Source of the DNA: a phage
Sequence record: PV419677.1
Length of the DNA: 64,000 bases
Direction: 5' to 3' (one strand)
In this document: piece after piece, positions 1 to 64,000 of the stretch
How the letters are laid out: every line of letters starts with the position of its first letter
Position numbering within the stretch: position 1 is the stretch's first letter
The notes under the pieces: generated by a model
Databases searched by the model: none
The model's input: the letters and a program-made list of their open reading frames with translations, nothing else
What the model was told of the DNA's origin: nothing
Program-made: the position numbers and the translations under genes

Positions 1-1361
1 AAAAATACGCCTCGGGTATTATGTTACACAAAAATACTGGAGAGCTTATTGGCTATTTTGAATTTGACTATCGTAGACGTGATGAAGTTAGATTAATCTG
101 GAAACCGAAAGAAGTTATGTTCACTGCAGAATTACAGAACCAGGAACATGATATTCCATGGACACCAGATAATGACGAACAAGAGAAAGACCCAGACTTG
201 CGTCCTCTTTTAACAAAGATGGTTCCGGATAGTTATTTGCTCCAGGATAGCAACTTTGAAAAATTCTGTGAATATTATTTGCAGTTTATCAGTGATGGCT
301 CTGGTACCTATTATAACAACCTTTTGAACTTGATTCGCAACCAGTACCCGCGCGAGGAAGATGCATGGGAATACCTTTGGAGCGAAATGTACAAAAGAAA
401 TATATATTTGTCAAAGACCAAGCGTGACGAAGTAGTTCGTTTCTTTGAAGCAAGACAGTCTGATTTTTGGGCCACTAAGGGTACTGAAGCATCCTATAAG
501 TTTTTGTTCAAATTGTTATATAATGAAGACGTTGAAATCGATATTGAATCCAAGAACGGAACCGAGTATGACATAATCGTCGAATCTGATAACATCAGCG
601 AAGATATTGTTGGACAAACAATTTACACACCAACTGGTCGCAGTAACGTTACTTATATGGAACGTGACTACAAACAGGGTAAATTGAGATGGCGTATCAC
701 GATTCATAACTTACTTGGTCGCTTTATTGTTGGGCAAGAAATTAAATCCGAAAGGACTTCCTTTGAAGGTATGATTGTTCAGGGTGTTCGTGGGAAAGAA
801 TTACTTAGCAACAACATCGATTATATCAACCGAAATCGTTCTTACTATGTAATGACCATTAAATCAAGTCTCCCAACATCTCGTTATCGTAATGACGTAT
901 TGCGATTTGTTCATCCGGTTGGATTTGGATTCGTTGGAATTACATTATTGACAATGTTTGTTAATGCTGGTCTGTCATTAAAACATACAGAAACTATTAT
1001 CAATAAACTGAACAACTATCGTTGGTCGTCTGGTATTCCGTCAGAATGGTGCGACCGTATCGCAGTTATTGGGGCCGATGGAAACATTGAGCATAGTCCT
1101 GTTACAGGTGAAGCAGTATATAATATTGCTCCTAATGCAGGTTTACCATTCCCATTACCAGCAGATTACGATGCCGAAAACGATTTTTCGGATTTTCATG
1201 GGACTCTCCCGTCTGAACGTCGTAAAAAATACAGTCCATTGTTTGACCAGTCTGCCGTGACTTTTGCTAACTGGCGCAATTTGGTTAATCAACGTCTTAA
1301 GGATGATATTGGTAATCCACGCGACCCGAAAGACCCCACACAGGTAAAGGTAAATGAATAA
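1..1361 (+). CDS. gp7: Baseplate wedge protein gp7, C-terminal part (gene begins upstream of window)
   Basis: Reading frame open from window start; lies immediately upstream of gp8-gp9-gp10 as in T4. Confidence 0.8.
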   Translation, partial: KYASGIMLHKNTGELIGYFEFDYRRRDEVRLIWKPKEVMFTAELQNQEHDIPWTPDNDEQEKDPDLRPLLTKMVPDSYLLQDSNFEKFCEYYLQFISDGSGTYYNNLLNLIRNQYPREEDAWEYLWSEMYKRNIYLSKTKRDEVVRFFEARQSDFWATKGTEASYKFLFKLLYNEDVEIDIESKNGTEYDIIVESDNISEDIVGQTIYTPTGRSNVTYMERDYKQGKLRWRITIHNLLGRFIVGQEIKSERTSFEGMIVQGVRGKELLSNNIDYINRNRSYYVMTIKSSLPTSRYRNDVLRFVHPVGFGFVGITLLTMFVNAGLSLKHTETIINKLNNYRWSSGIPSEWCDRIAVIGADGNIEHSPVTGEAVYNIAPNAGLPFPLPADYDAENDFSDFHGTLPSERRKKYSPLFDQSAVTFANWRNLVNQRLKDDIGNPRDPKDPTQVKVNE

Positions 1362-2358
1362 TTCATCTGTAGTTTATCGTTCGATAATTACCTCGAAATT
1401 TCGAACTGAAAAAATGTATAACTTTTATAAAATGATTGGTAATGAGCCCGACCAGAATACGATGTATGTAACATTCGGTCGTGCTGAACCCTGGGCTTCG
1501 AATGAGAATGACCCGGGGTTCGCCCCTCCTTATCCGGTTGATACAGCACAAGGTGTTGAAGATACTTGGACCAATATGATGGGGGCAGTCAAAGTTTATA
1601 AATCAATGCTTGATTGTGTTGTCCCACGTAAAGACTGGGGCGATATCAGATATCCTAATCCGCTTAACTTCCAGGTAGGGGAAATTGTTGTAGCTAACAG
1701 TGCTCCATATAACCGAACTGATGTTGGTAAAGGTTGGATGGTTTATCGTTGTGTAGATGTTCCTGATGTTGGGACTTGCTCCATTTATTCCATTATCAAT
1801 AAAGAAGAGTGCTTAAAACTCGGTGGTAAATGGACGGCGGAATATAACTCGACGAGAGCTCCAGCAGGGACTGGCGACACTGAAGGACGAGTTGATATGG
1901 GCGATGGTTATCTCTGGGAATATTTGTATGAGATTCCGCCTGATGTATCCATCAACCGTTGTACTAACGAATATATTGTTGTTCCATGGCCTGAAGAAAT
2001 CGAAGAAGACCCGTCACGCTGGGGTTACAAAGATAATATCAGCTGGCAACAAGATGATTTCGGTTTAATATATAGAATCAAAGGATATACAATCAGATTT
2101 AAAGCATTTATGGATTCCATTTACTTCCCAGAATTCAGTCTCCCGGGAAACAAAGGCTTCCGACAGCTGTCGATTATATCCAACCCACTTGAAGTTAAAG
2201 TACATCCTAATGACCCAAATATCAAAGCAATCAAAGAATACTACGATGCAATTGATTTGGACCGTCATTCTGGGGAAATGATTTATATGGAAAACCGCCC
2301 ACCAATTATTCGTGCAATGGACCAGACAGAAGAAGTTAACATTATTTTTGAATTCTAA
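1354..2358 (+). CDS. gp8: Baseplate wedge protein gp8
   Basis: 334 aa, same length as T4 gp8; translation aligns with remembered T4 gp8 over its length (e.g. ...RCTNEYIVVPWPEE...); followed by hairpin terminator. Confidence 0.9.
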   Translation: MNNSSVVYRSIITSKFRTEKMYNFYKMIGNEPDQNTMYVTFGRAEPWASNENDPGFAPPYPVDTAQGVEDTWTNMMGAVKVYKSMLDCVVPRKDWGDIRYPNPLNFQVGEIVVANSAPYNRTDVGKGWMVYRCVDVPDVGTCSIYSIINKEECLKLGGKWTAEYNSTRAPAGTGDTEGRVDMGDGYLWEYLYEIPPDVSINRCTNEYIVVPWPEEIEEDPSRWGYKDNISWQQDDFGLIYRIKGYTIRFKAFMDSIYFPEFSLPGNKGFRQLSIISNPLEVKVHPNDPNIKAIKEYYDAIDLDRHSGEMIYMENRPPIIRAMDQTEEVNIIFEF

Positions 2359-2360
2359 CT

Positions 2361-2385
2361 AGGGACCTTCGGGTCCCTTTTTTAT
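2361..2385 (+). terminator. Rho-independent terminator after gene 8
   Basis: AGGGACCTTCGGGTCCC followed by TTTTTT. Confidence 0.7.
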
Positions 2386-2387
2386 TC

Positions 2388-2395
2388 TATAAATA
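2388..2395 (+). promoter_or_regulatory. T4-type late promoter TATAAATA (gene 9)
   Basis: Exact TATAAATA about 28 nt upstream of gp9 ATG. Confidence 0.6.
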
Positions 2396-2422
2396 TAGCT
2401 ATATCAATAACGAGGCTTACCT

Positions 2423-3292
2423 ATGATTAATCAAACCCCAAAATTATTAGTAGACATCGGCGAGATTGGTAACGCCAGCACCGGTGATATTCTATATGAA
2501 GGCGGTCGTAAACTGAACGTGGATTTAGACAGTTTGTATAATACATTTGGCGACCAGCGTCTATACTCCGTGAACAATGGAGAAAACACCCAGGTCCTTC
2601 ATGCGACTGGATACTATCAAAAAGCTACAAATATCATCGAATGGAACTCAACTGTTGCTCTCGGTTCTATGCGTGATGTCAATACTGCCGAAGGTGTTAT
2701 CACCGCAAGAATTGCAAAAGGTAAAGCAGGCGAAGGTGTTATCTTTATTAACTCCAATGGTTCATTATCCACCTCGATGCCTCTGGAAGTTGAACTACAA
2801 GGCACGGATTCATTCCTGACCGCTGCAACGAACAAAATGAAATTTACTCAGCCTTATACAAAAATTACATTGTGGTGTATTGACGATGCTAACGGCGTAG
2901 GGACCTGGGACTACAAAATTGAAAGTATGTTTGGTAACCAATCTGTATTGCTCGACAAAACATACAATATGAGCTCGGTTGTTCGTGATATTCCAATCGC
3001 TTACCGCGCAGATTATAAAACTATCAAATTGATGCTTACGGCTATTTCAACAGACGAAACTAAATACAAAGCATCAGAAATGTTACTTTACATCGACCTT
3101 AAGGACCGCAAGGTATATAGCACAGAATACGCTGTAATCAGACGTGGACAAGCTAACGACGATGATGAGATATATGCCATCGATTTTAGAATTGATAACC
3201 AGGACATCATACAGGCGGCTATAAGCTCACCCACTGCCATGAAGCTCGCTATTAAAGTAATTTCCGCCCAAACAATCGGAGTACCGGTATAA
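2423..3292 (+). CDS. gp9: Baseplate wedge protein gp9 (long tail fibre socket)
   Basis: 289 aa (T4 288); conserved N-terminus ...DIGEIGNASTGDIL...; TATAAATA late promoter upstream. Confidence 0.9.
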   Translation: MINQTPKLLVDIGEIGNASTGDILYEGGRKLNVDLDSLYNTFGDQRLYSVNNGENTQVLHATGYYQKATNIIEWNSTVALGSMRDVNTAEGVITARIAKGKAGEGVIFINSNGSLSTSMPLEVELQGTDSFLTAATNKMKFTQPYTKITLWCIDDANGVGTWDYKIESMFGNQSVLLDKTYNMSSVVRDIPIAYRADYKTIKLMLTAISTDETKYKASEMLLYIDLKDRKVYSTEYAVIRRGQANDDDEIYAIDFRIDNQDIIQAAISSPTAMKLAIKVISAQTIGVPV

Positions 3293-5103
3293 TGAAACAG
3301 AATTTAAAAATTGGCAATATGGTTGATGATGGTACTGGTGATTACCTTCGTCTCGGCGGTCAAAAAATAAATAATAACTTTGATGACCTTTATTATCAGC
3401 TAGGGGACGGTGAAAATCCCCATGCAGCTGGTGCATGGAAAACTTGGACTACGCAAGAAGGCACCGAGTTGTCCGCTGTTATGGGTCGAAGCTATACCAT
3501 CGATACATCAGCCGGCGCAGTTCGAGTTATCCTTCCAAAAGGAACAACTCAAGAATACAATTATGTAATTCGCTTGCGTGATGTGTTTGCTACCTGGCAA
3601 ATCAACCCGGTGACAATTGTTCCTGCAGTTGGGGATACGATTAAAGGCTCACCGAATCCAGTAGAAATTAAACGCAACTTAGCTGACCTTGAACTTGTAT
3701 ATTGTTCACCAGGTCGTTGGGAATATATCGATAATAAACAAGTCGATAAAATTTCAAATAACGACGTTGCCACAGTTGCATCCCAACAGTTTATTGCCAC
3801 CGAAGGACAAACTGACTTTATCAATGTGTTTGGTGCTATTCCATATAGCATATCGAACTTAGAAGTCAAACATCGTGGTAACGACCTGTTTTATGGTAAA
3901 GATGATATTTTCGACCCGGTGAATGCTGAATTTGGTTCCCCTGGTGCAAACCCTGGTGAAATCGTTGCGCTTGATGGTAAAAGCATCCGTCTGAAAATGC
4001 CATGTGCTGAAGGTGATACTGTTATCATCCGAACATTTAATGATGGTATTGCTCAATGGCGTAGTTCGTATAATCGTCGTGATATACTTGTTCGTAGTCA
4101 AGACAGGACCAAAGAAACAACAATTAATGGCTCTTTGATTGTTACGGATTTGACAACCAAACACACCTTTACAATTGAAGAACTTGGTATTTCTCCGGGT
4201 AGCCCAATTAACCCAAACGCATGTCAGGTATTCATTAACAGTATTTTACAACACCAAGCCGGGACCGCAGGAACTCCAGTATTTTATTGCGAAGGTGCAC
4301 AAGGTTCTACTGCTGCAGAATGTAGTGCAAATGGTGGTAGCTGGTCTGAATCAAACCAGGATTATTTGCTGCAATTTGATGATGATAACCGTATCGAAGG
4401 CATTAGCATTTACCGTGAATTTGAAGACGGTGATATTCTGTCGGTCATTTGGTACAATAACGATATCGGCACAACTATGACCATGGATGAAATCCGTGAT
4501 GAGACTGATACTCTTTATGTTTCTCAGGGAAATACGTTGAGCCTAACCGGTCGTGTGCGTATTACAGATTTTGATAATCCGTTTGCACCAAACGTTGAAC
4601 CAGTCGGTCTTCAGGAAGTTGTTCCATCTTCTGTTGGCGCTATCTTTGAATTATTCTATCCGGTCGGTACAATTTACGAAAATACGGTTAACCCAAATAA
4701 CCCGGTTACTTATATGGGATTTGGTTCATGGAAACGTTTGAAAGAACGTGTAATTGTTGCCTGGTCAGACGACCCTGCCTCAAACTTCCATACAAACAAT
4801 AATGACCTGGATTCTGGTGGTAACCCACAAGCGACAGCAGGTGGTACAGGTGGTAGCGTTGAAGTTCATATTAAAGATATAAACGTACCTAAACTTGAAA
4901 CTGATGAGAAGGTTTTAGTTGTTGATGATAATGGTCCGATTGTTGTCGGTGGTTGTCAGGTAGACCCAGATGCACAAGGTCCAGCCTATACCAAATACAG
5001 AGAAGACAAAGCCACCATTAATCAGGCGCAAGACCCTCAAGCTCAACCAGTTTATACAATGCCTCCATATTTGATTGCTCATCGCTGGGTAAGGATTGCT
5101 TAA
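3292..5103 (+). CDS. gp10: Baseplate wedge/short tail fibre attachment protein gp10
   Basis: 603 aa (T4 602); position between gp9 and gp11; ATG overlaps gp9 stop. Confidence 0.85.
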   Translation: MKQNLKIGNMVDDGTGDYLRLGGQKINNNFDDLYYQLGDGENPHAAGAWKTWTTQEGTELSAVMGRSYTIDTSAGAVRVILPKGTTQEYNYVIRLRDVFATWQINPVTIVPAVGDTIKGSPNPVEIKRNLADLELVYCSPGRWEYIDNKQVDKISNNDVATVASQQFIATEGQTDFINVFGAIPYSISNLEVKHRGNDLFYGKDDIFDPVNAEFGSPGANPGEIVALDGKSIRLKMPCAEGDTVIIRTFNDGIAQWRSSYNRRDILVRSQDRTKETTINGSLIVTDLTTKHTFTIEELGISPGSPINPNACQVFINSILQHQAGTAGTPVFYCEGAQGSTAAECSANGGSWSESNQDYLLQFDDDNRIEGISIYREFEDGDILSVIWYNNDIGTTMTMDEIRDETDTLYVSQGNTLSLTGRVRITDFDNPFAPNVEPVGLQEVVPSSVGAIFELFYPVGTIYENTVNPNNPVTYMGFGSWKRLKERVIVAWSDDPASNFHTNNNDLDSGGNPQATAGGTGGSVEVHIKDINVPKLETDEKVLVVDDNGPIVVGGCQVDPDAQGPAYTKYREDKATINQAQDPQAQPVYTMPPYLIAHRWVRIA

Positions 5104-5768
5104 TGAAAACATTAACGAATAAAAAGGCTGGAGTAATTTCCCGCCTTGCTAGTTGCTTAGAATTTCAAAATACATCAAAAAATATTACGGCTGTCATGGG
5201 TCAACGAGCAATCGGCGGCCCATCTGCAACACAAACAACCGAGGGTATTTTTTATCCAACAGTTCAGAGCGCAATAGATGATATTGCGTTTCGATATGAG
5301 CTTCCGGTTGGCAGTGTAATTACTAATACGAATAACCTTTCTCCTGCGGCAATCAGTCAGTCGGATAAAATTAAATTTACCGGGTCTATTTCTGGTGCTG
5401 GAGTTGGTGATACTGTTTTATTTTTCATTTTTGGTATTCCAGTTGAGGTTATTGTCGGGGATTCGGCTGTATTAGTTGCTTCCAAGGTTAACGATGCTTT
5501 GCTGGCGGCTGTTGCTGATAGTTTAATTGTATCAAGCTCTGCAATTGATAGTGTAGACCAGTCTATATTAAATATTACATATAACGACTATCAAAACCAT
5601 AATTTTGCACCTTTTACTCAATATGGTTGTACGCTTAGCCAGACTATTATACAGCAACCGCGCGGTGGTTATGGTTCCTGGGAATATCTTGGAACTTCAA
5701 CCCAGACATTATCAGGTGGCACAGCAGATGGCGCAATTTCACTTTACCATTATAAGCGAGTATCGTAA
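5103..5768 (+). CDS. gp11: Baseplate wedge protein gp11
   Basis: 221 aa (T4 219); synteny 10-11-12. Confidence 0.85.
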   Translation: MKTLTNKKAGVISRLASCLEFQNTSKNITAVMGQRAIGGPSATQTTEGIFYPTVQSAIDDIAFRYELPVGSVITNTNNLSPAAISQSDKIKFTGSISGAGVGDTVLFFIFGIPVEVIVGDSAVLVASKVNDALLAAVADSLIVSSSAIDSVDQSILNITYNDYQNHNFAPFTQYGCTLSQTIIQQPRGGYGSWEYLGTSTQTLSGGTADGAISLYHYKRVS

Positions 5769-7318
5769 TGACAACGACTAACACGCTAAAACACATTAGC
5801 GATAAATCCGAATATAAAACATTCGACCCGACGGGAACAGCTTTCCCGTCGACTGTTACCAACGTACAAGAGGCTTTAGGGTCTCTTAATAAAATTGCGT
5901 TAGATGGATATATCCCAGCCTCATCCGAAACGACCGCAGGACTCATCAGGCTAGCCACCACACAAGAAGTTATTGATGGTATTAGTCCAGACTCTGCAGT
6001 TACTCCAGCGACCTTAAAAGCTCGTTTAGACATTCCTACGCAAGCTACAGAAACTTATGTAGGTATTACCCGTTATGCAACCAATGCCGAAGCAATTGCC
6101 GGGACAGTAACCGATGCAGCTATTGTTCCATCTTCATTAAAAGCAACAATTGATAATGTTTTTACTGTTCGTGTTGGTACTGAAAATAACCTGGGTGTTC
6201 TTCGTATTAGTACCGAGGATGCAGCTTTAGCTGGCACAGATGACACAACCGCTATGTCTCCGTTGAAAGTTGCTCTGGCAATTGGCAAAGCAACAGCGGC
6301 GCTTCCAACTTATTCAACTGCCACACAAACTGTTTCTGGTTTAGTACGAATTGCTACAAATGCTGAAGTGCAAGCAGGAACCCTGGGTGACGGTGTAGCA
6401 ATTTCTCCAGCAGGTTTAAATGCTCGTACAGCAACACAAGACCGCGCTGGGATTATTCGTCTTGGTAATCAGTCAGAGATTAATAACAGTGCTGATGGTG
6501 TTGCGGTAACTGGCGCAACTCTTAATGGTCGTGGAGCCACAACCGATAATCGCGGCGTCGTTAGATTAACTACTCAGGCTGGGGTTGCTCCTGGTGGTGA
6601 TGGTGCCGGTGCACTGGCTTGGAATGCTGATGTAATCAACACTCGCGGTGGTCAACGAATTAATGGAAGTCTTTCTTTAGATTATATTTCCACCGGCAAT
6701 TTTGATTCCAATACAGCTCATATGGGCGGTCAATTACTTTCTACACAGCGTTATGCTTCTGAACGGGTTCCAGTTGGAACGGTGATGATGTTCGCAGGTG
6801 ATAGTGCTCCTCCTGGCTGGATTATGTGTCACGGCGGCACCGTTAATGGGGACCAATTCCCCGACTATCGAAATACTGTTGGAACTCGTTTCGGTGGCGA
6901 TTGGACCAACGTCGGTATTCCTGATATGCGTGGTTTGTTTGTTCGTGGTGCTGGTACCGGTGGACATATTCTGAATAACCGCGGTCAAGATGGTTATGGC
7001 AAAGACCGTTTGGGTGTTGGTTGTGATGGTTCATGGGTCGGTGGTGTACAAGCTCAGCAAATGTCATATCATAAACACGCGGGTGGTTGGGGTGAATACC
7101 AACGTAACGAAGCTCCATTTGGTGCATCAGTTTATCAAGGTTATCTGGGTACAAGAAAATATGCAGACTGGGATAACGCTTCATATTTTACTAACGATGG
7201 ATTTGAACTCGGTGGCGGCAGAGATGCTTTAGGTACGTTAAACCGTGAAGGTCTTATTGGTTATGAAACTCGCCCATGGAATATGTCTTTAAACTATATT
7301 ATCAAAATTCATTACTAA
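5768..7318 (+). CDS. gp12: Short tail fibre protein gp12
   Basis: 516 aa; aligns with remembered T4 gp12 (e.g. ...GVVRLTTQAG..., ...QQMSYHKHAGG...). Confidence 0.9.
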   Translation: MTTTNTLKHISDKSEYKTFDPTGTAFPSTVTNVQEALGSLNKIALDGYIPASSETTAGLIRLATTQEVIDGISPDSAVTPATLKARLDIPTQATETYVGITRYATNAEAIAGTVTDAAIVPSSLKATIDNVFTVRVGTENNLGVLRISTEDAALAGTDDTTAMSPLKVALAIGKATAALPTYSTATQTVSGLVRIATNAEVQAGTLGDGVAISPAGLNARTATQDRAGIIRLGNQSEINNSADGVAVTGATLNGRGATTDNRGVVRLTTQAGVAPGGDGAGALAWNADVINTRGGQRINGSLSLDYISTGNFDSNTAHMGGQLLSTQRYASERVPVGTVMMFAGDSAPPGWIMCHGGTVNGDQFPDYRNTVGTRFGGDWTNVGIPDMRGLFVRGAGTGGHILNNRGQDGYGKDRLGVGCDGSWVGGVQAQQMSYHKHAGGWGEYQRNEAPFGASVYQGYLGTRKYADWDNASYFTNDGFELGGGRDALGTLNREGLIGYETRPWNMSLNYIIKIHY

Positions 7319-7326
7319 GGACCAAA

Positions 7327-8952
7327 ATGATTAATAAACTCAGTCTCAAAGAACTGCCGTATAGCATCGGTATTCCAGACGAAGGTCAACAGAGAATTCG
7401 TTGGATACAAAACGGCGATTGTATGACTGCGGCCAGTACCAAATATGGTCATGATGGTAATTTGAACGCCGCTGCAGTTGGCGTTCAAACAAACGTAGAT
7501 ACACTCGACGACAACTCAAATGCATCTAAAGAAAAAATAAACGAAATTATTGATAACGTCAATAATATTCAGGAAGCTTTGAATATAACAACTAACACGG
7601 AAGTTGTTAAACAAATTGAAAAAAACCGTACAGATATTCTTGACCTTGATGAACGTCAATTTAATACCGAATTGTTATCAAGCGAAACATCTGAAGACCT
7701 TAAAAAGTTAAAAGAAGATGTTGGTGTTTATGACCCGTTAACCGATTCATATTATCGCACAGTTCGTAATGACCTCGTATGGATTAAAAATGAATTAGGC
7801 CAGTATGTTGACCAAGATATAAATGGTCTCCAGGTTATCGGCAATCCGTCAAAAGGCATGAAACGCCGCATCATCGATAACAGTTCGGCTATTGTTGCTC
7901 ATGGAGTTCGTATTAAGACTCTTGAAGATAACTATCATGATTCTGATGTTGGTTCTCTTAACGTAAAAGTAATTAAAATTCGTGAAGAATTAGGTGAGTC
8001 TACTTTAGCAACAGGTAAACCGGCTGTATTTGTTCGACTGAATACTCTTGATGGTAAAGCAGTTGAAATTGACGAAGATATTGCCAACATTCAAGAAGCT
8101 ATTGGTTTTGGTACCGGACTTGCAATTACAACTCGCGTTGAAAATCTTGGTGGACGTGTTTCGGTCAATGAAACAGATATTGCGGATATCAAACCAAGAC
8201 TTGCTAAGGTTGAAGCTGATATCGGCACCGCTCTGGAACCGTTAACAATTAATGGTCGAATCAGTGCTTTGCGTTCGGATGTTAATGGCTTACAGGTTGT
8301 TGTTGGCCAGGATTCAAGCTCTGGTTTACGTGGTACCACTGCATGGCTTTCTCAGAGAATCGGTACAGAGCAATCTCCGGAGCCAAACACTATCACGTAT
8401 AAGTTGAATGCGACCACTACACTGGCTAACGAAACTGCATCAGGCCTTCAGGATGTACAGGCCGAAATCGGTACAAATAACACTGGTATGAAAGGCTCTA
8501 TTTTGACTTTAACTAGCCAGATGAATGGTACAAACCCTAACGGTGCTACCGTGGCTGAACGTGGTGTTCTTCCAGTTGTAATTAACTTGGATATGCTGAT
8601 GGCGTCCAAGCTGAACGACGCACCATTGGACAATAAGTTATATGGTCGCAAGCAAGGAAACTGGACTGAAATTATCGATACCAGAACCGAGATTGATGCA
8701 ATTAAACTCGATACTGCAAAAATTGCACCATTAACCACTCGCGTGACAACCCTTGAAGGTACAGTAACTCCGCTCCCTGGTCGCCTGGATGCGGCCGAGG
8801 CGAAGATAACTACTTTAGAAGGTAAAGTATCAGCCTTAGAAACAGAGCTCGCCAAAAGGCCTCCTGTCGCTCCTGCAGCTGATGGTCTCCCTTATGTGCT
8901 CGTTGATAATGCATGGGTTCTTTTGTCTACATTCGTGACTGTTGGACCATAA
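7327..8952 (+). CDS. wac: Fibritin (whisker antigen control), coiled-coil with C-terminal foldon
   Basis: Start trimmed to ATG 7327 with RBS TAAGGA; heptad-rich sequence; C-terminal foldon-like ...YVLVDNAWVLLSTFV... Confidence 0.85.
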   Translation: MINKLSLKELPYSIGIPDEGQQRIRWIQNGDCMTAASTKYGHDGNLNAAAVGVQTNVDTLDDNSNASKEKINEIIDNVNNIQEALNITTNTEVVKQIEKNRTDILDLDERQFNTELLSSETSEDLKKLKEDVGVYDPLTDSYYRTVRNDLVWIKNELGQYVDQDINGLQVIGNPSKGMKRRIIDNSSAIVAHGVRIKTLEDNYHDSDVGSLNVKVIKIREELGESTLATGKPAVFVRLNTLDGKAVEIDEDIANIQEAIGFGTGLAITTRVENLGGRVSVNETDIADIKPRLAKVEADIGTALEPLTINGRISALRSDVNGLQVVVGQDSSSGLRGTTAWLSQRIGTEQSPEPNTITYKLNATTTLANETASGLQDVQAEIGTNNTGMKGSILTLTSQMNGTNPNGATVAERGVLPVVINLDMLMASKLNDAPLDNKLYGRKQGNWTEIIDTRTEIDAIKLDTAKIAPLTTRVTTLEGTVTPLPGRLDAAEAKITTLEGKVSALETELAKRPPVAPAADGLPYVLVDNAWVLLSTFVTVGP

Positions 8953-8954
8953 CA

Positions 8955-8976
8955 AAAGGGCTTCGGCCCTTTTTTC
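8955..8976 (+). terminator. Rho-independent terminator after wac
   Basis: AAAGGGCTTCGGCCCTTTTTT. Confidence 0.7.
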
Positions 8977-8977
8977 G

Positions 8978-8985
8978 TATAAATA
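8978..8985 (+). promoter_or_regulatory. T4-type late promoter TATAAATA (gene 13)
   Basis: Exact TATAAATA followed by AAAGAGGA RBS. Confidence 0.65.
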
Positions 8986-9003
8986 CAGTAAAGAGGAAAA
9001 CAT

Positions 9004-9942
9004 ATGGCAACTGAATCATACAACCCGAAACAATTAAAAGATGCAATCCTTCGACGTCTTGGTGCTCCAATTACGAATATCGAAGTTACGACCGAACAGG
9101 TCTATGATTGCATCCAGCGTGCATTAGAATTATATGGCGAATATCATTATAATGGTTATAACAAAGGTTATCAGGCTTTTTATATCGGTCATGATGACGT
9201 TTCACAACAGAAATTTCGCGATGGTGTTTTCGATTTAAAAGGCCGTAATATTTTTGCAGTAACGCAGATTATTCGTACTAACGTCGGTTCATTAACTTCG
9301 ATGGATGGTCAAGCTACATATCCATGGTTCACAGATTTTGTTCTGGGACTGGCCGGGATTAACGGTGGAATGGGTAGCTCATGTAACAGCTTTGGTCCAA
9401 ATGCTTTTGGTGCAGACCTTGGTTATTTTACACAGCTTATGCAATATCGTTCAATGATGCAAGACCTGATGGTTCCGCTTCCGGATTACTGGTATAATGA
9501 CGATACTGAACAACTTAAAATTATGGGCAACTTCCGTCAGGGAGATGTGATTGTAATTGAAGTTTATACCAAATCGTATAACGGCGTGGATTCAATGGTA
9601 GGTAATACAGCTGGATATGGTTTTGCTTCGGCCGATTGTGATAATCCGTGGAATGCTGGCGCACAGTGGGATAACCCGGCACGCAGAATAAGCGGCATGA
9701 GAGCAGGTGAGGACCTTGGACTTCAAGATGGCGCATACAACAACCGTTGGGTGAAAGACTATGCCACGGCGCTCGTTAAGGAAGTTAACGGCAACGTATT
9801 GGCTAAACACCAGGGGATGATGATGCCAGGTGGTACCACGGTTGATGGTGTTCGTTTAATTGAAGAAGCTCGTATGGAAAAAGAACGTCTCCGCGAAGAA
9901 CTTGACCTGCTGGATGCACCGACTCCTATATTGGTGGGCTAA
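9004..9942 (+). CDS. gp13: Neck protein gp13
   Basis: 312 aa (T4 309); late promoter TATAAATA at 8978; synteny wac-13-14. Confidence 0.85.
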
Positions 9943-10727
9943 TGGCTACTTATGACGCAAGATTATTCGCCCGGCTCGAAGACGGGACCGGGTATGACAA
10001 TACCAATGCTACAGAGATATTGAACCCTTATGTAAACTTTATGCATCATGAAAATACTCAGACTTTAGCCGATGCTATTGTTGCTGAAAGTATTCAAATG
10101 CGCGGAATGTCTCTTTATTATATCCCAAGACAATTCGTTAAACCGGATTTATTATTCGGTGAAGACCTCCAGAGTAAATTTGATAAAGCATGGAAATTTG
10201 CTGGATATCTGGATACGTTCGATGCATATCAGGGTGATGGTTCTATCTTTAGTAAATTCGGTATGACTGTGAACGATGAAATTACAATATCCATTAACCC
10301 TAATCTGTTTAAACACCAATGTAACGGAACTGAACCTATTGCCGGGGATTTGATTTATTTCCCTCTTGATAACAGCCTGTTCGAAATTACATGGGTGCAA
10401 CCTTATGACCCATTCTATCAGGTAGGTCAAAATGCTATCCGTAAAATCACCGCGAGCAAATACATTTACTCCGGAGAAGAGCTTAAACCCGAATTGCAAC
10501 GGAATGAAGGTATTAATATTCCAGAATTCAGTGAGCTCGATTTACAACCAATCCACAATATCGATGGTCTTACAGATATCAGCGATATCCCTTATGCTGA
10601 ATCCAATGAGATTAACGCAGAAGCAGCTGAATATGTTAAACCATATTTTGTGCAGAATGGTCGTGGACTTGAGGCTCCTCCGAAGGCAAAACAGGATAGC
10701 TTTGACGATAGTTTCTTTGATGAATAA
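9942..10727 (+). CDS. gp14: Neck protein gp14
   Basis: 261 aa (T4 256); ATG overlaps gp13 stop. Confidence 0.8.
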
Positions 10728-10770
10728 ATACATTTATTAATGCGCCCGAACTGGGCGCCTGGAGGTTACT

Positions 10771-11642
10771 TTGTTTGGGCATTTTTATAATTCGTCTCTG
10801 CGTCGCTATATCGTTTTAATGGGCGATTTATTTTCCCATGTACAAGTGGCCAGAACCAGAGAAGACACTGGACTTAAATATATTAAGGTCCCTATTTCTT
10901 ATGCTTCAAAAGAAAAATTCATGATGCAGCTTGGAAAATGGACCGCTATTCAGAATACACCGACTCCTGACATGTCACCACAAGAACGTGCTGCTCAGAA
11001 GGCTAAAATCGAGACCGTATTGCCCCGTATGAACCTGCATATGGTTGACTTGATGTATAACGGGCAATATAAAACGGCTCTCCAGAATCACACACAGGCG
11101 CGATTTGCTAATAACGACCCCCGCAAGCAGATATCTCAATATTCTCCTGTACCGGTCAAAATGATTTTCGAGCTTGGAATATATACAAGGCATCAAGATG
11201 ATATGTTCCAGATTATCGAACAAATCATGCCTTACTTCCAGCCACATTTTAATACAACTATCACAGAACTTTATACGAATGAAATTACGTTCGAACGTGA
11301 TATAAGAATCGTATTGCAGTCCATAGCAATGGATGAGCAAATTGAAGGTGATGCAATGACTCGTCGTAGACTCGAATGGTCCATTATGTTCGAAGTTAAC
11401 GGTTGGTTATATCCACCGGTCAAGGAAGTAGCCGGGGAAATCCGTACTATCTATCTTGACTTCTTTGCAAATTCCAGAGAGCTTGCACCGGAAGGTAATT
11501 TCGAATCTGTTGACTCGGAAGCCGTTCCACGAGACGTCGACCAAGAAGACTGGCAAGGCGAATCTGTTCAAACCTATTCGCAGGATATTCCTGTACCGGT
11601 TGACCCAGCACCTCCAGCTCCAAGAAAAAATAGGGTACCATT

Positions 11643-11646
<4 letters not shown>
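10771..11646 (+). CDS. gp15: Tail sheath stabiliser/terminator gp15 (TTG start)
   Basis: Translation matches T4 gp15 N-terminus (MFG.FYNSS.RRY..LMGDLFS); initiates at TTG 10771 preceded by GGAGG with 5-nt spacer. Confidence 0.85.
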
Positions 11647-13953
<2,307 letters not shown>

Positions 13954-13982
13954 AAGTAAAGCAAACTATTAGAGGACTCAAA

Positions 13983-15962
13983 ATGGCTTTATTATCCCCG
14001 GGCATTGAGCTCAAAGAAACAACGGTACAAAGCACTGTTGTTCGTAACGCGACGGGTCGTGCGGCGCTGGTTGGTAAATTCCAGTGGGGCCCAGCTTTCC
14101 AGGTAACTCAAATTACAAACGAAGTTGAACTTGTTGATTTGTTTGGTGGTCCGAATAATGAAACAGCAGATTACTTTATGAGTGGGATGAACTTCCTGCA
14201 ATATGGTAATGACCTCCGTACTGTACGTGTTGTTAACCGTGACGAAGCTAAAAACGCATCCCCTATTGCTGGCAATATTGAAACTACCATCGTAACTGCT
14301 GGTACAAACTATGCTGTCGGTGATGTTATTCAGGTTAAACACAACCAGACTGTTGTTGAACCGGCTGGCCGTGTGACCAAGGTCGACGTTGATGGTAAAA
14401 TTCTGGCAATCTTTATTCCTACAAATAAGATTATTGCATTTGCCAAAACTATTAACCAGTATCCTAATTTAGGTAGTGCATGGACCGCGGAAGTTACAAC
14501 CACTTCTTCTGGTGTATCTGGTACCATCACCGTTGGGAAAATTGTTACCGATTCTGGCATTCTGTTGACTGAAGCAGAAAACAGTGAAGAAGCAATTACT
14601 TCTCTGGAATTCCAGGCATCACTAGCAAAATATGCAATGCCAGGTGTTGTTGCTCTTTATCCAGGTGAAATCGGTTCGACTTTGGAAGTTGAAATCGTAT
14701 CTAAAGCTGACTTTGAAAAAGGCGCAGCTGCAAATCTGAATATTTTCCCAGGCGGCGGAACGCGTGCTTCTGTGGCTCGTGCCGTGTTTAACTATGGCCC
14801 GCAGTCTGAAAACCAATATGCAATTATCGTTCGCCGCGATGGCGCAATCGTCGAAAACGTTGTTTTGTCTACCAAACAGGGCGAAAAAGATGTTTACGGT
14901 AATAACATTTACTTGGATGACTACTTTGCAAAAGGTACTTCCAACTACATCTATGCAACATCTCGCAACTGGCCTGCAGGCTTCAGTGGTATCATCAATC
15001 TGTCTGGTGGTATTTCTGCAAACGATAAGATTACCGCTGGTGATTTGATGCAAGGTTGGGACCTGTTTGCTGACCGTGAAGCACTGCATATTAACCTGCT
15101 TATCGCTGGTGCTGTTGCCGGTGAAGGTGATGCGACTGCTTCCACTGTTCAGAAACACGTGGTTTCTATTGCTGACGAACGTCAGGATTGTCTGGCATTT
15201 ATTTCCCCGCCGAAAGGTCTGTTGGTTAACGTTCCTCTGACCCGTGCAGTGGATAACCTGATTGACTGGCGTACAGGTGCTGGCGCATTTGATACTGATA
15301 ACATGAATATCAGCACGACTTATGCAGCGATTGATGGCAACTATAAATATCAGTATGATAAATATAATGACGTTAACCGTTGGGTTCCTCTGGCAGCTGA
15401 TATGGCTGGTCTGTGTGCTCGTACTGATGATGTTTCTCAGCCTTGGATGTCTCCGGCTGGTTATAACCGCGGTCAGATTCTGAACGTTCTGAAATTGGCT
15501 GTTGAACCACGTCAGACCCAACGTGACCGCATGTATCAAGAAGCTATCAACCCGGTTGTTGGTTTCGCAGGTGGTGATGGTTTTGTTCTGTATGGTGATA
15601 AGACTGCAACTAAAGTTCCATCTCCGATGGACCATATTAACGTTCGTCGTCTTACGAATATGCTGAAGAAAAATATCGGTGATGCATCCAAATATAAACT
15701 GTTTGAGCTTAACGATAACTTCACTCGTGCATCATTCCGTATGGAAACTTCTCAATACTTGGATGGTATTCGTGCACTTGGTGGCATTTATGAAGGTCGT
15801 GTAGTTTGTGATACTACTAACAACACCCCGGCGGTTATAGACCGAAATGAGTTTGTTGCTAGCATATATTTTAAACCAGCAAGGTCGATAAATTTTATCA
15901 CGCTTAATTTCGTAGCAACAAGCACGGGCGCTGATTTTGATGAGTTGATTGGAGCGAACTAA
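13983..15962 (+). CDS. gp18: Tail sheath protein gp18
   Basis: 659 aa as in T4; TATAAATA at 13946; strong RBS. Confidence 0.9.
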   Translation: MALLSPGIELKETTVQSTVVRNATGRAALVGKFQWGPAFQVTQITNEVELVDLFGGPNNETADYFMSGMNFLQYGNDLRTVRVVNRDEAKNASPIAGNIETTIVTAGTNYAVGDVIQVKHNQTVVEPAGRVTKVDVDGKILAIFIPTNKIIAFAKTINQYPNLGSAWTAEVTTTSSGVSGTITVGKIVTDSGILLTEAENSEEAITSLEFQASLAKYAMPGVVALYPGEIGSTLEVEIVSKADFEKGAAANLNIFPGGGTRASVARAVFNYGPQSENQYAIIVRRDGAIVENVVLSTKQGEKDVYGNNIYLDDYFAKGTSNYIYATSRNWPAGFSGIINLSGGISANDKITAGDLMQGWDLFADREALHINLLIAGAVAGEGDATASTVQKHVVSIADERQDCLAFISPPKGLLVNVPLTRAVDNLIDWRTGAGAFDTDNMNISTTYAAIDGNYKYQYDKYNDVNRWVPLAADMAGLCARTDDVSQPWMSPAGYNRGQILNVLKLAVEPRQTQRDRMYQEAINPVVGFAGGDGFVLYGDKTATKVPSPMDHINVRRLTNMLKKNIGDASKYKLFELNDNFTRASFRMETSQYLDGIRALGGIYEGRVVCDTTNNTPAVIDRNEFVASIYFKPARSINFITLNFVATSTGADFDELIGAN

Positions 15963-15966
15963 GACT

Positions 15967-15994
15967 TTACTTCTGATTTAACTTGGGTTATAAT
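15967..15994 (+). promoter_or_regulatory. Sigma70-like promoter for the HNH endonuclease gene
   Basis: CTTTAC, 16-nt spacer, TATAAT. Confidence 0.45.
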
Positions 15995-16017
15995 GCGCGT
16001 ATAATATAAATACGCGC
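15995..16017 (+). promoter_or_regulatory. Perfect 8-bp palindrome GCGCGTAT/ATACGCGC enclosing late promoter TATAAATA (16005-16012), directly before HNH RBS
   Basis: Inverted repeat read directly; late motif sits in loop/right arm. Confidence 0.5.
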
Positions 16018-16029
16018 AAGGATTTACAA

Positions 16030-16635
16030 GTGATTATTTCTAAATTTGTTGAAGTTCAAATACGAAATCATGCAAAGTGGTGGAGCGAATACTTAGGTAA
16101 AACTCTAACATATCATGATGTGATTTCTGTACCAGTTGAACAAATGCCAGATAATAGTAATAAAAAGATTGAATGTTCCTGTGATGAATGTGGTGCACAT
16201 TTTGAACGTGGTATTCAGTTGCTTCGGCGCGTTGATAAACATTTATGTAAGACCTGCGCAAGAAAAGATGTGGGTGCAAAAGTTTCTGTAAAAATGGCTG
16301 GAGTATCAAGATTTGATTTACGAGGAGAAAACCACCCTAGATGGAAAGGTAATCGCAAAGAATATGATTTGTATGCCCAGCGCATTCATGCATTAACTCG
16401 TGGAAAACATCTAAAGAATATTTGGTCAACATGGGAAAATGCAGATAAGATAGGAAAATGTGGAGAAGAAGGTGCATATCAGCTTGACCATAAAGTTTCT
16501 ATTGCATATGGATTTTATAATCATATACCAGAGACAGTTATCGCTTCGCTCAACAATTTAGAAATAGTCACTTGGGAATCTAATAGGTCCAAAGGAAAAT
16601 CAAATAGTATTGACTTATGGGATATATTATCCTGA
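16030..16635 (+). CDS. HNH-family homing endonuclease (mob-like), GTG start
   Basis: 201 aa; Cys cluster CSCDECG...CKTC; C-terminal HNH motif ...YQLDHKVSIAYGF...NNLEIVTWESN; RBS AAGGA 7 nt before GTG. Confidence 0.75.
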   Translation: MIISKFVEVQIRNHAKWWSEYLGKTLTYHDVISVPVEQMPDNSNKKIECSCDECGAHFERGIQLLRRVDKHLCKTCARKDVGAKVSVKMAGVSRFDLRGENHPRWKGNRKEYDLYAQRIHALTRGKHLKNIWSTWENADKIGKCGEEGAYQLDHKVSIAYGFYNHIPETVIASLNNLEIVTWESNRSKGKSNSIDLWDILS

Positions 16636-16659
16636 CAGTAAATGTAATTAAGCAGTAAA

Positions 16660-16712
16660 CCGTAGAACCATTATACAATGCTATAAATAAAAGCATATCA
16701 TCGGTTCTACGG
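16660..16712. repeat. 10-bp inverted repeat CCGTAGAACC/GGTTCTACGG with 33-nt loop carrying TATAAATA (plus) and TATAAT with MotA-like box (minus)
   Basis: Read directly; lies between HNH gene and gene 19. Confidence 0.6.
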
Positions 16713-16770
16713 ACTCCTCAGAGCTCCTCCAGCGACCTAAATACATTTATTGATGAATCATATTACCTAG

Positions 16771-16778
16771 TATAAATA
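16771..16778 (+). promoter_or_regulatory. T4-type late promoter TATAAATA (gene 19)
   Basis: Exact motif about 50 nt upstream of gp19 ATG; leader contains palindrome CGCGTACGCG (16793-16802). Confidence 0.6.
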
Positions 16779-16830
16779 CATGCATCAGGGACGCGTACGC
16801 GCGACCTGTGTCTATAAAGAGGATTCCTTA

Positions 16831-17322
16831 ATGGAACTTACTGATATATCCAGAGCCTTCGAATCCGGCGACTTTGCTCGTCCTAACCTGTTCGAAGTCG
16901 AAATCCCATTCCTGGGTAAAAACTTTGCTTTCCATTGTAAAGCAGCCCCGATGCCAGCAGGCATTGTAGAAAAAGTTCCTGTCGGTTACATGAACCGTAA
17001 AATCAACGTTGCGGGCGACCGTACATTTGATGACTGGACTATTACGATTTATAACGACGATGCTCATAAAGTTCGTCAAGCAATTGTTGATTGGCAAAAC
17101 CTGTGTCACGGTATGACTAACGAAATCACCGGTGCAGCTCCTGCTGATTATAAGAAAACCGCTACTGTCCGCCAGTTCCATCGTGATGGCAAGACCGTTA
17201 CGAAAGAAGTTGTTATTACCGGCATGTGGCCAACCAACGTTGGGGAAGTCCAGATGGATTGGGATTCGAACAACGAAATTGAAACGTTCGAAGCAACGTT
17301 CGCAATTGACTGGTGGGAATAA
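16831..17322 (+). CDS. gp19: Tail tube protein gp19
   Basis: Start trimmed to ATG 16831 (RBS AGAGGA), giving 163 aa as in T4; ...RAFESGDFARPNLFEVEI... matches T4 gp19. Confidence 0.9.
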   Translation: MELTDISRAFESGDFARPNLFEVEIPFLGKNFAFHCKAAPMPAGIVEKVPVGYMNRKINVAGDRTFDDWTITIYNDDAHKVRQAIVDWQNLCHGMTNEITGAAPADYKKTATVRQFHRDGKTVTKEVVITGMWPTNVGEVQMDWDSNNEIETFEATFAIDWWE

Positions 17323-17323
17323 G

Positions 17324-17331
17324 TATAAATA
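17324..17331 (+). promoter_or_regulatory. T4-type late promoter TATAAATA (gene 20)
   Basis: Exact motif upstream of gp20. Confidence 0.6.
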
Positions 17332-17340
17332 AAGTTATTA

Positions 17341-17362
17341 TGAGGCTTCGGCCTCATTTCCC
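17341..17362 (+). terminator. Hairpin after gene 19 (weak U-tract)
   Basis: TGAGGCTTCGGCCTCATTT. Confidence 0.45.
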
Positions 17363-17379
17363 AAACTTCGGAGACTCTA

Positions 17380-18954
17380 ATGGCAGGTTTTAACACAATA
17401 CTAAATTTTCTTAAGCCTTGGGCTAAAGAAGATGAACAAGAATATAAGCAACAAGAAAAAAATAATTTAGAGTCAATGACCGGGCCGAAGTTTGACGATG
17501 GGGCTCGCGAAATTGAGTCACAAGAACAAAACGTCCCGTATAATGCATTGATGCAACAGATGTTCGGGAGTAATGAACCTGAAGTAAAAAATACCAGGGA
17601 ATTAATTGACACCTACCGCAACTTACTAAATAATTATGAAGTTGATAACGCGGTGCAAGAAATTGTGTCTGATGCTATCGTTTTTGAAGACGGTAAAGAT
17701 GTTGTAGCTCTTAACCTTGATGCTACCGAATTTAGTCAGAAAATTAAAGACCGAATCCTTGAAGAATTTTTGGAAGTTAATAACCTCCTTAATTTCGAGC
17801 GTAAAGGTTCTGACCATTTTAAACGTTGGTATGTGGATTCTCGAATTTTCTTCCACAAAATTATCAACCCAGCAAAACTTAAAGATGGAGTTCAAGAACT
17901 TCGTCGCCTTGACCCAAGACAAATCCAGTTCATTCGTGAAATCGTTACACGCATGGAAAATGGTACAAAAATTGTCGACGGTTACAGAGAATATTTTGTA
18001 TACGATACTGGCCATGAAAGTTATTGTGCCGATGGTCGTATATATGAAGCAGGTACTAAAATAAAAATTCCTCGTGCGGCAATTGTATATGCACATTCTG
18101 GATTACTTGATTGCTGTGGTAAGAATATCATCGGATACTTGCAACGAGCAATTAAACCTGCAAACCAATTAAAACTATTAGAAGATGCTTTAGTCATTTA
18201 TCGTATAACTCGTGCCCCAGACCGCCGAGTCTTTTATATCGATACCGGGAATATGCCGTCTCGTAAAGCAGCAGCACATATGCAACATATTATGAACACG
18301 ATGAAAAACCGTGTCGTATATGATGCAACCACGGGTAAAATCAAAAACCAACAGCACAACATGTCTATGACAGAAGACTATTGGTTGCAACGTCGTGATG
18401 GTAAAGCTGTCACCGAAGTTGATACTCTTCCGGGAGCGCAAGGCATGTCGGATATGGACGATGTTCGCTGGTTTAAGAACAACCTATATCAGGCTCTCCG
18501 AATTCCATTATCTCGTATCCCTAATGACCAAAACAGCGGCGTTATGTTTGATGCGGGCGCGACAATTACTCGCGATGAATTGAATTTCTCTAAATGGATT
18601 AGGCAGCTACAGAATAAATTTGAAGAAGTTTTCCTCGACCCGCTTAAAACCAACCTTATCCTGAAAAAAATTATTTCAGAAGAGGAATGGGAAAAGGAAC
18701 TAAATAATATTAAAGTTACGTTCAACCGTGATAGCTATTTCACCGAAATGAAAGACGCAGAAATCATGGAACGCAGAATCAATATGCTAACGATGGCTGA
18801 ACCGTTTATCGGTAAATATATTTCGCATCAAACGGCTATGAAGGACTTCCTCCAGATGTCTGATGAAGAAATTAATCAAGAAGCTAAGCAAATTGAATTG
18901 GAGTCCAAAGAGGCTCGTTTCCAAAACCCTGAAGAAGAAGAAGAGGATTTCTAA
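17380..18954 (+). CDS. gp20: Portal vertex protein gp20
   Basis: 524 aa as in T4; TATAAATA at 17324. Confidence 0.9.
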
Positions 18955-19202
18955 TGGATGATTTATTTGAAGCCATTAAATCAAACGACCTCGTAGCCGT
19001 TCGCAAATATTTTGCTGAAAACATTGGCCCAGTATGCGGTAGTTTGATTGAAGAACGTAAGATTGAAATTGCACGTTCCATCATGATTGAAGGCGAAGAG
19101 CCTAAAGAAGATGATGAAGACGGTAAAGCAGAAAAGAAAGACAAAAAAGAATCTGATGACGCTGACGAAGGCGACGATGATGAAGATGAGGACGATGAAT
19201 AA
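18954..19202 (+). CDS. gp67: Prohead core protein gp67
   Basis: 82 aa with acidic C-terminal tail; position between 20 and 68. Confidence 0.8.
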
Positions 19203-19630
19203 TGTTTATTATCCCTGATGATTACGAATTAACTCTTGAAAACATTGAAAGTGTTTCCGAAGAAGCTCAGGGACAATTTGATTCATTATCTGAAGCCTTA
19301 GAAAAAGACGATATAAATATTATTGTAGAAAACATGTTTGCAGCCGGTGAATATGAAAAAGCAACGGTTATCGGCGCGCTGAATGAAGGTGTTCAGCTTA
19401 ACGAATTTATCGTTAAACATGTATCGTCTCGCGGTGAGTTAACCCGCACAAAAGACCTAGCTACTCGTAAGCGTAATGCTTTCCAAACAACTGGTCTTTC
19501 TAAAGCTAAACGTCGTCAAATTGCCCGTCTGGCTACTAAAACAAAAAGAGCAAACCCATCTACGCAAATCAGAGCAGAGCGCAAGCGCAAAAAAGCTCGA
19601 GCTAAGCGTAAAGCATTCGGACTTGATTAA
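19202..19630 (+). CDS. gp68: Prohead core protein gp68
   Basis: 142 aa (T4 141); synteny. Confidence 0.8.
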
Positions 19631-20268
19631 TGGAACAGAAACCAGAGTTACTAATTGAACACTGGGGTCAACCGGGCGAAATTAAAGATGGTGTACCGAT
19701 GTTGGAATCTCATGACGGTTCCAGCAGCGGTTTAAAGCCAGGACTTTATATTGAAGGTATTTTCCTACAAGCTGAAGTTGTTAACCGTAATAAACGACTT
19801 TATCCTAAACATATTTTGGAAAAAGCCGTTGCTGATTATATGACAGAACAGGTTGCTACTAAACAAGCTTTAGGAGAATTAAATCATCCGCCCCGTGCTA
19901 ACGTCGACCCTATGCAAGCCGCTATTATTATTGAAGATATGTGGTGGAAAGGTAATGATGTATATGGCCGCGCACGTATTATCGAAGGCGACCATGGCCC
20001 AGGTGATAAACTTGCTGCAAATATAAGAGCAGGTTGGATTCCAGGTGTATCTAGTCGTGGACTTGGTTCCTTGACTAAATCAGCAAAAGGTTATAGCATC
20101 GTTAATGAAGGTTTTAAATTGACGGTTGGAGTAGATGCAGTATGGGGGCCAAGTGCTCCGGACGCTTGGGTCAAACCAAAGCAGATTACAGAATCACAAA
20201 CGGCAGTTGCCGATACCAGTGCCGATGACGCCTTTATGGCTCTCGCAGAGGCTTTAAAGACGTTATAA
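19630..20268 (+). CDS. gp21: Prohead core protease gp21
   Basis: 212 aa as in T4; position upstream of scaffold and major capsid genes. Confidence 0.85.
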   Translation: MEQKPELLIEHWGQPGEIKDGVPMLESHDGSSSGLKPGLYIEGIFLQAEVVNRNKRLYPKHILEKAVADYMTEQVATKQALGELNHPPRANVDPMQAAIIIEDMWWKGNDVYGRARIIEGDHGPGDKLAANIRAGWIPGVSSRGLGSLTKSAKGYSIVNEGFKLTVGVDAVWGPSAPDAWVKPKQITESQTAVADTSADDAFMALAEALKTL

Positions 20269-20271
20269 ATA
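20264..20271 (+). promoter_or_regulatory. T4-type late promoter TATAAATA (gene 22)
   Basis: Exact motif about 30 nt upstream of gp22 ATG. Confidence 0.6.
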
Positions 20272-20300
20272 AATGTATATCTTAACAACAGGACTACAAA

Positions 20301-21119
20301 ATGCTTAAAGAACAACTCATTTCTGAAGCTCAGAATATCGATGCTTCCGTTGCTCTCGATAGTATTTTCGAATCAGTTAATTTGTCCCCGGAAGCGAAAG
20401 CTACCTTCGGCACTGTATTCGAAGCTACCGTCAAGCAACACGCCATCAAACTGGCAGAATCTCACATTCACGCCATCGCTGAAAAAGCTGAAGAAGAAGT
20501 CGAAAAGAATAAAGAAGAAGCCGACGAAAAAGCAGAGAAAAAACTGAAAGAATCTGCAGCTAAATTCCTGGACCACGTTGCTAAAGAATGGCTCGCTGAA
20601 AATAAACTGGCTGTCGACCGTGGCATTAAAGCTGACCTGTTCGAATCCATGTTCACCGGCATGAAAGAACTGTTCGTTGAGCACAACGTTGTTGTTCCAG
20701 AAGAATCTGTCGATGTTGTTGCAGAAATGCAGGAAGAACTGGCTGAACAGAAAGAAGAAACCGCTAATCTGTTCGAAGAAGTTGCTAAGCGTGATGCTTA
20801 TATCAATTATGTCCAACGTGAAGTTGCGTTGACTGAAGCGACTAAAGACCTGACTGAATCTCAAAAAGAAAAAGTTGGTTCTCTGGTAGAAGGCATGGAA
20901 TACTCTGATGCATTCGGTACCAAAATTGGCGCTATCGTTGAAATGGTTAAAGGTCAGGTAGAACCCACCGGCAAACCAATCACCGAAGCCGCTATAAATA
21001 AAAATGTAGACGATGCTGCGGCACTGAATTACATTTCAGAAGCAGTTGAAGAAAAAGGCGCCAAGCCTACCCTGTCCTTCGCGGACTTGTCTGCTCTCGC
21101 AGCATCACGAATTTCTTAA
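20301..21119 (+). CDS. gp22: Prohead core scaffold protein gp22
   Basis: 272 aa, E/K/A-rich coiled-coil composition; TATAAATA at 20264. Confidence 0.85.
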   Translation: MLKEQLISEAQNIDASVALDSIFESVNLSPEAKATFGTVFEATVKQHAIKLAESHIHAIAEKAEEEVEKNKEEADEKAEKKLKESAAKFLDHVAKEWLAENKLAVDRGIKADLFESMFTGMKELFVEHNVVVPEESVDVVAEMQEELAEQKEETANLFEEVAKRDAYINYVQREVALTEATKDLTESQKEKVGSLVEGMEYSDAFGTKIGAIVEMVKGQVEPTGKPITEAAINKNVDDAAALNYISEAVEEKGAKPTLSFADLSALAASRIS

Positions 21120-21140
21120 TTTAATAAGGTTATACAACAC

Positions 21141-22700
21141 ATGAAAAAGAATGCATTAGTTCAAAAATGGTCCGCTCTGTTGGAAAACGAAGCTCTTCCG
21201 GAAATCGTTGGTGCTTCCAAACAAGCTATCATCGCTAAAATCTTTGAAAACCAGGAACAAGATATTCTGACCGCTCCTGAATACCGTGACGAAAAAATCT
21301 CCGAAGCATTTGGTTCTTTCCTGACCGAAGCTGAAATCGGTGGTGACCATGGTTATGATGCTACCAATATCGCTGCTGGCCAGACCTCTGGTGCAGTAAC
21401 TCAGATTGGGCCGGCAGTTATGGGCATGGTTCGTCGTGCTATCCCGCATCTGATTGCGTTTGATATTTGTGGCGTACAGCCTCTGAACAACCCGACTGGC
21501 CAGGTATTTGCCCTGCGTGCAGTTTACGGTAAAGACCCTGTAGCTGCTGGTGCTAAAGAAGCTTTCCACCCGATGTATGCTCCGAACGCTATGTTCTCTG
21601 GTCAGGGCGCTGCTCAGACTTTTGAAGCACTGGCTGCAGGTAAAGTTCTGGAAGTTGGTAAAATTTATTCTCACTTCTTCGAAGCAACTGGTTCCGCACA
21701 CTTCCAGGCTGTTGAAGCTGTAACCGTTGATGCTGGCGCTACTGATGCTGCTAAACTGGATGCTGAAGTTACCAAACTGCTCGAAGCTGGTCAGCTGGCT
21801 GAACTGGCTGAAGGTATGGCTACCTCCATCGCCGAACTGCAAGAAGGTTTTAACGGTTCCTCTGATAACCCGTGGAACGAAATGGGCTTCCGTATTGACA
21901 AACAAGTTATCGAAGCTAAATCTCGTCAGCTGAAAGCAAGCTACTCTATCGAACTGGCACAGGACCTGCGCGCTGTTCATGGTATGGATGCTGATGCCGA
22001 ATTGAGTGGTATTCTGGCTACCGAAATTATGCTGGAAATCAACCGCGAAGTTATCGATTGGATTAACTACTCCGCACAGGTTGGTAAATCTGGTATGACC
22101 AACACCGTTGGCGCTAAAGCTGGTGTGTTTGACTTCCAGGACCCGATTGATATCCGTGGTGCTCGTTGGGCTGGTGAAAGCTTCAAAGCTTTACTGTTCC
22201 AGATTGATAAAGAAGCCGCTGAAATCGCTCGTCAGACCGGTCGTGGTGCAGGTAACTTCATCATCGCTTCCCGTAACGTAGTTAACGTACTGGCTGCTGT
22301 TGATACTTCTGTTAGTTATGCTGCTCAGGGTCTGGGTAAAGGTTTCAACGTTGACACCACTAAAGCTGTGTTCGCTGGTGTTCTGGGTGGCAAATACCGT
22401 GTCTATATCGACCAGTATGCTCGTGCAGATTACTTCACCATCGGTTACAAAGGCGCTAACGAAATGGATGCTGGTATCTACTACGCACCATATGTTGCAC
22501 TGACCCCGCTGCGTGGCTCTGACCCGAAAAACTTCCAGCCGGTTATGGGCTTCAAAACCCGTTACGGTATCGGTATCAACCCGTTTGCTGACCCTGCTGC
22601 TCAGGCTCCGACCAAGCGCATTCAGAACGGCATGCCGGATATCGTTAACAGCCTTGGCTTGAACGGTTACTTCCGCCGCGTATATGTTAAAGGAATTTAA
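21141..22700 (+). CDS. gp23: Major capsid protein gp23
   Basis: 519 aa; near-identical blocks to remembered T4 gp23 (e.g. KQAIIAKIFENQE, GPAVMGMVRRAIP, YYAPYVALTPLRGSDPKNFQPVMGFKTRYGIGINPFA). Confidence 0.95.
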   Translation: MKKNALVQKWSALLENEALPEIVGASKQAIIAKIFENQEQDILTAPEYRDEKISEAFGSFLTEAEIGGDHGYDATNIAAGQTSGAVTQIGPAVMGMVRRAIPHLIAFDICGVQPLNNPTGQVFALRAVYGKDPVAAGAKEAFHPMYAPNAMFSGQGAAQTFEALAAGKVLEVGKIYSHFFEATGSAHFQAVEAVTVDAGATDAAKLDAEVTKLLEAGQLAELAEGMATSIAELQEGFNGSSDNPWNEMGFRIDKQVIEAKSRQLKASYSIELAQDLRAVHGMDADAELSGILATEIMLEINREVIDWINYSAQVGKSGMTNTVGAKAGVFDFQDPIDIRGARWAGESFKALLFQIDKEAAEIARQTGRGAGNFIIASRNVVNVLAAVDTSVSYAAQGLGKGFNVDTTKAVFAGVLGGKYRVYIDQYARADYFTIGYKGANEMDAGIYYAPYVALTPLRGSDPKNFQPVMGFKTRYGIGINPFADPAAQAPTKRIQNGMPDIVNSLGLNGYFRRVYVKGI

Positions 22701-22720
22701 TCCTAGATTAAGTTAAATAA

Positions 22721-22750
22721 AAAGGGACCCTTGGGGTCCCTTTCTTGTTT
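22721..22750 (+). terminator. Rho-independent terminator after gene 23
   Basis: AAAGGGACCCTTGGGGTCCCTTTCTTGTTTT. Confidence 0.7.
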
Positions 22751-23044
22751 TCATACCATACCATTTAAATGAACTTCTACCCGCCGCTTGATGAGGTCTC
22801 TGAAGTTAACATTGTTTTCTTGAAGTTTCAACCAGTTACCATTTTTATCTTTAGTGTGAGTAGAATAATTACCATTCCACCAGAAATCAGTGTCATATGC
22901 TAAGTTTTCATATTTTTTAACTAGTTTGTTCAGAGCATTGCCATTAACACCATTTGGGTATTTGTTGACCAATGCAATAACTTCAATTTCCAATTTTTTA
23001 AAGGTATTCAGAAGGAAAGTTGCTTTGTTCATTTTAGACTCCAT
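22751..23044 (-). CDS. Hypothetical small protein in the 23-24 intergenic slot
   Basis: 97-aa ORF (probable start at Met5, GGAG RBS); own GTTTAC...CATAAT early-type promoter at 23068-23098; unrelated to segD. Confidence 0.5.
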   Translation of the reverse strand: MESKMNKATFLLNTFKKLEIEVIALVNKYPNGVNGNALNKLVKKYENLAYDTDFWWNGNYSTHTKDKNGNWLKLQENNVNFRDLIKRRVEVHLNGMV

Positions 23045-23067
23045 TGTTTGGTAACTCAGTATGAAAT

Positions 23068-23098
23068 CATTATGTCTTATCTTAATCGGGTTGTAAAC
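23068..23098 (-). promoter_or_regulatory. T4 early-type promoter (GTTTACAA...CATAAT)
   Basis: Minus strand TTGTTTACAA then 18 nt then CATAATG; upstream of ORF 22751..23044. Confidence 0.5.
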
Positions 23099-23104
23099 AA
23101 CTTT

Positions 23105-23112
23105 TATAAATA
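23105..23112 (+). promoter_or_regulatory. T4-type late promoter TATAAATA (gene 24)
   Basis: Exact motif about 27 nt upstream of gp24 ATG. Confidence 0.6.
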
Positions 23113-23138
23113 AAGTATATCACAAAAGGAAAGCGCAA

Positions 23139-24419
23139 ATGGCAAAGATTAACAAATTACTGCGCGAGTCAACTATTACTACCAGCAACTCCTTGGGCCG
23201 CCCGAATCTTGTTGCTTTGACCCGCGCTACGACTAAATTGATTTACCGCGATATCATCGCTGAACAACGTACTAACCAGCCTGTTGCTGCACTGTATGGT
23301 GTTAAATATCTTACTCCTGATAACGAATTCAGTTTCCAGACGGGCGCTACTTATGGAGGTGAAGTCGGTTCTAAAGACCGTACAACTATTCCAGAGTTAG
23401 CTACAGCCACTCAACCTGTGGCTAAAGGCGAATATGTAAAATACCAAAATATCGTTTATAAAGCTCTGGTTGATAATCCATTTGCATCGACCACAGAAAC
23501 AGTGTTATCTGATGTTCTGCAAGAAGGTCTTATTGCATCGACTATTCGTTTAGTTCCTGATGCGGCACACACCGAGAAATTCGAAGCTGGTGATGTTGAA
23601 ATTAGCAATGCTGTATTCCAGGTTAACAAATGGAATGCCCCGGTTAAAACACGTAAATTGAAAACTGCATTAACTGTTGAACTTGCTCAGGATATGGAAG
23701 CAAATGGTTTTAACGCTCCTGCATTCTTGGAAGACCTGCTTGCCACTATTATGGCAGATGAAATTAACAAAGATGTTCTTCAGTCTCTTATTACCGTTTC
23801 CAAGCGTTATAAAGTAACTGGCGTTTCTGACAATGGCACCATCGATTTAACATACGATGCAGCCCCAGAAGGTGCACGTAAACTGTACGAACTGGTTTGC
23901 GAAATGAACTCCGAAATTCAGAAAACTACATCTTATTCCGGTACCTTTGTTGTTGCCTCTAGCCGTGTTGCTGCTATGTTGGCCGGTTCTGGTTGGTTGA
24001 AACACAGGCCAGAAGACGAACAGTGGCTCCCCGAAACAGCGTACGGTTATTTGATTAATGGCCTCCCTGTATTCTGTGATGTTAACAGTCCATTGGATTA
24101 TGTAACTGTTGGTGTTAAAGAAAATTACGGCGGAAACGAAGTCGTAGGCTCAATTTTCTATGCTCCTTATACCGAAGGCCTGGACTTGGATGATGAAGAG
24201 CACGTTGGTGCGTTTAAGGTCATTGTGGACCCAGACAGCTTGCAGCCATCTATCTCTCTGATGGTTCGTTACGCACTTTCAGCTAACCCGTACACCGTTG
24301 CTAAAGACGATAAAGAAGCTCGTATTATCGATGCAACCAATATGGATTTAATGGCCGGTCAGAGCAATATGTCTTATCTGCTCGGTGTTAAACTTCCGCC
24401 AATCATTTATGAGGCGTAA
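23139..24419 (+). CDS. gp24: Head vertex protein gp24 (copy 1, T4-like)
   Basis: 426 aa; aligns with remembered T4 gp24; TATAAATA at 23105. Confidence 0.9.
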   Translation: MAKINKLLRESTITTSNSLGRPNLVALTRATTKLIYRDIIAEQRTNQPVAALYGVKYLTPDNEFSFQTGATYGGEVGSKDRTTIPELATATQPVAKGEYVKYQNIVYKALVDNPFASTTETVLSDVLQEGLIASTIRLVPDAAHTEKFEAGDVEISNAVFQVNKWNAPVKTRKLKTALTVELAQDMEANGFNAPAFLEDLLATIMADEINKDVLQSLITVSKRYKVTGVSDNGTIDLTYDAAPEGARKLYELVCEMNSEIQKTTSYSGTFVVASSRVAAMLAGSGWLKHRPEDEQWLPETAYGYLINGLPVFCDVNSPLDYVTVGVKENYGGNEVVGSIFYAPYTEGLDLDDEEHVGAFKVIVDPDSLQPSISLMVRYALSANPYTVAKDDKEARIIDATNMDLMAGQSNMSYLLGVKLPPIIYEA

Positions 24420-25703
24420 ATGCAAAAGATTAATGCACTAATTCACGAATCAACATTAACGGCGGCCAACCAGGTCGCCCGTCCTAATTTGCTTTCTTAT
24501 ACTCAAGCCACGAATAAACGAATTTTTAAAGCGCTCGTGGCCGAACAGAAAACTACCCAGCCTGTTGCAGCGCTGTATGGTGTTCGTGTTCTGAACCCAG
24601 ATGATAAAATGACTTATCTCGGTGGAGCAACATTTGCAGGTCAGATTGGTATGTTCGAGCGTAAGAATATTCCAGAATTTACAAACAAAGACGAAGCTTA
24701 TGCAGTCGGCGATATGTTCCAGTTTGAAAGTGTTGTGTTCAAAGTTTTGGAAGCATCCCCATTCGCCGGTACACTCGAAACTGATTTAGGTGAAGTTATT
24801 TCTGAAGCCATTGCTGCTGGGCATATAAGAATGATGTCAGATGCTGCTTTCACTGATAAATTTGAAAAGGGGCATCCTGAAATTGCTGAAGCTGGTTTTC
24901 GTATCGATAAATGGCAGACTGAAGTTAAATCCAGAAAGTTGAAAACTTCTTTAACTGTCGAGCTTGCCCAGGACCTGGAAGCAAACGGTTTTGATGCAAC
25001 AGACTTCATCGATAATATTCTCGGCATTCAAATGGCAGAGGAAATTAATAAGGATGTATTGCAATCCCTTATTACTGTTAGTTCCCGCTTCAAGGTGCAA
25101 GGTGTTTCGGAAAAAGGTGTATTGAATCTTACTGACCCGAAATATGATAATGCCCAGGACCGCGCACGAACCCTGTATTATTATATGTGTGAAATGAATT
25201 CTGCAGTTCAACGTCAGACTTCGTTTGCTGGTACATATGCAGTTGCTTCTTCCCGTTGTGCAGCTATTTTAGCCGCTTCTGGCTGGGTTGAGAAAAAGGA
25301 AGACCAGGATGAATTGGCCTATGGTGTTCTGAAGAACGGTTTGCCTCTTTACGCTGATATGAATAGTCCATGCGATTATGTTATTGTTGGTGTAAATGCG
25401 GATATGGGTGAAGGTCAGACGGTCGCATCTTTATATTATGCGCCTTATACGGAAGGACTTAGCGAAGTTGATGATGAGGGTGATACCTCGGTTGGGGAAT
25501 TCAAGGTTATTGTTGACCCTGAAAGCTTACAGCCTACGGTTGCACTGTTAGCTCGTTATGCTTTGACTGCGAACCCTTACACCGTTGCTAAAGATGATAA
25601 AGAAGCTCGCCTTATTGATGGAGCTGATATGGATAAGATGGCTAACCAAAGTCAATTGAGTTCTTATCTTGGCGTTAAACTTCCACCGCTGGAAAAAGAA
25701 TAA
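24420..25703 (+). CDS. Head vertex protein gp24 paralog (copy 2, divergent)
   Basis: 427 aa; roughly half-identical to copy 1 by eye, with shared blocks RKLKT.LTVELAQDLEANGF and TANPYTVAKDDKEAR; ATG directly abuts copy 1 stop (TAAATG). Confidence 0.85.
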   Translation: MQKINALIHESTLTAANQVARPNLLSYTQATNKRIFKALVAEQKTTQPVAALYGVRVLNPDDKMTYLGGATFAGQIGMFERKNIPEFTNKDEAYAVGDMFQFESVVFKVLEASPFAGTLETDLGEVISEAIAAGHIRMMSDAAFTDKFEKGHPEIAEAGFRIDKWQTEVKSRKLKTSLTVELAQDLEANGFDATDFIDNILGIQMAEEINKDVLQSLITVSSRFKVQGVSEKGVLNLTDPKYDNAQDRARTLYYYMCEMNSAVQRQTSFAGTYAVASSRCAAILAASGWVEKKEDQDELAYGVLKNGLPLYADMNSPCDYVIVGVNADMGEGQTVASLYYAPYTEGLSEVDDEGDTSVGEFKVIVDPESLQPTVALLARYALTANPYTVAKDDKEARLIDGADMDKMANQSQLSSYLGVKLPPLEKE

Positions 25704-25727
25704 GGGCCTTGCGGCCCTTTTTTTATT
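25704..25727. terminator. Bidirectional terminator between gp24 paralog (+) and rnlB (-)
   Basis: GGGCCTTGCGGCCC followed by TTTTTTT. Confidence 0.65.
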
Positions 25728-26730
25728 CACTAATTAATGCAATCCATACATGTCTTAATGTTTCTTTTACATTTGCGATAAGTTGCTTTTTAACTTCAAC
25801 AGGATTTTCTGTCTGGGTTAATTCAAGTCCTTCACGACCCGCTTCTTCCAGGATATCCTGGACAGTCAAACCCATTACCTTCCCAAAATCCTTCGGCGAT
25901 ACTTCCCCAATCTTACTGATAACATTGTTAATACGGTTGACAGTCACATAATCAGTAAACTTCCATAAAACATCCAGGTCTTCCTGGGACAACACAACAG
26001 CAGCCTTAATAGGCTTATCAGACTTTTTCTTTTCGCTGAATTTAGAGTTCTTACATTTAATCGCTACACGCTCGCCGTTAGGTAACCATGCAGGAACATC
26101 AGGTTTTAATACAAATCCTTCAGCAGTGAATACTTTACCTTCCACTTTTGCATCAAAATCAGTGGTATTTGCTGTAGTCAATCCTGCGTTATCCACTGTA
26201 AAATTGTAATCAGGGACCACAGAATCCAGGTCATTAGGGAGCTTAATCAAGTCTTCAAAGCTACCTGTGGCCAGGCGTGGAGCAACTTTAAACTTATGAA
26301 TAATACAAAAGGCTTCCATAAGTGTGTCAGTCAGGACGGATTCAGAGCCATCTTCCTTAGTAACGCGGATATCAAACACATAGAAATCTTTATCGCCGTA
26401 ATCCACATTCTTCTGGATACCTGTACCAGCAAACTCACCATAAATCTGGTAAGCCTGGTAATTAATATCCTGTAAAAGTTTCTGCACAGATTTAATAGAA
26501 TCTGCGTAGTTCTTTAATACAATTTCATAACCATAGAAATCTTCTGCAGGTAGGATAGGTCCAGTGCGTTTCGCGCATGTCACATTGTCTTGTTCAATGA
26601 TTAATGAAAAGTTGGTACCATGAATCTTTTCACGAGCTACCCATTCACCGCTGGTGAAGCCTTGCAGGCGAATCTTTTCAATGAACTTGTTATTATAGTG
26701 ATTTTCAAGGCTGTTGTATTTCTTAAACAT
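25723..26730 (-). CDS. rnlB: RNA ligase 2
   Basis: 335 aa (T4 Rnl2 334); N-terminus MFKKY.SLENHYN...EKIHGTNFS with nucleotidyltransferase motif I lysine. Confidence 0.9.
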
Positions 26731-26827
26731 AATCTCTCACTTTTGATGTTATAAATATCATTATAAATTAGACCCGCTATACTTTTTTTCTCTGAAAGGA
26801 ATTAATAGTCACAAAGGGTCTAGAACC

Positions 26828-26855
26828 ATTATACCGCATTTTTATTTGAAGCAAA
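26828..26855 (-). promoter_or_regulatory. MotA-dependent middle-type promoter upstream of rnlB
   Basis: Minus strand TTTTGCTTCAAA (MotA box) then 13 nt then TATAAT. Confidence 0.55.
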
Positions 26856-26860
26856 AAGGG

Positions 26861-27124
26861 TCAGAATTTTACATACAGCATTGGCTTGGATTCTTGCCAA
26901 TCATAATTCCAGGTAAAAGATGTAAATTTTTCTGCTCGCAGAAATTCAGATATCTTTGCGCGGTTTCCTTCTTCATACTCTTTTTCAGAAACTGCCATAT
27001 TAACAGCATCTTTGCCATTCTCGGCGGCGGCGATAGCCACTTTGCGAAATATAGAAATAAAGTCATTTGCAACTTTATCTTGTGACTCTTTGGCTATTTG
27101 GCGTAGTTCTTCTGCGAATGTCAT
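26861..27124 (-). CDS. Hypothetical protein (T4 24.2-like by position)
   Basis: 87-aa ORF; RBS AAGGTGA; start overlaps upstream stop (ATGA). Confidence 0.5.
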   Translation of the reverse strand: MTFAEELRQIAKESQDKVANDFISIFRKVAIAAAENGKDAVNMAVSEKEYEEGNRAKISEFLRAEKFTSFTWNYDWQESKPMLYVKF

Positions 27125-27324
27125 TTCTTCACCTTTTTGTTATTCAAACGTTTACGATAAACAATCTTTTCTTTCGCTTTAAATTTAGCTTTGGCTTGTT
27201 CTACATCAACCCAGGCCTTTGCCATCTCTTTAGCAGTCCCGCCTAATACCTTGGCGATTTCAATAAATGTCATACCAGATTCATGCAGAAAATGTACTTT
27301 AACCTTATCCATAATGATTCTCAT
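27121..27324 (-). CDS. Hypothetical small basic protein (T4 24.3-like by position)
   Basis: 67-aa ORF with K-rich C-terminus; start site uncertain (Met1 or Met5). Confidence 0.45.
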   Translation of the reverse strand: MRIIMDKVKVHFLHESGMTFIEIAKVLGGTAKEMAKAWVDVEQAKAKFKAKEKIVYRKRLNNKKVKK

Positions 27325-27464
27325 GTTGAGTTAGTGAAGTTATCTTAACATGGAATTTTTAACTTGTAAACATGATTTTTATGCCAGATGAACAATTGCA
27401 TGGTATGGTCACAAAGACTCACTAGAGAAGGGTCCAGGTAACATTTGCCCAGTACCATAAAAAT

Positions 27465-27491
27465 AAAGGGACCCGAAGGTCCCTTTTTAAT
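27465..27491 (-). terminator. Rho-independent terminator after hoc
   Basis: GGGACCCGAAGGTCCC flanked by A/T runs. Confidence 0.65.
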
Positions 27492-28624
27492 TAATAAACG
27501 TAATCGTATATAATACCAGTTTCTAAAGCGGTGCGATGAATAACTCGACCATTACGAGATTCTTGTACATCAACCTCTGGATAGTCGGTAATCATTTTTT
27601 GAAGTGTGTATCGGTGCAAATAATACGGGCTATCCGGGTCATCAGTTTTCCAGTCTTGGCCGGCAAGAGTCATTTTCTGAATTTCATCCATAACCCACCA
27701 ACCACACCAGATATAAGCTGAATTACGTACTGGCAATGGGTGAATATATGGTAATTCGCCATCTGGAACTGGTGCGACTTTAGCCGTGACTGTTACATTA
27801 CCAGTTTTGGTAACGGTTACAGGGTTATAATCTGTAGCAGATACAACAACAGAAACTTCAATTAACTGGGAACCTTCGGCGCTTGTATCGATTGCTAAAG
27901 TATCCGTGGTACCAGCGACTGGTGAACCATCTTTCTTCCAAGAATAGGCAAAAGTAGCACCAGCAGGCGCACCGGCTACAGTAGCTTTAAAAGAAGCCGG
28001 AGTTCCTTCAGGAACATTAATAGAGGTCGGTGCTAAAGTAACAGAAACACCCGACATAGTTTTCTTAACAAAAGTTACCGCAGCTCCTTTAGATGCGGTG
28101 CCATTATTATAATCGGGTGCAGAAACAGTAACTTCACAGTTCAATGTATAATTTGCTTCTGCTGATTCGGTGACGGTAATAGTTTTACCAGTTTGACCTG
28201 CGATTACGCTAGTGTTACGTTTCCAAACGTAAGCGATTGTTGCACCAGAAGGAGCGCCTGTCACGTTAGCAGTAACAACTTGAGATTGCCCCACTTCTTT
28301 AGTAACAGAGGCAGGGTCTAAAGTCAATGTAATAGCAGGCATTGTTTTATTCTGGATAGTTAAAGTTGTCTCAGCCTCAGCAGTTTCCGGTTCACCGTCT
28401 GCCGGAGTGGTAGTTGCAACAACTTTAATAGTCTTACTGCCTGCTGGGCCAACAGCGACATAATCCATTGCTGCAGTCACAGAAGATTGAGGAACGCCAT
28501 CAACGGTCCATACAAATGATTCAACACCTTCAGCTGCAGCACCAGAGCCGGTTGCAGTGAAATTGGTTGTTGCTCCAATAACGGCCGTAGCCGCCAAAGG
28601 AGCAATAGCTACGGTATAAGCCAT
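27491..28624 (-). CDS. hoc: Highly immunogenic outer capsid protein Hoc (tandem Ig-like domains plus capsid-binding C-terminus)
   Basis: 377 aa (T4 376); repeated about 90-aa T/V/A-rich beta modules; terminator hairpin downstream. Confidence 0.8.
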   Translation of the reverse strand: MAYTVAIAPLAATAVIGATTNFTATGSGAAAEGVESFVWTVDGVPQSSVTAAMDYVAVGPAGSKTIKVVATTTPADGEPETAEAETTLTIQNKTMPAITLTLDPASVTKEVGQSQVVTANVTGAPSGATIAYVWKRNTSVIAGQTGKTITVTESAEANYTLNCEVTVSAPDYNNGTASKGAAVTFVKKTMSGVSVTLAPTSINVPEGTPASFKATVAGAPAGATFAYSWKKDGSPVAGTTDTLAIDTSAEGSQLIEVSVVVSATDYNPVTVTKTGNVTVTAKVAPVPDGELPYIHPLPVRNSAYIWCGWWVMDEIQKMTLAGQDWKTDDPDSPYYLHRYTLQKMITDYPEVDVQESRNGRVIHRTALETGIIYDYVY

Positions 28625-28633
28625 AATAAACCC

Positions 28634-29299
28634 TTATTTTAAAGTGACAAAAGATGAGTTACGAGTTTCTCGTATTAGAACAGACCCATTACGATTGATG
28701 TAATAAATCAAACTGAATAGGGTTTGATGCGCGGTGGGATGTGGGAAAGCAGTTGGACGTTCTTTCCAATCCGGAGTCTCAGAAATCCACTGATAAATCC
28801 ACCATGGAACAGTACAGAATCCAGGGTTCTTGCCAATAAGCATAAGATTTGGACTAAAGTTTTTTGGTAGAGCAAATACAGGTTTTTCAGATTCGATAAC
28901 CTTAGCAACAGCTGCTTCGAACTTTTCTTCGATAAAAGGAACATCTTCTTCGACCAAAACAACTGGTTCTTCGATTTCAACAACTTCAACCTTTGCTTCG
29001 GTTGGAGCATCAAATAAGAGTTTAGCTTCTTCTTTAGCTGACTCATCGCCATCAAATTTAGCACCTGACAATTCATCGTCAGCATCAATAAGGTCGGTGA
29101 TGCTCAGGCCTTCATTATCATCAGGCATAGGCATGTCAGCAAATGCTTTAAGTCCTGCTTCCAGGTCAGCCAACATATTATCAAAGGTTTTTGTTTTCTT
29201 AACATCAACGCCAAGTGATGCTGCATATTCGGCTAATTTTTCTTTGGCTTCTTTTTTCTCGAGGACACGAATTTCCTCAATGTAGTTCTTGTCAATCAT
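28634..29299 (-). CDS. inh: Inhibitor of prohead protease (Inh-like)
   Basis: 221 aa; position between hoc and uvsW as in T4; acidic internal region. Confidence 0.6.
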   Translation of the reverse strand: MIDKNYIEEIRVLEKKEAKEKLAEYAASLGVDVKKTKTFDNMLADLEAGLKAFADMPMPDDNEGLSITDLIDADDELSGAKFDGDESAKEEAKLLFDAPTEAKVEVVEIEEPVVLVEEDVPFIEEKFEAAVAKVIESEKPVFALPKNFSPNLMLIGKNPGFCTVPWWIYQWISETPDWKERPTAFPHPTAHQTLFSLIYYINRNGSVLIRETRNSSFVTLK

Positions 29300-29317
29300 G
29301 ATGAACCTCGGTTAGTG

Positions 29318-29325
29318 TATAAATA
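29318..29325 (+). promoter_or_regulatory. T4-type late promoter TATAAATA (uvsW)
   Basis: Exact motif about 29 nt upstream of uvsW ATG 29354. Confidence 0.55.
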
Positions 29326-29353
29326 TAGATATATTTATTACCTTGGAATCATC

Positions 29354-30853
29354 ATGGATATTAAAATCAACTTTCTAAATTTTAGTCACGTGCATGTTGA
29401 ATGTGAAGATGGAATCTTCTACGAACTCCGTGATTACTTCAGCTTCGAAGCTGAAAACTATCGCTTCAATCCAAAATTCAAGCAGGGAGTTTGGGACGGA
29501 CGAATCCGCCTCCTGGATTACAATCGTAAATTACCATACGGTTTGGTTAATCAAATTAAAAAGTTCGCTGACCAGTTTGGCTATTCATTCTGGATTGACC
29601 CACAAATCACCGAGAAAGAAGAAATCTCTCGCGAAGAATTCGACAAATGGGTCGAGTCAAAAGAAATCTATTCAGGCAATACTAAGATAACTCCTCATTG
29701 GTATCAATCTGACGCCGTATATGATGGTCTGGTCAACAGAAGAAAGATTCTGAACTTACCTACGTCTGCGGGTAAAAGCCTCATCCAGGCGCTTCTGGCG
29801 CGATATTATCTCGAGAACTATGAAGGCAAAGTACTTATCCTTGTTCCTACAACTGCGCTCGTTGACCAGATGATTAATGACTTTGTTGATTATCGTCTGT
29901 TCCCTCGTGAAGCTTGTCTGGGTATTCGTTCTGGTACCAAACGCGATTCTGATGCGATGATTTATGTATCGACTTATCAGACGGCTGTAAAACAACCTAA
30001 AGAATGGTTTGAACAGTTTGGTCAGTTTATGAATGACGAATGTCATATGGCGACAGGTAAATCAATTTCGACGGTTATCGAAGGCCTTACGAATTGTATG
30101 TTTAAATTTGGTTTGTCAGGTTCACTCCGTGACGGCAAAGCCAACCTTATGCAATATATGGGTCTGTTTGGTGATATCTTTAAACCGGTATCAACATCTA
30201 AATTGATGGAAGATGGTCAGGTCACTGACCTTAAAATAAATAGTATTTTCCTTCGTTACCCTGATGAATTTACCGTTAAAATGAAAGGTAAAACTTATCA
30301 GGATGAAATTAAGGTAATTACAAAAGCTACACGCCGAAATAAATGGGTAACAAATCTTGCTCTCAAGCTTGCTAAAAAAGATGAAAACGTCTTTTTGATG
30401 TTTAAGAATATCGAGCACGGTAAATCGATGTTTGAAATGCTTAAGGAAGCTGGTCATGAGAAAGTGTATTATGTTTCCGGGGAAGTTGATACCGAAACTC
30501 GTAATGCATTAAAGGTCATGGCAGAGAATGGAAAAGGAATTATTGTTGTAGCTTCATACGGTGTATTTTCGACGGGTATTTCCGTTAAAAACCTCCATCA
30601 TATTATTTTCGCTCACCCGGTCAAATCAAAGGTAATTGTACTCCAGACAATTGGCCGCGTGCTTCGAAAACATGAATCCAAATCGACCGCAAACGTTTTT
30701 GATATCGTGGATGATATGGGGGTCAAACCCAAATCAGCAAATGCTAAAAAGAAATATGTTCATTTGAACTTTGCTCTAAAGCATGGTCTTGAACGCATAC
30801 AACGATATGCAGACGAACAATTCAATTATGTAATTAAACAGGTGGAAATATAA
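29354..30853 (+). CDS. uvsW: UvsW DNA/RNA helicase
   Basis: N-terminus MDIK..F..FSHV...C matches T4 UvsW; helicase motif I PTSAGKS and motif II DECH; TATAAATA at 29318; track ORF trimmed to ATG 29354. Confidence 0.9.
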   Translation: MDIKINFLNFSHVHVECEDGIFYELRDYFSFEAENYRFNPKFKQGVWDGRIRLLDYNRKLPYGLVNQIKKFADQFGYSFWIDPQITEKEEISREEFDKWVESKEIYSGNTKITPHWYQSDAVYDGLVNRRKILNLPTSAGKSLIQALLARYYLENYEGKVLILVPTTALVDQMINDFVDYRLFPREACLGIRSGTKRDSDAMIYVSTYQTAVKQPKEWFEQFGQFMNDECHMATGKSISTVIEGLTNCMFKFGLSGSLRDGKANLMQYMGLFGDIFKPVSTSKLMEDGQVTDLKINSIFLRYPDEFTVKMKGKTYQDEIKVITKATRRNKWVTNLALKLAKKDENVFLMFKNIEHGKSMFEMLKEAGHEKVYYVSGEVDTETRNALKVMAENGKGIIVVASYGVFSTGISVKNLHHIIFAHPVKSKVIVLQTIGRVLRKHESKSTANVFDIVDDMGVKPKSANAKKKYVHLNFALKHGLERIQRYADEQFNYVIKQVEI

Positions 30854-31080
30854 TGAAATCCTTTGAAGAAATTATGTACGAAGCATCAATTGAAGGCTTT
30901 ATGGCTAAGATTGGTTCCTGTCAGACCATGGACGGTCTGAAGGAGTTGGAAGGCTATTATAAAAAACGCAGCAAAGAAGCCGAACTAAAAGATTCCGATG
31001 ATATCAGTGTTCGCGATGCTCTTGCCGGTAAACGCGCCGAGCTTGAGGATATGGACGAAGACGAAGACGAAGATTTCTAA
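30853..31080 (+). CDS. uvsW.1: UvsW.1 small acidic protein
   Basis: 75 aa; ATG overlaps uvsW stop; acidic C-terminus. Confidence 0.7.
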   Translation: MKSFEEIMYEASIEGFMAKIGSCQTMDGLKELEGYYKKRSKEAELKDSDDISVRDALAGKRAELEDMDEDEDEDF

Positions 31081-31138
31081 ATAAAAAGGCCCCAACCAAA
31101 AGGAAGGGGCAAAACCAAAAATGGTTAACAACACTAGC

Positions 31139-31306
31139 TAAATTAAAAGTTGGGTCTCGTTCAGTTGCTCTTCTGTATTTTCCGTAACTGGCAAACTCTG
31201 AACATAATTATAACAGGCGCCCGGATGCACCGGACCTTGGTCTGTATCCACAACCAATGCAGAATCGATTGGAGTTTTACAGACAACACAAATCTTATCT
31301 GACATG
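31139..31306 (-). CDS. Small Cys-containing protein (uvsY.-2-like)
   Basis: 55-aa ORF below the track threshold, found by hand: MSDKICVVCKTP...HPGACYNY; RBS GGAGACAATC before ATG 31306. Confidence 0.5.
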
Positions 31307-31444
31307 ATTGTCTCCTCAGTTAAACTTACATATCTATTTAGTGCTCTTCATAATAGCAGCACGAGCTTTCATCTCATTAACAATTTCAGTTATTCGGTTT
31401 GCAGAGATAACCATCTCGTCGAGAATCTTACTAATATTTTTCAT

Positions 31445-31678
31445 TTAATTTTCCTTAAAGTATCTCATACCAGTATCTATCCCCATATTGTGAGAATAGA
31501 ACGCATCATCGATGTATCCTGCAAATTTACCTTTAACATAGATAACATCTTCACCGCAAGGGTGGTCAGCGCAGATACGAATATCTGCACGATTCAATTT
31601 CCATTCCTTCATCATATACTTAATTTCTTCTTCGAACTCTTCGTCTTGGTTAAACGCATCGTCGATAGAATATCGCAT
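31445..31678 (-). CDS. Hypothetical protein (uvsY.-1-like)
   Basis: 77-aa ORF directly downstream of uvsY. Confidence 0.55.
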   Translation of the reverse strand: MRYSIDDAFNQDEEFEEEIKYMMKEWKLNRADIRICADHPCGEDVIYVKGKFAGYIDDAFYSHNMGIDTGMRYFKEN

Positions 31679-32112
31679 TATTTGCCTGCCTCGAATTGTC
31701 TTATTTCTAACATATGTTTAAGTGCGAAACTTCGCGACTTAACACCATCTAATGCAGCGCTACAGAAGTCCTGGAGTAGTGCCCAATACTGAATTGAAGT
31801 ATCAATCTTCAGTATGTTTGAATCTGCTGCCATGACTGTTTTCAATTCCGACTTCTCGTATACATCCATGCATACCTCTTCCCCTGGGTCACCTCTTCCA
31901 GTATAATGGTCTAGTCGTTTTTTCAGTGCAGTTTTCTTCTGAATCTCAAGACGCATTATTTCTTTCTTGCAGTTGGTATACAATCTCAACCATTTGCTAT
32001 GCAACAAAACGTTGTTTTGTGTTTCATATTGAAGTTGCGTACCATCAATTTTTAAATCCGCATCTAACTCATCCTGAAAGACTTCTAACTTATATTCAAT
32101 CTCTGTTTTCAT
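31678..32112 (-). CDS. uvsY: Recombination mediator UvsY
   Basis: Start trimmed to Met11 (MKTEIEY...); aligns with remembered T4 UvsY (..QYE..NNV.L.SKWL...EIMR.E.QKK.ALK.RLD.Y.GRGD...FEAGK); MotA-type middle promoter upstream. Confidence 0.85.
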   Translation of the reverse strand: MKTEIEYKLEVFQDELDADLKIDGTQLQYETQNNVLLHSKWLRLYTNCKKEIMRLEIQKKTALKKRLDHYTGRGDPGEEVCMDVYEKSELKTVMAADSNILKIDTSIQYWALLQDFCSAALDGVKSRSFALKHMLEIRQFEAGK

Positions 32113-32140
32113 AATGTATCCAATGTAAGGGTCTAGAACC

Positions 32141-32167
32141 ATTATACAGCCATAAAATTAAAGCATT
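32141..32167 (-). promoter_or_regulatory. MotA-dependent middle promoter of uvsY, candidate ori(uvsY)/oriF equivalent
   Basis: Minus strand AATGCTTTAA (MotA box) then 12 nt then TATAAT, upstream of the uvsY start. Confidence 0.6.
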
Positions 32168-32555
32168 AACCGTTTTGACTTAGCTGAATCCTGATTTGTT
32201 CGAGGGTGTCAGGGTCATCAACAATGCTGAACTGAACCGTTACGATAATGGAGTTATCATCATACATAGGGACAACTGCAACCTGTAGATTGCTTATTCT
32301 TGGTTCGAAGTTCCGCACCGCGGAGACGATGTTGCGTTTAATGGTATCTGTAATTAACGGTGTGATATTCTCAAAAAGCTGATTACTTATATCACATCCA
32401 AATTCAGGCATAAAAGGCCGTGACCCTTTTCTTGTGGTGATTATTCCCAGAAGACTGTTCTTAACAGACCTTGCACCAGTTACTTTAGCAACGTCTTTAT
32501 CCCAACTTGTAGATAAGTCGGGAGATACATCGCTATACATTTTGTTTATATTCAT
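32166..32555 (-). CDS. gp25: Baseplate wedge protein gp25
   Basis: 129 aa (T4 132); ...IITTRKGSRPF.PEFGCD...QLFEN.TPL... matches T4 gp25. Confidence 0.9.
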   Translation of the reverse strand: MNINKMYSDVSPDLSTSWDKDVAKVTGARSVKNSLLGIITTRKGSRPFMPEFGCDISNQLFENITPLITDTIKRNIVSAVRNFEPRISNLQVAVVPMYDDNSIIVTVQFSIVDDPDTLEQIRIQLSQNG

Positions 32556-33179
32556 TTACATAAACTTAAAGAATTCTTTAAGCCCCTTAATTACATGGAC
32601 AGAATGCGCTCCGCACTCACAAGAGATAGGAATAGCCATTTGGACCTGTGGCTTGAGAAGTTCTTCGGTTAGTGCATTTATATCATCGAGGGTAATTGCG
32701 TTGTATAGGTCCTCGATTTCGGCTTCATTTAAGTCATCAACAACGATGCGCTCGCCACCTTCCGTGATAATATATTCGATACAACAAGCAATCATTTTAC
32801 CTTTATCGCCGTCTTCAAACAACCCAGGATAACGGAATTTAATTTTAAATGCCCCGAAATCACGAATAACTTCAGACTCATCCACGATGCTTGCACGACT
32901 TATAGTCACAGGAATATCTTGTTCCTTTCCGCATTCGCATACCCATGTATGCTCGACGTTAACAGCTCCGAGACTATTTGCCCAGAGATTAATAAGAAGC
33001 AGCTCGGCTTCCTGTTTGTTTAACCCTTTAGCATCAGTGCATTTATTAAGCAGTTCAATTATTGCAGGTTCCATACGCTTTTCTAATTTTGCCTGAAGCA
33101 AATCTTTGTATTCGCGCAATGTAAAAGCCCTACAATTTATAGTTTTATTTTTAATTTGGACAATAAATTCATAAGTCAT
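32556..33179 (-). CDS. gp26: Baseplate hub subunit gp26
   Basis: Start trimmed to ATG 33179 (RBS AAGGAG), giving 207 aa (T4 208); divergent late promoter shared with gene 51. Confidence 0.8.
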   Translation of the reverse strand: MTYEFIVQIKNKTINCRAFTLREYKDLLQAKLEKRMEPAIIELLNKCTDAKGLNKQEAELLLINLWANSLGAVNVEHTWVCECGKEQDIPVTISRASIVDESEVIRDFGAFKIKFRYPGLFEDGDKGKMIACCIEYIITEGGERIVVDDLNEAEIEDLYNAITLDDINALTEELLKPQVQMAIPISCECGAHSVHVIKGLKEFFKFM

Positions 33180-33196
33180 AATTTGCTCCTTTACTG

Positions 33197-33208
33197 TATT
33201 TATAAATA
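33197..33208. promoter_or_regulatory. Bidirectional late promoter TATTTATAAATA (gene 26 leftward, gene 51 rightward)
   Basis: Overlapping TATAAATA on both strands between divergent genes 26 and 51. Confidence 0.55.
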
Positions 33209-33232
33209 TCAATAAAGATAAAAGGGGATTCT

Positions 33233-33985
33233 ATGGCCAATATCGTAAGATGTGAAATGCCAGACGGAGTTCATCGTTTCAAACCGTTTACAGTCGCTGA
33301 TTACCGTGATTTACTGCTTGTGCGAAACGACATGAACAACAAACCCGTCGAAGAACAAAAACAATTATTAGACGAACTGTTGGAAGATTATTTTGGAGAG
33401 TATCCGAAAGCATGGAGACCATACATATTCTTGAAGGTATTCACTTCCTCTATCGGTAAGACAAAAGTCCCGGTAGCGTTCGAATGTCAAAAATGTAAAA
33501 AGACAAAGCAGACTTTGTTTAATATGAGCCAAGGTCCATTGACAAATCCAACAATGGAAACCGCGGGGATAAAAATACAATTTAAGTTCCCTGAAGTAGA
33601 ATATAAAGATAAGTCGGAGCTTGTTCTAAACACCATCCAGACTGTCGAAGACTCAGAACAAAAATACAATTGGGAAGACCTTCCTGAAGAAACGAAGATG
33701 CAGGTTATTGATGCAATTGATATAGAGAGTCTCGAAGAGCTCCTTAAGAAAATGCATTCAGTTTATATTCCATTTACATATGGTTGCTGCGAAAAACACA
33801 AAACCGAATATACAGACTTGATTGATGTCTTTAAGCTTATCCTTAACCCGGATGAAGTCTTTGTATTTTATCAAATTAACCACTTACTGGTAAAGAATCA
33901 ATATACACTGGATAGCATCATGCACATGATTCCTATCGAACGAGGTATTGCTTTATCGTTAGTTGAGAAGGACTTGAAGAAATGA
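33233..33985 (+). CDS. gp51: Baseplate hub assembly protein gp51
   Basis: 250 aa (T4 249); TATAAATA at 33201. Confidence 0.8.
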
Positions 33986-35151
33986 CAGCTAAATCTATGC
34001 AGCGTGAAGGTTTTCCTAATATCAGTATACGCCTTTACGAAGATTATGATGCCTGGCTCGAACACCGTTTTGTAGAACTGGCTGCGACATTTACAACCAT
34101 GACCATGCGTGATTCCCTTTACGGAAGAAACGAAGGTCTGTTGCAATTCTACGACACAAAGAACTTACATACAAAAATGAACGGTGAACAAATTATACAA
34201 GTCTCCGTTAAGAATGCCAACTCAGACCGAACCCAATCCAGAATATATGGAAGCAAACACTTTGCAGTTTCTGTGGATTCAAAAGGCGATAATATAATTA
34301 CAATTCAGCTGGCTCCGATTCATGAAATCGAAGACCTGAAATTTAGTCGTATGTTTTACCCGAGTGTACAAGAAACATTAGTCGAAATGACCGGGGTAAT
34401 TTATCAGGATAGACCGTTGCTTTCTCCACCAATAAACGGCATAAACGTTTATGCTCCTAACGTTCCATGGTGTGATTCGATGAACCGATATATGGAATTC
34501 ATAAGGGAAGTTGGTCTGGCAGTAGAAACTGATAAATTTGTTTTTGTATGGGAAGATATTGATGGAATAAGTATCCAGGATTATGAATGGTTAACATCAC
34601 AAGAGCCAATTAATTTCGTGGTGGGTGAACCTCGATTGGTCGGCCAGTTTGTACAAAACCTCGAGACTCCATTGGCCTTCGATTTTGAATGGTTAACAAA
34701 GGCGAACCAACACACAAGAAAACCATACGAAAACGCAACCGTGTATGCACATTCATTCCTTGACAAGAACGCAACCAGAATAACTTTTGGGGAAGGACAA
34801 AACAGCATTCTGGTATCTCGTTCAGGCGGCTATTCGGATTATACATACCGAAACGGTTTCGAAGAAGCGCAACGATTAATAACCATGTCTCAATATGATG
34901 GTTACGCGCATTGCAAAACATACGGGAACTTTGAATTAACCCCGGGTGATAAGATAAATTTCTATGACCCGAAGAACCAATTCAAATATGATTTTTACGT
35001 AGACGAAGTTATTCATGAAGTGAGTAACAATACATCAATTACAAACCTCTATATGTTTACCAATGGTAAGCCTATTGAAGTTGAAGAGCCACCAAAGGTT
35101 AAAAATGAACTTAAAACTGATTCTGCCGACGAAGAAAATACAGCTGGGTGA
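33982..35151 (+). CDS. gp27: Baseplate hub subunit gp27
   Basis: 389 aa (T4 391); synteny 51-27-28-29. Confidence 0.85.
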
Positions 35152-35623
35152 TAAAGAGATTCACATTCCTAAGCTGGGTCTTAAACATCACAATCTGATT
35201 AAAAACGAACCTAACCCATACGCTGCATTAAGAAAGATTATGCAATCGATATTCCCTAATCTTACAGCAGCTGAATCCGACTTTGTATCTTTACATCTTC
35301 TGGAATTTAATGGTAAGCTAAAAGACAAACGTGAGATTGATGGGTTTACATATAAGCTGGATGATGTTTATATCTGTCAGCGCCTTGAATTCTCTTATCA
35401 AGGAAAAACATTTAAATTCCGCTCTAATAAACCGTATGAAGAATTCGGACCAGTTGACAATCTTCTGGAGACTCTTTATCTCGGGGAAGACGTTCCAGAC
35501 TTTCTGGATATGCCTGCTTTTGTTGCTAAGTGGGCAGACGATATCACAAGCACATTAGCAATCCCGGGACCGAATGGTCCTGTTAAGGGGTTACTGAAAA
35601 TAATGGAACTCCTAAATGAATAA
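35105..35623 (+). CDS. gp28: Baseplate hub distal subunit gp28 (start uncertain; 35063 also possible)
   Basis: 172-186 aa (T4 177); overlaps gp27 3' end. Confidence 0.65.
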
Positions 35624-37361
35624 GAACTCCGAACAAACGAGCTTCAGACGCAGTGGACCGAATAAAAAGCTTATTGAAGAATTAGCACCACAAAGGAGGG
35701 CGGAAGCCCTCTCTGCCGAACAGAATGACGAACTATCGAATCTGAATACAACTCTTACAAATACACAAGCTGCAACCGAACTTGTGTCGGAAGCTATTGA
35801 GGATAAGGGTAATCAGATTATCGAGAATATCCAAACCAATAATGGAGTCCTCCAGGATATCAGTGCTGGGGTCGAACTGACGGCCGAAGCCACCGAGAAG
35901 ACTCAACAAGGGATTAAAAACCTCACGGATATTCTCTCGGATAAACTCGACAAACTCAGCGCAATGATAAGTGGTAAACTAGGCGTCACGTCTCCTGTGG
36001 CTGGTTCTGAAAGCCTTAAACCCGTAGAGGATGCACTACCAGAGCCTGAAGAGAATAAGCCCACAGCGAGCGTTCCAGAGCTCATACCACCTGAAGAACA
36101 AAAGCCAGACGCAGACTTCATTCCGGAACCAGAACAACCAAAAAACGATGCAGAAGGCAAAGAGACTAATACCTGGTCACTTGGCGATAAGCTTGACACC
36201 CTTTCGAAGATAACCGAAAAAGGATTTAAGGCATCGATTTCTGTTGCTGACCGAATCTCCGGGATGTTGTTCAAATACACAATTACGGCCGCTGCTGAAG
36301 CAGCCAAGCTTATTGGTGGATTATTGCTGTTGGTATTTGGTATCGATGCGATACGAGTTTATTTTCAATATTTCATGAAACAATTCGAAAAAGGATGGGC
36401 CGAATTTAATGACAAGTTCAAAGAATGGGGACCGTTACTCGAAGGACTAATGACTTGGGCTAAGAATGCTGAAGCGATGTTTAGTGAAAGGAACTGGTTG
36501 GGATTAGCTGAAGCTATTATCCGTGGGATGGTTAACTTAACGAAGAACATGGCTCAACTTCTTATGCTTGGGATTTCGAAACTGATTTCAGCTATCTTAA
36601 GCAAAATCCCTGGGATGGGCGATTTAGCGGATAATGTGGAAGCCTCGGCTTTGATGTCTTATCAGCAAAATACAGGGGCAACTCTGGATGATGAAGACCA
36701 AACCAAGATAGCAAAATATCATGACAAACGTTCGGCTGAAGCAATGAAAGCTGCAGAGAAGATGAATAAGAAGTATAAGGATAAGCCTGAACTAATTAAT
36801 CAAGCCGAAAAATATGGTAACCTTACCAAGGAACAAGCTGACCAACTTCGCGCGGGTGGTATTGACACAAGCTTCAGAGACCTTCCAGAAGAAGAACGTC
36901 TGGACTATTTCAAGAAGCGTGACAAAGCACAGGCTGATATTATTCGTTTGACCCAAACTGCTGACAACCTAATGAAGCCAGATGCGACCGATAAAAAGAA
37001 TGCGCTGGAAATGAGAGCTAACATTGAAAAACAATTAGCTGACCCTGCTATGGCGAAAGGTGGAGCTCCGAAAGACTTGAATATGCGTGCTCTCCTGGAA
37101 AAACTTGATAAGTCTCTTGAGAAGTTCAAAGATGAACCGAAGGTTAAACCGCCAGACATTAAGACTTCTCCGGATGCGCAACAAGCCGCGAAGGTTGATG
37201 AAGGCATGAAGGCCAAAGAAAATAAATACAAGGATGTACCAGCTCAGGCCCAAATTAACACGGTCAATAATATTCAGAAGACTTCCAGGACGCACTACAA
37301 TATGCCTCCCCAAAGTTCAACCCCTGCCCCTGGCATGAGACAGGCTACGAGAATTAACTAA
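35616..37361 (+). CDS. gp29: Tail length tape-measure protein gp29
   Basis: 581 aa (T4 590); coiled-coil rich; position. Confidence 0.85.
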   Translation: MNKNSEQTSFRRSGPNKKLIEELAPQRRAEALSAEQNDELSNLNTTLTNTQAATELVSEAIEDKGNQIIENIQTNNGVLQDISAGVELTAEATEKTQQGIKNLTDILSDKLDKLSAMISGKLGVTSPVAGSESLKPVEDALPEPEENKPTASVPELIPPEEQKPDADFIPEPEQPKNDAEGKETNTWSLGDKLDTLSKITEKGFKASISVADRISGMLFKYTITAAAEAAKLIGGLLLLVFGIDAIRVYFQYFMKQFEKGWAEFNDKFKEWGPLLEGLMTWAKNAEAMFSERNWLGLAEAIIRGMVNLTKNMAQLLMLGISKLISAILSKIPGMGDLADNVEASALMSYQQNTGATLDDEDQTKIAKYHDKRSAEAMKAAEKMNKKYKDKPELINQAEKYGNLTKEQADQLRAGGIDTSFRDLPEEERLDYFKKRDKAQADIIRLTQTADNLMKPDATDKKNALEMRANIEKQLADPAMAKGGAPKDLNMRALLEKLDKSLEKFKDEPKVKPPDIKTSPDAQQAAKVDEGMKAKENKYKDVPAQAQINTVNNIQKTSRTHYNMPPQSSTPAPGMRQATRIN

Positions 37362-37369
37362 GGAATAAC

Positions 37370-38464
37370 ATGAAAGTAAAAGAACTCGATATTGATATTG
37401 CGGGTTTGTTTAACGGAGGTTCTAAGACCTCCGCGGGGCAGTCAAAAGCTGCCCCGACTCAAGCTACTATTGTGGCGCAATATCCAGCAGAACGAGCTTC
37501 CGGTAATGATTCTTCAGATGATATGCGAGTTAATGACCTTTATAAAAATGGTCTGTTATTCACGGCATACAATTTCAGTTCAAGAACATCTCCGGAATTA
37601 CGCTCAGACAGGTCAAGCCAATTGACTTCATTAAAGAAAGTTTCAAATGGTGCTTCATTTAACCCGGTTAAAAGTTTAACATCTTTTGCTAAATCGAAAT
37701 TAACCGGGGCTGGCTCAACAGGTAAAAGTTTTGATTCAAATGCTGTTGCAAATATCCTGTTGCCTCGTTCGAAGTCTGATGTAGAATCCGTGTCGCATCG
37801 ATTCAATGATGTTGGTGAATCTCTTATTACGAAAGGGGGTGGCTCAGCCACTGGTATTCTTAGTAACATTGCATCGACTGCAGTTTTCGGCGCACTCGAA
37901 TCAGTTACAAACGGTGTAATGGCCGACCACGGTGAACAGATTTACACAACCGCACGAAGCATGTATGCTGGTCCGGATAACAGGACAAAAGTTTATACCT
38001 GGGAGATGACTCCACGTTCGGCCCAGGACTTAATCCAGATAGTGAAGATATACGAGATTTTTAACTATTACTCCTATGGGGAAACCGGTAAAAGTTCGTT
38101 TGCTTCCGAGCTGAAAGAAAAAATCGATACATGGTATAAATCCACCTTCAAAAAGGAAGCAATCGATAACTTTGACGGCAAGTTGCTCGGTGAAGAGATA
38201 ACAAGCTTCCTAACGAACGTTCTGGTGGTCTCTAACCCTACTATCTGGTATATCCGCAACTTCGGTGATACAAGCTCGTACGATGGTCGTGGGGAGCTAT
38301 TTGGGCCATGTCAGATTCAGAGCATAAGATTTGATAAATCTCCGGATGGTCATTTCGGCGGATTAGCTATTGCTCCTAACCTGCCATCGACTTTTGTACT
38401 TGAAATCACTTTCCGTGAAATCATTACGCTTAACCGTGGCTCGTTATATGCGGAGGGTTTCTAA
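37370..38464 (+). CDS. gp48: Baseplate tail tube cap gp48
   Basis: 364 aa as in T4. Confidence 0.85.
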   Translation: MKVKELDIDIAGLFNGGSKTSAGQSKAAPTQATIVAQYPAERASGNDSSDDMRVNDLYKNGLLFTAYNFSSRTSPELRSDRSSQLTSLKKVSNGASFNPVKSLTSFAKSKLTGAGSTGKSFDSNAVANILLPRSKSDVESVSHRFNDVGESLITKGGGSATGILSNIASTAVFGALESVTNGVMADHGEQIYTTARSMYAGPDNRTKVYTWEMTPRSAQDLIQIVKIYEIFNYYSYGETGKSSFASELKEKIDTWYKSTFKKEAIDNFDGKLLGEEITSFLTNVLVVSNPTIWYIRNFGDTSSYDGRGELFGPCQIQSIRFDKSPDGHFGGLAIAPNLPSTFVLEITFREIITLNRGSLYAEGF

Positions 38465-39423
38465 TGTTTACTTTACAAGAATTCCAAACGCAGGCGATTA
38501 ATATCGACTTACAAAGGAATAACCTTTTTAGTGTGGTCTTCGCGACCACACCTTCCTCCAAATCTCAGAATCTTCTGGACCAGTTTGGTGGCGCATTATT
38601 CAGCAACCTTCCTGTTAACTCAGATTGGTTTGGTTTAACGCAAGGCGACTTAACTCAAGGGATAACAACTCTTGTTACTGCTGGGACACAAAAGCTTATT
38701 CGCAAATCAGGGATAAGCAAATATCTTATCGGGGCAATGAGTAACCGTGTTGTGCAATCATTATTGGGGGAATTCGAGGTTGGTACTTACCTGCTTGATT
38801 TCTTTAATATGGCCTATCCAACGGCTGGTCTATTGGTCCACTCTGTTAAGCTTCCGGATAACACGTTGAACTACGAAATGGACCTCAACCATAACGCACC
38901 AAATATCAAGATAACAGGAAGAGAATATTCTCCATTGGTATTGAGCTTTAGAATGGATTCAGAGGCAGGGAACTACAGAGCATTTAACGATTGGGTTAAC
39001 TCTGTGCAAGACCCAGTTACCCAGCTAAGGGCCTTGCCTGAAGACGTTGAAGCTGATATTCAGGTTAACCTTCACTCACGTAATGGATTGCCACATACGG
39101 TTGTTATGCTAACCGGTTGTGTTCCTGTAAGTGTATCAGCGCCTGAATTGAGTTATGAAGGGGATAATCAGATAGCTACATTTGATGTTACTTTTGCTTA
39201 TCGCGTTATGTCAACTGGCGCGGTGGGAAGAGCTGCTGCATTGGAATGGTTAGAAGATAAGGTTATTAAGGGTGTATCTGGTATTAGTTCAGATAACAAC
39301 TTGAACGCAGAAGTTGCCAAATTGAGTCGCTTGTCTGGTGCTCAATCTGGATTAACAAGTCTGTACAATACGTTCACTGGTTCTGGGAGAACAATCTCCG
39401 GTGGAAGTCAACGTATATTATAA
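38464..39423 (+). CDS. gp54: Baseplate tail tube initiator gp54
   Basis: 319 aa (T4 320); terminator hairpin downstream. Confidence 0.85.
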   Translation: MFTLQEFQTQAINIDLQRNNLFSVVFATTPSSKSQNLLDQFGGALFSNLPVNSDWFGLTQGDLTQGITTLVTAGTQKLIRKSGISKYLIGAMSNRVVQSLLGEFEVGTYLLDFFNMAYPTAGLLVHSVKLPDNTLNYEMDLNHNAPNIKITGREYSPLVLSFRMDSEAGNYRAFNDWVNSVQDPVTQLRALPEDVEADIQVNLHSRNGLPHTVVMLTGCVPVSVSAPELSYEGDNQIATFDVTFAYRVMSTGAVGRAAALEWLEDKVIKGVSGISSDNNLNAEVAKLSRLSGAQSGLTSLYNTFTGSGRTISGGSQRIL

Positions 39424-39426
39424 AAA

Positions 39427-39454
39427 GAAAGGGACCCGAAGGTCCCTTTTTATT
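39427..39454. terminator. Terminator after gene 54
   Basis: AAAGGGACCCGAAGGTCCCTTTTTATTT. Confidence 0.7.
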
Positions 39455-39740
39455 TGCGGAATGAAATGAAACCTGCTGCAGTCATTACAGCTTCTTTCTT
39501 AGCAAAGACTGTAATTGCAATTGGTGCTTCAGATTCAAGTTGTCCAGTTACTACACCATTAAAAATATTTTCTGTTTGTTCAGAATTTACAAAGTTTTCA
39601 ACAGGGCGAAGGTCAAACTTCTTATCTTCACCAAATACACGGCGCAATTCATTACCCACCGCGCTGTCAAACTCTTCTGAAGCCGGGATAACATTCTCAA
39701 CTACCAGTTCCTGACCGTTAAAGCGAAAAGATGATTTCAT
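39450..39740 (-). CDS. Hypothetical protein (alt.-1-like position)
   Basis: Start trimmed to Met12 (RBS GAGGA), about 96 aa; own early promoter GTTTACAAG...TACAAT at 39772-39801. Confidence 0.5.
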   Translation of the reverse strand: MKSSFRFNGQELVVENVIPASEEFDSAVGNELRRVFGEDKKFDLRPVENFVNSEQTENIFNGVVTGQLESEAPIAITVFAKKEAVMTAAGFISFRK

Positions 39741-39771
39741 TTTGTTTTCCTCATGTGTAATTGATATGAAC

Positions 39772-39801
39772 ATTGTATCGCACTTCCTTGTGCTTGTAAA
39801 C
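39772..39801 (-). promoter_or_regulatory. T4 early-type promoter
   Basis: Minus strand GTTTACAAG then spacer then TACAAT. Confidence 0.5.
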
Positions 39802-39803
39802 CC

Positions 39804-41864
39804 CTATGAAAGGAATTTAGGAGGAATAGCTTCCAAATTAATACAACTAGCAAGAATACCAAGCCCTTGATTGACTTTCTTCGTTACCCCAGAGGATGCA
39901 AACGATGCAAAGTCAACAGATTCTACTGGCTCTTCTGTTTCCTCGCCCTGATAAACGACAAGCTCACCAGTTTCCATCAACACATCACCATCATAGATAA
40001 CTGCATTTTCATCCAGTTGGTCCGTAGTCTGGATATCAGCTTCCAACATTTTGACGTTCGCGTTTCCTTGATACGAAGCATCAGTAATTTTGGTAATCTT
40101 AACTACAGTCCCACGAGGAAGAATAACTTCCTGCTCGGATGGGTTGCCTGACAATTCCCCAGGAACAATTACGTTAATTAAGTCCGCCCCAGAAATTTTC
40201 CAACCAACATGCATCATTACGTGGTCGCGGCGTGCTTCCGGCATATCTGGTAAAACAATTTCGTCATCAGCCTGGAAAGATGTCCCATCACGATAGTCCT
40301 GATGAACTGCAGCCATAGCAACGTTCGCCACCCAGCCACCAAAGATAATCGGTTTAAACGACGTTGATACATAGTTCCTGAAATAAAATAATTTAGATTT
40401 CTTAATTTTATCAAATGTAGGAACGTTTAAATATTGACCACGCCAAAGAGTTGTATTAGGTGGCAACTTATGTCCAATTTCAAAGGCCGAATCCAATTCC
40501 TTAATTGTTTCGACAACTCTGTCTAGATTTAGGAATTCAGCTTCTTCTTCATAATATTTGCCCATCAAATAATTATTAATATCGGCATAGTTTGCTCCAC
40601 AATAATCTGCAATTGCTTCTCGCTGACCATAATGGAAACGGTTGTCAGTATACCCTGCTGTGAAATTAAGAGTATTTTCTGATGCTTCTTCAGCAAAGTC
40701 TTTAACTGCAACACGAATGGCGCTTGTGTATTCTTTTTCCCAGAGCGAGGCTGCATAAGTGGCTGCATCCACGTTAGGAGGAGCATCATTCATTTTTCTT
40801 TCGATAAATGCGGCTTTGCGAAGGTTAAGAATCTCTGCGCATGATTCGGCAAAAATCTGCATCTGCTTCATACTACCAACTGGAGCACGTTTAAGTTCGC
40901 GATGCATACGATTAAAAATTGGGTCAGAGTCTTCAACACGAATTTCTTCTTTCCAAACACCATTTGCTCGCATAGCCGTATCTGCTGCGCGCATACGAGC
41001 CATAGTATTCGTTTCGGAAGGTCGAACAAAAATTTCCAGTTCTTCATAATCATCGATAAGTTCTGCCGTAGCCGGGCGACTAAACTTAGCAGCTTCTGCA
41101 TCGATTTCGTCCCAACCTTCTGGCACGGAATCCATTGGGGCGTACTGGGCTTGTGCAATAGCTCGGCGACTGATTTTAGTTTTCTGGGCAACAGCAGCAT
41201 CGGTCTTTTTGTTTGCTGCGTCAATCAGAATCTCGGCTGCAATTTCTTGTTTGGATACTTGTGCACCATTATCTTTATTGGTGAATACATCACCAACTTT
41301 AGTTTCGACTTTTTTATATTTCTCAGGGACTGGTGGCATACCATCAACCGAAAGTAGGTCAACACCCCTTTTGTACATAATTACATAAGCGTTCTTTTTA
41401 CCAAGGCCAGAAGCATTCGGAAGAACATGATAACGTCCGCTGGTTTTCATTTGAATCAGTCGATTCATAATACGAATAATAGCTTGGTCTTGTCCTTTCA
41501 TCTTTTTGGATGGGAAACGGAACAAGACTACATCAGGTTTGCCTAGTTTAATGCTTTCCCAGACTGTAGTAAAAATCAAGTTAATTGCATCAAGAGGTTT
41601 TTCACCTAAACCACCCTTCAGAGGAACAGCATGACCGTGTGAAGTTCCGGATAACAGGAATACCTCGGCAATTGCATCGCCGCGTTTATATTGTTTAACT
41701 GTTTCTTTGCCCGTGAATTGCATCAAACGAGCCATAAGAGAATTGGTCCCAGGAACACCGAATTGCCAAACCTGTGGGACCTTGTATTTTGGATTCATAT
41801 TAATGACAGGATAACCGAAGGCTTCGATATATTTGTCAAAGAGTTCATTTAATTGTTCAGACAT
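39804..41864 (-). CDS. alt: Alt-like ADP-ribosyltransferase (head-packaged)
   Basis: 686 aa (T4 Alt 682); C-terminal R-S-E ART triad context (LWRGQ, YVSTSF, EQEVILP); late promoter TATAAATA on minus strand at 41890-41897. Confidence 0.8.
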   Translation of the reverse strand: MSEQLNELFDKYIEAFGYPVINMNPKYKVPQVWQFGVPGTNSLMARLMQFTGKETVKQYKRGDAIAEVFLLSGTSHGHAVPLKGGLGEKPLDAINLIFTTVWESIKLGKPDVVLFRFPSKKMKGQDQAIIRIMNRLIQMKTSGRYHVLPNASGLGKKNAYVIMYKRGVDLLSVDGMPPVPEKYKKVETKVGDVFTNKDNGAQVSKQEIAAEILIDAANKKTDAAVAQKTKISRRAIAQAQYAPMDSVPEGWDEIDAEAAKFSRPATAELIDDYEELEIFVRPSETNTMARMRAADTAMRANGVWKEEIRVEDSDPIFNRMHRELKRAPVGSMKQMQIFAESCAEILNLRKAAFIERKMNDAPPNVDAATYAASLWEKEYTSAIRVAVKDFAEEASENTLNFTAGYTDNRFHYGQREAIADYCGANYADINNYLMGKYYEEEAEFLNLDRVVETIKELDSAFEIGHKLPPNTTLWRGQYLNVPTFDKIKKSKLFYFRNYVSTSFKPIIFGGWVANVAMAAVHQDYRDGTSFQADDEIVLPDMPEARRDHVMMHVGWKISGADLINVIVPGELSGNPSEQEVILPRGTVVKITKITDASYQGNANVKMLEADIQTTDQLDENAVIYDGDVLMETGELVVYQGEETEEPVESVDFASFASSGVTKKVNQGLGILASCINLEAIPPKFLS

Positions 41865-41889
41865 AATAGGTTCCTTATAAAATATGATG

Positions 41890-41897
41890 TATTTATA
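41890..41897 (-). promoter_or_regulatory. T4-type late promoter TATAAATA (alt)
   Basis: Plus-strand TATTTATA, i.e. TATAAATA on minus, about 25 nt upstream of alt ATG. Confidence 0.6.
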
Positions 41898-41900
41898 CTA

Positions 41901-41925
41901 AAAAAGGGCCGAAGCCCTTTTGTTA
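41901..41925 (-). terminator. Terminator after gene 30, immediately before the alt late promoter
   Basis: GGGCCGAAGCCC; minus strand reads stem then TTTTTT. Confidence 0.6.
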
Positions 41926-43455
41926 TTTTAACCCGGTCTTTGACCAGTCGCCAAATACATCTTCGAATGTGTCTGCATGGTCTTTATCGAAACGGAACCC
42001 TTTAATAATCGGCAGGAACAATGCAACCGTATTATCTTTACGAGTCTCGGAAGTCAACCAACCATTGCATTCACAGTCGGCAATCATTCCAACCAATTCA
42101 CCTTTACGAGCTTTAACCATCAAGGCTTCACGGTCCATTTTATGACGCTCCTCAATCGGAATAGTAACCCATTTTTTGGTTTTCTTATCTTTAACTTGAG
42201 TTGTGTCTTTAAAACCAGAACCACAGTTATTTGTAATCTTACCACAAGAAGAACGAAGCACCACACCGCCAATCTTATTCGGGTCTTTATCGTGCTCGTA
42301 ATATCCAATGATTTCCATTGCAATATCAATTACTTCTTTGAACTTATATAGGTTCTTTGAGCGCTTGTTTTCCCAAATCGATGCCATGTTCTTAAGGATA
42401 ATACCTTCAAGACCTTCATCCACGTATTTCTTATAGATAACTTTCGCTTCATCAAGATTGTTAACAACATGGTTTTCAATCAGAATCATGCGGTCAAAAC
42501 CATGCAGCACCACGTTATCTGCAATCATTTTTTCCAGAACAGCAAAACGCACATCGTATTTCAACGGATTGAGAATCTTAACATCAGAATAGACTTCAAT
42601 CAGCGGAACATAATCCCAAACCTGGAATTTCATACAAGAAGCTTCTGCTGCAGAAATAGTTCCTTTCAATGATTTGTTTGCCATACCATTTGAAAAGGTT
42701 CTTGATTCAGCAGTTTCTTTTGCTTTGCTAAGTTCAGGCACATCGTCAAAAAGGAAGCCCAAACCGTCATTCTGGGGAGCTACTTTCTGTTCATGGTATA
42801 CTAACTCGCCATCAATTAAAACGCCCTCAGGATGTCTCTCACGCGCTTCACGAGTAGCTTCAATCAATTCCTTTTTAAGGAGGTCAAGCTTGAGGTATTC
42901 ATTACCAGCGCGGGATAACAATCGAACATCATCCAACTCATCGCCACGAACTTCTGCAAAACACCGAGCGCCATCGGCTTTCAATTGTGCAAAGGCCGGG
43001 AACTTAATGTTCTTAGCAATACCAGCTTCATCATAAGAAGAAGCGAGCATCTGCGGTTGTTCAGGAATTAAACCTTTCCAAACCTTATTCGCAATTGATA
43101 CAGACGCACCACATTCCAGGTCACGCATCATCACGCGGCGAAGAACTTCAACATCATCTTTTTTACCATCTGCAATATAACCAGATAATTCCTCGATTGC
43201 CGCATTACCTGTTAATTTACGCGGGGCTAATGTGAATTCGATAAAGTCAAGCATATCATCGATATTCAGCATTCCAAAGCTTTGGGTAGTTAACCCAGCG
43301 TTTGGCCATTTCTTGATATAGAACTGGATGCCTTTGGAATATGTCAAACGATACACACGTTTAAGGGTTTCATTGTCAGAATACGATTCCAGGATAGCTT
43401 GTTTCTCTTTAGTGGAATCGGTTGCAGCAATTTCATTTAAAATATCTAAAATCAT
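41923..43455 (-). CDS. gp30: ATP-dependent DNA ligase gp30
   Basis: N-terminus MIL.ILNEIA...; adenylation motif LKADGARC; aligns with remembered T4 ligase. Confidence 0.9.
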   Translation of the reverse strand: MILDILNEIAATDSTKEKQAILESYSDNETLKRVYRLTYSKGIQFYIKKWPNAGLTTQSFGMLNIDDMLDFIEFTLAPRKLTGNAAIEELSGYIADGKKDDVEVLRRVMMRDLECGASVSIANKVWKGLIPEQPQMLASSYDEAGIAKNIKFPAFAQLKADGARCFAEVRGDELDDVRLLSRAGNEYLKLDLLKKELIEATREARERHPEGVLIDGELVYHEQKVAPQNDGLGFLFDDVPELSKAKETAESRTFSNGMANKSLKGTISAAEASCMKFQVWDYVPLIEVYSDVKILNPLKYDVRFAVLEKMIADNVVLHGFDRMILIENHVVNNLDEAKVIYKKYVDEGLEGIILKNMASIWENKRSKNLYKFKEVIDIAMEIIGYYEHDKDPNKIGGVVLRSSCGKITNNCGSGFKDTTQVKDKKTKKWVTIPIEERHKMDREALMVKARKGELVGMIADCECNGWLTSETRKDNTVALFLPIIKGFRFDKDHADTFEDVFGDWSKTGLK

Positions 43456-43465
43456 TAATCACCTC

Positions 43466-43747
43466 TTAGTCGTTGGCTCTATTATATGCCACGTCTTCCA
43501 AAAGCAAATCCAACCGCTTATGATAAGTGAACACAAATTTAGTTGCCCCATCTGGTTTCATTTTGGTCATGAAGTGAACATAGATAAATCCTTGCTCAAC
43601 GCATTCACGCCAAACGGGGTTATCTTTAGCCGGATTAATATCAAACGAGTAATTATGATTCACATGACGAATAAACTGGTTAACATGACCGTAATCCATC
43701 GTGGTAGTTGGACCACGGTCAGAAATAGTATGAACGACAAACATCAA
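43466..43747 (-). CDS. Hypothetical protein (30.1-like position)
   Basis: 93-aa ORF. Confidence 0.5.
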   Translation of the reverse strand: MMFVVHTISDRGPTTTMDYGHVNQFIRHVNHNYSFDINPAKDNPVWRECVEQGFIYVHFMTKMKPDGATKFVFTYHKRLDLLLEDVAYNRAND

Positions 43748-44568
43748 TTACCCCCTTGGCCACCGGTCGGTTGATTGTACCAGTATTCAATACCAGTACC
43801 TACACGCTGGCCATATTGATATGGATATCCTGGATTATATCCAGGAGTCCACGGTTGACCAGGCTGCCAGCCTTGCTGCATTTGTTGTTGAAGGCGTCGA
43901 GTTTCACGAAACAGCTCTTCCAGTTTACGGAGTTCATCTGGAGTGAATTCTGGTTTGACCGGTTCATCTTTGTGTTTCAGTTTAAGCTGTCCAGCAACAT
44001 CGTCCCAATTAAAAACTTTGGAAGCTGTTTTAGGAATAGCATCACGTTCGCCGCGGGCCATCCAATAAACCGGAACCTCAAGAATTTCACTCGCATGGTC
44101 GCAATGGTGTGCAAGGTCATCAATATAACAAATGACATTATATTTGTCTTTTGCCTTCTGAAACAAATCCTCTTTAGAGGCTGTATGACCACACATCATC
44201 ACTTCTTTAAACGCTCCAGGGAACAAAGCATTCAGGTTAAATTGACGATTCAAGCGTGCGTCAATGGAATCACCCAGGGCTGTAACAGCCACAAAATCAT
44301 ATTGCTCTTTGAGGTTATTAATAACCCTTAATGCATCCGCATAAGGAGACAAATAGCGAATAAAGTCTGAACAGTTATATTTTTCAATTAACTGCGCGCC
44401 TAACTCTTCATCACAATTGAAAAGTTTACCAGGGGTCACAAATTTTTCATCCTGAATCATCTTAAGGATATGTTCCAGGGGTAAATTATATTTTTGGGCG
44501 AAATAAGGCAAGCCAGACTGCCATGACAAACATACGCCATCAATATCTGTTAAAATAACGGGTTTCAT
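43744..44568 (-). CDS. HAD-superfamily phosphatase-like protein with Gly/Pro/Gln/Tyr-rich C-terminal tail (30.2-like position)
   Basis: Motif I ILTDIDGV, motif II VAVTALG, motif IV YIDD; C-terminus GWQPGQPWTPGYNPGYPYQYG...GGQGGN. Confidence 0.6.
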   Translation of the reverse strand: MKPVILTDIDGVCLSWQSGLPYFAQKYNLPLEHILKMIQDEKFVTPGKLFNCDEELGAQLIEKYNCSDFIRYLSPYADALRVINNLKEQYDFVAVTALGDSIDARLNRQFNLNALFPGAFKEVMMCGHTASKEDLFQKAKDKYNVICYIDDLAHHCDHASEILEVPVYWMARGERDAIPKTASKVFNWDDVAGQLKLKHKDEPVKPEFTPDELRKLEELFRETRRLQQQMQQGWQPGQPWTPGYNPGYPYQYGQRVGTGIEYWYNQPTGGQGGN

Positions 44569-45032
44569 AATGCATCTCTCAATTGGTTAAGTATGTCAAT
44601 AAATTCTTGTTCAGTCAATATTGTATCATGAACAGTAAGGTGGCTCGCCATCGAATGCTTTAAAACTTTGCCTTTTGTAGCTTGTAATGCGTCGCGGAAT
44701 CCTTTGTTTTGGAGCGCTGCTTCAAAATATGCACTTGTATACAGCTCTTTCCATGATGCAGAGTATCTTGAAAAGGGAATTCCAAGCCAGAAAAGCGTCC
44801 CACGGTCCGCAGCTCTTGCATAAGCTCTTCCACTTTGCTGGGCGGCCAATCCGGACATCCCAAATATACGTTTTTGTTGTTCATGATTTCTCACCTTGCA
44901 CCCTTGTAGGAAGCCTTCAAGACCCCCAAACTGGATACCCTCCATAACAAAAGGCCATTTGGCAAAGTTACTTAATGCACATGATGGCCACGGGAAATTG
45001 CTTCTTATTTCTAACTCAGACATTTTTGACAC
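44565..45032 (-). CDS. NADAR (YbiA/DUF1768-like) domain protein, candidate ADP-ribosyl-guanine hydrolase (30.3-like position)
   Basis: ALSNFAKWPFVMEG...F...EGFLQGCK resembles the E. coli YbiA signature FSNFAAWPIKVDG...SEHYFQAQK. Confidence 0.65.
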   Translation of the reverse strand: MSKMSELEIRSNFPWPSCALSNFAKWPFVMEGIQFGGLEGFLQGCKVRNHEQQKRIFGMSGLAAQQSGRAYARAADRGTLFWLGIPFSRYSASWKELYTSAYFEAALQNKGFRDALQATKGKVLKHSMASHLTVHDTILTEQEFIDILNQLRDAL

Positions 45033-45228
45033 TGATAATCTCTACATCAGCCCAATGACCATAACCAGGTAAACGGTCTTTAATAGATAATCCGCCGTCA
45101 GATTTCAGCATTTTAATTGTTTTAGTATATGGTTCAATATTTCGGGCCCATGGACTTACGTCAGTCACGCGATAAGTAACTTCAACCATTTCTGTTCCCA
45201 AAATTTTCTGAATCAGTTTCTTAAACAT
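45016..45228 (-). CDS. Hypothetical protein
   Basis: 70-aa ORF in the 30.x early cluster. Confidence 0.45.
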   Translation of the reverse strand: MFKKLIQKILGTEMVEVTYRVTDVSPWARNIEPYTKTIKMLKSDGGLSIKDRLPGYGHWADVEIISVKNV

Positions 45229-45229
45229 A

Positions 45230-45424
45230 TTATCCTCGCTTTAAGCATTTGATTACAGACAACTCACCACCCATGCGAACGTCTTCAGTTCCATCAACCC
45301 ACAAGACTGCATATGCTTCTTTAATTTGGGTATTGCCTAATTTAAACGCAGGCAGGACCTTTGAAATCATTCCAGGAATACCCACACCTTTTAACTGAAC
45401 AGTTTGTGATAAGAATAATTTCAT
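45230..45424 (-). CDS. Hypothetical protein
   Basis: 64-aa ORF; translationally coupled to neighbours. Confidence 0.45.
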   Translation of the reverse strand: MKLFLSQTVQLKGVGIPGMISKVLPAFKLGNTQIKEAYAVLWVDGTEDVRMGGELSVIKCLKRG

Positions 45425-45711
45425 TAGAACCTCATCTGGAAACCGTGTGATTTAACATTACCGCCATTAATATCAGATGAATTAATTTCGCGCGCCACGG
45501 TTGGGTCAATATTAATGTCACGACTAAGCTTAGTGATTGCCAGAGTATCGCGTCCATTAACAGTCCGGAATTCTAGTGGGCAAACCACATCAACATAGTT
45601 CTTAATGGAATCACGTGTTGGTTCACACCCAGCAGGAACATTAGGGCCTTTTTTAGAGAGAACAACTTCACAGAAATTTTTACGTGTATCAAAGTAAGTA
45701 GTCATAAACAT
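45424..45711 (-). CDS. Hypothetical protein
   Basis: Start trimmed to Met20 (RBS GAGGA); 95 aa; preceded by GGGGGCTTTCGCCCCC hairpin. Confidence 0.5.
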   Translation of the reverse strand: MFMTTYFDTRKNFCEVVLSKKGPNVPAGCEPTRDSIKNYVDVVCPLEFRTVNGRDTLAITKLSRDINIDPTVAREINSSDINGGNVKSHGFQMRF

Positions 45712-45725
45712 AGTATTTTCCTCAA

Positions 45726-45745
45726 GGGGGCTTTCGCCCCCCCAT
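45726..45745 (-). terminator. GC hairpin between small ORFs
   Basis: GGGGGCTTTCGCCCCCCC. Confidence 0.4.
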
Positions 45746-45751
45746 TTAAGA

Positions 45752-46117
45752 TTAGATATCAAATTCATTAAGAACTACATCAAAGATTGCTTCCAGGTGT
45801 TCAGGTTTTGCTTTGTTGCTCAGGATGTGACGAATCCAAGTTTTAACCAGAAGCTTGCGATTAACACCATTCCAGCAAGGATGGGTTCCTAAATCACGTT
45901 CACGGAAATCATCATCTAACGCGATTTTGAATACCGAGCCTTCCATCGTGATTGAAAGAGTGATACCATTTTCAAATCGCATATAAACGTAGTTAGGAGT
46001 CATATATTGTTCAATTTCACACACTGAACCGTTTTGATGTTTCCACAAGCAAATAACTTCAGAAGAACCTGGGATGCAGTTAGAAACATATTTGCGTTCA
46101 AAGTTGATGTAGTTCAT
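45752..46117 (-). CDS. Hypothetical protein
   Basis: 121-aa ORF; RBS GGAG; early promoter inside hairpin at 46157-46186. Confidence 0.55.
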   Translation of the reverse strand: MNYINFERKYVSNCIPGSSEVICLWKHQNGSVCEIEQYMTPNYVYMRFENGITLSITMEGSVFKIALDDDFRERDLGTHPCWNGVNRKLLVKTWIRHILSNKAKPEHLEAIFDVVLNEFDI

Positions 46118-46156
46118 TTTATTCTCCAGTTGTTTTCATTTGTTGGTACAGGTTTA

Positions 46157-46186
46157 TAATATCATAACCTGTACCAAAGTAAACTG
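46157..46186 (-). promoter_or_regulatory. T4 early-type promoter embedded in a 10-bp-stem hairpin
   Basis: Minus strand GTTTAC-17-TATTAT; plus strand hairpin GGTACAGGTT...AACCTGTACC. Confidence 0.5.
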
Positions 46187-46188
46187 TT

Positions 46189-46557
46189 TTATGCGACTTT
46201 AATCCAATTATCTAAATTTAATTCACCCTTAGCTTTCATTTTTTCAATCAGAAGGTCTGCAGTGGTGCGACCATTTTGATACCATGTAACATCTTCAGAA
46301 TAACCAGTTTCTTCATCTTCATAGGTCTTACAACGAATCTTACCCAAAATCAAAGTTTTCAGTTCGTAGGTATCACCAGTAAAAAAGTTTGTTACCATAA
46401 TTTTCCAAGAGAAGTCATCAGAAGGACCTTCTGGAGTCATGCAACCTACAAATTCAAACTGCTCTTTATACAAGTGCCATTGCATCTCTTTAGTTTCGAT
46501 TGCTTTGTAGCCGTCGTGGTCTTTACCTTTGATGTATGAGTTAAGATTGATTTTCAT
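46189..46557 (-). CDS. Hypothetical protein (30.9-like position)
   Basis: 122-aa ORF; RBS GGAG; early promoter 46598-46628. Confidence 0.55.
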   Translation of the reverse strand: MKINLNSYIKGKDHDGYKAIETKEMQWHLYKEQFEFVGCMTPEGPSDDFSWKIMVTNFFTGDTYELKTLILGKIRCKTYEDEETGYSEDVTWYQNGRTTADLLIEKMKAKGELNLDNWIKVA

Positions 46558-46597
46558 TTTATGCTCCAGTGTTTTATTGTGTAACTCAGTATGAAAT

Positions 46598-46628
46598 CAT
46601 TATGCACTGGACCAACCCTGTTGTAAAC
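46598..46628 (-). promoter_or_regulatory. T4 early-type promoter
   Basis: Minus strand GGGGTTTACAA then spacer then GCATAATGATTTCATACTGAG. Confidence 0.55.
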
Positions 46629-46643
46629 CCCTTTATGGAAAAT

Positions 46644-46670
46644 AAAAAAAGGGACTCCGAAGAGTCCCTG
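46644..46670 (-). terminator. Rho-independent terminator after the 58-aa ORF / rIII-proximal noncoding region
   Basis: Minus strand CAGGGACTCTTCGGAGTCCC followed by TTTTTTT. Confidence 0.65.
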
Positions 46671-46836
46671 AACTTATGCTTTCGGCTTACCAAAGCAAGC
46701 TGCATCGGCACGCAATACCGCACGAGCACGAGCCTGAAGTTTATCAGTCACCTGATTGATTCGCTTGTTGGACGCACGCTTGTAACCAGCGCGTTTGGAG
46801 GAGTCATCAACAACTTTAACTTCTTTCTTAGCCATA
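46660..46836 (-). CDS. Small basic protein, possible (58 aa)
   Basis: Found by hand: MAKKEVKVVDDSSKRAGYKRASNKRINQ...; immediately followed by strong hairpin terminator; weak RBS. Confidence 0.35.
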
Positions 46837-46856
46837 TTAAATTCTCTTTAAAATAG

Positions 46857-47224
46857 AATGCAGGACTTATTGGCATTGCCTGCGCAAGCCCTCGAAGGGA
46901 ACATTAGGTTTCGGATATTTAACGACAGGATAACCATAAACCTCGTCATCATAGCTCTTATCTGTTGCACACCGTTAGCTTAAAGGTTCCGGGTTCGATT
47001 TCTCGAGGATAAGATATATACTGATGGATATATAGGCCTTGAGGCGTACTCCCGATTGGCCATCACCTCGGGGTAGCATGCACTTGCCGCTATAAAATAA
47101 CATTCAAGAGGTACACCGTAAAACTGCCGAGGTCTTAAAACTATAATGATTCGCAAATCATTAATCAGACAGTTCGACGGCTCCTCGATTTTAGCTCACA
47201 CTAAGGCAGTGAATCTCCAATAAA
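46857..47224 (-). other. ORF-poor structured intergenic region downstream of rIII (candidate noncoding RNA or regulatory element)
   Basis: No ORF of 60 aa or more on either strand over about 370 nt in an otherwise gene-dense region; perfect 8-bp-stem hairpin TAATGATT-cgca-AATCATTA; complementary segments GACCTCGG/CCGAGGT; direct repeat GATATATA x2. Confidence 0.35.
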
Positions 47225-47479
47225 TTACTTCAATGTTACCACAAAGTGACGAACTGCTTTTCGTGCAGCAGATGCCAGCGGCTTAGCAAATTTCAGTTCA
47301 TCTTTTGCTTCGAGCACTGCGCGAAGGTCGGTTTGAACCGGGTTAAGATGTTTGAAATACTGCAGAATTTCCAGTGCTTCGGCTTCAACATCAATAGATG
47401 CGCCGTAGTTTTCGTGACCGTTATTCCATGCAGTGCGTTGCAGTTCGAGAGCGTGTTGTAATTGTTTGTTTAAAGACAT
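47225..47479 (-). CDS. rIII: Lysis-inhibition accessory protein RIII
   Basis: Start trimmed to internal Met (RBS GAGG), 84 aa (T4 82); position next to gene 31. Confidence 0.7.
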   Translation of the reverse strand: MSLNKQLQHALELQRTAWNNGHENYGASIDVEAEALEILQYFKHLNPVQTDLRAVLEAKDELKFAKPLASAARKAVRHFVVTLK

Positions 47480-47636
47480 TTTAGAAGCCTCAATATGAGG
47501 TGAATATTTGGTGGACACGTTCTTCTGAATTTCACTTCCTTTCGGCAAGTCTCTCAGTTGTAGTCCACCGTTTAGGATTCTCCGGTTAACTAACTGGTCC
47601 GGCAGCCAATCCATATTATTATTTATAACGCTAATT

Positions 47637-47984
47637 TTACTTATAAAGACAAGGAACAGCTTTATAATGACAGGTCACAAATTTCTGCTTAACTTCTTTA
47701 GCCTGCTTAAGTCCCAGTGCAACCAGAGGATGTGGAACGTTTGCAATCTTGCCAACCGGAAGAGGAGTCAAATCACCTACTTCGCAGAAGCCTTCAGGAA
47801 CATCCGGACCAACCGAAAATACTTCACACATCTCCGGGATTTCACCCTGATGGAGTTTTCCGATAACGATGCCTGATGCCGTAGTTTCTTCATCACCAGC
47901 TTGCTTTGGCTCAGAAACCAAAATAATATATTCACCTACTGCTTTAATTGGTAATTCCATATTTAATCCATGTTGTTTGGTCAT
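47637..47984 (-). CDS. gp31: Co-chaperonin gp31 (GroES analogue for capsid folding)
   Basis: 115 aa; near-identical blocks to T4 gp31 ([66 protein letters not shown]). Confidence 0.95.
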
Positions 47985-48015
47985 GTATTAATAATAGCAT
48001 GCATTGTTTGAAGCA

Positions 48016-48315
48016 TTAAAGAACGAGCAGAGTCTCGGTCTGCAGTCCATTCACGGAAATCAATTTATTGAAACAGAATGAACGCCATTCATTAAGCTTG
48101 GTATCAAATACCCGGATATAGCTAACTGGTTCTTTATTGACTTCTGGTCCAGGGGCCTGGATTTCTTTATACGGAAGCAGGTCCAGGTCGCGAGTACAAG
48201 TCATACGACGAACACTGCCATCTGCTTTTTCAAACAGAACTTCGTGAAAGCCAACAGACAAAATAGTCTTGACTTTTTCACGGAGGCGAATTGTTTCTTG
48301 TTCAGTTAAAATCAT
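48016..48315 (-). CDS. Hypothetical protein (31.1-like position)
   Basis: 99-aa ORF. Confidence 0.5.
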   Translation of the reverse strand: MILTEQETIRLREKVKTILSVGFHEVLFEKADGSVRRMTCTRDLDLLPYKEIQAPGPEVNKEPVSYIRVFDTKLNEWRSFCFNKLISVNGLQTETLLVL

Positions 48316-48317
48316 AA

Positions 48318-48551
48318 TTATTCCAAAACAGTTTTAATAGTGGTTGCATTCCGCTCTTTTAGAGCACTCAGCAGGGATTTGCATTTTTCAAAAACCGGGT
48401 CCGTTTTATACCGGATGCTTTCGTCAATCCATTCGGATTTATAGTAAGACTTCCAACGAGAGAAGAAATACTTTTTGTATTCCACTGAAAAAGAGATTAT
48501 ACCCGTCCCCCGAGGACTAAGACTGGTTATTTTAACCATACGAAATTTCAT
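48318..48551 (-). CDS. Hypothetical protein (31.2-like position)
   Basis: 77-aa ORF. Confidence 0.5.
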   Translation of the reverse strand: MKFRMVKITSLSPRGTGIISFSVEYKKYFFSRWKSYYKSEWIDESIRYKTDPVFEKCKSLLSALKERNATTIKTVLE

Positions 48552-49132
48552 TATTCACCACAAAATTCGTTAATGTTTTCCCAGTTCAATTTGTCTAGAC
48601 TGCGCTTAGGCACATTGAACACCTCAATTCCTGCGTTCTTCAGGATATCATCCCAACCAGGAATATTCTTGTCATACGTTTCACAGTAAACCAATTTCTT
48701 GATTCCTGATTGGGAGATTGCTTTTGCGCAATCAGGACAAGGAGAAAGCGTCACATACATAGTAGCGCCTTCAATTGACGAACCCATTCTTGCTGCGAAC
48801 AGAATCGCATTAAGCTCAGCATGGATTTCGTTGTTCTTTGACCAGGCAGAATGGGCTTCGCGATGGGCTTTCGCCAATACAAAACGGTCAACCTTGCTGA
48901 ATCTCACGCATTCTGGCTTATGTCCAGGGACGAGAACGGGTTTAGGTTTATTCAGTAACCAACCTTGCTCTTCCGCATGCTCGCAACAGTTGACCCCACC
49001 TGCAGGGGAACCATTATACCCTGTAGAAATAATGCGCCCATTCTTTTCAATAACAGCTCCCACTTTCCAGGAGCAACATTTGGATTCTTGAGATACAAGG
49101 TATGCGATTTGCAGAACAGTAGTTGGTTTCAT
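48551..49132 (-). CDS. cd: dCMP deaminase
   Basis: 193 aa as in T4; zinc-binding CDA motifs CEHAE and PCPDCA. Confidence 0.9.
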   Translation of the reverse strand: MKPTTVLQIAYLVSQESKCCSWKVGAVIEKNGRIISTGYNGSPAGGVNCCEHAEEQGWLLNKPKPVLVPGHKPECVRFSKVDRFVLAKAHREAHSAWSKNNEIHAELNAILFAARMGSSIEGATMYVTLSPCPDCAKAISQSGIKKLVYCETYDKNIPGWDDILKNAGIEVFNVPKRSLDKLNWENINEFCGE

Positions 49133-49468
49133 TTACATCACCACGAGATAATTGGTTTTAATAGTTTCAACACGATATAATTCATGTCGCAATTTAGTAA
49201 TGCTCTTAACATGTGTTGTAATTATACTATCACCGTCGCTGAAGCGTTTTTTCTTATCGTCAAAAATCACCCCAAACATTCGCTCACCAATTTCTACAGG
49301 AGCTTCTGTGATAACAACCGCATCATAATTACTTGGGTGAATACTTTTAAACAGAGCATCATTCGCAAGCGTTACTTTGATAAATGCAGTTGTTTCTGGG
49401 TCCAACTTACGATGGTCACCTAAATCATTTTTAAGTGATTCTTTGAAAATATCCATTAAATTCATCAT
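49133..49468 (-). CDS. Hypothetical protein (cd.x-like)
   Basis: 111-aa ORF. Confidence 0.45.
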   Translation of the reverse strand: MMNLMDIFKESLKNDLGDHRKLDPETTAFIKVTLANDALFKSIHPSNYDAVVITEAPVEIGERMFGVIFDDKKKRFSDGDSIITTHVKSITKLRHELYRVETIKTNYLVVM

Positions 49469-49710
49469 TGAATATACACTCGCTGCGCTTCAACCAGACC
49501 ATCAGAACCCAATTTCAGTTGGGTAAACTGGTCACCACCTTTTAGAGTAATTTTCGGATTAATGACAATCATAAAACTGCGTGCAGATTCCTGAATAACT
49601 TGCAAAGTCGCAGCAGGGAATCGCTGTGATACGCGGTTAATCATCTCTTGAGCAAATTCCTTCACTTTTTCGTGAAACTCTTCAACAGTAATTGGGGTTT
49701 CGCTAAGCAT
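49465..49710 (-). CDS. Hypothetical protein (cd.x-like)
   Basis: 81-aa ORF; ATGA overlap. Confidence 0.45.
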   Translation of the reverse strand: MLSETPITVEEFHEKVKEFAQEMINRVSQRFPAATLQVIQESARSFMIVINPKITLKGGDQFTQLKLGSDGLVEAQRVYIQ

Positions 49711-50252
49711 CAGATTGCCTCCTGTTTAACTTGTTTAACGATAGAAACTTTTGTGATATCACCTTTGATAATATAGCAATCTTCTGCAGTACCACGGTTT
49801 AACAGGCGTTCTGCTTCGTCTTCCGCATATTCTTTTGACACATGACGAGAGTTAATCTCAATCTTGCCATTTTTAACCACAAGCAATTTCCAAACTGATG
49901 CAAGTTTTACTGGCACAGGTTCAACTTCTGGCTTAACACCAACTTCCGCCTGGATGAAATATTTGAATTCATCTGATAATGGACCAACAGAAACAAACAT
50001 TGCCCCACGATGCCTGTTCTGCTCGTCAGATATTTTTACCAAATCCACAAAATCATTTTCATCAATCAGACGAATCTCACAAACTTTTTTACCGCCGCTA
50101 ACATTATCAGGTAAAATCTTAACTTCAAACGGAGTCATACCGATGTATCCAGCAATTTGGTAATTAGATGCCCATCCACCAGAGACAAACTGTTTTTTGG
50201 CATTTTCAGATACAAATTTGTAAAACTTACCTTCTTCAAAGAAATCGCTCAT
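49710..50252 (-). CDS. Hypothetical protein (cd.x-like)
   Basis: 180-aa ORF; RBS GAGGA; early promoter GTTTAC-17-TATAAT at 50282-50310. Confidence 0.55.
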   Translation of the reverse strand: MSDFFEEGKFYKFVSENAKKQFVSGGWASNYQIAGYIGMTPFEVKILPDNVSGGKKVCEIRLIDENDFVDLVKISDEQNRHRGAMFVSVGPLSDEFKYFIQAEVGVKPEVEPVPVKLASVWKLLVVKNGKIEINSRHVSKEYAEDEAERLLNRGTAEDCYIIKGDITKVSIVKQVKQEAI

Positions 50253-50281
50253 TTTGTTTTCCTCATGTGTTGATGAAATTC

Positions 50282-50310
50282 ATTATACACCATCCATGGT
50301 GAAAGTAAAC
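50282..50310 (-). promoter_or_regulatory. T4 early-type promoter
   Basis: Minus strand GTTTAC-17-TATAAT. Confidence 0.6.
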
Positions 50311-50312
50311 AC

Positions 50313-50591
50313 TTAAATTGCTTCGACAACTACCGTTTGTTTCTGGAAGTCCATTTTGCATGAAATAGCCAAAATGTGGTTATCAATTTTAAATGGAACA
50401 ATTGCAAATGCTGCACCAGGCGTGAGTTGAACAGTGATTGCATCAACTGCATCCGGGAACATGATTTCCAGAATAGCAGACAAACGACCGTGCACTTTTA
50501 GTTCAGTCGACACGTCGACGCTTTCGTATAGATAATCAGATACAATCTGACTAAAAAGTACTTTAACAATTTCAGAATATGTAGGAAACAT
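50313..50591 (-). CDS. Hypothetical protein
   Basis: 92-aa ORF; MotA-box-like promoter upstream. Confidence 0.5.
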   Translation of the reverse strand: MFPTYSEIVKVLFSQIVSDYLYESVDVSTELKVHGRLSAILEIMFPDAVDAITVQLTPGAAFAIVPFKIDNHILAISCKMDFQKQTVVVEAI

Positions 50592-50638
50592 TTCTTTTCT
50601 CGCTTAGTTATTGGGGCTATCCAAAGGACCTAGACCCC

Positions 50639-50666
50639 ATTATACCATAAAATTTTTAAAGCGTTA
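50639..50666 (-). promoter_or_regulatory. Middle-type promoter (imperfect MotA box)
   Basis: Minus strand AACGCTTTAA then spacer then TATAAT. Confidence 0.45.
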
Positions 50667-50879
50667 ATGGACGGTATGCACCTTGACATTAACGATAAAT
50701 CGGTCAATGACTTCAGTCAGCGGAACGAATTCAACATAATATTCGCCCTTGTACCGTTCGTTGATGTCATTACGCAGTGCAGCCAGGTTATTGATAAGAG
50801 CAGGAGACATATTCTGACCTACCAGTTTCTGAAGCTCTTTATAAGCTTCTTCTTCAACTTCATGGTGTTTGTTATACAT
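50664..50879 (-). CDS. Hypothetical protein (start uncertain; track ORF extends to 50948)
   Basis: 71-94 aa; overlaps upstream ORF. Confidence 0.4.
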   Translation of the reverse strand: MYNKHHEVEEEAYKELQKLVGQNMSPALINNLAALRNDINERYKGEYYVEFVPLTEVIDRFIVNVKVHTVH

Positions 50880-51068
50880 AATGTTCTTCCAAGAAGGCCA
50901 AGAGTTCTGGAGCGGATTTAAAGATACCGCCATCGACCTTGTCTTCATCTTTATAGTCCATTACATCCAGGCCAATACGTCCATCAGTTAAAGGCCATAC
51001 GCTGAAAAAGTATTCGTAACGTTTTTCAATTTCTTCGATTGTACGAAAAATCTTTTCGATATTATTCA

Positions 51069-51069
<1 letters not shown>
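50872..51069 (-). CDS. Hypothetical small protein
   Basis: Start trimmed to ATG overlapping pseT stop (TAATG); 65 aa. Confidence 0.45.
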
Positions 51070-52287
<1,218 letters not shown>

Positions 52288-52291
<4 letters not shown>

Positions 52292-52770
52292 ACACCAAGC
52301 TCCTTATAAAGTTCTTCGCGACAAGTTTTAAGGATTTTACCAGTTTCATAAGCTGCGCTTTCAGAAACATCACCAAGTGTAGCGGCAGCTTGCATTTGTC
52401 CATGACGTTTAGCCGCGTATTCAAAACTTTTTACTAGCTCACGAATACGTTCTTTTTCATTGTATTCTTCAATGAATTCTGGGTATTCCCAAACAGGTCG
52501 CATCATACGATACCAATGCTGAATAGTGATATAATTACTTCCATCCAGATTAATAATTTGTGAAGGCTTAATAGCACCCGGAGCATAAAAAGTTACCTGT
52601 CTTACTACATCAATACCGTCCACCATAGCCCAAGCAAAATCAAAAGTTGCCTTCTTTTCAATTGGTGTACTTGCACAGGACCCTAATTTTAAGAGCTTTT
52701 GTAATGCAGGGGATTTAACACCTGAAATGTATTCAGGATTAGCTACAAAAGAATTGTCACGTAAAGTCAT
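52288..52770 (-). CDS. Hypothetical protein
   Basis: Start trimmed to Met13 (RBS GAGGA), 160 aa; early promoter GTGTACAAA-17-TATAAT at 52805-52834. Confidence 0.5.
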
Positions 52771-52804
52771 AGTCATTTCCTCAAATTTTATAATCCGTGG
52801 GAGC

Positions 52805-52834
52805 ATTATACTCTACTCCCATAAGTTTGTACAC
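52805..52834 (-). promoter_or_regulatory. T4 early-type promoter
   Basis: Minus strand AGTAGTGTACAAA-17-TATAAT. Confidence 0.55.
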
Positions 52835-52937
52835 TACTTACCAAAAATACCATGCATGCACATGCTAAACACGATTCCAAAACAAAAACATGCAGCACCA
52901 AATCGAAAGATATCCCATCCGTCAGTACACGCCTCAA

Positions 52938-53228
52938 TCATTTACAACGCTCCTCTTTTAGCTCAGAACGATAATAACATAACATACCTTTTTGGTCATG
53001 TACATACCTTTTTACATCGTTCAGCCAGATTCTAAATTCTTGCGATGCTTCAAAAGGCATACCAACCCACGGCTGACCTTCAATTACCCTCACTTCCCAT
53101 TGCTGCTTATAATCAGCCAATGCAACAGGCCAATTAGGATGAACTTGGATTGTGGGCTCCGCAACGGGCTTCTGGGCACACGAAACGAGTCCAATAGCCA
53201 AACATACTGCCATGATAGATTTCATCAT
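52938..53228 (-). CDS. Outer-membrane spanin lipoprotein (o-spanin, pseT.2-like)
   Basis: Signal peptide with lipobox LVSC at the N-terminus; 96 aa; start overlaps i-spanin stop. Confidence 0.7.
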   Translation of the reverse strand: MMKSIMAVCLAIGLVSCAQKPVAEPTIQVHPNWPVALADYKQQWEVRVIEGQPWVGMPFEASQEFRIWLNDVKRYVHDQKGMLCYYRSELKEERCK

Positions 53229-53578
53229 TTGGTGAGCTCCTGGAAGTCCTGGGCGAACTTATCAAAAGACTGATTAATCTGTTTTTCAACTAATTTAGGC
53301 TTCGCTGCCACAACCTTAGTACGTTTTGCATCTGCACGGAGTTTATCATTTTCCTTCTGCAGGAGTTCAACATATTCCTGACGCTCCTGGTCAAGGAGAT
53401 TAATTTGATTAATCTGGTCTTTTACTGATTGCAGATTTTTCGCGTTATCTTCTGCAACTTTGGTGACTTCCGCCACCGCCGTCTTGAGATTATCTACTTT
53501 TGCTTTTAGATAGAAACCACTACCAGCAGTTACTACCAGGGCGAGCATAAGCCCTGCAGTGAGATTACTTATTTGCAT
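53225..53578 (-). CDS. Inner-membrane spanin (i-spanin, pseT.3-like)
   Basis: 117 aa; N-terminal TM segment LTAGLMLALVVTAGSGFYL followed by charged coiled-coil. Confidence 0.7.
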   Translation of the reverse strand: MQISNLTAGLMLALVVTAGSGFYLKAKVDNLKTAVAEVTKVAEDNAKNLQSVKDQINQINLLDQERQEYVELLQKENDKLRADAKRTKVVAAKPKLVEKQINQSFDKFAQDFQELTK

Positions 53579-54072
53579 AACTTGATGATTACCTCAACAA
53601 TATCATCCTGGGATAAGCCATTCAGGAGGATGTGATTTGTACTGTCAGATGCTGAAATGCGGAACTGATTACCAACTTCATCCGCCATATCATCCTGGGT
53701 TAACACTGGATGTTTAATTCCCAGGCGGTGTTGAAGTGTCAGGGGTTCAACCACAACATAACAAACACATCCATTGATATGCACATTAGGTTGGGTCTGA
53801 TTGATGAACACTTCTGCATCATATTTAACCAAATGGTTCTTTAAGAAGTCAACCATTTCAGGAACAGATTCATGCAGTGCTTCTTTCCGCTCTTCTGATT
53901 TTTTATCACGATATTCTTTTTGTTTCGCCTTCAACTTTTTGTTAGAGGCGAGTTTTTTCCGCAGGTCAGTCATAAGACCAATTTTCTTGGTCCCTTTATA
54001 GACATAAATTCCGTCATGACGGTCACCATATTCATTGACAATCATTTCATTTGAAATCAGTTGCATATCCAT
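53569..54072 (-). CDS. alc: Alc-like protein, assigned by position and 167-aa length
   Basis: Start trimmed to internal Met (RBS GAGGA), 167 aa; lies between the spanins and rnlA as alc does in T4; sequence identity to T4 Alc not verifiable here. Confidence 0.45.
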   Translation of the reverse strand: MDMQLISNEMIVNEYGDRHDGIYVYKGTKKIGLMTDLRKKLASNKKLKAKQKEYRDKKSEERKEALHESVPEMVDFLKNHLVKYDAEVFINQTQPNVHINGCVCYVVVEPLTLQHRLGIKHPVLTQDDMADEVGNQFRISASDSTNHILLNGLSQDDIVEVIIKLCK

Positions 54073-54085
54073 AATATTTTCCTCA

Positions 54086-54319
54086 TTAGTAGCGGTTGTA
54101 ACCCCGGGGACCAAAAGAGTTGGCACCCAGGCGCTCATCTTTCTTTTTGGCTCTTGCTCTAAACCCAGAATCACCTGTTTGAGCTTTCAGTTCTTTTAAC
54201 AATTTGGCCTTTAGGTCAGTAATGAAACCAATCCGGCGGTCTCCCTTATAGACATAGATTCCATCATTTCTGTCACCATATGCCTTTGTAACTCTGTCAT
54301 TTGTAATTAAGTTTAACAT
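54086..54319 (-). CDS. Small paralog of the N-terminal domain of the alc-like protein
   Basis: 77 aa from Met12 (RBS GAGGA); shares motif AYGDRNDGIYVYKGDRRIGFITDLKAKL with downstream NEYGDRHDGIYVYKGTKKIGLMTDLRKKL. Confidence 0.55.
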   Translation of the reverse strand: MLNLITNDRVTKAYGDRNDGIYVYKGDRRIGFITDLKAKLLKELKAQTGDSGFRARAKKKDERLGANSFGPRGYNRY

Positions 54320-54349
54320 GTTTTGGTCCTCATCAGTAGTTGATGGAAC

Positions 54350-54380
54350 CATTATGTATAGAAAGAAGGGGCTTGTACAC
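54350..54380 (-). promoter_or_regulatory. T4 early-type promoter
   Basis: Minus strand GTGTACAAG then spacer then CATAATGG; -35 sits in terminator hairpin of rnlA. Confidence 0.5.
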
Positions 54381-54390
54381 CCCTTTTTTA

Positions 54391-55527
54391 TTATTCAGGA
54401 AGGATTACTTCCGCCTGGTAGTCTAACGGAATGTAAAGTTTATGATTTTTAAGGAAAACTTTATTGATTTGAGCAATCGTTTGTTCAGTTTCCTGTGGGC
54501 GTTGATAGGTGTTCATTAATACGGAGAACAATCCCGGGTATGGTTTACACAACTCTTGACCTTTAATCGCAAACTCGCGTCGGTCTTTTCCTGCTAACTG
54601 TTTTTGTGCATCAAGCAACAATCCCAGTGTATTGGACAGATAATCCAGATGCGTTGCAGTAAAGGCAGTAACTTTTTCACGAGCATAAGTATCGCCAGTA
54701 AACATGGCAATAACATCATCCGCCCCGCCAGCAACAACAACTTCAAACAGTCGTTCGTTATTATTAATGGAGTCTTTAGTATGATGCAGAGCACAATACC
54801 ATTCTGTTTTCATCTTGAACTTCTGACCACTCGCCAGCTCATAGACGAAACCTTCAATCTCTTTCATGCCACGAACGTTCTCAATGCTCGCTGGGTCATA
54901 TGCTTCAACCAGGAAAGGACGAAGCGCTGCATCTTTGAACAGCTCCTGATAAGGAATATATTCACCCGTTTCATTATGGCGAACGTTCAACAAAATCAAG
55001 TCACGTTCCTGGTAAGGAAGAACAATGCGATTTGTTGGTGCAACATATTCCATATTGCAAGTATATCCAGCTTCAGTGATTTCAGTCACACGGGCTCTGA
55101 ACGCTTCACGATGAGGTTGTTTAAACACCTGCAGAGCTTCAGCAGCTTGTGAGCTTTTGATTGACCCTTTGGATTTAAACGCGATATTAGTCTGGTCCAT
55201 ATAAGTGGAAACCAAACTACCATCAGCTTTTGCAGTAACCAGGACAACTTCATCAAGGTTAAGACCAATAGTCATTGGGTTCTCACCCAGATTAAAGAAT
55301 TTTTCCATTGGACGGGCCGCAATGCGAACTGGACCATTGTCATCCATTTCAAACATAATGCCACGGCACTCCAGCGCATCATCAAGGAGCCAATCACTAT
55401 AGGAAGCATAGTTATAGCTAAAGATGCGGAACTTAGTTTCAAATGGAGAAACAAAATCCGTATAGAAAAACTTACCTTTATCAGATTCGGCGCAAAGCTT
55501 CATTAAGTTATCATATAATTCAATCAT
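54391..55527 (-). CDS. rnlA: RNA ligase 1
   Basis: 378 aa (T4 374); ...RIFSYNYASYSDWLL.DALECRGIMFEMD... and KADGSL motif I match T4 Rnl1. Confidence 0.95.
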   Translation of the reverse strand: MIELYDNLMKLCAESDKGKFFYTDFVSPFETKFRIFSYNYASYSDWLLDDALECRGIMFEMDDNGPVRIAARPMEKFFNLGENPMTIGLNLDEVVLVTAKADGSLVSTYMDQTNIAFKSKGSIKSSQAAEALQVFKQPHREAFRARVTEITEAGYTCNMEYVAPTNRIVLPYQERDLILLNVRHNETGEYIPYQELFKDAALRPFLVEAYDPASIENVRGMKEIEGFVYELASGQKFKMKTEWYCALHHTKDSINNNERLFEVVVAGGADDVIAMFTGDTYAREKVTAFTATHLDYLSNTLGLLLDAQKQLAGKDRREFAIKGQELCKPYPGLFSVLMNTYQRPQETEQTIAQINKVFLKNHKLYIPLDYQAEVILPE

Positions 55528-55934
55528 TTCTTCACCTTATGTTGGTAATTCCACGGGGGATTAAAAAGCTTGATGAACATCGGCTCTTCCAGAGACATCG
55601 TTTCGACTGACATCGTACCAAGTTCATTGGTCATTGACAGATTGAAACATTGTCGTGCATAGAATACCACCTTTTTGCCTTCTTGTAAAGCTTCATGTAT
55701 CATCCGGGATTTGTTTGAATCACTCGTCTGTTCGATTCGGTTAATTGCAGTCCGGTAATAGTTGATACGCTTCTTAAGGTTGTTCGTCTTACCAATATAC
55801 ACTAGTTCATCATCAACTGAAATAGCATAGATAACATTTTTCTTGTTTGCGAGAGTAAGGATAGGGATTTTACCATCGACTAACTCTAACTCCGCGTATT
55901 TTATAAAACTGTATTCGTCAGCGATTTGTTTCAT
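55524..55934 (-). CDS. denA: Endonuclease II (GIY-YIG family)
   Basis: Start trimmed to MKQIADEY; about 136 aa; GIY-YIG core VYIGKT...RINYYRTAINR; aligns with remembered T4 EndoII. Confidence 0.85.
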   Translation of the reverse strand: MKQIADEYSFIKYAELELVDGKIPILTLANKKNVIYAISVDDELVYIGKTNNLKKRINYYRTAINRIEQTSDSNKSRMIHEALQEGKKVVFYARQCFNLSMTNELGTMSVETMSLEEPMFIKLFNPPWNYQHKVKK

Positions 55935-55938
55935 AGAC

Positions 55939-55960
55939 AAAAAGGGCCGAAGCCCTTTCC
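55939..55960 (-). terminator. Terminator after nrdB
   Basis: GGGCCGAAGCCC; minus strand reads stem then TTTTTG. Confidence 0.55.
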
Positions 55961-57139
55961 TTATAGATATTTACGGAAACCAGCAAGAACGTTCTCATCG
56001 ACGTCATTGTCAATCTGGGCTACCAGGTAAGCAGACAACTCAACTTCTTGTGGTGCTGATTGCACATTATCAGAGTTAAGATATTCGCGAATCCATGGAA
56101 TCGGGTGCTTAGTAGATTCTAACACGATTTCACACGGTAGACCGCATTGCTTCATACGAGAAACCGTCAGGTAATCGATGAACCGGTTAAGAATCTCGAC
56201 GCTCAGCCCAGGGAGTCCACCATCTTTAAACAGATGCACGGCCCATTCTTTTTCCTGGCGATTAACTTCCATGAAAATGGCTGCGGCTTCTGCTTCACAT
56301 TCGTGTGCAATTTTAACCCATTCGTCACCGTCAACACCAGTCTGCAACTGACGAAGAATATATTGGGTCCCCTTAAGGTGGAGCTGTTCATCACGGGCGA
56401 TGAACTTCATTATCTTCGCATTGCCTTCCATGATTTCCATGTTCTTATGGAAGTTGAAAGTACAGGCAAAAGATACATAAAAACGAATGGCTTCCAGGGC
56501 ATTAATGACATGCAGACAAAGGTAAAGAGAACGCATTAGTTCGTATTTGCATTCTTCTACATGCGTAAGGATATTCGAATATGCGTCCAAATCATATTCA
56601 TTTTCTGAAAAATGCCTAAAAATTTCTTTTGTGTTTTCCCATTCGCGGGTTTTATTCAGAACATCATCATAGTAATGACCGATGGATTCTGCACGCTTCA
56701 TGATTGCATCATCTAACAGGATTTCGTCGAATACCTTCGCCGGGTCCGTATAGAGATTTCGCATGATGTGCGTATAAGAACGAGAGTGAATTGTCTCGCT
56801 GAATGTCCAGGTCTGAATCCATGTATCAAGACTTGGGTCGGAAACTAATGCGGCTAATGCTGCAGCTGGAGCACGACCCTGGATACTATCCAGAAGTGAT
56901 TGATACTTCAGGTTGTTGGTAAAAATATTTTGTTGATGTTCAGGAAGCTTATTAAATTGGGCTCCATCCATCATCAGGTTTACTTCCTCTGGACGCCAGA
57001 AGAATGATAATTGCTTTTCTGTTAATTCTTCGAAAACTTTATGACGTTGGATATCATAACGGGCAATCCCCAATCCTGAACCGAAGAACATTGGCTCGGC
57101 TAAAACATCCACCGGAGTGGTATTAAAAACTGTACTCAT
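55961..57139 (-). CDS. nrdB: Ribonucleotide reductase small subunit
   Basis: 392 aa (T4 388), continuous ORF; diiron ferritin-like RNR beta. Confidence 0.9.
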   Translation of the reverse strand: MSTVFNTTPVDVLAEPMFFGSGLGIARYDIQRHKVFEELTEKQLSFFWRPEEVNLMMDGAQFNKLPEHQQNIFTNNLKYQSLLDSIQGRAPAAALAALVSDPSLDTWIQTWTFSETIHSRSYTHIMRNLYTDPAKVFDEILLDDAIMKRAESIGHYYDDVLNKTREWENTKEIFRHFSENEYDLDAYSNILTHVEECKYELMRSLYLCLHVINALEAIRFYVSFACTFNFHKNMEIMEGNAKIMKFIARDEQLHLKGTQYILRQLQTGVDGDEWVKIAHECEAEAAAIFMEVNRQEKEWAVHLFKDGGLPGLSVEILNRFIDYLTVSRMKQCGLPCEIVLESTKHPIPWIREYLNSDNVQSAPQEVELSAYLVAQIDNDVDENVLAGFRKYL

Positions 57140-57177
57140 TTTATTTCCTCAATAGCTCATCCATGAGCATAATTATA

Positions 57178-59433
57178 TCAAAGTTTACAGGCGGAGCAGT
57201 CTTCTGCTTTAGGAGCTTCGATTTCGTAATCGTCTGTACCAGAACCATCTCTAGTGTTATGATAATAAAGGTTTTTACCACCAAAATACCAGAAGTACAT
57301 CAAGTCGTCAAGCATAACTGACATCGGAACTTTTCCTTTCGGATAATTCTGCGGGTCATAATATGTATTGGCTGATGCTGACTGACAAATCCATTTCAAC
57401 ATAATCGCGACTTGGGTCAGGTAAGGTTTGTTACCTTGCTTAGCCAACACCCATGCATAATCGTACAATCCTTTATTATGTTCGATATTCGGAACAACCT
57501 GGTTAAAGGAACCCTCTTTACTTTCCTTGATACTTACTGGACCGCGCGGAGGTTCGATACCGTTTGTAGAGTTGGAAACTTGGCTGCTTGACTCGCAAGG
57601 CATGAGCGCAGATAAGGTGCTATTACGGATGCCGTGTGCAACCAGGTCTTCCCGCAACGACGACCAGTCACAAACGTAGTTTGGAGCTGCGATTTGGTCA
57701 ATCTTTTTATTGTACCAGTCGATAGGTAATTCGCCTCGAGCCCAACGAGTGTCTGAATAATATTCGCAAGGTCCTTTTTCTTTGGCGAGCTTGATTGATG
57801 CACGGATAAGGCCATATTGTAATCTCTCAAATAGTTCGTGTGTTAAATCATTTGCATCAGCGTATGAAGCGAAATTACTTGCCAGCCATGCAGCATAGTT
57901 AGTAACCCCAACACCCAGGTTGCGCCGTTTTTTGGCTTTCAGAGCTTCTTTAACCGGATAACCCTGGTAGTCCAACAGGTTATCAAGAGCACGAACTTGT
58001 ACTTCGGCCAGCTCGTTAATTTTATCTTGGTCCTGCCAGTCAAAACTATCCAGAACAAATGCAGACAATGTGCACAATCCGATTTCAGCATCTTCGCTGT
58101 TTACATCAGTGGTCGGGATTGCAATTTCGCAGCAAAGGTTTGATTGACGAATTGGAGCCTTATCACGGATGAACGGGGTGTAGTCATTCACGTTATCAAC
58201 GAACTGTGGATAAACCCTGGCTGTCCCGGAACGTTCGGTCATGAATAATTCAAATACATCTTTTGCTTTGATGCGCTTCTTACGAACCGTCGGGTCTTTT
58301 TCCAAGGCTTCATATAACTCACGAAATTTATCCGGGTTATCAAAATACGAATAATACAATTCCCCGCCAGCTTCGTGTGGGCTAAACAGAGTGATGTAAT
58401 CATTCTTAGCCAGTCGTTCCATCATCAGGTTATTCAGCTGGACACCATAGTCCATATGTCTGATGCGGTTTTCTTCAACGCCCTTGTTGTTCTTCAGAAC
58501 GAGTAAATTTTCAACTTCCAAATGCCAAATAGGATAATAAGCAGTAGCAGCGCCGCCACGGATTCCACCTTGTGAACATGATTTAACAGCCGTTTGGAAA
58601 TGTTTCCAGAACGGAATAACACCAGTATGCTTGACTTCACCCATACCGATTTTCGAACCTTCAGCACGAATCATGCCAACGTTGATACCGATACCCGCAC
58701 GCTTACTGATATATTCGATGATTGAGTTAGCAGTCTTATTAATTGACTTCAGGGAGTCAGCAGCTTCGATAACCACACAGGAACTGAACTGCCTGGTAGG
58801 TGTTCTGGCGCCCGCCATGATAGGTGTGGGCAACGAAACCTGTTGCGTGGATACTGCATCATAAAAACGGCAAACGTGCTTCAGGCGGTCCGTTGGTTCA
58901 TCCTGGTGCAGTGCCATGCCAATGGCCATGATAGCGAACTGTGGAGTCTCATAGATTTTCCCAGTGGTTTTATCTTTAACCAGGTATTTCTCTTTAAGTT
59001 GCATCGCGCCTGCATAAGTCAGGTCAAAATCGCGTTCGTGTTTGATACGAGATTCCAGGTAAGTAATCTCTTCAGCCGAGTAGCTTGACAACAGCTCCGG
59101 GTCATATTTACCTTCATTAACACAATAAGAAATCTGGTCAATAAAAGAACGTGGCTCAAACTGGCCATAAACATCTTTACGCAGAGCAAACATCGTAGCT
59201 TTGGCTGCAACATATTGGTAATCTGGTTCTTCAACCGAAATAAGCCCAGCAGATACTTTGATGATAACCGTCTGAATATCACGAGTAGTCATGCCATCGC
59301 GCAGATGTGGTTTGATTGTTTCGTATAATTCATACGGGTCGATATTAGTTCCTTCACATGACCAGGAAAGAACTTTAATAATTTTCTGGCCATCAAAATC
59401 TTGAGATACACCACTACTTTTTTGTACTTGCAT
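57178..59433 (-). CDS. nrdA: Ribonucleotide reductase large subunit
   Basis: 751 aa (T4 754); N-terminus MQ...KSSGVSQ.FD.QKIIKVLSW matches T4 NrdA; C-terminal Cys pair CSACKL. Confidence 0.95.
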   Translation of the reverse strand: MQVQKSSGVSQDFDGQKIIKVLSWSCEGTNIDPYELYETIKPHLRDGMTTRDIQTVIIKVSAGLISVEEPDYQYVAAKATMFALRKDVYGQFEPRSFIDQISYCVNEGKYDPELLSSYSAEEITYLESRIKHERDFDLTYAGAMQLKEKYLVKDKTTGKIYETPQFAIMAIGMALHQDEPTDRLKHVCRFYDAVSTQQVSLPTPIMAGARTPTRQFSSCVVIEAADSLKSINKTANSIIEYISKRAGIGINVGMIRAEGSKIGMGEVKHTGVIPFWKHFQTAVKSCSQGGIRGGAATAYYPIWHLEVENLLVLKNNKGVEENRIRHMDYGVQLNNLMMERLAKNDYITLFSPHEAGGELYYSYFDNPDKFRELYEALEKDPTVRKKRIKAKDVFELFMTERSGTARVYPQFVDNVNDYTPFIRDKAPIRQSNLCCEIAIPTTDVNSEDAEIGLCTLSAFVLDSFDWQDQDKINELAEVQVRALDNLLDYQGYPVKEALKAKKRRNLGVGVTNYAAWLASNFASYADANDLTHELFERLQYGLIRASIKLAKEKGPCEYYSDTRWARGELPIDWYNKKIDQIAAPNYVCDWSSLREDLVAHGIRNSTLSALMPCESSSQVSNSTNGIEPPRGPVSIKESKEGSFNQVVPNIEHNKGLYDYAWVLAKQGNKPYLTQVAIMLKWICQSASANTYYDPQNYPKGKVPMSVMLDDLMYFWYFGGKNLYYHNTRDGSGTDDYEIEAPKAEDCSACKL

Positions 59434-59466
59434 GTTTTCCTCTATAGTTCAAAAGGGTTGGGAACC

Positions 59467-59712
59467 TTAAATTATCTCTGGTAGTTCCGAAGTCATTTCA
59501 TCATTATATTCTTCTTCTGACTGAACAGTGATGTCAAAATATGACTGGACGTCACCGGCTGAATCATGACAGTAGACACGTTCATGTCGTTTGGCCAGAA
59601 ATTTGATTCCGTCAATAGTGATATAAGAATTTGGTGCAGGTAAATCCTGTTCGGTAAATTGTGGCATTTCAAAAATGACTTCGCCTGACTGGCGTTTAAA
59701 TCGTAAATTCAT
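59467..59712 (-). CDS. Hypothetical protein (nrdA.x-like position)
   Basis: 81-aa ORF. Confidence 0.45.
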   Translation of the reverse strand: MNLRFKRQSGEVIFEMPQFTEQDLPAPNSYITIDGIKFLAKRHERVYCHDSAGDVQSYFDITVQSEEEYNDEMTSELPEII

Positions 59713-59771
59713 AATTTCCTCTCATTAAATTTTAAATAATTATATCACGGTGCCCTGAAGCGGAATCGTAT

Positions 59772-60071
59772 TTATGCGCCCAAATCCTCGAGCGAAAAGG
59801 TGTCTTTGAAAAGTTTGTTAACAACCAGAGCGATAACATCGCCATGACATGCTTTCGGTTTGCATGTACACGCTAATCGCATTCCGCGAAGGGTTTCAAG
59901 GTGTTCTCTTTTGATTTCACCCGATTTAATCTTTGCTATGAAATATTCTTTAAAGTTCTTTATGTTTTCTTCTCGGGTACCATCTTTATATGGGTTTCCC
60001 CACATGGTGCCCCGTTGAATATTCACATCAAAGTCGGATTGATATTTGTTAACAACCCGACAGGCTTTCAT
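59772..60071 (-). CDS. Small Cys/His motif protein (nrdA.x-like position)
   Basis: 99 aa; motifs TMWGNPY and LACTCKPKACHGD. Confidence 0.5.
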   Translation of the reverse strand: MKACRVVNKYQSDFDVNIQRGTMWGNPYKDGTREENIKNFKEYFIAKIKSGEIKREHLETLRGMRLACTCKPKACHGDVIALVVNKLFKDTFSLEDLGA

Positions 60072-60132
60072 AGTAGGAAGTTAAGTCCGACCATTATGGC
60101 CAGAAATAAAATACTGGCAATTTGAATTTTCA

Positions 60133-61791
<1,659 letters not shown>

Positions 61792-61795
<4 letters not shown>

Positions 61796-62133
61796 TTTAA
61801 TTCCTTAACTGCCTTTTTAATGGTAGTAAAATCTTTGCGAATATCAAGAACCAATTTGTAAAGATGTTTAATTGTATCTGTATCAAAATATGATACCGCA
61901 CAACGAGAATTGCGAATATCTTCTAATGAATACTTGCTTTCACTTGTACCATATCCAATGATACCACTAATGCACTTGTCATTAAGCGTATATTTCTGTG
62001 GACCATCAATAATATTTTTAGGATAGATGTAAAGGCTCCAATCAAATTTTTGTTCAAGCGTATTAACCTTAACTTCAAGAATCAGTTCAGGATGTGCATC
62101 ATCTTTAGCAAAACAAGTGTATTCAGTAAGCAT
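61792..62133 (-). CDS. Hypothetical protein (frd.2-like position)
   Basis: Start trimmed to internal ATG 62133 (RBS GAGGA), 113 aa; the longer track ORF overlaps the next gene out of frame. Confidence 0.5.
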
Positions 62134-62143
62134 TATATTTTCC

Positions 62144-62383
62144 TCACGCTTTCTTAGCAACTTTCCAGTCAGCTTTAAATTGGTCAACGTCAGAGTGATG
62201 AATCCAGAAACCAGATGAGCTGCCATCTTCATAAAGAGGACAACCATCGCACTCATCTTTCCAACCCATCGCGCATAAAGTTTCTTCAGCTTTTTCCAGA
62301 GCTTCTGGATTGTTACCCTGGATTGTAAAGTACCATTTGCCTTTAACTTCTGAATCTTTGATGCTCTCACGTTGTAATTTCAT
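62144..62383 (-). CDS. Hypothetical protein
   Basis: 79-aa ORF; RBS GGAG; early promoter 62424-62454. Confidence 0.55.
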   Translation of the reverse strand: MKLQRESIKDSEVKGKWYFTIQGNNPEALEKAEETLCAMGWKDECDGCPLYEDGSSSGFWIHHSDVDQFKADWKVAKKA

Positions 62384-62423
62384 TTTATTCTCCAGTGTTT
62401 TAGTTGTTAACTCAGTATGGGAC

Positions 62424-62454
62424 CATTATGTCATAGCCCCATTTGGTTGTACAC
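62424..62454 (-). promoter_or_regulatory. T4 early-type promoter
   Basis: Minus strand AGTAGTGTACAA then spacer then CATAATGG. Confidence 0.5.
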
Positions 62455-62460
62455 TACTTT

Positions 62461-62715
62461 TTAAATTTTATCAAGCCATTTGCCAAGTTTAATCATTTCC
62501 TTGGTGGCTTTTTCCATACTTCTGAACTTAACTAATAAAGGATGAGTATCAACACCCATAACAAGATTGGTTGCAAGACTGTGCTCGCCCACAAGCCACA
62601 ACGAGTATGTTTGAACATCGAGGCCATAATTTCTGTCTTTATGAACTCGTACACCCATCACTTCAAATTGTTCACTGGCTTTTTCCACTGCATTCAGGAA
62701 ATCATCTTTAGTCAT
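62461..62715 (-). CDS. Hypothetical protein
   Basis: 84 aa from ATG 62715, coupled to upstream stop (TAACATG). Confidence 0.45.
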   Translation of the reverse strand: MTKDDFLNAVEKASEQFEVMGVRVHKDRNYGLDVQTYSLWLVGEHSLATNLVMGVDTHPLLVKFRSMEKATKEMIKLGKWLDKI

Positions 62716-62716
62716 G

Positions 62717-63079
62717 TTAAATTCCAAAAGTTGCTTTAATCAAGGCAACAACTTCTGCCGCATTTTTGTGATTTACCTGCACATGAATGGTTTGGGTATC
62801 AACAGGTGCATCGCCATCAACTTCCAGGAAGTGACAGAATTCCCATCCAGCGAGTTCAAAGTACTCATCAGCACCACCCATACTATTCAGGATGGTGCCA
62901 TCTTTCATTTCAACTTTTTCAACAAAATAATCACCTTCAATATAACACATATCCAGGACTTTGAAGGAATTGCCATGTTGTTCCATCAACCTGACCATGC
63001 ACGAATTGTCATCAGGACTATCAGCGATGAATTGTTTTTTGGCAGCGGGGTCTAATACGTAAAATTTACCAGTTTCCAT
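62717..63079 (-). CDS. Hypothetical protein, member of a 120-aa paralog pair
   Basis: 120 aa; RBS GAGGA; shares ...GDYF...DG...DEYFEL..WEF... pattern with 63429..63791. Confidence 0.55.
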   Translation of the reverse strand: METGKFYVLDPAAKKQFIADSPDDNSCMVRLMEQHGNSFKVLDMCYIEGDYFVEKVEMKDGTILNSMGGADEYFELAGWEFCHFLEVDGDAPVDTQTIHVQVNHKNAAEVVALIKATFGI

Positions 63080-63110
63080 TTTAATTTCCTCATATTCAAT
63101 TGAGGGAACA

Positions 63111-63140
63111 TATTATCATGTCCCCGTTTGTTTGTATACT
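63111..63140 (-). promoter_or_regulatory. Early-type promoter (weaker match)
   Basis: Minus strand GTATACAAACAAACGGGGACATGATAAT. Confidence 0.4.
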
Positions 63141-63366
63141 AAGCTTCAATCAAATTCATATAAAATTTAGTGTCTTCAGGGTACATACCATCACAATATT
63201 CATTTTGCATAAAGCGGGTAATGTCTTCAAGAGGACCTTGGACTTCAATTTGAATACCAAAGACTTCAGTATCTTTAATGTAAGTCATACACAAAGAAGG
63301 ATAACGATTGCGGATAACTTCGTAAGTGTATTCAAAATCAACGATATCAATATTAACCTTAGCCAT
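63139..63366 (-). CDS. Hypothetical protein
   Basis: 75-aa ORF; RBS GAGGA; early promoter inside hairpin 63395-63426. Confidence 0.5.
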
Positions 63367-63394
63367 TTTATTTTCCTCATGTAGTTGATAGGTC

Positions 63395-63426
63395 TATAAT
63401 ATCTCAGCCATAGACCTGTTGTAAAC
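63395..63426 (-). promoter_or_regulatory. T4 early-type promoter embedded in hairpin
   Basis: Minus strand GTTTACAA then spacer then TATTAT; plus strand hairpin AGGTCTAT...ATAGACCT. Confidence 0.5.
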
Positions 63427-63428
63427 TG

Positions 63429-63791
63429 CTATTTGAAAGCTTTTTGTAGAAGTTCAATGATTTGGTCGACGTTATTAGCATCCACAACACAATTAATAGA
63501 AACCGCTCCTGAAGGTGTTTTTGCATAACTAGAGTATTCACGGAAGCAATAAAACTCTTCTTCACTAAGTTCAAAATAATCATCACCCATGCCATCATCA
63601 TTATAGATTGCACCATTAGCACAAATGATTTCGGTTACATAATCATAGCCATCTGCGCTTGATATTGATTTAACTTCAAACCAACCACCATTTTCTTGGA
63701 TGATGTCGACCATACTAGCATTCGATGAACTAATATCAATGAAAGATTTAATACGCTGTGGATTGAACTCATATTTTTTGCCGATTTCCAT
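63429..63791 (-). CDS. Hypothetical protein, member of a 120-aa paralog pair
   Basis: 120 aa; RBS GAGGA; early promoter 63829-63859. Confidence 0.55.
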   Translation of the reverse strand: MEIGKKYEFNPQRIKSFIDISSSNASMVDIIQENGGWFEVKSISSADGYDYVTEIICANGAIYNDDGMGDDYFELSEEEFYCFREYSSYAKTPSGAVSINCVVDANNVDQIIELLQKAFK

Positions 63792-63828
63792 TTTTATTTC
63801 CTCAGTTGTTATCAGTAGTTGATGGAAT

Positions 63829-63859
63829 CATTATGCCTTAGCTCAAAGGACTTGTACAC
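63829..63859 (-). promoter_or_regulatory. T4 early-type promoter
   Basis: Minus strand AGTAGTGTACAAG then spacer then CATAATGATTCC. Confidence 0.5.
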
Positions 63860-63877
63860 TACTTTTTGAAAATAAAA

Positions 63878-63902
63878 AAGGGACCCGAAGGTCCCCTTTA
63901 TA
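63878..63902 (-). terminator. Terminator after gene 32
   Basis: GGGACCCGAAGGTCCCC; minus strand reads stem then TTTTTTATTTTC. Confidence 0.65.
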
Positions 63903-64000
63903 TTAAAGGCCAGCCAGAAGGTCGTCAAGACCATCATCGGAAGGCTCTGGAGCGCTTGGAGCAGTCGCAGTGCGTTCAGACTTAGCAGGTTTGCTGGAAG
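63903..64000 (-). CDS. gp32: ssDNA-binding protein gp32, C-terminal end (gene continues beyond window)
   Basis: Minus-strand frame ending ...EPSDDGLDDLLAGL-stop, matching the acidic C-terminus of T4 gp32; terminator hairpin just downstream. Confidence 0.6.
   Translation of the reverse strand, partial: SSKPAKSERTATAPSAPEPSDDGLDDLLAGL

Follow-up and report, generated by a model that had tools for sequence, protein, structure and literature searches.

A putative homing-endonuclease cassette of the ORF19.1 family between the tail sheath and tail tube genes of a T4-like phage

In the T4-like phage considered here, which belongs to Gaprivervirus, the tail sheath gene (18) and the tail tube gene (19) are separated by what is quite probably a free-standing homing-endonuclease gene of the ORF19.1 family. 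Its product would consist of an N-terminal zinc ribbon and a C-terminal divergent HNH domain, and the gene would be mobile via a target in gene 18. The window, that is, the whole stretch of DNA that was analysed, is 64,000 nucleotides long (sequence record PV419677.1) and contains only one copy of this family. The kind of element is ordinary, but a comparison of related sequences points to a likely target inside the sheath gene. The cassette and its host genes are arranged as follows.

13983..15962, + strand: gene 18 (tail sheath), the upstream host gene of the cassette, a 659-aa ORF whose relatives in VR7, SP18 and T6 are annotated as tail sheath
15963..16640, + strand: insert proper, delimited by alignments with insert-free Gaprivervirus and standing in place of about 20 nt of native DNA immediately 3' of the gene 18 stop
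16831..17322, + strand: gene 19 (tail tube), the downstream host gene, 163 aa, with its ATG at 16831-16833

The TAA stop of gene 18 occupies 15960-15962, and the gp19 of the window is 98% identical to that of VR7, SP18 and VR26. An initial annotation had drawn attention to an unusually long gap of about 870 bp between the two genes. The distance from the end of gene 18 (15962) to the start of gene 19 (16831) is 868 bp, and the neighbouring late junctions are short, as had been noted (about 32 bp for 17/18 and 57 bp for 19/20). The gap as a whole is not the insert, however. Alignments with insert-free relatives reduce the insert to about 680 bp (about 15963-16640). The equivalent insert of T6, compared with T4, replaces just 8 nt, ACGGTGCA. 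The site is empty in T4, as the initial annotation had it; the T4 18-19 intergenic region is 116 bp long and holds no ORF.

Most of the insert is taken up by a single reading frame.

16030..16635, + strand: ORF of 201 aa, a putative homing endonuclease of the T6 ORF19.1 / VR7 gp19.1 family (PHROG 5104)
16019..16032, + strand: Shine-Dalgarno sequence AAGGA (16019-16023), 6-nt spacer and GTG start

The frame runs from GTG at 16030 to TGA at 16635, as first described. Its start, GTG ATT ATT TCT AAA, is conserved in VR7, T6, UP19, KP185 and STP4-a, and a GTG start is also proposed in the GenBank note for T6. The protein is 87% identical to VR7 gp19.1 and 58% identical to T6 ORF19.1 (tblastn). Residues 1-200 match PHROG 5104 with an E-value of 2.8e-75, and this full-length similarity, together with the same position after gene 18, makes the ORF a member of the family. 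It is therefore not new to the databases, since T6 ORF19.1 was deposited in GenBank in 1994. A homologue is found in 241 phage records, and at E <= 0.001 a profile search returns over 5,000 cluster representatives. PHROG 5104 is labelled “unknown function”, and family members are variously annotated as hypothetical protein, holin, restriction enzyme or head morphogenesis protein. The literature searched yielded no demonstrated function for T6 ORF19.1 or VR7 gp19.1, no report of either as a homing endonuclease and no activity data for the family. ORF19.1 is likewise absent from a 2010 review of T4 mobile elements (PMC2988022). Rfam gives no match across 15700-17000 at E <= 1.

Two domains can be recognised in the protein.

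16174..16257, + strand: coding region of a zinc-ribbon or treble-clef finger (C49, C51, C54 ... C73, C76), a presumed DNA-binding module, recognised by cysteine conservation
16486..16593, + strand: coding region of the HNH (beta-beta-alpha-metal) core, D153-H154 ... N176 ... N185-x-x-K188

The cysteine cluster pointed out at the outset is present. In 30 relatives C51, C54 and C73 never vary, and C76 hardly does. Weak matches to the DUF4379 treble clef occur in 20 of 83 relatives, the only PDB profile match for the finger is the treble-clef protein mS66, and PHROG 12131, “homing endonuclease”, is matched by the first 86 aa (E 8e-4).

The C-terminal HNH-type motif, YQLDHKVS...NNLEIVTWESNRSKG, is also as first read. 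Across 83 diverse relatives with a mean column identity of 19%, the sole invariant columns are D153, H154, N176 and N185. These make up the catalytic signature of the HNH superfamily: a general-base histidine after Asp/His, a structural asparagine and a metal-ligand Asn/His. AF2 models (pLDDT 86.9 for the full length, 89.0 for the C-terminal domain) place strands at 150-154 and 177-181 and a helix at 182-188, which gives the beta-hairpin and alpha-helix of an HNH fold. The best structural matches of this domain are the small HNH nicking enzymes Gme (4h9d), GVE2 (5h0o) and T5 SciA (9qgx), and the Cas9 HNH domain. Foldseek against the PDB finds nothing significant; its top matches, at E of about 0.1, are Cas9 HNH domains.

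Profile searches for an HNH family, which the initial annotation had proposed as a check, give no Pfam or NCBIfam HNH match for this protein, in Pfam even at E <= 10. It stays below the Pfam gathering thresholds of PF01844, PF13395 and their relatives; no Pfam family matches the ORF, and the models that appear in Pfam and NCBIfam are sub-threshold zinc fingers. Its relatives come closer. Weak Pfam HNH and HNH_4 matches located on the motif are seen in 6 of 83 and 9 of 83 of them, scoring 15-19.5 bits against cut-offs of 21.4-22, and in one relative this nuclease domain is accompanied by a significant NUMOD3 motif (E 2.7e-8). Another relative lies within the split nrdA gene of a jumbo phage. 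The putative HNH assignment is thus drawn from the modelled fold, the motif and the weak matches in relatives, and the ORF product would be a nuclease.

The protein could instead be a zinc-finger DNA- or RNA-binding protein that is no nuclease, or an endonuclease remnant that is no longer active. Such a protein would agree with the Pfam, NCBIfam and PDB sequence searches, which show only zinc-finger-like similarity (two PDB sequence-profile searches matched only treble-clef and zinc-finger proteins), and with a C-terminal domain that lacks the canonical Cys/His zinc site of many HNH domains. Yet the only invariant residues in the 83 relatives are precisely the HNH catalytic set D-H...N...N, the fold resembles HNH enzymes, and dN relative to VR7 is zero over codons 126-201. 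This makes a non-nuclease very improbable.

The distribution of the gene is that of an optional element. It is missing from T4, SP18, VR20, VR25, P8, MN01 and CJ20 and from most T4-like phages; among diverse T4-like loci in IMG/VR, carriers make up 7 of 77. A comparison of 18-19 junctions, also proposed at the outset, shows that carriers and non-carriers both exist within Gaprivervirus, so that presence and absence alternate at a precise site among close relatives. The original reading, a mobile-type free-standing HNH cassette between genes 18 and 19, is supported by its being optional within the genus, by its precise boundaries, by the invariant D-H...N...N and by the HNH-like fold.

The block that distinguishes near-identical genomes is larger than the insert. 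Between the window and the insert-free phage P8, differences are essentially confined to a block that runs from about 15879 to about 16751 and whose left edge lies roughly 90 nt upstream of the gene 18 stop codon. The cassette is thus flanked by a tract of the kind expected from co-conversion, with a candidate resistant polymorphism whose association with carriage is counted without regard to phylogeny.

Alleles within one genus are 88%, 56% and 29% identical, compared with 98% for gp19. A single genus contains at least three unrelated alleles, and two different insertion points are seen. The ORFs of T6 and RB5 are 53% identical, those of RB5 and KP185 64%. Identity matrices show that the history of the gene is incongruent with that of its flanking genes gp18 and gp19, as expected from lateral spread. 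The window allele is itself a mosaic, and so is that of DCP80.

16255..16404, + strand: mosaic patch in the ORF, codons 76-125, with 61% nucleotide identity to VR7 where the rest of the cassette has 94-98%

Judged by its sequence, this patch comes from another allele.

A different explanation is that the gene is an old resident of the tail cluster, an accessory nuclease that was domesticated or never mobile and whose patchiness reflects repeated loss. Its role might be nicking during replication or packaging, attack on host or competitor DNA, or regulation of gene 18/19 expression. The gene is found directly 3' of the sheath gene in every context inspected (T6, UP19, KP185, STP4-a, Melin, phiM12 and RB5); a subtype in VR26, Bp7, IME540 and X20 likewise follows the sheath gene, and the locus is kept in Acinetobacter phages and in Sinorhizobium phiM12, whose gp18 is only 36% identical. 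Such constancy over very deep divergence fits an old, frequently lost gene equally well. Residence would also suit the purifying selection on the ORF (dN/dS 0.22 against VR7 and 0.30 against T6) and a conserved hairpin architecture tied to gene 18, and HEG-like HNH genes can become domesticated (PMC10448857). An old resident, however, would not be expected in a sharp-edged block between near-identical genomes, with an allele phylogeny that conflicts with gp18 and gp19, with unrelated alleles at two insertion points in one genus and with so few carriers among diverse relatives; nor does PADLOC give any match for the ORF. A resident nuclease is therefore improbable, though clearly less so than a protein without nuclease activity.

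Evidence for a target comes from gene 18 itself.

15876..15914, + strand: codons for the gp18 motif P-A-R-S-I-N-F-I-T-L-N-F-V, synonymously recoded in carriers

Within this motif the window reads AGG TCG ATA AAT TTT ATC, compared with CGC AGC ATC AAC TAC ATC in insert-free relatives. The change is abrupt: the upstream 390 nt contain 1 mismatch to P8, the next 15 nt contain 8. The same left edge is seen in five genera, with pairs in Tequatrovirus, Dhakavirus, Jiaodavirus and Gelderlandvirus besides the genus of the window, and carriers in these five genera have the conserved codons S-I-N-Y-I synonymously recoded. ATA AAT is present in 12 of 16 type-A carriers (those with the insert at the gene 18 stop) versus 4 of 51 insert-free loci, an association that ignores phylogeny. 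A cruder automatic classification (12/7 versus 4/47), equally blind to phylogeny, gives a Fisher p of 5e-6. The exceptions are the carriers RZ, DK-13 and TH57, which lack ATA AAT, and four non-carriers that have it. The recoded S-I-N-Y-I patch probably marks either the target or the left-hand limit of the conversion tract.

It is less likely, but deserves weight, that the cassette is or was mobile and the patch is not its target. The patch would then be hitch-hiking donor sequence or a TATAAAT late-promoter-like element, and the real cleavage site would lie elsewhere, for instance at the gene 18 stop/intergenic junction or at the right edge near 16752. In T6, RB5 and KP185 the codons AGT ATA AAT do create TATAAAT(T), with a possible promoter role; TCG ATA AAT in the window, UP19, QL01, STP4-a and Melin, however, gives GATAAAT, which departs from the late consensus. 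Hitch-hiking would account for the Gaprivervirus tract, which is diverged without a break from patch to insert, and for RZ, DK-13 and TH57, which carry the cassette with just 2-3 patch changes. Against it, the patch of T6 and RB5 is an island relative to T4, with 9-12 changes in 30 nt followed by 3-4 in the roughly 60 nt before the insert, and the left edge is common to five genera.

The right-hand part of the gap is native DNA.

16641..16751, + strand: native intergenic DNA within the insert-linked haplotype block, including a stem-loop (16660-16712) with linked variants
16771..16830, + strand: native gene 19 late promoter TATAAATA (16771-16778) and leader hairpin with CGCGTACGCG, outside the cassette

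Variants in 16641-16751 partition perfectly between carriers (5 of 5) and non-carriers (6 of 6). The segment from about 16713 to 16751 is fully diverged, and from GATGAATC (16752) onward all sequences are identical. The interval 16771..16830 is identical or near-identical in the insert-free phages SP18, VR20, VR25, P8, MN01 and CJ20. A cluster of synonymous differences in the first 30 nt of gene 19 was considered as an immunity or target polymorphism and rejected, as both alleles occur in carriers and non-carriers.

The initial annotation had assigned to the insert a downstream 10-bp inverted repeat with TATAAATA in its loop, and had included a palindrome in the gene 19 leader. Both are real (the repeat at 16660-16669 / 16703-16712 with a z-score of -4.35, the palindrome CGCGTACGCG at 16792-16801), but both are native and occur in insert-free relatives. 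Since insert-free phages have these downstream elements too, the proposed bracketing of the insert by CGCG palindromes is rejected.

Other elements travel with the cassette, upstream of the ORF.

15966..15994, + strand: sigma-70 / T4-early-type promoter-like site TTTACT-17-TATAAT, 10/12 matches by scanner
15994..16018, + strand: stem-loop UGCGCGUAU / AUACGCGCA with a 7-nt loop and the late-promoter consensus TATAAATA at 16005-16012

The sigma70-like promoter had been given as CTTTAC-16-TATAAT. Both hexamers exist, CTTTAC at 15965-15970 and TATAAT at 15989-15994, but the spacer is 17-18 nt rather than 16 (18 nt when counted from CTTTAC). Since promoter-like sites in the region are not above chance (4 found versus 5.0 expected), the case for this one comes solely from its conservation. 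VR7, DCP80 and UP19 share it, and at the equivalent place KP185 has TTGTAC-18-TACAAT; the site may serve as a promoter.

The late TATAAATA does lie within a palindrome, as described, namely a 9-bp hairpin (15994-16002 / 16010-16018; -13.5 kcal/mol, z -2.6). The octamer is enriched across the window, with 19 copies versus 4.6 expected. Every type-A cassette has a hairpin at the same place, the sequences being unrelated; UP19 retains the stem and lacks TATAAATA.

The preferred explanation, a mobile endonuclease gene with its target in gene 18, would work as follows. In a mixed infection the enzyme would recognise the highly conserved S-I-N-Y-I sequence (approximately AGC ATC AAC TAC ATC) in gene 18 of a cassette-free phage and nick or cut at these codons. 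A nick is the more likely, because the protein has a single HNH site and nicking is reported for MobA, MobE and I-HmuI. Recombinational repair would then copy a donor tract that starts at the target site, passes through the end of gene 18 and the cassette, and extends about 110 nt into the intergenic DNA beyond. Synonymous recoding of the target codons to ATA AAT T(A/T)T would protect carriers.

The cassette would land exactly at the gene 18 stop codon and would supply its own post-gene-18 stem-loop, early-type promoter, late-promoter-like site and weak GTG start. Gene 19 keeps its native late promoter and leader intact, and tail gene expression would thereby be spared.

A broader proposal, somewhat short of an even chance, is that the ORF19.1 family is a “locus-faithful” HNH lineage of reversed architecture that tracks one 13-codon sheath motif. 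Its members may combine an N-terminal treble-clef zinc finger with a C-terminal HNH domain that lacks cysteines, and may range across Straboviridae and beyond, to phiM12. Two sub-lineages may occupy opposite intergenic edges, with type A adjoining the stop of gene 18 and type B the start of gene 19. The replacement post-gene-18 hairpin of each cassette may keep sheath mRNA processing intact. In T-even phages, free-standing homing endonucleases help to determine where recombination tracts end and which markers are excluded. If the proposal is true, localised marker exclusion would be expected around genes 18 and 19, for instance in T6 x T4 crosses.

The family is widespread yet unnamed in Pfam, and its recognition as HNH homing endonucleases would correct the inconsistent annotations of its members. 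The concrete predicted target in gene 18 makes this a directly testable system. The ORF would extend the set of natural sequence-specific nickase or nuclease scaffolds by one whose domain order is new, and for phage engineering the 18/19 junction is flagged as tolerating about 0.7 kb of cargo.

The closest known systems are T6 ORF19.1 and VR7 gp19.1. Like the window ORF, these are 201 aa long, begin with GTG directly after the gene 18 stop and have a hairpin before the ribosome-binding site. The window allele differs from both in being mosaic, with foreign codons 76-125, and the T6 cassette differs in having a GC-rich UUCG hairpin and no sigma-70-like promoter.

An ORF of Bp7 annotated “HNH endonuclease” was considered as a further relative and rejected, as hhalign shows no relationship; it is seg-like, with GIY-YIG and NUMOD3 matches.

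MobA-E of T4 are likewise free-standing optional genes between conserved essential genes, with HNH chemistry. A GUG start is predicted for MobA too, and both MobA and MobE act on their targets by nicking (PMC2988022). The window ORF does not belong to the Mob family, whose domain order is reversed relative to its own: hhalign of the family profile against MobE gives a probability of 0.14%. The 10 columns aligned in that comparison correspond to the DH / HH motif. MobE reaches the Pfam HNH threshold, whereas the window protein does not.

Another comparison is with SegF, SegG and the other seg genes of T4, which follow the same genetic logic as proposed here, with a target in a conserved neighbour away from the insertion point. 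Phages with seg genes have polymorphisms that confer resistance, and the markers on either side undergo co-conversion (PMC2988022). The seg genes differ in that their products belong to the GIY-YIG nuclease family and make double-strand cuts.

The single plausible gene in the 868-bp gap between genes 18 (tail sheath) and 19 (tail tube) of this T4-like phage, a Gaprivervirus, belongs to a family best explained as free-standing homing endonucleases of the HNH type that have specialised on the 3' end of the tail-sheath gene. The initial annotation had read the gap as an HNH homing-endonuclease cassette bracketed by palindromes. The core of this reading is right, while its boundaries and the bracketing are not. 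Genes 17, 18, 19 and 20 are arranged as in T4. The sequence features listed earlier were all found in place, but the spacing of CTTTAC and TATAAT, claimed as 16, is 18 nt, or TTTACT-17-TATAAT in the scoring of the promoter scanner.

Features of the locus
12118-13950: gene 17
13983-15962: gene 18
15966-15994: putative sigma-70-like promoter TTTACT-17-TATAAT, at the start of the cassette
15994-16018: 9-bp hairpin with the late-promoter consensus TATAAATA in its loop
16030-16635: 201-aa ORF, GTG to TGA, with AAGGA 6 nt upstream of the start
16660-16712: inverted repeat, native gene 19 control element
16771: TATAAATA, native gene 19 control element
16792-16801: CGCGTACGCG hairpin, native gene 19 control element
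16831-17322: gene 19
from 17380: gene 20

The cassette is optional. T4 has a 116-bp spacer without the gene, in agreement with the initial annotation, which has the site empty there, and the T6 cassette replaces only 8 nt of T4 sequence. The 1.8 kb around the cassette is 92-93% identical over its full length to VR7, RZ, DK-13 and TH57, and 92-94% identical, in the flanks only, to some 25 further phages of the genus. The junction is polymorphic for presence of the element: VR7 and others are carriers, and SP18, VR20, VR25, P8, MN01 and CJ20, also of Gaprivervirus, have a spacer of about 205 bp with no ORF. Only 7 of 77 diverse T4-like IMG/VR loci hold a family member between genes 18 and 19. 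In all the contexts inspected its members lie directly after the sheath gene (Tequatrovirus, Dhakavirus, Jiaodavirus, Gelderlandvirus, Winklervirus, Acinetobacter phages and Sinorhizobium phiM12).

Two sub-types can be distinguished. Type A, to which the window belongs, encodes about 201 aa and abuts the gene 18 stop. Type B is a distant sub-type (27-33% identity) of about 227 aa that lies against the gene 19 start, with the native spacer left upstream of it; it ends 3 nt from the gene 19 ATG in VR26, IME540 and X20, and 37 nt from it in Bp7.

Type B ORFs, in the coordinates of the fetched loci
VR26 (L003): 1170-1853
Bp7 (L016): 2301-2972
IME540 (L015): 2301-2984
X20 (L017): 2016-2699

The window element is a new allele of a family already in the databases but uncharacterised. 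PHROG 5104, a family of "unknown function", matches the 201-aa protein at E 2.8e-75. Identity is 87% with the VR7 protein entered as "gp19.1 hypothetical protein" and 58% with T6 ORF19.1, whose 1994 deposit notes that GTG is the probable start. Homologues were found by tblastn in 241 phage records, and among 1.8 billion cluster representatives a profile search gave 5,106 matches at E <= 0.001. Their GenBank labels are inconsistent: hypothetical protein, HNH endonuclease, homing endonuclease, type II restriction endonuclease, holin and head morphogenesis protein. A literature search found no paper characterising the ORF19.1/gp19.1 family, and it is absent from the list in a 2010 review of T4 mobile elements. 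In RB5 (L019 2301-2915) the member between genes 18 and 19 is unannotated in the record, as in RB10 and Aplg8.

On the 201-aa protein itself, curated profiles (Pfam, NCBIfam) gave no HNH match, only sub-threshold zinc-finger matches, and PDB sequence-profile searches gave treble-clef fingers only. Other lines of evidence agree on an HNH nuclease. In an alignment of 83 diverse relatives with 19% mean column identity, D153, H154, N176 and N185 are the sole invariant residues and form a predicted D-H...N...N catalytic signature. Weak Pfam matches to HNH (6/83) and HNH_4 (9/83) all fall exactly on this motif. The N-terminal half carries a zinc ribbon (C51-x2-C54 ... C73-x2-C76) and is weakly similar to the DUF4379 treble clef and to the N-terminus of a different PHROG, one labelled homing endonuclease. 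Relatives join this nuclease domain to a significant NUMOD3 motif, and one, in a jumbo phage, lies within a split nrdA gene; both are typical for homing endonucleases. In the Klebsiella jumbo phage KP13-7 (L018 1832-2803), an ORF of 323 aa with a C-terminus homologous to the nuclease domain adjoins an nrdA_2 fragment upstream of nrdB; this locus, too, is not the 18/19 junction, and its context is classic for homing endonucleases.

The TTTACT-17-TATAAT site, which resembles T4 early promoters (GTTTAC ... TATAAT), is kept in VR7, DCP80 and UP19 (as GTTTAC in UP19), and KP185 has an equivalent; the promoter scan by itself gave a count not above chance. Every type A cassette has a hairpin at the same place, of unrelated sequence (T6, STP4-a, KP185, Melin, phiM12). 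Because UP19 keeps the stem but does not have TATAAATA, what is conserved is the structure and not the late-promoter motif. A native hairpin stands immediately 3' of gene 18 in insert-free genomes, and in Acinetobacter phages the cassette takes its place. The cassette hairpin may thus substitute for the native one in transcript end protection or attenuation, and may shield the endonuclease from the strong transcription of late genes. The predicted promoter would start its transcript within the 5' arm, and such a transcript could not fold into the hairpin. Low translation is suggested by the GTG start. Elsewhere in the window (33197-33208), a pattern search found two overlapping TATAAATA matches on opposite strands, so arranged that they make a palindrome.

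The travelling unit exceeds the ORF, at about 15879-16751, because divergence spans both flanks and identity resumes at 16752, from where carriers and non-carriers are all identical. On the right, 5/5 carriers differ from 6/6 non-carriers across the native stem-loop and over some 38 nt of native spacer that have diverged completely (16713-16751; CTCAGAGCTCCTCCAGCGACCTAAATACATTTATT against CTGTGGTTGATTCTGGGAAGCCATTATCTTGAGA), which by this comparison marks the right edge of the block. On the left, the window and insert-free P8 differ in gene 18 by 1 mismatch in 390 nt, then by 8 in the next 15 nt, and stay diverged to the insert. This edge lies within the codons of the highly conserved gp18 motif P-A-R-S-I-N-Y-I-T-L-N-F-V, at the same position in carrier/non-carrier pairs of five genera, and these codons are the probable target of the endonuclease. 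The changes are nearly all synonymous: non-carriers have ...AGC/TCT ATY AAC TAC ATC... and type A carriers ...TCG/AGT ATA AAT TWT ATH.... ATA AAT occurs in 12/16 type A carriers versus 4/51 non-carriers; a cruder automatic classification (12/7 against 4/47) gives a Fisher p of 5e-6, not corrected for phylogeny.

In T6 and RB5 compared with T4, the recoded patch is an island followed by about 60 near-identical nucleotides, which speaks for selection of a cleavage-resistant site rather than for simple hitch-hiking. Exceptions exist: in the carriers RZ, DK-13 and TH57 the patch has only 2-3 changes, and ATA AAT is present in four non-carriers, including L056, which of the insert-free relatives stands closest to the Acinetobacter carriers. 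These four may be resistant or post-loss alleles. Type B members probably have a different target, since their carriers, VR26 excepted, lack the recoding. A second synonymous cluster, in the first 30 nt of gene 19 (16831-16860), showed no correlation with the cassette; it has ten mostly synonymous differences from P8, VR20 and VR7, with almost none after, and the allele also occurs in SP18 and VR26. It is a small mosaic patch.

Allele relationships depart from the phage tree. Within Gaprivervirus, identity to the window's allele is 88%, 56% and 29%, against 98% for gp19, and the RB5 allele is 64% identical to that of Klebsiella phage KP185 versus 53% to T6. Codons 76-125 (16255-16404) of the window's allele are a foreign patch, with 61% nucleotide identity to VR7 against 94-98% in the remaining cassette; its amino-acid sequence is more like that of a distant allele (P0002), an indication that endonuclease alleles have recombined within the gene, in the zinc finger-HNH linker. 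DCP80 (L004 1998-2648) is a chimera whose N-terminal half is foreign, of Klebsiella-phage type with a KPLGAAKWGY insertion, and whose C-terminal half is near-identical to the window's; its record has a run of N in gene 19, then unrelated sequence, and may be mis-assembled. With a dN/dS of 0.22-0.30 and no amino-acid change from VR7 over codons 126-201, the ORF is under purifying selection.

Another optional ORF, of 193 aa, is found between genes 19 and 20 in Bp7 (L016 3569-4150) and IME540 (L015 3547-4128). It is labelled "HNH endonuclease" in the Bp7 record, and its weak Pfam matches are SegE_GIY-YIG and NUMOD3; it looks like a mis-annotated seg-type homing endonuclease. The portal gene is annotated as two pieces in Bp7 and Ptacy1496 (L008).

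Free-standing endonuclease elements of this kind are well known in T-even phages, which limits the surprise. The useful gain lies in assigning the family to HNH, delimiting the block that travels and predicting a concrete target that can be tested. Homology between the 201-aa protein and MobE is not detectable, and the domain order is opposite to that of the T4 Mob proteins: in the ORF19.1 family the DNA-binding module comes first and HNH last.

Follow-up and report, generated by a model that had tools for sequence, protein, structure and literature searches.

Tandem, divergent genes for two gp24-type capsid vertex proteins in a Gaprivervirus genome belong to a conserved pair of JS98/VR7-type T4-like phages

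Phage T4 is the reference system for capsids with a dedicated vertex protein, and its reviews describe one gp24 that fills all 11 vertices, this single capsid vertex protein being present in 55 copies as 11 pentamers. A tandem pair of gp24 genes is also known, and has been annotated in public genomes for years. The pair is called 24(1) and 24(2) in VR7 (HM563683), 24a and 24b in JS98 (EF469154), and 'capsid vertex protein I/II' in VR5, VR20, VR25 and VR26, and in all of them it lies at the same place, between gene 23, with a small minus-strand ORF, and rnlB. A "gene 24 duplication in JS98" is reportedly mentioned in the 2004 abstract of Chibani-Chennoufi et al. The role of the second protein appears not to have been demonstrated by anyone; a literature search found no proteomic or structural study of a phage with two gp24 genes, and among open-access full texts there was no paper on two gp24 genes, their presence in the virion, or the capsid structure of such a phage. 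What is added here is the purifying selection on both copies, the retention of their propeptides, the separate clade formed by the second copy, the depth of the split, and the independent exchange of the two genes.

The DNA that was analysed, referred to as the window, is a stretch of 64,000 nucleotides (PV419677.1) from a Gaprivervirus, with a DNA identity of 98.7% to ECML-359, 91.8% to VR7 and 81.6% to JS98. Its two gp24 genes, here called 24(1) and 24(2) or copy 1 and copy 2, form part of the cluster of late head genes and stand between gene 23 on the upstream side and rnlB, hoc and inh on the downstream side, in the order 20-67-68-21-22-23-(small ORF)-24(1)-24(2)-rnlB-24.2-24.3-hoc-inh-uvsW. 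The relevant features are listed below; a slash marks the expected site of cleavage.

19630-20268, plus strand: gene 21, prohead protease (ORF; VR7 has gene 21 at the matching place in the gene order)
21141-22700, plus strand: gene 23, major capsid protein, 519 aa (ORF; homologous VR7 annotation)
22721-22743, plus strand: terminator-like hairpin 3' of gene 23, upstream boundary of the 24(1)-24(2) unit (hairpin search)
23105-23112, plus strand: TATAAATA, a late promoter motif of the T4 type, 26 nt 5' of the start codon of 24(1) (motif scan)
23126-23132, plus strand: Shine-Dalgarno-like AAGGAAA upstream of 24(1) (read from the sequence)
23139-24419, plus strand: gene 24(1), T4-type capsid vertex protein, 426 aa (ORF, 1YUE match, PF07068, PHROG 138)
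23139-23168, plus strand: predicted 10-residue propeptide of 24(1), MAKINKLLRE, with the gp21 cut expected after Glu10 (L-x-E/S; from the sequence)
24411-24414, plus strand: Shine-Dalgarno GAGG for 24(2), within the 3' end of 24(1) and 5 nt before the ATG (from the sequence)
24417-24422, plus strand: TAAATG stop/start junction of 24(1) into 24(2) (read from the sequence)
24420-25703, plus strand: gene 24(2), second, divergent capsid vertex-type protein, 427 aa (ORF, 1YUE match, PF07068, PHROG 138)
24420-24449, plus strand: predicted 10-residue propeptide of 24(2), MQKINALIHE (I-x-E/S; motif conservation)
25702-25726, plus strand: hairpin AAGGGCCTTGCGGCCCTT (25702-25719) followed by a T run, with the shape of an intrinsic terminator (hairpin search)

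The initial annotation of this DNA had described two full-length, divergent gp24 paralogues in tandem, and this description holds. The genes are arranged head to tail, the stop codon TAA of 24(1) abuts the ATG of 24(2), and the proteins align over their full length with 55% identity and 75% positives (BLASTP, E = 1e-172). The core blocks that had been quoted as shared are indeed found in both copies, as RKLKTALTVELAQDMEANGF / RKLKTSLTVELAQDLEANGF and SANPYTVAKDDKEAR / TANPYTVAKDDKEAR. The pair had also been presented as a noteworthy find, which does not stand, since annotations of it already exist for VR7, JS98, VR5/20/25/26 and many further phages. The window carries the same two-gene module as these phages, with the same TAAATG, and copy 1 and copy 2 are 97% and 98% identical to their VR7 counterparts, and 89% and 95% to those of JS98. 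The collagen-like and Hoc-like genes found in VR7 and VR5 between 24.3 and hoc are missing from the window, but otherwise nothing of substance separates the pairs.

At the DNA level, the same tandem arrangement was found in 68 independent records of phages, with a coverage of at least 80%; at the protein level the pair is present in about 120 phage records. It occurs in Gaprivervirus, Dhakavirus, Gelderlandvirus and Marfavirus, in the Erwinia phages Cronus, IT22 and FBB1, and in metagenome contigs. A second vertex-protein gene is carried by about 9% of the T4-like phage records; about 90% have one gp24. The arrangement that is typical of JS98/VR7-type phages, with the T4-like copy first and the two genes adjacent on the same strand, was seen in 11 loci, which represent five or more lineages, with a stop/start gap of -4 to +1 nt. 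Wherever a locus was read, copy 2 came second in a tandem pair, and a copy-1 partner was present for every copy-2 gene found. The reading frames of both copies were uninterrupted in all of these loci. In the window the two ORFs share one frame, but a conserved read-through fusion was rejected, because the junction is -4, -1 or +1 nt elsewhere.

Both copies are under strong purifying selection. Compared with VR7, dN/dS was 0.038 for 24(1) and 0.028 for 24(2), it was at or below 0.15 for both copies in all 15 genome pairs, and across lineages with saturated dS it amounted to 0.03-0.07 in both copies. Neither copy is disabled, and the propeptide cleavage motif is kept in both. The chance that the second gene is an assembly-made repeat or a pseudogene in the making is practically nil: the copies are only 60% identical at the nucleotide level with no exact run longer than 17 nt, the arrangement recurs in records from unrelated laboratories and in metagenomes, both ORFs are intact wherever the locus was read, and dN/dS is far below 1. 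The low nucleotide identity and short exact run also rule out recent gene conversion between the copies.

Both proteins belong to the gp24 family. Copy 1 and copy 2 scored 329.4 and 327.5 bits, respectively, with the PF07068 profile (cut-off 24.4 bits), and 438 and 414 bits with PHROG 138. Against T4 gp24 (1YUE) the scores were 645 bits for copy 1, over its full length, and 497 bits for copy 2, compared to 44-51 bits against gp23 chains, so that gp24, rather than the major capsid protein, is by far the closer relative of both copies. Structure prediction was carried out for copy 2, and the AlphaFold2 model, of moderate confidence (pLDDT 69), had T4 gp24* (5vf3_a) as its top Foldseek match (TM 0.81/0.83, E = 1.5e-48), whereas the TM score against gp23 chains was about 0.6. 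Copy 2 is thus predicted to have the HK97-type fold with an insertion domain, as in the solved gp24. Structure-database sequence searches and Foldseek found no solved structure closer to either copy than T4 gp24. The cleavage motif reads LRE/S in 24(1) and IHE/S in 24(2), and a (L/I)-x-E-S motif was found at the propeptide position in 26 of the 26 copy-2 proteins examined, a pattern suggesting that gp21 cleaves both propeptides.

Copy 2 is marked by 17 fixed clade-specific differences; signature positions by which the copies are distinguishable include L34R, Y57V, P243Q, E334Q and L414Y (numbering approximate). Seven of the 17 lie within residues 25-57, a stretch corresponding approximately to the N-arm plus the E-loop base, and residues 61-140, a region taken as covering the insertion domain, show 30-40% identity between the copies. 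The seven differences and the low identity would suit a new role for copy 2 away from the ordinary vertices, be it as the docking site of an extra decoration or fibre, as a specialised capsomer beside the portal, or as a factor that acts in assembly only and does not stay in the mature head. When the T4 capsid expands, N-terminal parts of its shell proteins reach the outer surface and touch neighbouring subunits (PMC9958956), which counts in the same direction, as does the presence of fibre-like and Hoc-like genes directly 3' of 24(2) in several pair-bearing lineages. Nevertheless, we regard such a role as very unlikely, since copy 2 has retained the complete gp24 length, the predicted fold and the propeptide, the fibre-like and Hoc-like genes are absent from the window and from most pair-bearing phages, and the fibre-like gene is found in further phages too, some of them not T4-like. 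A tie between copy 2 and this downstream gene pair was likewise rejected, as they go together in only part of the cases and the window has neither gene.

In trees of 22 and 44 taxa, with bootstrap supports computed as unrooted splits, copy 2 formed a monophyletic clade with 100% support. Copy 1 grouped with the gp24 of T4, Mosigvirus, Karamvirus and Kanagawavirus (97-99%), and its identity to Tequatrovirus gp24 is about 69%, versus about 56% for copy 2, which bears out the initial annotation in naming copy 1 as the T4-like one. Copy 2 is not part of the clade with T4 gp24 and copy 1, and its distance to copy 1 equals that of the Acinetobacter-phage gp24 to copy 1. The distances of copy 1 and copy 2 to outgroups were nearly equal, and Tajima relative-rate counts of 49 versus 61, 50 versus 63, 48 versus 41 and 41 versus 43 were not significant; the counts were uneven with a single outgroup (38 versus 67). 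These tests gave no clear sign of rate acceleration in copy 2. A recent duplication within the lineage, followed by fast divergence of copy 2, is ruled out by the T4 grouping, the outgroup distances and the Tajima counts. The split between the copies is about as deep as the deepest gp24 divergences sampled, and copy 2 would be either an ancient paralogue with an evolution of its own or a gene gained long ago from another phage. Genus relationships in a gp23 tree were too poorly resolved to choose between an ancient duplication with losses and horizontal transfer.

Between-genome identities run parallel for copy 1 and copy 2, yet the two phylogenies conflict with strong support. One copy-2 subclade (P0015, P0013, P0007 and P0014; 96%) has its copy-1 partners spread over three different clades, and copy 1 of phages with a pair is scattered among lineages that have a single gp24, T4 being one of them. 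On these trees, the two copies have been exchanged independently between phage lineages. A search for copy-1 residues that track the presence of copy 2 across clades found none, the candidate columns being specific to single clades, and copy 1 of P0084 and P0045 resembles that of their single-copy relatives.

A copy 2 as deep as the whole gp24 radiation, the interspersed copy-1 partners and the near-equal outgroup distances are compatible with the descent of much of the Tevenvirinae from a state with two vertex proteins, the single gp24 of T4 being a secondary loss. The copies may be specialised for the single apical vertex on the five-fold axis and for the ten vertices where the caps join the mid-section, or copy-2 pentamers may be docking sites for a vertex-specific fibre. 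This reading is unlikely, and the pattern is accounted for just as well if copy 2 was repeatedly transferred horizontally to the position 3' of gene 24.

It is also rather unlikely that the second gene encodes a conditional or back-up vertex protein, with either protein able to fill any vertex and the second one widening the conditions for assembly or survival (temperature, pH, host), or escaping a host defence or antibody directed against the other. The VR phages have been described as low-temperature coliphages, which would suit such a function, and a T4-type copy 1 alone suffices in T4. The independent exchange of the copies, with no need for co-adaptation, points the same way, and so does the altered stability of capsids without gp24 in acid and towards digestive enzymes (PMC10580926). 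However, simple redundancy rarely lasts so long, and the low dN/dS across the saturated lineages, the 17 fixed differences and the copy-1 partner that still stands beside every copy-2 gene argue against it.

We consider it likely that the locus is a conserved two-gene vertex-protein module of JS98/VR7-type T4-like phages, which works as follows, its products being most likely co-expressed vertex proteins in separate pentamers. The single late promoter TATAAATA would drive a bicistronic mRNA that ends at the 25702 hairpin. This motif is the sole plus-strand copy from gene 23 to the end of 24(2), with none found by the motif scan between 23113 and 25703 on that strand, and the whole window contains 19 copies versus 4.6 expected. 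The hairpin closes the 24(1)-24(2) unit and is common to the convergent rnlB gene. Co-transcription from one late promoter, as proposed by the initial annotation, fits the scan and the flanking terminator-like hairpins. 24(2) would have a ribosome-binding site of its own, the GAGG within the 3' end of 24(1), and since its start abuts the 24(1) stop, the two genes are probably translationally coupled. Codon adaptation is slightly lower for copy 2 (0.43 versus 0.49 for copy 1), so equal expression is not assured.

Both products are complete gp24-type proteins, predicted to have the HK97 fold with the insertion domain in the E-loop. The first 10 residues of T4 gp24 are removed by the prohead protease (PMC9958956), and because a 10-residue propeptide ending in (L/I)-x-E is kept in both proteins, gp21 would trim both of them in the same manner. 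By inference from T4 (PMC9958956), the gene 21 product is thus expected to process both precursors. The trimmed proteins are predicted to form pentamers at the 11 non-portal vertices, surrounded by hexamers of the gene 23 product, and we infer that both are incorporated into the virion. Because the genes have been swapped independently, and no change in copy 1 goes with having a copy 2, we favour homopentamers of each protein, at different vertices, over obligate mixed pentamers; it is this phylogenetic modularity that points to homopentamers. Copy 1 would be the ordinary T4-type vertex protein, with copy 2 kept only beside it, and since T4 and about 90% of T4-like records manage with one gp24, copy 2 would not be needed for a prolate head. 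The suggestions of heterogeneous vertices, a special paralogue at the unique vertex, or a decoration role are speculation.

The pair as a sequence finding is already in the databases, and its value lies in the structural question of how the vertices are shared between the copies. With a second ancient and selected vertex-protein gene in about 9% of the T4-like records, the T4 model would be incomplete for the capsids of these phages. If it is true that the copies occupy different vertices, they would provide a natural case of chemically distinct vertices within one shell, and a handle for vertex-specific display in phage engineering. The JS98 group has been used in phage-therapy work.

When compared with known systems, T4 gp24 (PDB 1YUE; 5VF3 chain a) shares with both copies the family, fold, length, gene neighbourhood and, by prediction, the 10-residue propeptide (T4: PMC9958956), the difference being one gp24 gene in T4 versus two in this phage. 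More than one paralogous pentamer-forming vertex protein (BMC-P) per shell locus is also found in bacterial microcompartment loci, with a mean of 1.7 BMC-P genes (PMC13185644). This is an analogy only, since BMC-P has an unrelated fold (Pfam 03319, not HK97) and builds non-viral shells. A further likeness is found within T4 itself, where a duplicated capsid protein gene gave rise to gp23, which builds hexamers, and gp24, which builds pentamers. gp23 and gp24 are about 20% identical and structures show their division of labour, whereas the two gp24 copies are 55% identical and known from sequence. What the two cases have in common is a shell-protein paralogue that is kept beside its relative, with a distinct position in the lattice (PMC9958956; PMC10580926), a position that for copy 2 would be a set of vertices of its own.

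Both members of the tandem pair are full-length genes for gp24, the capsid vertex protein, and the TAA of the first immediately adjoins the ATG of the second (TAAATG at 24417-24422):

23139-24419, + strand, 24(1), here copy 1, ORF of 426 aa
24420-25703, + strand, 24(2), here copy 2, ORF of 427 aa

A full-length protein alignment of the two products gave 55% identity and 75% positives (E = 1e-172), in agreement with the initial annotation, which had called them roughly half-identical, and the conserved blocks that it listed were found in both. Both copies matched PHROG 138 and, with ~328 bits (cut-off 24.4), Pfam PF07068 (Gp23 family). In a search against solved structures, copies 1 and 2 scored 645 and 497 bits, respectively, with T4 gp24 (1YUE, 5VF3 chain a), and gp23 structures (the major capsid protein) lay far below, at 44-51 bits. 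When copy 2 was modelled with AlphaFold2 (pLDDT 69), the best structural match was T4 gp24* (TM 0.81/0.83; ~0.6 for gp23). The ORF lengths, the abutting junction and the much higher gp24 than gp23 scores bear out the earlier description of two full-length gp24-like genes lying head-to-tail.

Over the 2.8-kb region, DNA identity is 98.7% with Escherichia phage ECML-359 and also with Yersinia phage vB_YenM_P8, and 91.8% with vB_EcoM-VR7 (genus Gaprivervirus); 68 phage records span 80% or more of it. The pair is annotated as 24(1)/24(2) in VR7, as 24a/24b in JS98 (genus Dhakavirus) and as "capsid vertex protein I/II" in VR5, VR20, VR25 and VR26. Since many genomes carry such annotations, the tandem is already known as a sequence feature, and a 2004 paper on JS98 reportedly mentioned a "gene 24 duplication". 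Full-text searches turned up no open-access paper on the role of the second gp24 protein. Using tblastn, we found a copy-2-type gene in 122 phage records; over about 1,380 T4-like records, matching places exceeded matching records by 119, with exactly two places in 45/45 records among the matches listed. Further tandem pairs occur in Gelderlandvirus, Marfavirus and the Erwinia phages Cronus, IT22 and FBB1, and in metagenome contigs, where copy 2 is 66-77% identical to that of the window. Copy 2 came second at every locus read, and in each of 11 loci the intergenic gap lay between -4 and +1 nt.

The gene order in the window is 20-67-68-21-22-23, a small minus-strand ORF, 24(1), 24(2), rnlB-24.2-24.3-hoc-inh (minus strand) and uvsW, which is a T4-type head cluster. 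The following signals flank the pair:

22721-22743, terminator-shaped hairpin 3' of gene 23
23105-23112, + strand, late-promoter motif TATAAATA (motif scan)
25702-25719, terminator-shaped hairpin, then a T run, directly 3' of 24(2)

From 23105-23112 through the end of 24(2), no second + strand copy of TATAAATA was present, and a GAGG lies 5 nt before the 24(2) ATG, within the 3' end of 24(1). Given the promoter motif, the flanking hairpins and the GAGG, the simplest reading is a single bicistronic late transcript with translational coupling. Of the proposed co-transcription from a single late promoter, the lone motif is a direct observation, and the shared transcript is probable. The two genes are in the same frame with only the TAA between them, so that read-through would give an 853-residue fusion; this arrangement is probably incidental, because other lineages have -4, -1 or +1 nt at the junction.

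The minus-strand ORF between 23 and 24(1) (22751-23044, 97 aa) matched PHROG 6003, a family of unknown function (E = 1e-46), and had no Pfam match. VR7 (ORF190c), JS98 (orf173), VR5 and Mosigvirus HX01 have annotated counterparts at this place, and in Slopekvirus phage Matisse the slot between 23 and 24 is taken by a SegD-like GIY-YIG homing endonuclease instead. As called, the uvsW ORF (29315-30853, + strand) begins with a GTG overlapping TATAAATA at 29318-29325, which gives the protein 13 extra, unusual residues, MYKYRYIYYLGII. The ATG of MDIKINF, near 29354, is the more probable start.

Cronus/FBB1-like phages with the pair carry two extra + strand genes directly 3' of 24(2). The first encodes a fibre-like protein of 332-352 aa, a homologue of collagen-like ORF196w in VR7 and VR5, and the C-terminal ~80 residues of the second product match the Hoc-like ORF197w. 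In the comparison loci (L001 is VR7) they lie at:

L016 4890-6427, fibre-like and Hoc-like genes
L017 6345-7900, fibre-like and Hoc-like genes
L018 2676-4506, fibre-like and Hoc-like genes
L019 2634-4140, fibre-like and Hoc-like genes
L001 10453-12682, ORF196w/197w

The fibre-like gene was found in 34 phage records, and its T4-like carriers are mostly, not exclusively, pair-bearing. Both genes are absent from the window, where the gap between 24.3 and hoc is 167 nt (27324-27491). Their products may serve as additional decorations of the head.

In the comparison of the window with VR7 (dS about 0.4), copies 1 and 2 had Nei-Gojobori dN/dS values of 0.038 and 0.028, respectively, and dN/dS was at most 0.15 in 15/15 genome pairs. 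In T4, the prohead protease cleaves gp24 behind residue 10 (PMC9958956), and at this position an N-terminal (L/I)-x-E-S is retained in all 26 copy-2 proteins. Judged by their sequences, both copies are functional genes. The copies share 60% nucleotide identity with a longest exact run of 17 nt, which excludes recent gene conversion as well as the misassembled, artificial duplication that had been raised as an objection. We give next to no weight to the pair being an artefact or a decaying duplicate.

In bootstrapped neighbour-joining trees of 22 and of 44 taxa, the copy-2 sequences formed a single clade (100%). All copy-1 genes grouped with the single gp24 of Tequatrovirus (T4), Mosigvirus, Karamvirus, Moonvirus and Kanagawavirus (97-99%), with copy 2 outside this clade. 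Copy 1 is 69% identical to T4-type gp24 versus 55% to the adjoining copy 2, and its description as T4-like thus holds. The Kimura distance between the copies (0.67) is on a par with their distances to gp24 of Acinetobacter phage Ac42 (0.60 and 0.65). Outgroup distances were about equal for both copies and Tajima relative-rate counts were balanced with 4/5 outgroups, which rules out a recent duplication followed by fast divergence of copy 2. The split goes back roughly as far as the deepest gp24 divergences in the sample. The evolutionary contribution of our analysis is that the pair, by these trees, is ancient, and that copy 2 is monophyletic and never occurs apart from a copy-1 partner. The gp23 tree was poorly resolved. 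Pair-bearing lineages are intermixed with single-copy lineages, suggesting either repeated loss of copy 2, T4 line included, or repeated transfer into the slot 3' of gene 24. That copy 2 is a back-up vertex protein, useful only under certain conditions, seems to us unlikely.

At 17 positions the copy-2 clade has one invariant residue and the other Tevenvirinae-type gp24 proteins have a different invariant one; 7 of these positions fall within residues 25-57, assigned roughly to the N-arm and E-loop base. During expansion, the N-terminal regions of T4 shell proteins relocate to the outer face and bind adjacent subunits (PMC9958956). Similarity between the copies is lowest (30-40% identity) over residues 61-140, taken to cover the insertion domain. 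A new role for copy 2 away from the vertex we regard as more doubtful still than the back-up function. No copy-1 residue tracking the presence of copy 2 across clades was found.

Between-genome identities of the two copies parallel each other:

Window versus Gelderlandvirus, copy 1 84.2%, copy 2 84.3%
Window versus Marfavirus, copy 1 73.9%, copy 2 80.4%
Window versus contig L016, copy 1 64.5%, copy 2 69.5%

The two phylogenies conflict in places: the copy-1 partners of one copy-2 subclade (proteins P0015, P0013, P0007 and P0014; 96%) are spread over three well-supported copy-1 clades. In JS98 (L002 4050-6614), 24a groups with 24(1) of VR5 (L014; 95.5% identity), and 24b groups with Gaprivervirus 24(2) (98% bootstrap; identity 95% with the window and 90% with VR5). 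This suggests that recombination joined Dhakavirus and Gaprivervirus sequence, with the breakpoint inside 24a/24b or between them. Phylogenetically, 24(1) and 24(2) behave as separable modules.

We consider it likely that a single late transcript serves both genes, that the prohead protease gp21 trims both products, and that both are incorporated into five-fold vertices. Independent recombination of the genes and the lack of copy-1 adaptation to copy 2 argue that the copies would form separate homopentamers, not obligate mixed pentamers. A 5:50 split of copies between the apical and the ten lateral vertices is an attractive idea, as the apical vertex differs geometrically from the others in a prolate head. 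The heterogeneous vertices or subfunctionalisation suggested initially are reasonable but unproven, and how two gp24 proteins might divide the vertices is a real structural question that is easily testable.

The gene-24 slot itself looks like an exchange hot spot. In metagenome contig L021 (3067-7278), gp23 shares 94.4% identity with its Jiaodavirus FRZ284 counterpart and is accompanied by a gp24 pair, composed of a Karamvirus/T4-like copy 1 and a copy 2, whereas the only gp24 of FRZ284 (L005 2360-5281) is of another type, equidistant from the two window copies at about 64% identity to each.

Follow-up and report, generated by a model that had tools for sequence, protein, structure and literature searches.

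A probable MotA-type middle promoter in front of uvsY in a Gaprivervirus genome and its possible use as a replication origin

The closest described counterpart of the site analysed here is the uvsY promoter (PuvsY) of phage T4, together with the replication origin oriF. A MotA-dependent middle promoter has the form (a/t)(a/t)(a/t)TGCTTtA, a gap of 12 ± 1 bp and TAtaaT, and the start of T4 PuvsY has been mapped to position 115371 (PMC2988021). In the T4 genome, the stop codon TAA of gene 25 (product gp25) is followed by TGCTTCA-N13-TATAAT and then by uvsY, and the mapped start is the seventh nucleotide after TATAAT. T4 origins of the oriF/oriG type contain a middle-mode promoter, the transcript of which forms a persistent R-loop in an unwinding element (DUE); this element can be replaced by unrelated unwinding elements, and the R-loops are removed by UvsW, which is made late (PMC3016281). 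The T4 record annotates oriF, oriG and oriA at +51, +65 and +51 of the transcripts from PuvsY, P34i and P56, respectively, and only about three of the 58 middle promoters that PMC2988021 gives for T4 are annotated at origins. The oriG (ori(34)) system follows the same promoter-plus-unwinding-element logic, its middle promoter P34i being followed by GTATAATGGTCCCAGAG, which is close to GTATAATGGTTCTAGAC at the site described here. Unlike this site, P34i is an antisense promoter inside a late gene; it lies outside the DNA analysed, and an ortholog was found in gene 34 of Shigella phage SP18 (discussed below).

The site lies in a 64-kb stretch of phage DNA, all of which was analysed and which is referred to as the window. 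A 2.3-kb query around the site is 99.5% identical to the Escherichia phages TH22, TH55 and UPEC07 and 97.5% identical to SP18, and by sequence comparison the window belongs to Gaprivervirus (SP18/VR7 group; Tevenvirinae, Straboviridae).

A MotA-type promoter between gene 25 and uvsY

The plus strand of the locus carries uvsW and uvsW.1, and the minus strand carries uvsY.-2, uvsY.-1, uvsY, 25 and 26, followed by the divergent genes 51, 27, 28 and 29 (Table 1). The T4 gene order around uvsY is matched, so that the site shares the gene neighbourhood of T4 oriF, including the late-expressed uvsW. Pfam searches confirmed UvsY, gp25, UvsW, UvsW.1 and DUF2685 (uvsY.-2). The GC and AT skews track gene orientation only, with the cumulative minimum at about 33.2 kb, at the divergent 26/51 junction, and an Rfam scan of 30800-33400 returned no family near the threshold.

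Table 1. Features of the uvsY locus and of related promoter sites. Positions are those of the window unless another sequence is named.
Feature	Position	Strand	Basis or remark
uvsY coding sequence, 144 aa	31678..32112	-	PF11056, E=2.4e-50; ~60% identity to T4 UvsY
Stop codon TAA of gene 25 (baseplate wedge)	32166..32168	-	gp25 = PF04965; TAA supplies the 5' A/T-rich portion of the box
MotA box TAATGCTTTA, centre near -30	32159..32168	-	full match to the published consensus
TGCTTTA core of the MotA box	32165-32159	-	read with the gp25 TAA gives TAATGCTTTA
Spacer, 12 nt	32147..32158	-	within the published 12 ± 1
Sigma-70 -10 hexamer TATAAT	32141..32146	-	TATAATG invariant in an eight-genus alignment
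Predicted transcription start A, 7th nt after the -10	32134	-	analogy with the mapped T4 PuvsY start
Conserved start-site segment GGTTCTAGACCCTT	32127..32140	-	repeated at the rnlB promoter; relatives in other genera
+1..+50, counterpart of the T4 oriF unwinding element	32085..32134	-	70% A+T, low duplex stability
uvsY.-1, 36-aa ORF and uvsY.-2, downstream genes in the same transcription unit as uvsY	31138..31678	-	ORFs, Pfam
uvsY.-1	31445-31678	-	
uvsY.-2 (DUF2685)	31138-31305	-	Pfam
uvsW	29354-30853	+	PF21241 and helicase domains
Late promoter TATAAATA before uvsW	29318-29325	+	uvsW with promoter spans 29318..30853
Second MotA-type promoter TTTGCTTCA-N13-TATAAT	26828..26855	-	followed 97 nt downstream by rnlB, an ORF that has RNA ligase 2 domains
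P34i ortholog	1631-1656 of the SP18 gene 34 sequence compared (outside the window)	-	

Read on the minus strand, gene 25 ends in ...caa aac ggt TAA, after which come TGCTTTA, attttatggctg, TATAAT, ggttctAgacccttacattggatacatt and the uvsY ATG. This arrangement agrees with the published middle-promoter consensus at every position (PMC2988021). The pattern WWTGCTTTA-N12-TATAAT has a single match in the window and none in 100 dinucleotide-preserving shuffles, and with one mismatch allowed there are two matches, compared with 0.21 expected. In a sigma-70 scan of 30800-33400, the uvsY -10 was not listed with any -35 partner, there being no TTGACA-like -35 at 16-18 nt, and RNA folding of the uvsY leader gave no significant structure. 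The first-pass annotation had placed a MotA box and TATAAT directly upstream of uvsY on the minus strand, and both are present. The 12-nt gap that it reported holds when counted from TGCTTTA, but from AATGCTTTAA, as the box was written there, the gap is 11 nt.

As at T4 PuvsY, the box overlaps the gp25 stop codon and the promoter lies directly upstream of uvsY, with a MotA box of the form TGCTT(T/C)A, a -10 of GTATAAT and a predicted start at the seventh nucleotide. The two sites differ in the spacer, which has 12 nt here and 13 in T4, where it contains a small palindrome (CACGTT..AACGTG) that the window lacks. They also differ in the leader, which has 22 nt here and 44 in T4 (ATG at +23 and +45, respectively), the uvsY ATG at 32112 lying 28 nt past the -10. 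The leader is shorter because the UvsY of the window has seven extra N-terminal residues, and the C/A-rich T4 leader sequence CCAATAACAACCAATAACAATT has no counterpart.

The position of the promoter also bears on the annotation of uvsY. An ORF of 154 aa, which is the coding sequence in the SP18 record, opens at the ATG at 32142, which overlaps the last bases of TATAAT and sits upstream of the predicted transcription start. Similarity to T4 UvsY is seen only downstream of the ATG at 32112, as is the match to the Pfam UvsY family, which fits the 144-aa form. The 154-aa annotation is probably ten codons too long. The practical value of the site lies mainly in such annotation, as it fixes the uvsY promoter and a probable start site in SP18/VR7-like phages, and as the uvsY start of the SP18 record turns out to begin inside the -10.

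The promoter class in the genome and in related phages

The MotA protein of Gaprivervirus is only ~34% identical to that of T4 (and ~41% to those of Dhakavirus and Mosigvirus), hence box usage was tested directly by positional enrichment, and the box preference assigned to the Gaprivervirus MotA rests on this test rather than on biochemistry. GCTT precedes eight of the 39 minus-strand TATAAT sites at a distance of 17-19 nt (0.55 expected, P=1.3e-7), and no other offset of GCTT before minus-strand TATAAT has more than one case. A strict promoter pattern gave nine minus-strand matches and no plus-strand match in the window, among them sites upstream of rnlB, the DNA ligase gene and the dCMP deaminase gene and one near the position of T4 PnrdA. 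The T4 rnlB, DNA ligase and dCMP deaminase genes have mapped middle promoters (PMC2988021). The promoter before rnlB had been put forward in the first-pass annotation as a second one of the MotA type, and it was recovered at 26855-26828. It can also be observed that the genome retains both the GCTT box and its spacing to the -10, even though the MotA is unusually divergent.

MotA (PF09114 and PF09158) and AsiA (PF09010) are encoded by SP18, with both genes outside the window; SP18 motA is found at 163484-164092 of GQ981382. MotA proteins at least 95% identical to that of SP18 occur in 34 phage records, and the uvsY locus is common to 33 records (at least 80% of the query), in line with this count.

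SP18, VR20, VR25, VR26 and the window share one and the same intergenic sequence between gene 25 and uvsY, whereas codons close to it differ among them. The uvsY upstream regions of 13 further genera were collected, and eight genera were aligned. The full TGCTT box after the gp25 stop codon is found in T4, Mosigvirus and the window, and in T4 and Mosigvirus it overlaps the stop codon as it does here. Variant boxes (TGCTGTT, TGCTAAC, CGCTTTCA) occur in Dhakavirus, Kanagawavirus, Jiaodavirus, Gelderlandvirus and Karamvirus, and the distance from the -10 to the uvsY ATG is 28-31 nt in the clade of Gaprivervirus, Dhakavirus and Kanagawavirus. In RB43 and Miro, for which no MotA appeared among the matches listed, a sigma-70 -35 element (TTGACT), separated by 17 nt from the -10 in front of uvsY, replaces the MotA box, which suggests that the activator element was swapped and the promoter site kept.

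A 20-nt segment, TATAATGGTTCTAGACCCTT, which comprises the -10 and the first transcribed bases, is identical at uvsY (32127-32146) and at rnlB (26814-26833), both on the minus strand; two such matches, with up to three mismatches allowed, were found in none of 100 shuffles. The rnlB copy is flanked by a near-direct repeat (26810-26820 and 26852-26862). Related start segments follow the -10 at a further site at 50639, at the uvsY promoters of Mosigvirus, Jiaodavirus, Gelderlandvirus and T4, and at P34i of T4 and SP18 (GGTCCCAGAG). The idea that this module is a genus-wide repeat was rejected, because both copies were found in only one other member of the genus; a search of viral contigs with 18 nt returned five stretches only.

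The downstream segment and possible origin activity

The segment +1..+50 consists of the 22-nt leader, codons 1-9 of uvsY and the first base of codon 10, so that with a leader of 22 rather than 44 nt the DUE-equivalent is mostly coding here. It has 70% A+T and a duplex dG of -56.9 kcal/mol, which compares with 70% and -58.4 kcal/mol at T4 oriF and with 60% and -63.0 kcal/mol at oriG. It belongs to the least stable 2.7% of the 50-bp segments of the window (41% GC), or 5% within ±1 kb, and lies in a local dip of stability beginning at the promoter. In A+T content, in near-equal duplex stability and in an unstructured nascent RNA, the segment is like that of T4 oriF. A conserved T4-like unwinding element, for which the first-pass annotation had pointed to an alignment with T4, is absent by that comparison: no homology to the T4 DUE extends past about +12 except at the uvsY coding start, and the ungapped identity over +13..+62 is 24%. 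As the T4 DUE can be replaced by unrelated elements, the origin idea is not refuted by this divergence in sequence.

The weight of the physical resemblance was assessed on T4 middle promoters with mapped starts as a positive control, of which 33 were used for stability, supercoil opening and hybrid energy and 39 for RNA structure. Nearest-neighbour duplex stability over +1..+30, +50, +80 and +100 was discarded as an origin discriminator, as oriF and oriG came out mid-range among the 33 promoters. Supercoil opening was computed in 4-kb contexts, with sigma set to -0.055, by approximating stress-induced duplex destabilisation with a single bubble. The opening probability was ~0 at T4 oriF, 0.04 at oriG, 0.81 at oriA and ~0 at the window site, and the measure was likewise set aside, being ~0 at oriF yet high at several non-origin promoters. 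The hybrid advantage, which is the RNA:DNA minus the DNA:DNA energy (Sugimoto versus SantaLucia parameters), was -0.9 kcal/mol in the window, -1.7 at oriF and -2.1 at oriG, while other T4 promoters ranged from -5.4 to +6.4; with oriF and oriG ranking about ninth to tenth of 33, it does not discriminate either. The nascent RNA of the window site is nearly unstructured, with an ensemble energy of -3.5 kcal/mol, compared with -1.2 at T4 oriF and -4.0 at both oriG and oriA. The oriF segment is the least structured +1..+50 of the 39, but oriG and oriA reach only the upper third, and this weak trend, which was gone at +1..+80, was left unused.

None of the four kinds of measure separates oriF and oriG from about 30 other T4 middle promoters, hence the resemblance of the window segment to oriF carries little weight. 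The unwinding prediction suggested in the first-pass annotation thus gives an A+T content and a stability equal to those of T4 oriF, but by measures that miss T4's own origins, and since they lack discriminating power such a computational check cannot decide on origin activity either way. In addition, three other candidate promoters in the window, at 61030, 43481 and 2082, are as unstable downstream or more so. Stability, supercoil-opening, hybrid-energy and RNA-structure measures all miss the T4 origins, and in-silico DUE prediction is therefore best avoided when T4-type origins are called.

With regard to the other R-loop origin of T4, SP18 gene 34 keeps an antisense ortholog of P34i with the sequence TTTGCTTCAAGAATATTCAGCGTATAATGGTCCCAGAG. 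This segment has 91% nucleotide identity to T4, compared with 68% for the gene, a value within the top 1.8% for windows of that size. From the MotA box to the -10, the promoter proper has changes in the spacer only. This suggests selection on P34i in the genus, although the conservation could alternatively reflect a conserved peptide. A start segment of the form GTATAATGG-TyCyAGA-CC is common to PuvsY of the window, to P34i of T4 and SP18 and to the uvsY promoters of other genera. The searchable literature yielded no study that mapped origins or promoters in Gaprivervirus or in any other relative apart from T4.

The element in front of uvsY is very probably a MotA/AsiA-dependent middle-mode promoter and the ortholog of T4 PuvsY. 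This reading is well supported because the consensus match, the positional orthology, the identity in five members of the genus, the genome-wide promoter class and the presence of MotA and AsiA in the genus all agree with it, and the likeness to T4 middle promoters that the first-pass annotation had proposed is borne out by the same points together with the missing sigma-70 -35. By position, the site is orthologous to T4 PuvsY, whereas its MotA dependence and its start site are what we infer from the analogy. A coincidental match, or an early promoter of the host sigma-70 type that needs no MotA, is disfavoured and would be very surprising: the -10 is a perfect sigma-70 hexamer and the MotA of the genus is far from that of T4, but the pattern was absent from all shuffles, a TTGACA-like -35 is lacking at 16-18 nt, the box stands where it does in T4 and Mosigvirus, and GCTT shows a sharp genome-wide positional enrichment. 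To judge from its sequence, the uvsY promoter is an ordinary, well-conserved T4-like middle promoter, of the kind by which such phages turn on uvsY some minutes after infection begins. If the steps known from T4 apply, phage AsiA would remodel region 4 of host sigma-70 early in infection, phage MotA would bind the TAATGCTTTA box at -30 and region 2 of sigma-70 the TATAAT. Transcription would then start near the A at 32134 and proceed through the 22-nt leader into uvsY, uvsY.-1 and uvsY.-2, and the transcript would supply the UvsY recombination mediator ahead of replication.

Whether this middle promoter also serves as an origin, as PuvsY does at T4 oriF, where the activity is proven, is a point that sequence alone cannot decide. 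The chances are about even that it just drives uvsY and plays no part in replication, the origins of the genus lying elsewhere or replication being mainly recombination-dependent. The majority of middle promoters in T4 do not act as origins, the sequence of the T4 DUE has not been conserved, and a short leader is found in the clade of Gaprivervirus, Dhakavirus and Kanagawavirus. The rnlB promoter moreover has the same 20-nt module of -10 and start, and within the part of the T4 record that was examined there is no annotated origin close to rnlB. This reading has to contend with the positional orthology to a proven origin, with downstream A+T and stability equal to those of oriF and with the retention of P34i in the genus. 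In a combination of promoter and origin, which is a plausible, if tentative, possibility, the middle transcript would form a persistent R-loop over +1..+50 and prime the leading strand until shut off by late UvsW. This would fit the last three points as well as the gene order (uvsW, uvsY.-2, uvsY.-1, uvsY, 25, 26 and divergent 51), the nearly unstructured nascent RNA, the retained late promoter of uvsW and the finding that the T4 DUE needs no specific sequence (PMC3016281). Against it stand the missing DUE homology beyond the uvsY coding start, the short leader and mostly coding DUE-equivalent, the mid-range position of oriF and oriG among about 30 non-origin promoters by all four physical measures, and the similarly unstable or less stable segments at 61030, 43481 and 2082. 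Furthermore, the rules for R-loop persistence at oriF and oriG are an open question in the same review (PMC3016281). Positional orthology, weighed against the roughly three in 58 T4 middle promoters at origins, leaves origin activity at the uvsY promoter possible but somewhat short of probable.

If the origin reading holds, the site would resemble ColE1-type (RNA II) replication, in which the transcript stays hybridised and is cut by RNase H to give a leading-strand primer. Unlike ColE1, the site has no long structured pre-primer RNA and no G-rich anchoring segment, and a T4-type system differs further in needing a phage activator and an unwinding element. A broader proposal is that the R-loop origin pair of T4, PuvsY and antisense P34i, is conserved in Gaprivervirus with both members still acting as origins despite the ~34% MotA identity, that P34i is protected at synonymous sites, and that the shared GTATAATGG-TyCyAGA-CC segment is part of origin competence; this is speculative and, taken as a whole, unlikely. 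Origin activity at the uvsY promoter, if true, would be the first evidence of a T4 R-loop origin that is conserved by position in another genus with its unwinding element replaced, and it would provide a natural comparison for what turns about 3 of some 60 middle promoters into origins.

Further MotA-type sites in the window

A further site of this type, CGCTTTA-N12-TATAAT, lies on the minus strand at 50639-50663, 47 nt upstream of a 92-aa DUF7355 ORF (50313-50591), and has a start segment of the form GG..TCTAGGTCCTTT. It is likely a further middle promoter, in which C replaces the first T of TGCTT, a variant shared with the uvsY promoters of Gelderlandvirus and Karamvirus.

Another MotA-type match, at 16695-16670 on the minus strand, shares positions with a putative late promoter TATAAATA on the plus strand (16682-16689), which precedes the tail tube gene gp19 (16780-17322); either may be the functional signal. 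Both the match and the late promoter are enclosed by a perfect inverted repeat with 10-bp arms (CCGTAGAACC at 16660-16669 and GGTTCTACGG at 16703-16712). An ORF of 162-201 aa without a Pfam match (16030-16635, plus strand) is located between gp19 and a 659-aa ORF at 13983-15962, which, from its size and position, we take to be the tail sheath gene gp18. As the gp18 and gp19 genes are adjacent in T4, the ORF at 16030-16635 looks like an insertion between the two.

Follow-up and report, generated by a model that had tools for sequence, protein, structure and literature searches.

Introduction

The closest described system is gene 30.3 of phage T4. Johannesman, Awasthi, Carlson and LeRoux (bioRxiv 2024, PMC11257639; Nat Commun 2025;16:1598, PMC11825919) found this gene as a DarTG1 resistance locus in crosses of RB69 with T2 and T4, and gave it the name adfN. 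They reported that T4 and T2 become ~10^4-fold (about four logs) sensitive to DarTG1 upon adfN deletion, that AdfN expression rescues RB69 from DarTG1, and that the T4 AdfN mutants E36A and K43A are inactive and no longer rescue RB69. Purified T4 AdfN takes ADP-ribose off DarT1-modified DNA without binding to DarT1, and the protein counters DarTG1 (guanine) only, not DarTG2 (thymidine) (PMC11257639, PMC11825919). RB69, the one tested T-even phage that is sensitive to DarTG1, carries a frameshift that removes the last 15 residues of gp30.3 (PMC11257639).

Reversal of guanine ADP-ribosylation by NADARs has also been established by the Ahel laboratory (PMC11543638), which, independently of the adfN study, also demonstrated hydrolysis of guanosine-ADPr by the T4 NADAR in vitro (PMC11125620). 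[quoted passage not shown] Characteristic of phage (gp30.3-type) NADARs is a His in the last strand, where YbiA-family proteins have Glu and DarG1 has Asp (PMC11125620, PMC11543638); this exchange is common to all active phage NADARs. Unexpectedly, T4 AdfN fails to neutralise DarT1 when cells are not infected (PMC11257639, PMC11125620), and it does not protect phages outside the Tevenvirinae well (PMC11257639, PMC11825919).

Here, we followed up an earlier note on a phage DNA stretch of 64,000 nt (sequence record PV419677.1; hereafter the window), which had proposed from the sequence that an early gene at 44565-45032 encodes a NADAR/YbiA-like enzyme reversing ADP-ribosylation by DarT-type toxins.

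Results

The window carries an intact ortholog of T4 adfN

The open frame at 44565-45032 on the minus strand is real, comprising 155 codons from a GTG to the stop codon at 44565-44567 and having the sequence (MSKMSELEIRSNFPWPSCALSNFAKWPFVMEGIQFGGLEGFLQGCK...) given in the earlier note, but its start had to be moved. We dropped the GTG at 45032 in favour of the ATG at 45023: in the comparison with T4, the GTG is not kept and corresponds to GCA, in T4 a TAA stop lies four codons 5' of the adfN ATG, and the ATG itself is conserved. Because this ATG is conserved and comes with the T4-like 8-nt overlap with gene 30.4, we place the gene at 44565-45023 (Table 1). The resulting 459-nt gene encodes 152 aa, which is also the annotated length in T4 and in phage ECML-359, and the three codons upstream of it are probably outside the translated AdfN. 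The T4 counterparts of the two overlapping genes are located at 128307-128765 (30.3) and 128758-128964 (30.4); this shared layout suggests translational coupling of 30.4 and adfN.

Judged by its sequence, the window gene is an ortholog of T4 gene 30.3. Its product aligns with T4 gp30.3 over 152 of 152 residues without gaps (84% identity, 94% positives), and it matches the Pfam family PF08010 (Phage_30_3) at profile positions 2-138 of 138 with E=1.9e-63 and 212.8 bits, compared to a cutoff of 36. An NCBIfam scan of AdfN gave no match. The database search yielded 157 relatives, all of which contain PF08010 and a few of which contain PF08719 in addition; some of them are named 'YbiA (DUF1768 family)' by one source, and the phage-database label of the adfN of every close relative is 'hypothetical protein'.

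Disrupted alleles are common among these database relatives, which include N-terminally truncated calls of 126, 109 and 91 aa as well as frame-fusion products with an overlapping 30.3' frame, and the RB69 allele is frameshifted. One could therefore suspect that the window allele, too, is an inactive, decaying accessory gene. Against this, the window frame is uninterrupted between the conserved ATG and the conserved stop, all invariant family residues are present, the predicted fold is confident over the full length (see below), and the exchanges that separate it from T4 AdfN are for the most part conservative. With its frame intact and the invariant residues in place, the allele is in our view highly unlikely to be inactive.

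Table 1 Features of the adfN locus and of a nearby RNA candidate, in window coordinates.
Feature	Position	Strand	Remarks
adfN (gene 30.3) CDS	44565..45023	minus	152 aa + stop; predicted phage-type NADAR ADP-ribosylglycohydrolase
Three additional codons GTG TCA AAA included in the earlier note's coordinates	45024..45032	minus	GTG = GCA in T4
8-nt overlap ATGTCTGA, end of gene 30.4 / start of adfN	45016..45023	minus	Identical layout in T4
ATGA overlap, adfN stop / start of gene 30.2	44565..44568	minus	From ORF coordinates; identical 4-nt overlap in T4
Glu36 codon GAA	44916..44918	minus	Invariant (64/64); pairs with Glu of YbiA SEHYFQ; E36A inactive in T4 AdfN (PMC11257639)
Lys43 codon AAG	44895..44897	minus	Kept in at least 90% of 64; pairs with Lys of YbiA QAQK; K43A inactive in T4 AdfN (PMC11257639)
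His123 codon CAT	44655..44657	minus	Last beta-strand; invariant (64/64)
C-terminal alpha-helix, residues 138-151	44571..44612	minus	Intact; AF2 model, high confidence; alignment with T4 gap-free to the last residue
Candidate structured RNA, 135 nt	46955-47089	minus	In the 380-nt spacer between rIII and 30.9; covariation

Profile comparison and structure prediction place the protein among the NADARs

The earlier note had suggested a match to the Pfam NADAR profile (PF08719) as a check and had named its absence as speaking against NADAR membership. The window protein gives no direct match to PF08719, even at E<=1, and a phmmer search with the single protein against the PDB returned no match at E<=10. 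We attribute the missing Pfam match to the splitting of NADARs into two Pfam families and not to a lack of homology; as the gp30.3 family is kept apart by Pfam, absence of a PF08719 match is unusable for rejecting membership. We therefore turn to an alignment of 64 full-length family members with 35-88% identity to the query (A1). When scanned individually, 21 of these 64 sequences match PF08719 (best E=1.5e-7). An HMM built from A1 has E. coli YbiA (2b3w) as its sole match in the PDB (E=0.013), aligned over SNFA...E..Q..K, and hhalign aligns the A1 profile to YbiA, taken from the K-12 genome, over 97 columns with 93% probability and E=3.4e-7. This alignment pairs LSNFAKWPFVMEG with FSNFAAWPIKVDG and LEGFLQGCK with SEHYFQAQK, and the motif likeness to YbiA on which the earlier note had built is thus above chance. 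An AlphaFold2 model built from A1 (mean pLDDT 93.7, pTM 0.88) contains the YbiA fold, a helical core with small beta-hairpins at its flanks; according to this model, the window protein has the NADAR fold.

The catalytic residues, whose loss on alignment would likewise have counted against the earlier reading, are retained: E36, K43 and the phage-type H123 are all present (Table 1). Lys43 may be either catalytic or in contact with ADP-ribose. In the model, His123 is preceded by a strand formed by residues 120-122, and the hhalign alignment stops one residue before it, which puts His123 opposite the Glu of YbiA's 'LVEH'. All 64 homologs have His in place of the canonical last-strand Glu/Asp.

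The relationship to YbiA also raises the question of whether AdfN could be a housekeeping enzyme. E. coli YbiA was first described to hydrolyse riboflavin intermediates. Both proteins share the fold and the SNF...E..Q..K motif, and E. coli YbiA is annotated as an N-glycosidase, which would be compatible with a YbiA-like N-glycosidase clearing reactive riboflavin-pathway intermediates. However, AdfN and YbiA are only about 20% identical, the last-strand Glu of the YbiA family is His in every gp30.3-family member (64/64), the neighbours of adfN are accessory phage genes and include no riboflavin genes, and the T4 ortholog shows a clear DarTG1 phenotype. We regard such a housekeeping role as exceedingly improbable.

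adfN lies in a T4-like gene order without a toxin partner

Over the 2.5 kb surrounding adfN, identity is 98.5% with Escherichia phage vB_EcoM_RZ and 98.3% with ECML-359, a phage assigned to Straboviridae, Tevenvirinae, Gaprivervirus. By this measure, adfN is carried by a Gaprivervirus-like T-even phage. The genes follow each other on the minus strand in the order rIII, 30.9, 30.8, 30.7, 30.6, 30.5, 30.4, 30.3, 30.2, 30.1, 30 (DNA ligase) and alt, backed by Pfam matches to Phage_30_8, Phage_T4_Gp30_7, DUF3045 (30.1), DNA_ligase_A_M and ADPrib_exo_Tox. The annotations of T4 and ECML-359 have the identical order, with adfN between 30.4 and 30.2 and overlaps as in T4.

No DarT toxin gene adjoins adfN, whose flanks are the orthologs of T4 30.2 and 30.4, and adfN is therefore an orphan gene. 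PADLOC defence models had no match in AdfN and six neighbour genes at E<=0.1. The genomic contexts of remote family members were inspected as well. A toxin partner was considered for a bacterial gp30.3-type homolog (P0102) and rejected, as this gene is surrounded by small ORFs in a phage-like context and no toxin is encoded there. We also rejected the idea that AdfN is functionally coupled to the HAD-like gp30.2 encoded downstream: a distant homolog (L004, on a 308-kb phage-like contig) is followed by a gene unrelated to gp30.2, so the pair is not kept outside T-even phages.

As to expression, a consensus scan of 43000-49000 found 15 sigma-70-like sites, compared to 14.9 expected from shuffles; calling adfN an early gene, as the earlier note did, would follow from knowledge of T4. 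Iyer et al. (2022) listed T4-like NADARs among early genes together with ADP-ribosyltransferases and noted their co-expression (PMC9503650). An Alt-type ADP-ribosyltransferase gene at 39804-41864 (PF03496, E=1.3e-19), 2.7 kb downstream on the same strand as adfN, agrees with their remark on NADARs beside ADP-ribosyltransferases. Linkage and co-expression of this kind could be read as a sign that AdfN reverses or edits ADP-ribosylation by the phage's own transferases (Alt, ModA/ModB) and thereby tunes host takeover. Alt and Mod enzymes modify arginine in proteins. NADARs, in contrast to this protein target, have been shown to act on the N-glycosidic base-ribose bonds of guanine and cytidine (PMC11543638, PMC12945103), and the cited literature reports no protein de-ADP-ribosylation by NADARs. 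Moreover, the linkage of alt and adfN extends over a whole block of unrelated genes, and we consider this explanation very improbable.

A candidate structured RNA in the spacer between rIII and 30.9

As a by-product of the neighbourhood analysis, we obtained a candidate for a structured RNA, supported by covariation (Table 1). The block is 84-100% identical across about 400 T4-like phages of Escherichia, Klebsiella, Enterobacter, Serratia, Salmonella and Yersinia, with sharp edges and with flanks that are unrelated between genera. T4 and many Tequatroviruses lack it, and a covariance-model search of T4 loci returned no match. Based on 17 distinct copies (A3), we derived a structure of 39 pairs, of which 13 show compensatory double changes compared to 3.2 ± 1.4 in shuffles (0/500 as high) and to 0-3 pairs in slid controls. 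The G-U variants point to the minus strand for the RNA, as for the genes. In one hairpin the stem covaries, and 14 of the 17 copies have a GNRA-type loop there, GAAA or GUAA. The place of the block relative to other conserved spacer modules varies between genera, which suggests a self-contained, possibly mobile module.

The block has no match in Rfam 15, neither at the gathering score nor at E<=1, a tRNA search at this position found none, and a comparison by eye with T4 rnaC/rnaD revealed no evident similarity. Its single-sequence folding energy is unremarkable (z=-0.75). An 18-mer from the block gave chance-level matches only in bacterial genomes, scanning viral contigs with a degenerate pattern contributed nothing beyond chance matches in GC-rich coding DNA, and a full-text literature search on rIII/30.9 brought up nothing on it. 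Of the two results, this RNA candidate is more novel than the identification of adfN.

Discussion

Taken together, the window AdfN is very probably an orphan phage NADAR that removes DarT1-made ADP-ribose from the guanine of phage DNA during infection. We infer its enzyme activity, its guanine specificity, the anti-DarTG1 phenotype and a preference for T-even (hydroxymethyl-C) DNA from the experiments on the T4 protein. If a DarTG1-carrying host is infected, DarT1 would ADP-ribosylate guanine in the phage DNA and replication would be blocked; AdfN would then cleave the guanine-ribose bond, release ADP-ribose and restore a usable template. In this scheme, AdfN would act as a minimal, single-domain N-glycosidase of the NADAR fold, a phage-carried 'orphan antitoxin', with catalysis predicted to depend on Glu36 and Lys43, located in the helix that follows the SNF strand, and on the phage-specific His123 in the last strand. 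The anti-defence role against DarT guanine ADP-ribosylation put forward in the earlier note is supported by the function published for the T4 ortholog, although in a narrower form, as DarTG1 but not DarTG2 would be countered. That note had arrived independently at a conclusion already in print for T4 AdfN, and the identification of adfN is already known in this sense, its function in T4 having been published in 2024-2025.

The substrates deserve separate consideration. In vitro, every NADAR family, the T4 protein included, takes guanosine-ADPr off RNA as well (PMC12945103), and the jumbo-phage homolog L004 is encoded near NUDIX and Thg1 genes. The main substrates could then be soluble ADP-ribose immune signals or ADP-ribosylated RNA rather than ADP-ribosylated DNA, and the countering of DarT1 could be secondary. 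Yet deletion of adfN alone lowers the plating of T4 and T2 on DarTG1 hosts by about four logs, purified AdfN strips the modification from DNA, and no soluble substrate has been reported for the gp30.3 family in the cited NADAR literature, which leaves this alternative quite unlikely. More generally, the T4 genetics argue against soluble signals or RNA, a YbiA-like function, and reversal of Alt/Mod modification as the main role; they may at most be side activities. We find it unlikely, if somewhat less so, that the 16% divergence from T4 AdfN (24 of 152 residues) marks an allele with another substrate or context range, such as unmodified DNA, uninfected cells, RNA or cytidine ADP-ribosylation, or other DarT1-like toxins. 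If true, this divergent allele would be a natural variant for explaining the restriction of T4 AdfN to T-even infection.

For removal of ADP-ribose from phage DNA, the reading we prefer, the consequences are mainly practical. In annotation, adfN (DNA ADP-ribosylglycohydrolase, anti-DarTG1) can replace 'hypothetical protein' as the name of this gene. An intact adfN predicts resistance to DarTG1, and relatives with truncated or frame-fused alleles would be predicted to be sensitive; the state of adfN thus bears on host-range prediction and on the choice of therapeutic phages. Biologically, these results do not go beyond Johannesman et al. 2025 and the studies of the Ahel laboratory.

Comparison with known systems

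Within T-even phages, AdfN shares its target system with AdfA (gp61.2), the other anti-DarT1 factor. Both counter DarTG1, but AdfA is unrelated to AdfN, has no enzymatic domain and binds DarT1 directly, and the DNA is not repaired (PMC11257639, PMC11825919). Phage-encoded NADARs with anti-DarTG1 function are also known from T5-like and Vequintavirinae phages (NADAR-Bas32 and NADAR-Bas60, respectively). These belong to other NADAR clades than AdfN and stem from separate acquisitions; unlike T4-type AdfN, they are able to neutralise DarT1 in the absence of infection and to protect phages unrelated to their own (PMC11257639).

The cellular relatives are more distant. DarG1, the DarT1-associated NADAR antitoxin (BC4488 family; e.g., the Geobacter lovleyi NADAR, PDB 8bat), is paired with DarT1, carries its catalytic Asp in the last strand and has an N-terminal extension (219 aa in 8bat), whereas the window AdfN is an orphan with His123 and, at 152 aa, comprises the core domain only, without an extension. 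In uninfected cells, T4 AdfN cannot replace DarG1 (PMC11257639). E. coli YbiA (PDB 2b3w), the founding member of the NADAR/YbiA fold, is encoded by a chromosomal gene adjoining dinG and rhlE, has Glu where AdfN has its last-strand His, and gives no protection from DarT1 in vivo (PMC11125620). The Phytophthora nicotianae NADAR (PDB 8bau, ADP-ribose complex) is a eukaryotic protein of 189 aa with 19% identity and likewise has Glu in the last strand.

By far the closest counterpart is T4 AdfN. The two differ by the substitutions described above and in their phages, T4 belonging to the genus Tequatrovirus and the window phage being Gaprivervirus-like, and the activity experiments are those of the T4 protein. 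They agree in length, genomic slot and overlaps, in E36, K43 and H123, in the predicted fold and in an intact C-terminal helix.

A conserved candidate structured RNA in the rIII/30.9 spacer

The spacer between rIII and 30.9 carries a sharply bounded 135-nt block, present once in the window, which is shared at 84–100% identity by ~400 T4-like phages from at least six host genera. T4 lacks the block, and it was not found in the bacterial genomes searched. Folding of 17 distinct copies with RNAalifold yielded 39 pairs, of which 13 show compensatory double changes, compared with 3.2 ± 1.4 in shuffles and 0–3 in slid controls. The minus strand is the likelier coding strand given the G-U variants, and a GNRA-type loop caps one of the hairpins. 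A comparison with Rfam 15 returned no match to the block, even at E<=1. We consider the block a candidate for a new structured phage ncRNA, and possibly a mobile one; its placement relative to neighbouring spacer modules varies from genus to genus.

Further short conserved modules flank this element and are found repeatedly in the spacers of different genera, for example at 46870-46950 of the window and in the downstream flanks of L008 and L011, two loci in other genomes. Their order relative to the 135-nt element differs among genera, and the spacer as a whole looks like a mosaic built of shuffled elements. Coordinates and defining motifs of these and all further features are compiled in the table.

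Features of the adfN region and of related loci
Feature	Coordinates	Strand	Details
135-nt block	46955-47089	minus	rIII/30.9 intergenic spacer; CGGCAAGTGCATGC...CAACAGATAAGAG
Spacer module			rIII/30.9 spacer; GGTTATCC..GTCGTTAAATATCCGAAACC
Spacer module			rIII/30.9 spacer; CCCTTYGAGGG hairpin, then CTTGCG
Spacer module			long GGGAGC...GCTCCC hairpin ahead of 30.9 in Klebsiella and Enterobacter phages
Terminator-like hairpin, strong	46650-46669	minus	AGGGACTCTTCGGAGTCCCT then T7; directly 3' of 30.9; consensus match only
Promoter-like site	46599-46627	minus	TTTACA, 17 nt, CATAAT; after the terminator-like hairpin, upstream of 30.8; consensus match only
ORF 30.3' (74 aa)	44660-44884	minus	within adfN, other reading frame
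Gene 30.2 (274 aa)	43744-44568	minus	start overlaps adfN stop
Alt-type ADP-ribosyltransferase (686 aa)	39804-41864	minus	PF03496, E=1.3e-19; 2.7 kb downstream of adfN, same strand
gp30.3-type NADAR gene	L004 (308-kb ENA contig), 6001-6468		36% identical to window AdfN

Transcription signals and genes around adfN

At the junction of 30.9 and 30.8, the succession of a terminator-like hairpin and a promoter-like site could, judging from the consensus matches, correspond to the transcription unit from which the genes from 30.8 to adfN are expressed.

Within adfN, the putative overlapping ORF 30.3' is open in the window, as it is in T4, and its product matches DUF2883 (PF11097; E=2.5e-25), which is its own Pfam family. 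Over the same DNA, identity to T4 reaches only 59% in the 30.3' frame compared with 84% in the adfN frame, so that the putative 30.3' frame looks less constrained than that of adfN.

The adjacent gene product gp30.2 has a HAD-phosphatase motif I (ILTDIDGV) at its N-terminus and weakly matches a mitochondrial 5'(3')-deoxyribonucleotidase (PDB 2jao; E=0.28), with a faint PHROG match to polynucleotide kinase; no family was found for it in Pfam or NCBIfam. It is 67% identical to T4 gp30.2 overall, with strong divergence and gaps in its C-terminal tail, ~60 residues with a high content of Q, G, P, Y and W. The pairing of 30.2 with adfN was absent in the distant phage checked.

Disrupted adfN alleles and ADP-ribose writers

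In many T-even phages adfN is disrupted, as seen in the database relatives P0004, P0013, P0014, P0015 and P0019. Some relatives are called from Met27 or later, and their products of 126, 109 and 91 aa therefore miss the SNF strand; those of P0014 and P0019 are read partly in the 30.3 frame and partly in that of 30.3'. Phages with such alleles are candidates for DarTG1 sensitivity of the kind seen in RB69.

The gp30.3 clade also reaches outside T4-like phages, since one of its NADAR genes lies in L004, a contig that looks like a jumbo phage. There, it is surrounded by many small unannotated ORFs, with NUDIX and Thg1-like genes less than 4 kb away. In the window, with the Alt-type gene near adfN, a single gene block of the phage encodes both a 'writer' and an 'eraser' of ADP-ribose, an arrangement noted earlier for T4-like phages (Iyer et al. 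2022, PMC9503650).

Follow-up and report, generated by a model that had tools for sequence, protein, structure and literature searches.

The gene-free gap that separates rIII from gene 30.9 in the window (the whole stretch of phage DNA analyzed, 64,000 nucleotides in length) consists of conserved RNA modules arranged as a mosaic on the gene-sense strand; it is not random sequence, nor is it a decayed gene. The gap contains a closed core domain that constitutes a new RNA family, whose general kind is that of the orphan structured phage RNAs. The earlier note on this DNA had considered a small regulatory RNA, a long structured 3′ untranslated region, or a decayed gene. The presence of structured RNA was strongly supported by covariation, compensatory changes having been found in the aligned relatives, and the decayed gene was rejected, since stop codons occurred in all frames, no protein family was matched, and the substitutions kept base pairs rather than codons. 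It is very probable that the core is a conserved functional RNA structure, and from sequence comparison the chances of action as a discrete RNA, as opposed to action in cis, were judged to be about even.

Genomic context and modules of the gap

The window belongs to a T4-like phage with its genes on the minus strand, and the closest records were TH40, P479, SP18, and the VR7/VR26 group. The local gene order was cd, two small ORFs, gp31, rIII, the gap, a 53-aa ORF, a terminator, and early genes. The features of this region were as follows:

47637–47984, minus strand: gp31
47225–47479, minus strand: rIII coding sequence, the upstream boundary of the gap (from the ORF list; rIII is annotated here in homologous records)
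46836–47224, minus strand: gene-free gap, 389 nt between the end of rIII (47225) and the ATG of 30.9 (46835)
47196–47215, minus strand: module A, a short hairpin with a CAC/GUG-type stem and the conserved 9-nt loop U(G/A)CCUUAGU
47108–47186, minus strand: module D1, a long irregular hairpin GAGGAGCCGUCGAACUGUC ... GGCAGUUUUACGGUGUACCUC, enclosing a perfect hairpin at 47144–47164
46949–47095, minus strand: core RNA domain, about 147 nt, six helices, closed (from the covariance model and covariation)
46902–46953, minus strand: module B, a candidate H-type pseudoknot with stem 1 AUGAC(G)AGG/CCUGUCGU
46885–46902, minus strand: module C, the G-C hairpin GUUCCC-UUCGA-GGGCUUG
46860–46883, minus strand: module E, a variable hairpin, here GCAGG...CCUGC (read from the sequences)
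46841–46859, minus strand: hairpin AUUCU-AUUUUAAAG-AGAAU over the weak Shine–Dalgarno sequence (AAGAG) of 30.9 (direct reading)
46674–46835, minus strand: gene 30.9 homologue encoding a 53-aa basic protein (from the ORF list; phrog_1427, E-value = 1.9e-25)
46639–46669, minus strand: intrinsic terminator AGGGACUC-UUCG-GAGUCCCU followed by U7AUUUU

The gap itself was thus as described in the earlier note, but its length was 389 nt rather than approximately 370 nt. No ORF of 60 aa or more was present in it, as had been stated; the longest was 58 aa (TTG start, 46980–47156, minus strand), and the others were 40–42 aa. The description of the neighboring genes as overlapping or less than 60 bp apart did not hold for the spacer between gp31 and rIII (47480–47636), which measures 157 nt. 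The ORF located 3′ of the gap, reported as 58 codons long, is indeed a small basic gene, but it has 53 codons; it encodes a conserved small protein kept in all the loci compared, and 30.9 is the name annotated for its homologue in T4, LZ9, and RB32. The T4 homologue is annotated at 177 nt. The ribosome-binding site of this gene is weak, as had been noted (AAGAG), and the terminator that follows it is canonical, with an 8-bp stem containing five G-C pairs (46650–46669), a UUCG loop, and the U tract TTTTTTTATTT; in phage fPS-65, a terminator is annotated at the matching position. An early-promoter-like sequence, TTTACA-N17-CATAAT, was found after the terminator, the two together spanning 46599–46669.

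The loop of module A was found, with stems judged by eye to covary, in pEC-M719 (CGC...GCG), JD18 (UGC...GCA), and JC221 (CGC...GCG), and its position relative to the core varied between phages. Module D1 comprised 25 pairs, four of them with compensatory changes (RNAalifold, nine relatives); it was present in T4 and HX01 and absent from JD18-type phages. The perfect hairpin TTAATGATT-TGCG-AATCATTA within it had been recognized previously from the sequence, and in locus L046 and in HX01 it was found with the compensatory arms AUCGAUU/AAUCGAU. In module B, stem 2 is formed by the loop, which pairs downstream of the conserved GUUAAAUAU.C.AAAC linker; 84% of cells were paired, vs. 28–51% when the partners were slid (13 distinct versions), and compensatory changes were found in all five pairs of stem 2 and in three pairs of stem 1, while the window itself has a degenerate stem 2 (UAUGG/CCUAA). 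In nearly every relative, whether before the core, after it, or in both places, module C recurred as GUACCC(C)-loop-GGGGCUUG, the loop being variable. Modules B and C occurred once each in the window. Module E kept its position and stem in other genera, its sequence being replaced by the longer GGGAGC...GCUCCC or GUGGAG...CUCCAC. An analogous hairpin over the Shine–Dalgarno sequence, UCUCC-AAAAU-GGAAGA, was found in JD18-type phages, and the Shine–Dalgarno sequence of 30.9 appears to be sequestered in a hairpin.

Modules B, C, and E were present in all the Tevenvirinae examined, including T4 and RB32, and together with the hairpin at the ribosome-binding site they look like a leader of 30.9. 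Meanwhile, modules A and D1 and the core are present in some phages and absent from others, and the order of the modules differs between genera; for instance, module B precedes the core in JD18-type phages and follows it in window-type phages.

Fold and covariation of the core RNA

The fold of the core consists of six helices and a loop–loop contact, with P4 enclosing P5 and P6:

47089–47095/46949–46955, minus strand: P1, closing helix
47075–47088, minus strand: P1a, weak hairpin
47068–47072/47051–47055, minus strand: P2
47060–47065 (UGAUGG) with 47022–47027 (CCAUCA), minus strand: L2–L3 kissing loop
47029–47034/47015–47020, minus strand: P3
47008–47014/46956–46962, minus strand: P4, long-range, stacked on P1
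46995–47007, minus strand: P5, tetraloop hairpin (GAAA in the window)
46990–46994/46969–46974, minus strand: P6

Phage records in GenBank, IMG/VR, and metagenomes supplied 33 distinct core sequences, and RNAalifold was applied to 19 of them. In these 19 distinct sequences, compensatory changes were found in 21 of the 39 pairs of the nested structure. The predicted pairs were formed in 97.6% of cells, compared with 26–39% when the 3′ partners were slid by 1–3 columns, and none of 500 shuffles matched the observed pairing values on any measure. The L2–L3 contact, which takes the place of the inner P2 pairs proposed by RNAalifold, comprises 6–7 bp and was perfectly Watson–Crick in every sequence, with six versions: UGAUGG/CCAUCA, CGAUGG/CCAUCG, CUAUGG/CCAUAG, CAAUGA/UCAUUG, UUGUAUU/AAUACAA, and UGCAUU/AAUGCA. 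About 1% of loop shuffles with preserved composition reached each version, and loops paired worse when combined with non-cognate partners. P1 mostly comprised 4–9 bp including the flanks and differed in sequence between versions, one of which had only 2 contiguous bp; P6 showed a single switch from C-G to U-A, in Olmo. Since G-U alternates with G-C in the supported helices, the RNA corresponds to the gene-sense strand.

About 50 unpaired nucleotides at the junctions of the core were near-invariant across genera, the invariant unpaired segments being GGCAAG.GCAUG, GGCCUAU, GGA.CC, and GCUAAC.GUGUGCAAC. The search for further pseudoknots among the invariant single strands revealed one conserved complementarity of at least 4 nt, a local GGCA/UGCU hairpin, which showed no covariation. 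Most sequences had GAAA or GUAA as the P5 loop, some had UAAA or UAAU, and the loop of Pseudotevenvirus was unrelated; a GNRA tetraloop–receptor contact is not claimed, given that the loop varies among relatives. The z-scores of the minimum free energy in single-sequence folding were unremarkable (−1.2 to −1.6 overall and −1.2 to −1.4 for the sequence of the window); the case for the core structure rests on covariation, and folding energy is uninformative.

Three elements that the earlier note had read from the letters were given another interpretation by this fold. The direct repeat GATATATA on the plus strand corresponds to the two arms of the covarying hairpin P3 (47015–47034) on the transcribed minus strand, and GGTTCGATT is no T-loop: its resemblance to a tRNA T-arm arises on the non-transcribed strand, from the sequence complementary to the P5/P6 junction. 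Both segments of the proposed long-range pairing, GACCTCGG (47127–47134) and CCGAGGT (in P2 of the core), are present, but their pairing was unsupported: no compensation accompanies the GACCCCGG or GACCCCGA that occurs in relatives, and T4 has the first segment but lacks the second.

The covariance model built for the core, R1, had a sole match in the 64 kb window, at 46953–47091 (168 bits, E-value = 1e-36). A covariance-model search against Rfam had been proposed earlier, and no family was matched in it: cmscan with Rfam 15 at E-values up to 10, applied to 45500–48500, to 46830–47230, and to the Olmo homologue, gave chance-level matches far below the gathering scores, and none of the riboswitch or ribozyme families matched in the gap or in the Olmo homologue. 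ARAGORN detected no tRNA in the window and, among 45 related loci, found tRNAs in L056 only, where they belong to a different element. The shared length of 139 nt had pointed to homology with T4 rnaC/rnaD, but this was rejected, as R1 run with the filters off on the T4 tRNA region gave a best score of 6.7 bits (E-value = 1.5). The longest base-pairing of the core to E. coli rRNA or operon tRNAs was 11 nt, to 16S rRNA, and was reached by 23 of 200 shuffles; this complementarity falls in a non-conserved part of the core. A 9-nt identity to helix 27 of 16S rRNA was at chance level and not conserved.

None of the GenBank records inspected annotates the core as RNA. The invariant 16- and 17-mers of the core were found in none of the papers searched, and the literature on rIII and 30.9 and on T4 non-coding RNA yielded nothing relevant; the core may have been listed previously among the more than 10,000 phage RNA candidates in the catalogue of Fremin and Kyrpides (PMC10690425).

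Distribution of the core among T4-like phages

The gap matched approximately 1,000 phage records. Its identity to Tequatrovirus sequences was 92–95%, whereas that of the 1-kb region including the genes was about 85%. A 135-nt core was 94–96% identical in Klebsiella Jiaodavirus phages and in others whose flanking DNA does not align, and it was 100% identical between Dhakavirus JS98 and Tequatrovirus fPS-65. On the whole, the DNA identity of the core to the window was 82–98% where that of rIII, 30.9, and gp31 was 60–83%. Part of this near-identity between genera could stem from recent horizontal transfer instead of constraint.

The Tevenvirinae-type core was found in 407 phage records and the Pseudotevenvirus-type in about 20 more, among the 1471 records that contain a gp31 homologue. 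In T4, the one relative with good transcriptomics, only TGA stands at the site of the core, with both flanks intact; Mosigvirus HX01 carries an unrelated insert of about 48 nt exactly at this site, and nearly the entire gap is missing from RB32. In the comparison with T4, the core site showed no target-site duplication, and no endonuclease gene adjoined the core at the inspected loci. With the filters off, the covariance model revealed nothing in Mosigvirus HX01, Bragavirus phiP4-3, Acinetobacter DLP1, and RB49. A blastn search for the core in 5,426 E. coli genomes gave no match, a pattern scan of 185,579 species-representative bacterial genomes gave one chance match, in a high-GC coding region and with no match to the covariance model, and a looser three-anchor pattern revealed no new lineages in IMG/VR.

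In Pseudotevenvirus (Olmo, JC221, about 20 records), a diverged core was found in another locus, between uvsY.-2 and uvsW.1. Here, it stands at the 3′ end of the uvsY operon and faces the convergent uvsW.1, with no downstream gene on its strand; it is followed only by hairpins and a terminator, the latter read by eye and not flagged by the scan. The slot after the ORF at the rIII position holds two tRNA genes in these phages, and it can therefore be regarded as a stable-RNA slot. By analogy with the T4 tRNAs and species 1/2 RNAs, this would fit a slot expressing stable RNAs cut from a longer transcript.

Function of the core and comparison with known systems

The core is considered to be a functional RNA rather than a site in the DNA or what is left of a gene, because of its closed multi-helix fold with a co-evolving tertiary contact, its many invariant junction nucleotides, its conservation above that of neighboring essential genes, its occurrence in two unrelated loci, and its clean presence or absence among near-identical phages. 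Judging from the sequences, its best explanation, with about even odds, is an accessory, horizontally exchanged RNA cassette, probably giving a discrete trans-acting RNA or RNP. The gap would be transcribed together with gp31, rIII, and 30.9 as one RNA, in which the core would be an autonomous domain of approximately 147 nt inserted upstream of the 30.9 leader modules. No sigma-70-like promoter was found in the gap or beside the Pseudotevenvirus copies; with none found for the core itself, we infer that the core is co-transcribed and processed. Recombination in the flanking modules would exchange it between T4-like phages, and selection on the RNA would keep it almost unchanged, its loss not being lethal to the phage. 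The folded RNA may bind a conserved partner, which could be a protein, an RNA, or a small molecule of the phage or of its enterobacterial hosts; instead of switching 30.9, the RNA would probably be active once excised from the polycistronic transcript or left over from it. The lack of a downstream gene in Pseudotevenvirus and the presence of the 30.9 leader without the core in T4 and HX01 speak for an autonomous cassette and against a switch dedicated to 30.9; it should be noted that the position of the core upstream of 30.9 in all Tevenvirinae would also fit a role in cis. It is doubtful, though conceivable, that the core represents a new functional class, namely an aptamer-, decoy-, or ribozyme-like cassette acting in trans on a conserved enterobacterial target. 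Under such a reading, it might, for instance, sequester a host protein, a defence component, or a signaling nucleotide.

Several other explanations were weighed against these data. That the core is a cis sensor, i.e., a riboswitch-like aptamer or protein-binding operator controlling the translation or stability of 30.9 through pseudoknot B and the hairpin at the ribosome-binding site, seems rather unlikely: its architecture is aptamer-like (closing P1, kissing hairpins, and invariant junctions), it stands upstream of 30.9 in every Tevenvirinae genome, often with the 3′ strand of P1 abutting stem 1 of pseudoknot B, and the Shine–Dalgarno sequence of 30.9 appears to be sequestered, but the Pseudotevenvirus core has no gene downstream on its strand, the same leader exists without the core in T4, RB32, and HX01, the distance to 30.9 and the intervening modules vary, and neither an alternative pairing of P1 with an expression platform nor an Rfam riboswitch match was found. 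About 50 invariant unpaired nucleotides would be needless for a mere roadblock, a terminator hairpin already closes both transcripts, and many close relatives dispense with the core; accordingly, an RNA stability or processing element, which would shield the rIII or uvsY-operon message from 3′ exonucleases or direct RNase cleavage uncoupling rIII from 30.9, is unlikely, even though compact pseudoknotted folds can block exonucleases, the core is located 3′ of a coding region in both contexts (rIII; uvsY.-2 and a small ORF), and GGAG, the target motif of RegB, was read directly in D1 at 47180–47183.

The sharp-edged presence/absence polymorphism, the different loci, and the inverted termini (P1), which resemble terminal inverted repeats, would suit an element acting at the level of DNA (a recombination cassette, homing-endonuclease target, origin, or protein-binding site) with incidental RNA structure, and cassette shuffling through conserved intergenic motifs is known in T4-type phages (PMC2839356, PMC4122927). 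However, six helices and a loop–loop contact are kept by compensatory changes, the G-U pairs would be A-C mismatches on the other strand or irrelevant in duplex DNA, and no adjacent endonuclease gene or target-site duplication was seen, so such an element is very improbable. The least credible explanation is a remnant of a decayed protein-coding gene or spurious hitch-hiking conservation. Although the core is covered in several GenBank records by calls of a 'hypothetical protein' or even of a '1,4-alpha-glucan branching enzyme', stop codons were found in all six frames of the central 150 nt in every relative checked (eight lineages), the ORFs of the gap had no match in PHROGs and Pfam, and the core is more conserved than the neighboring real genes, with pair-preserving substitutions.

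Among known RNAs, GOLLD and ROOL resemble the core in being phage-borne, non-coding, and multi-helix, with pseudoknots or loop–loop contacts and many invariant unpaired nucleotides, as well as in their patchy distribution and orphan status. They are often located in tRNA neighborhoods and are approximately 580–800 nt long, compared with about 150 nt for the core; neither matched the core in sequence or structure (cmscan, Rfam 15, E-values up to 10), and the core, unlike them, is restricted to enterobacterial T4-like phages. The T4 species 1/2 RNAs (rnaC, 139 nt, and rnaD, 119 nt) are small RNAs of T-even phages comparable in size to the core and are made by the processing of a longer transcript, with no promoter of their own. 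In contrast to the core, rnaC and rnaD lie in the T4 tRNA cluster, rnaC having a tRNA-like arm at its end; T4 has both of them and lacks the core domain. The purine and lysine riboswitches share with the core a closing P1, kissing loops of side hairpins, and conserved junction nucleotides, whereas the helix count and topology differ, no Rfam match was obtained, and one lineage has no downstream gene. No expression platform pairing alternatively with P1 of the core was found; the 3′ strand of P1 abuts stem 1 of pseudoknot B without overlap in window-type phages, but not in JD18-type phages.

The pRNA of the phi29 family is likewise a phage RNA (about 120–170 nt) in which two loops covary to stay complementary. 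Its loop–loop pairing is intermolecular and forms a ring on the packaging motor; the contact in the core may be intra- or intermolecular. The two RNAs have no sequence similarity, and T4-type packaging is not known to need RNA. The gene 32 leader pseudoknot of T-even phages is an H-type pseudoknot that a protein recognizes in translational autoregulation. Module B would also be of the H-type and would likewise lie in a T-even 5′ leader, but its sequence is unrelated and the gene is different. PeSLs, which combine a terminator hairpin with an early promoter and occur many times per genome, have been proposed as mediators of modular shuffling (PMC2839356, PMC4122927). The terminator and TTTACA-N17-CATAAT sequence after 30.9 (46599–46669) fit this description in its T4/PST-type form, while the core and modules B and C differ from it, each occurring once per window and with no promoter found.

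Although T4-like phages serve phage molecular biology as its reference system, the core is unannotated, or mis-annotated as small proteins, in hundreds of their genomes; it was overlooked because T4 lacks it. Since near-isogenic phages are available with the core (fPS-65, JS98), without it (T4), and with a replacement (HX01), its function is testable by a swap of about 150 nt, and the covarying kissing loop offers a ready design for disrupt-and-restore mutants. If the core binds a host or phage factor, an RNA-only accessory gene would be added to the T-even repertoire, and, should the trans reading be true, the best-studied phage family would have in it a 'host-takeover or anti-defence' accessory gene made of RNA only. 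Even without a partner, the core provides a new family for Rfam-type annotation and allows spurious ORF calls to be removed.

Structures flanking the rIII/30.9 gap

The spacer between gp31 and rIII is likewise long (157 nt, window 47480-47636, minus strand) and contains two strong local hairpins, GGAUU...GAAUCC and GGUGGAC...GUCCACC; its MFE z-score was only -1.58. The rIII product would reach 129 aa if started from the in-frame ATG located in this spacer at 47614 on the same strand.

A further hairpin was found between two early ORFs:

46124-46192, minus strand: spacer between two early ORFs with the perfect 11-bp hairpin UUGGUACAGGU-UAUGAUAUUAUAA-ACCUGUACCAA

This hairpin has no U tract, and it gave rise to a spurious match to mir-126 in Rfam.

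The sequence TTTACA-N17-CATAAT lies directly 3' of the terminator of gene 30.9. The resulting composite of terminator and early promoter (window 46599-46669, minus strand) is of the same kind as the PeSLs, terminator-early-promoter shuffling cassettes described in T4-type phages (PMC4122927).

Annotation of the non-coding region

Among the GenBank records concerned (PQ341120, MZ681930, PQ030847 and OR352946), several label the non-coding region '1,4-alpha-glucan (glycogen) branching enzyme', and others carry strings of tiny hypothetical proteins across it; both kinds of label look like propagated annotation errors.

Cassette replacement and Pseudotevenvirus loci

The junction between modules D1 (long hairpin) and B (candidate pseudoknot) is a hot spot at which cassettes are replaced: the same site holds the conserved core RNA domain in the window, TGA in T4 and, at the exact core insertion site, about 48 nt of unrelated sequence in Mosigvirus HX01 (L051 2826-2878).

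In the Pseudotevenvirus Klebsiella phage iPHaGe-KPN-12i, the slot directly after gp31 and the rIII-position ORF is filled by one tRNA gene for Met(CAT) and one for Gly(TCC) (L056 2601-2758), and the core RNA is also present, in the gap between uvsY.-2 and uvsW.1. In Yersinia phage JC221, no credible ORF occurs over the roughly 700 nt between uvsY.-2 and uvsW.1 (L007 2240-2935). This stretch, possibly a composite RNA locus of larger size, carries the core together with A-like, B-like and C modules, additional hairpins and a terminator that looks bidirectional.
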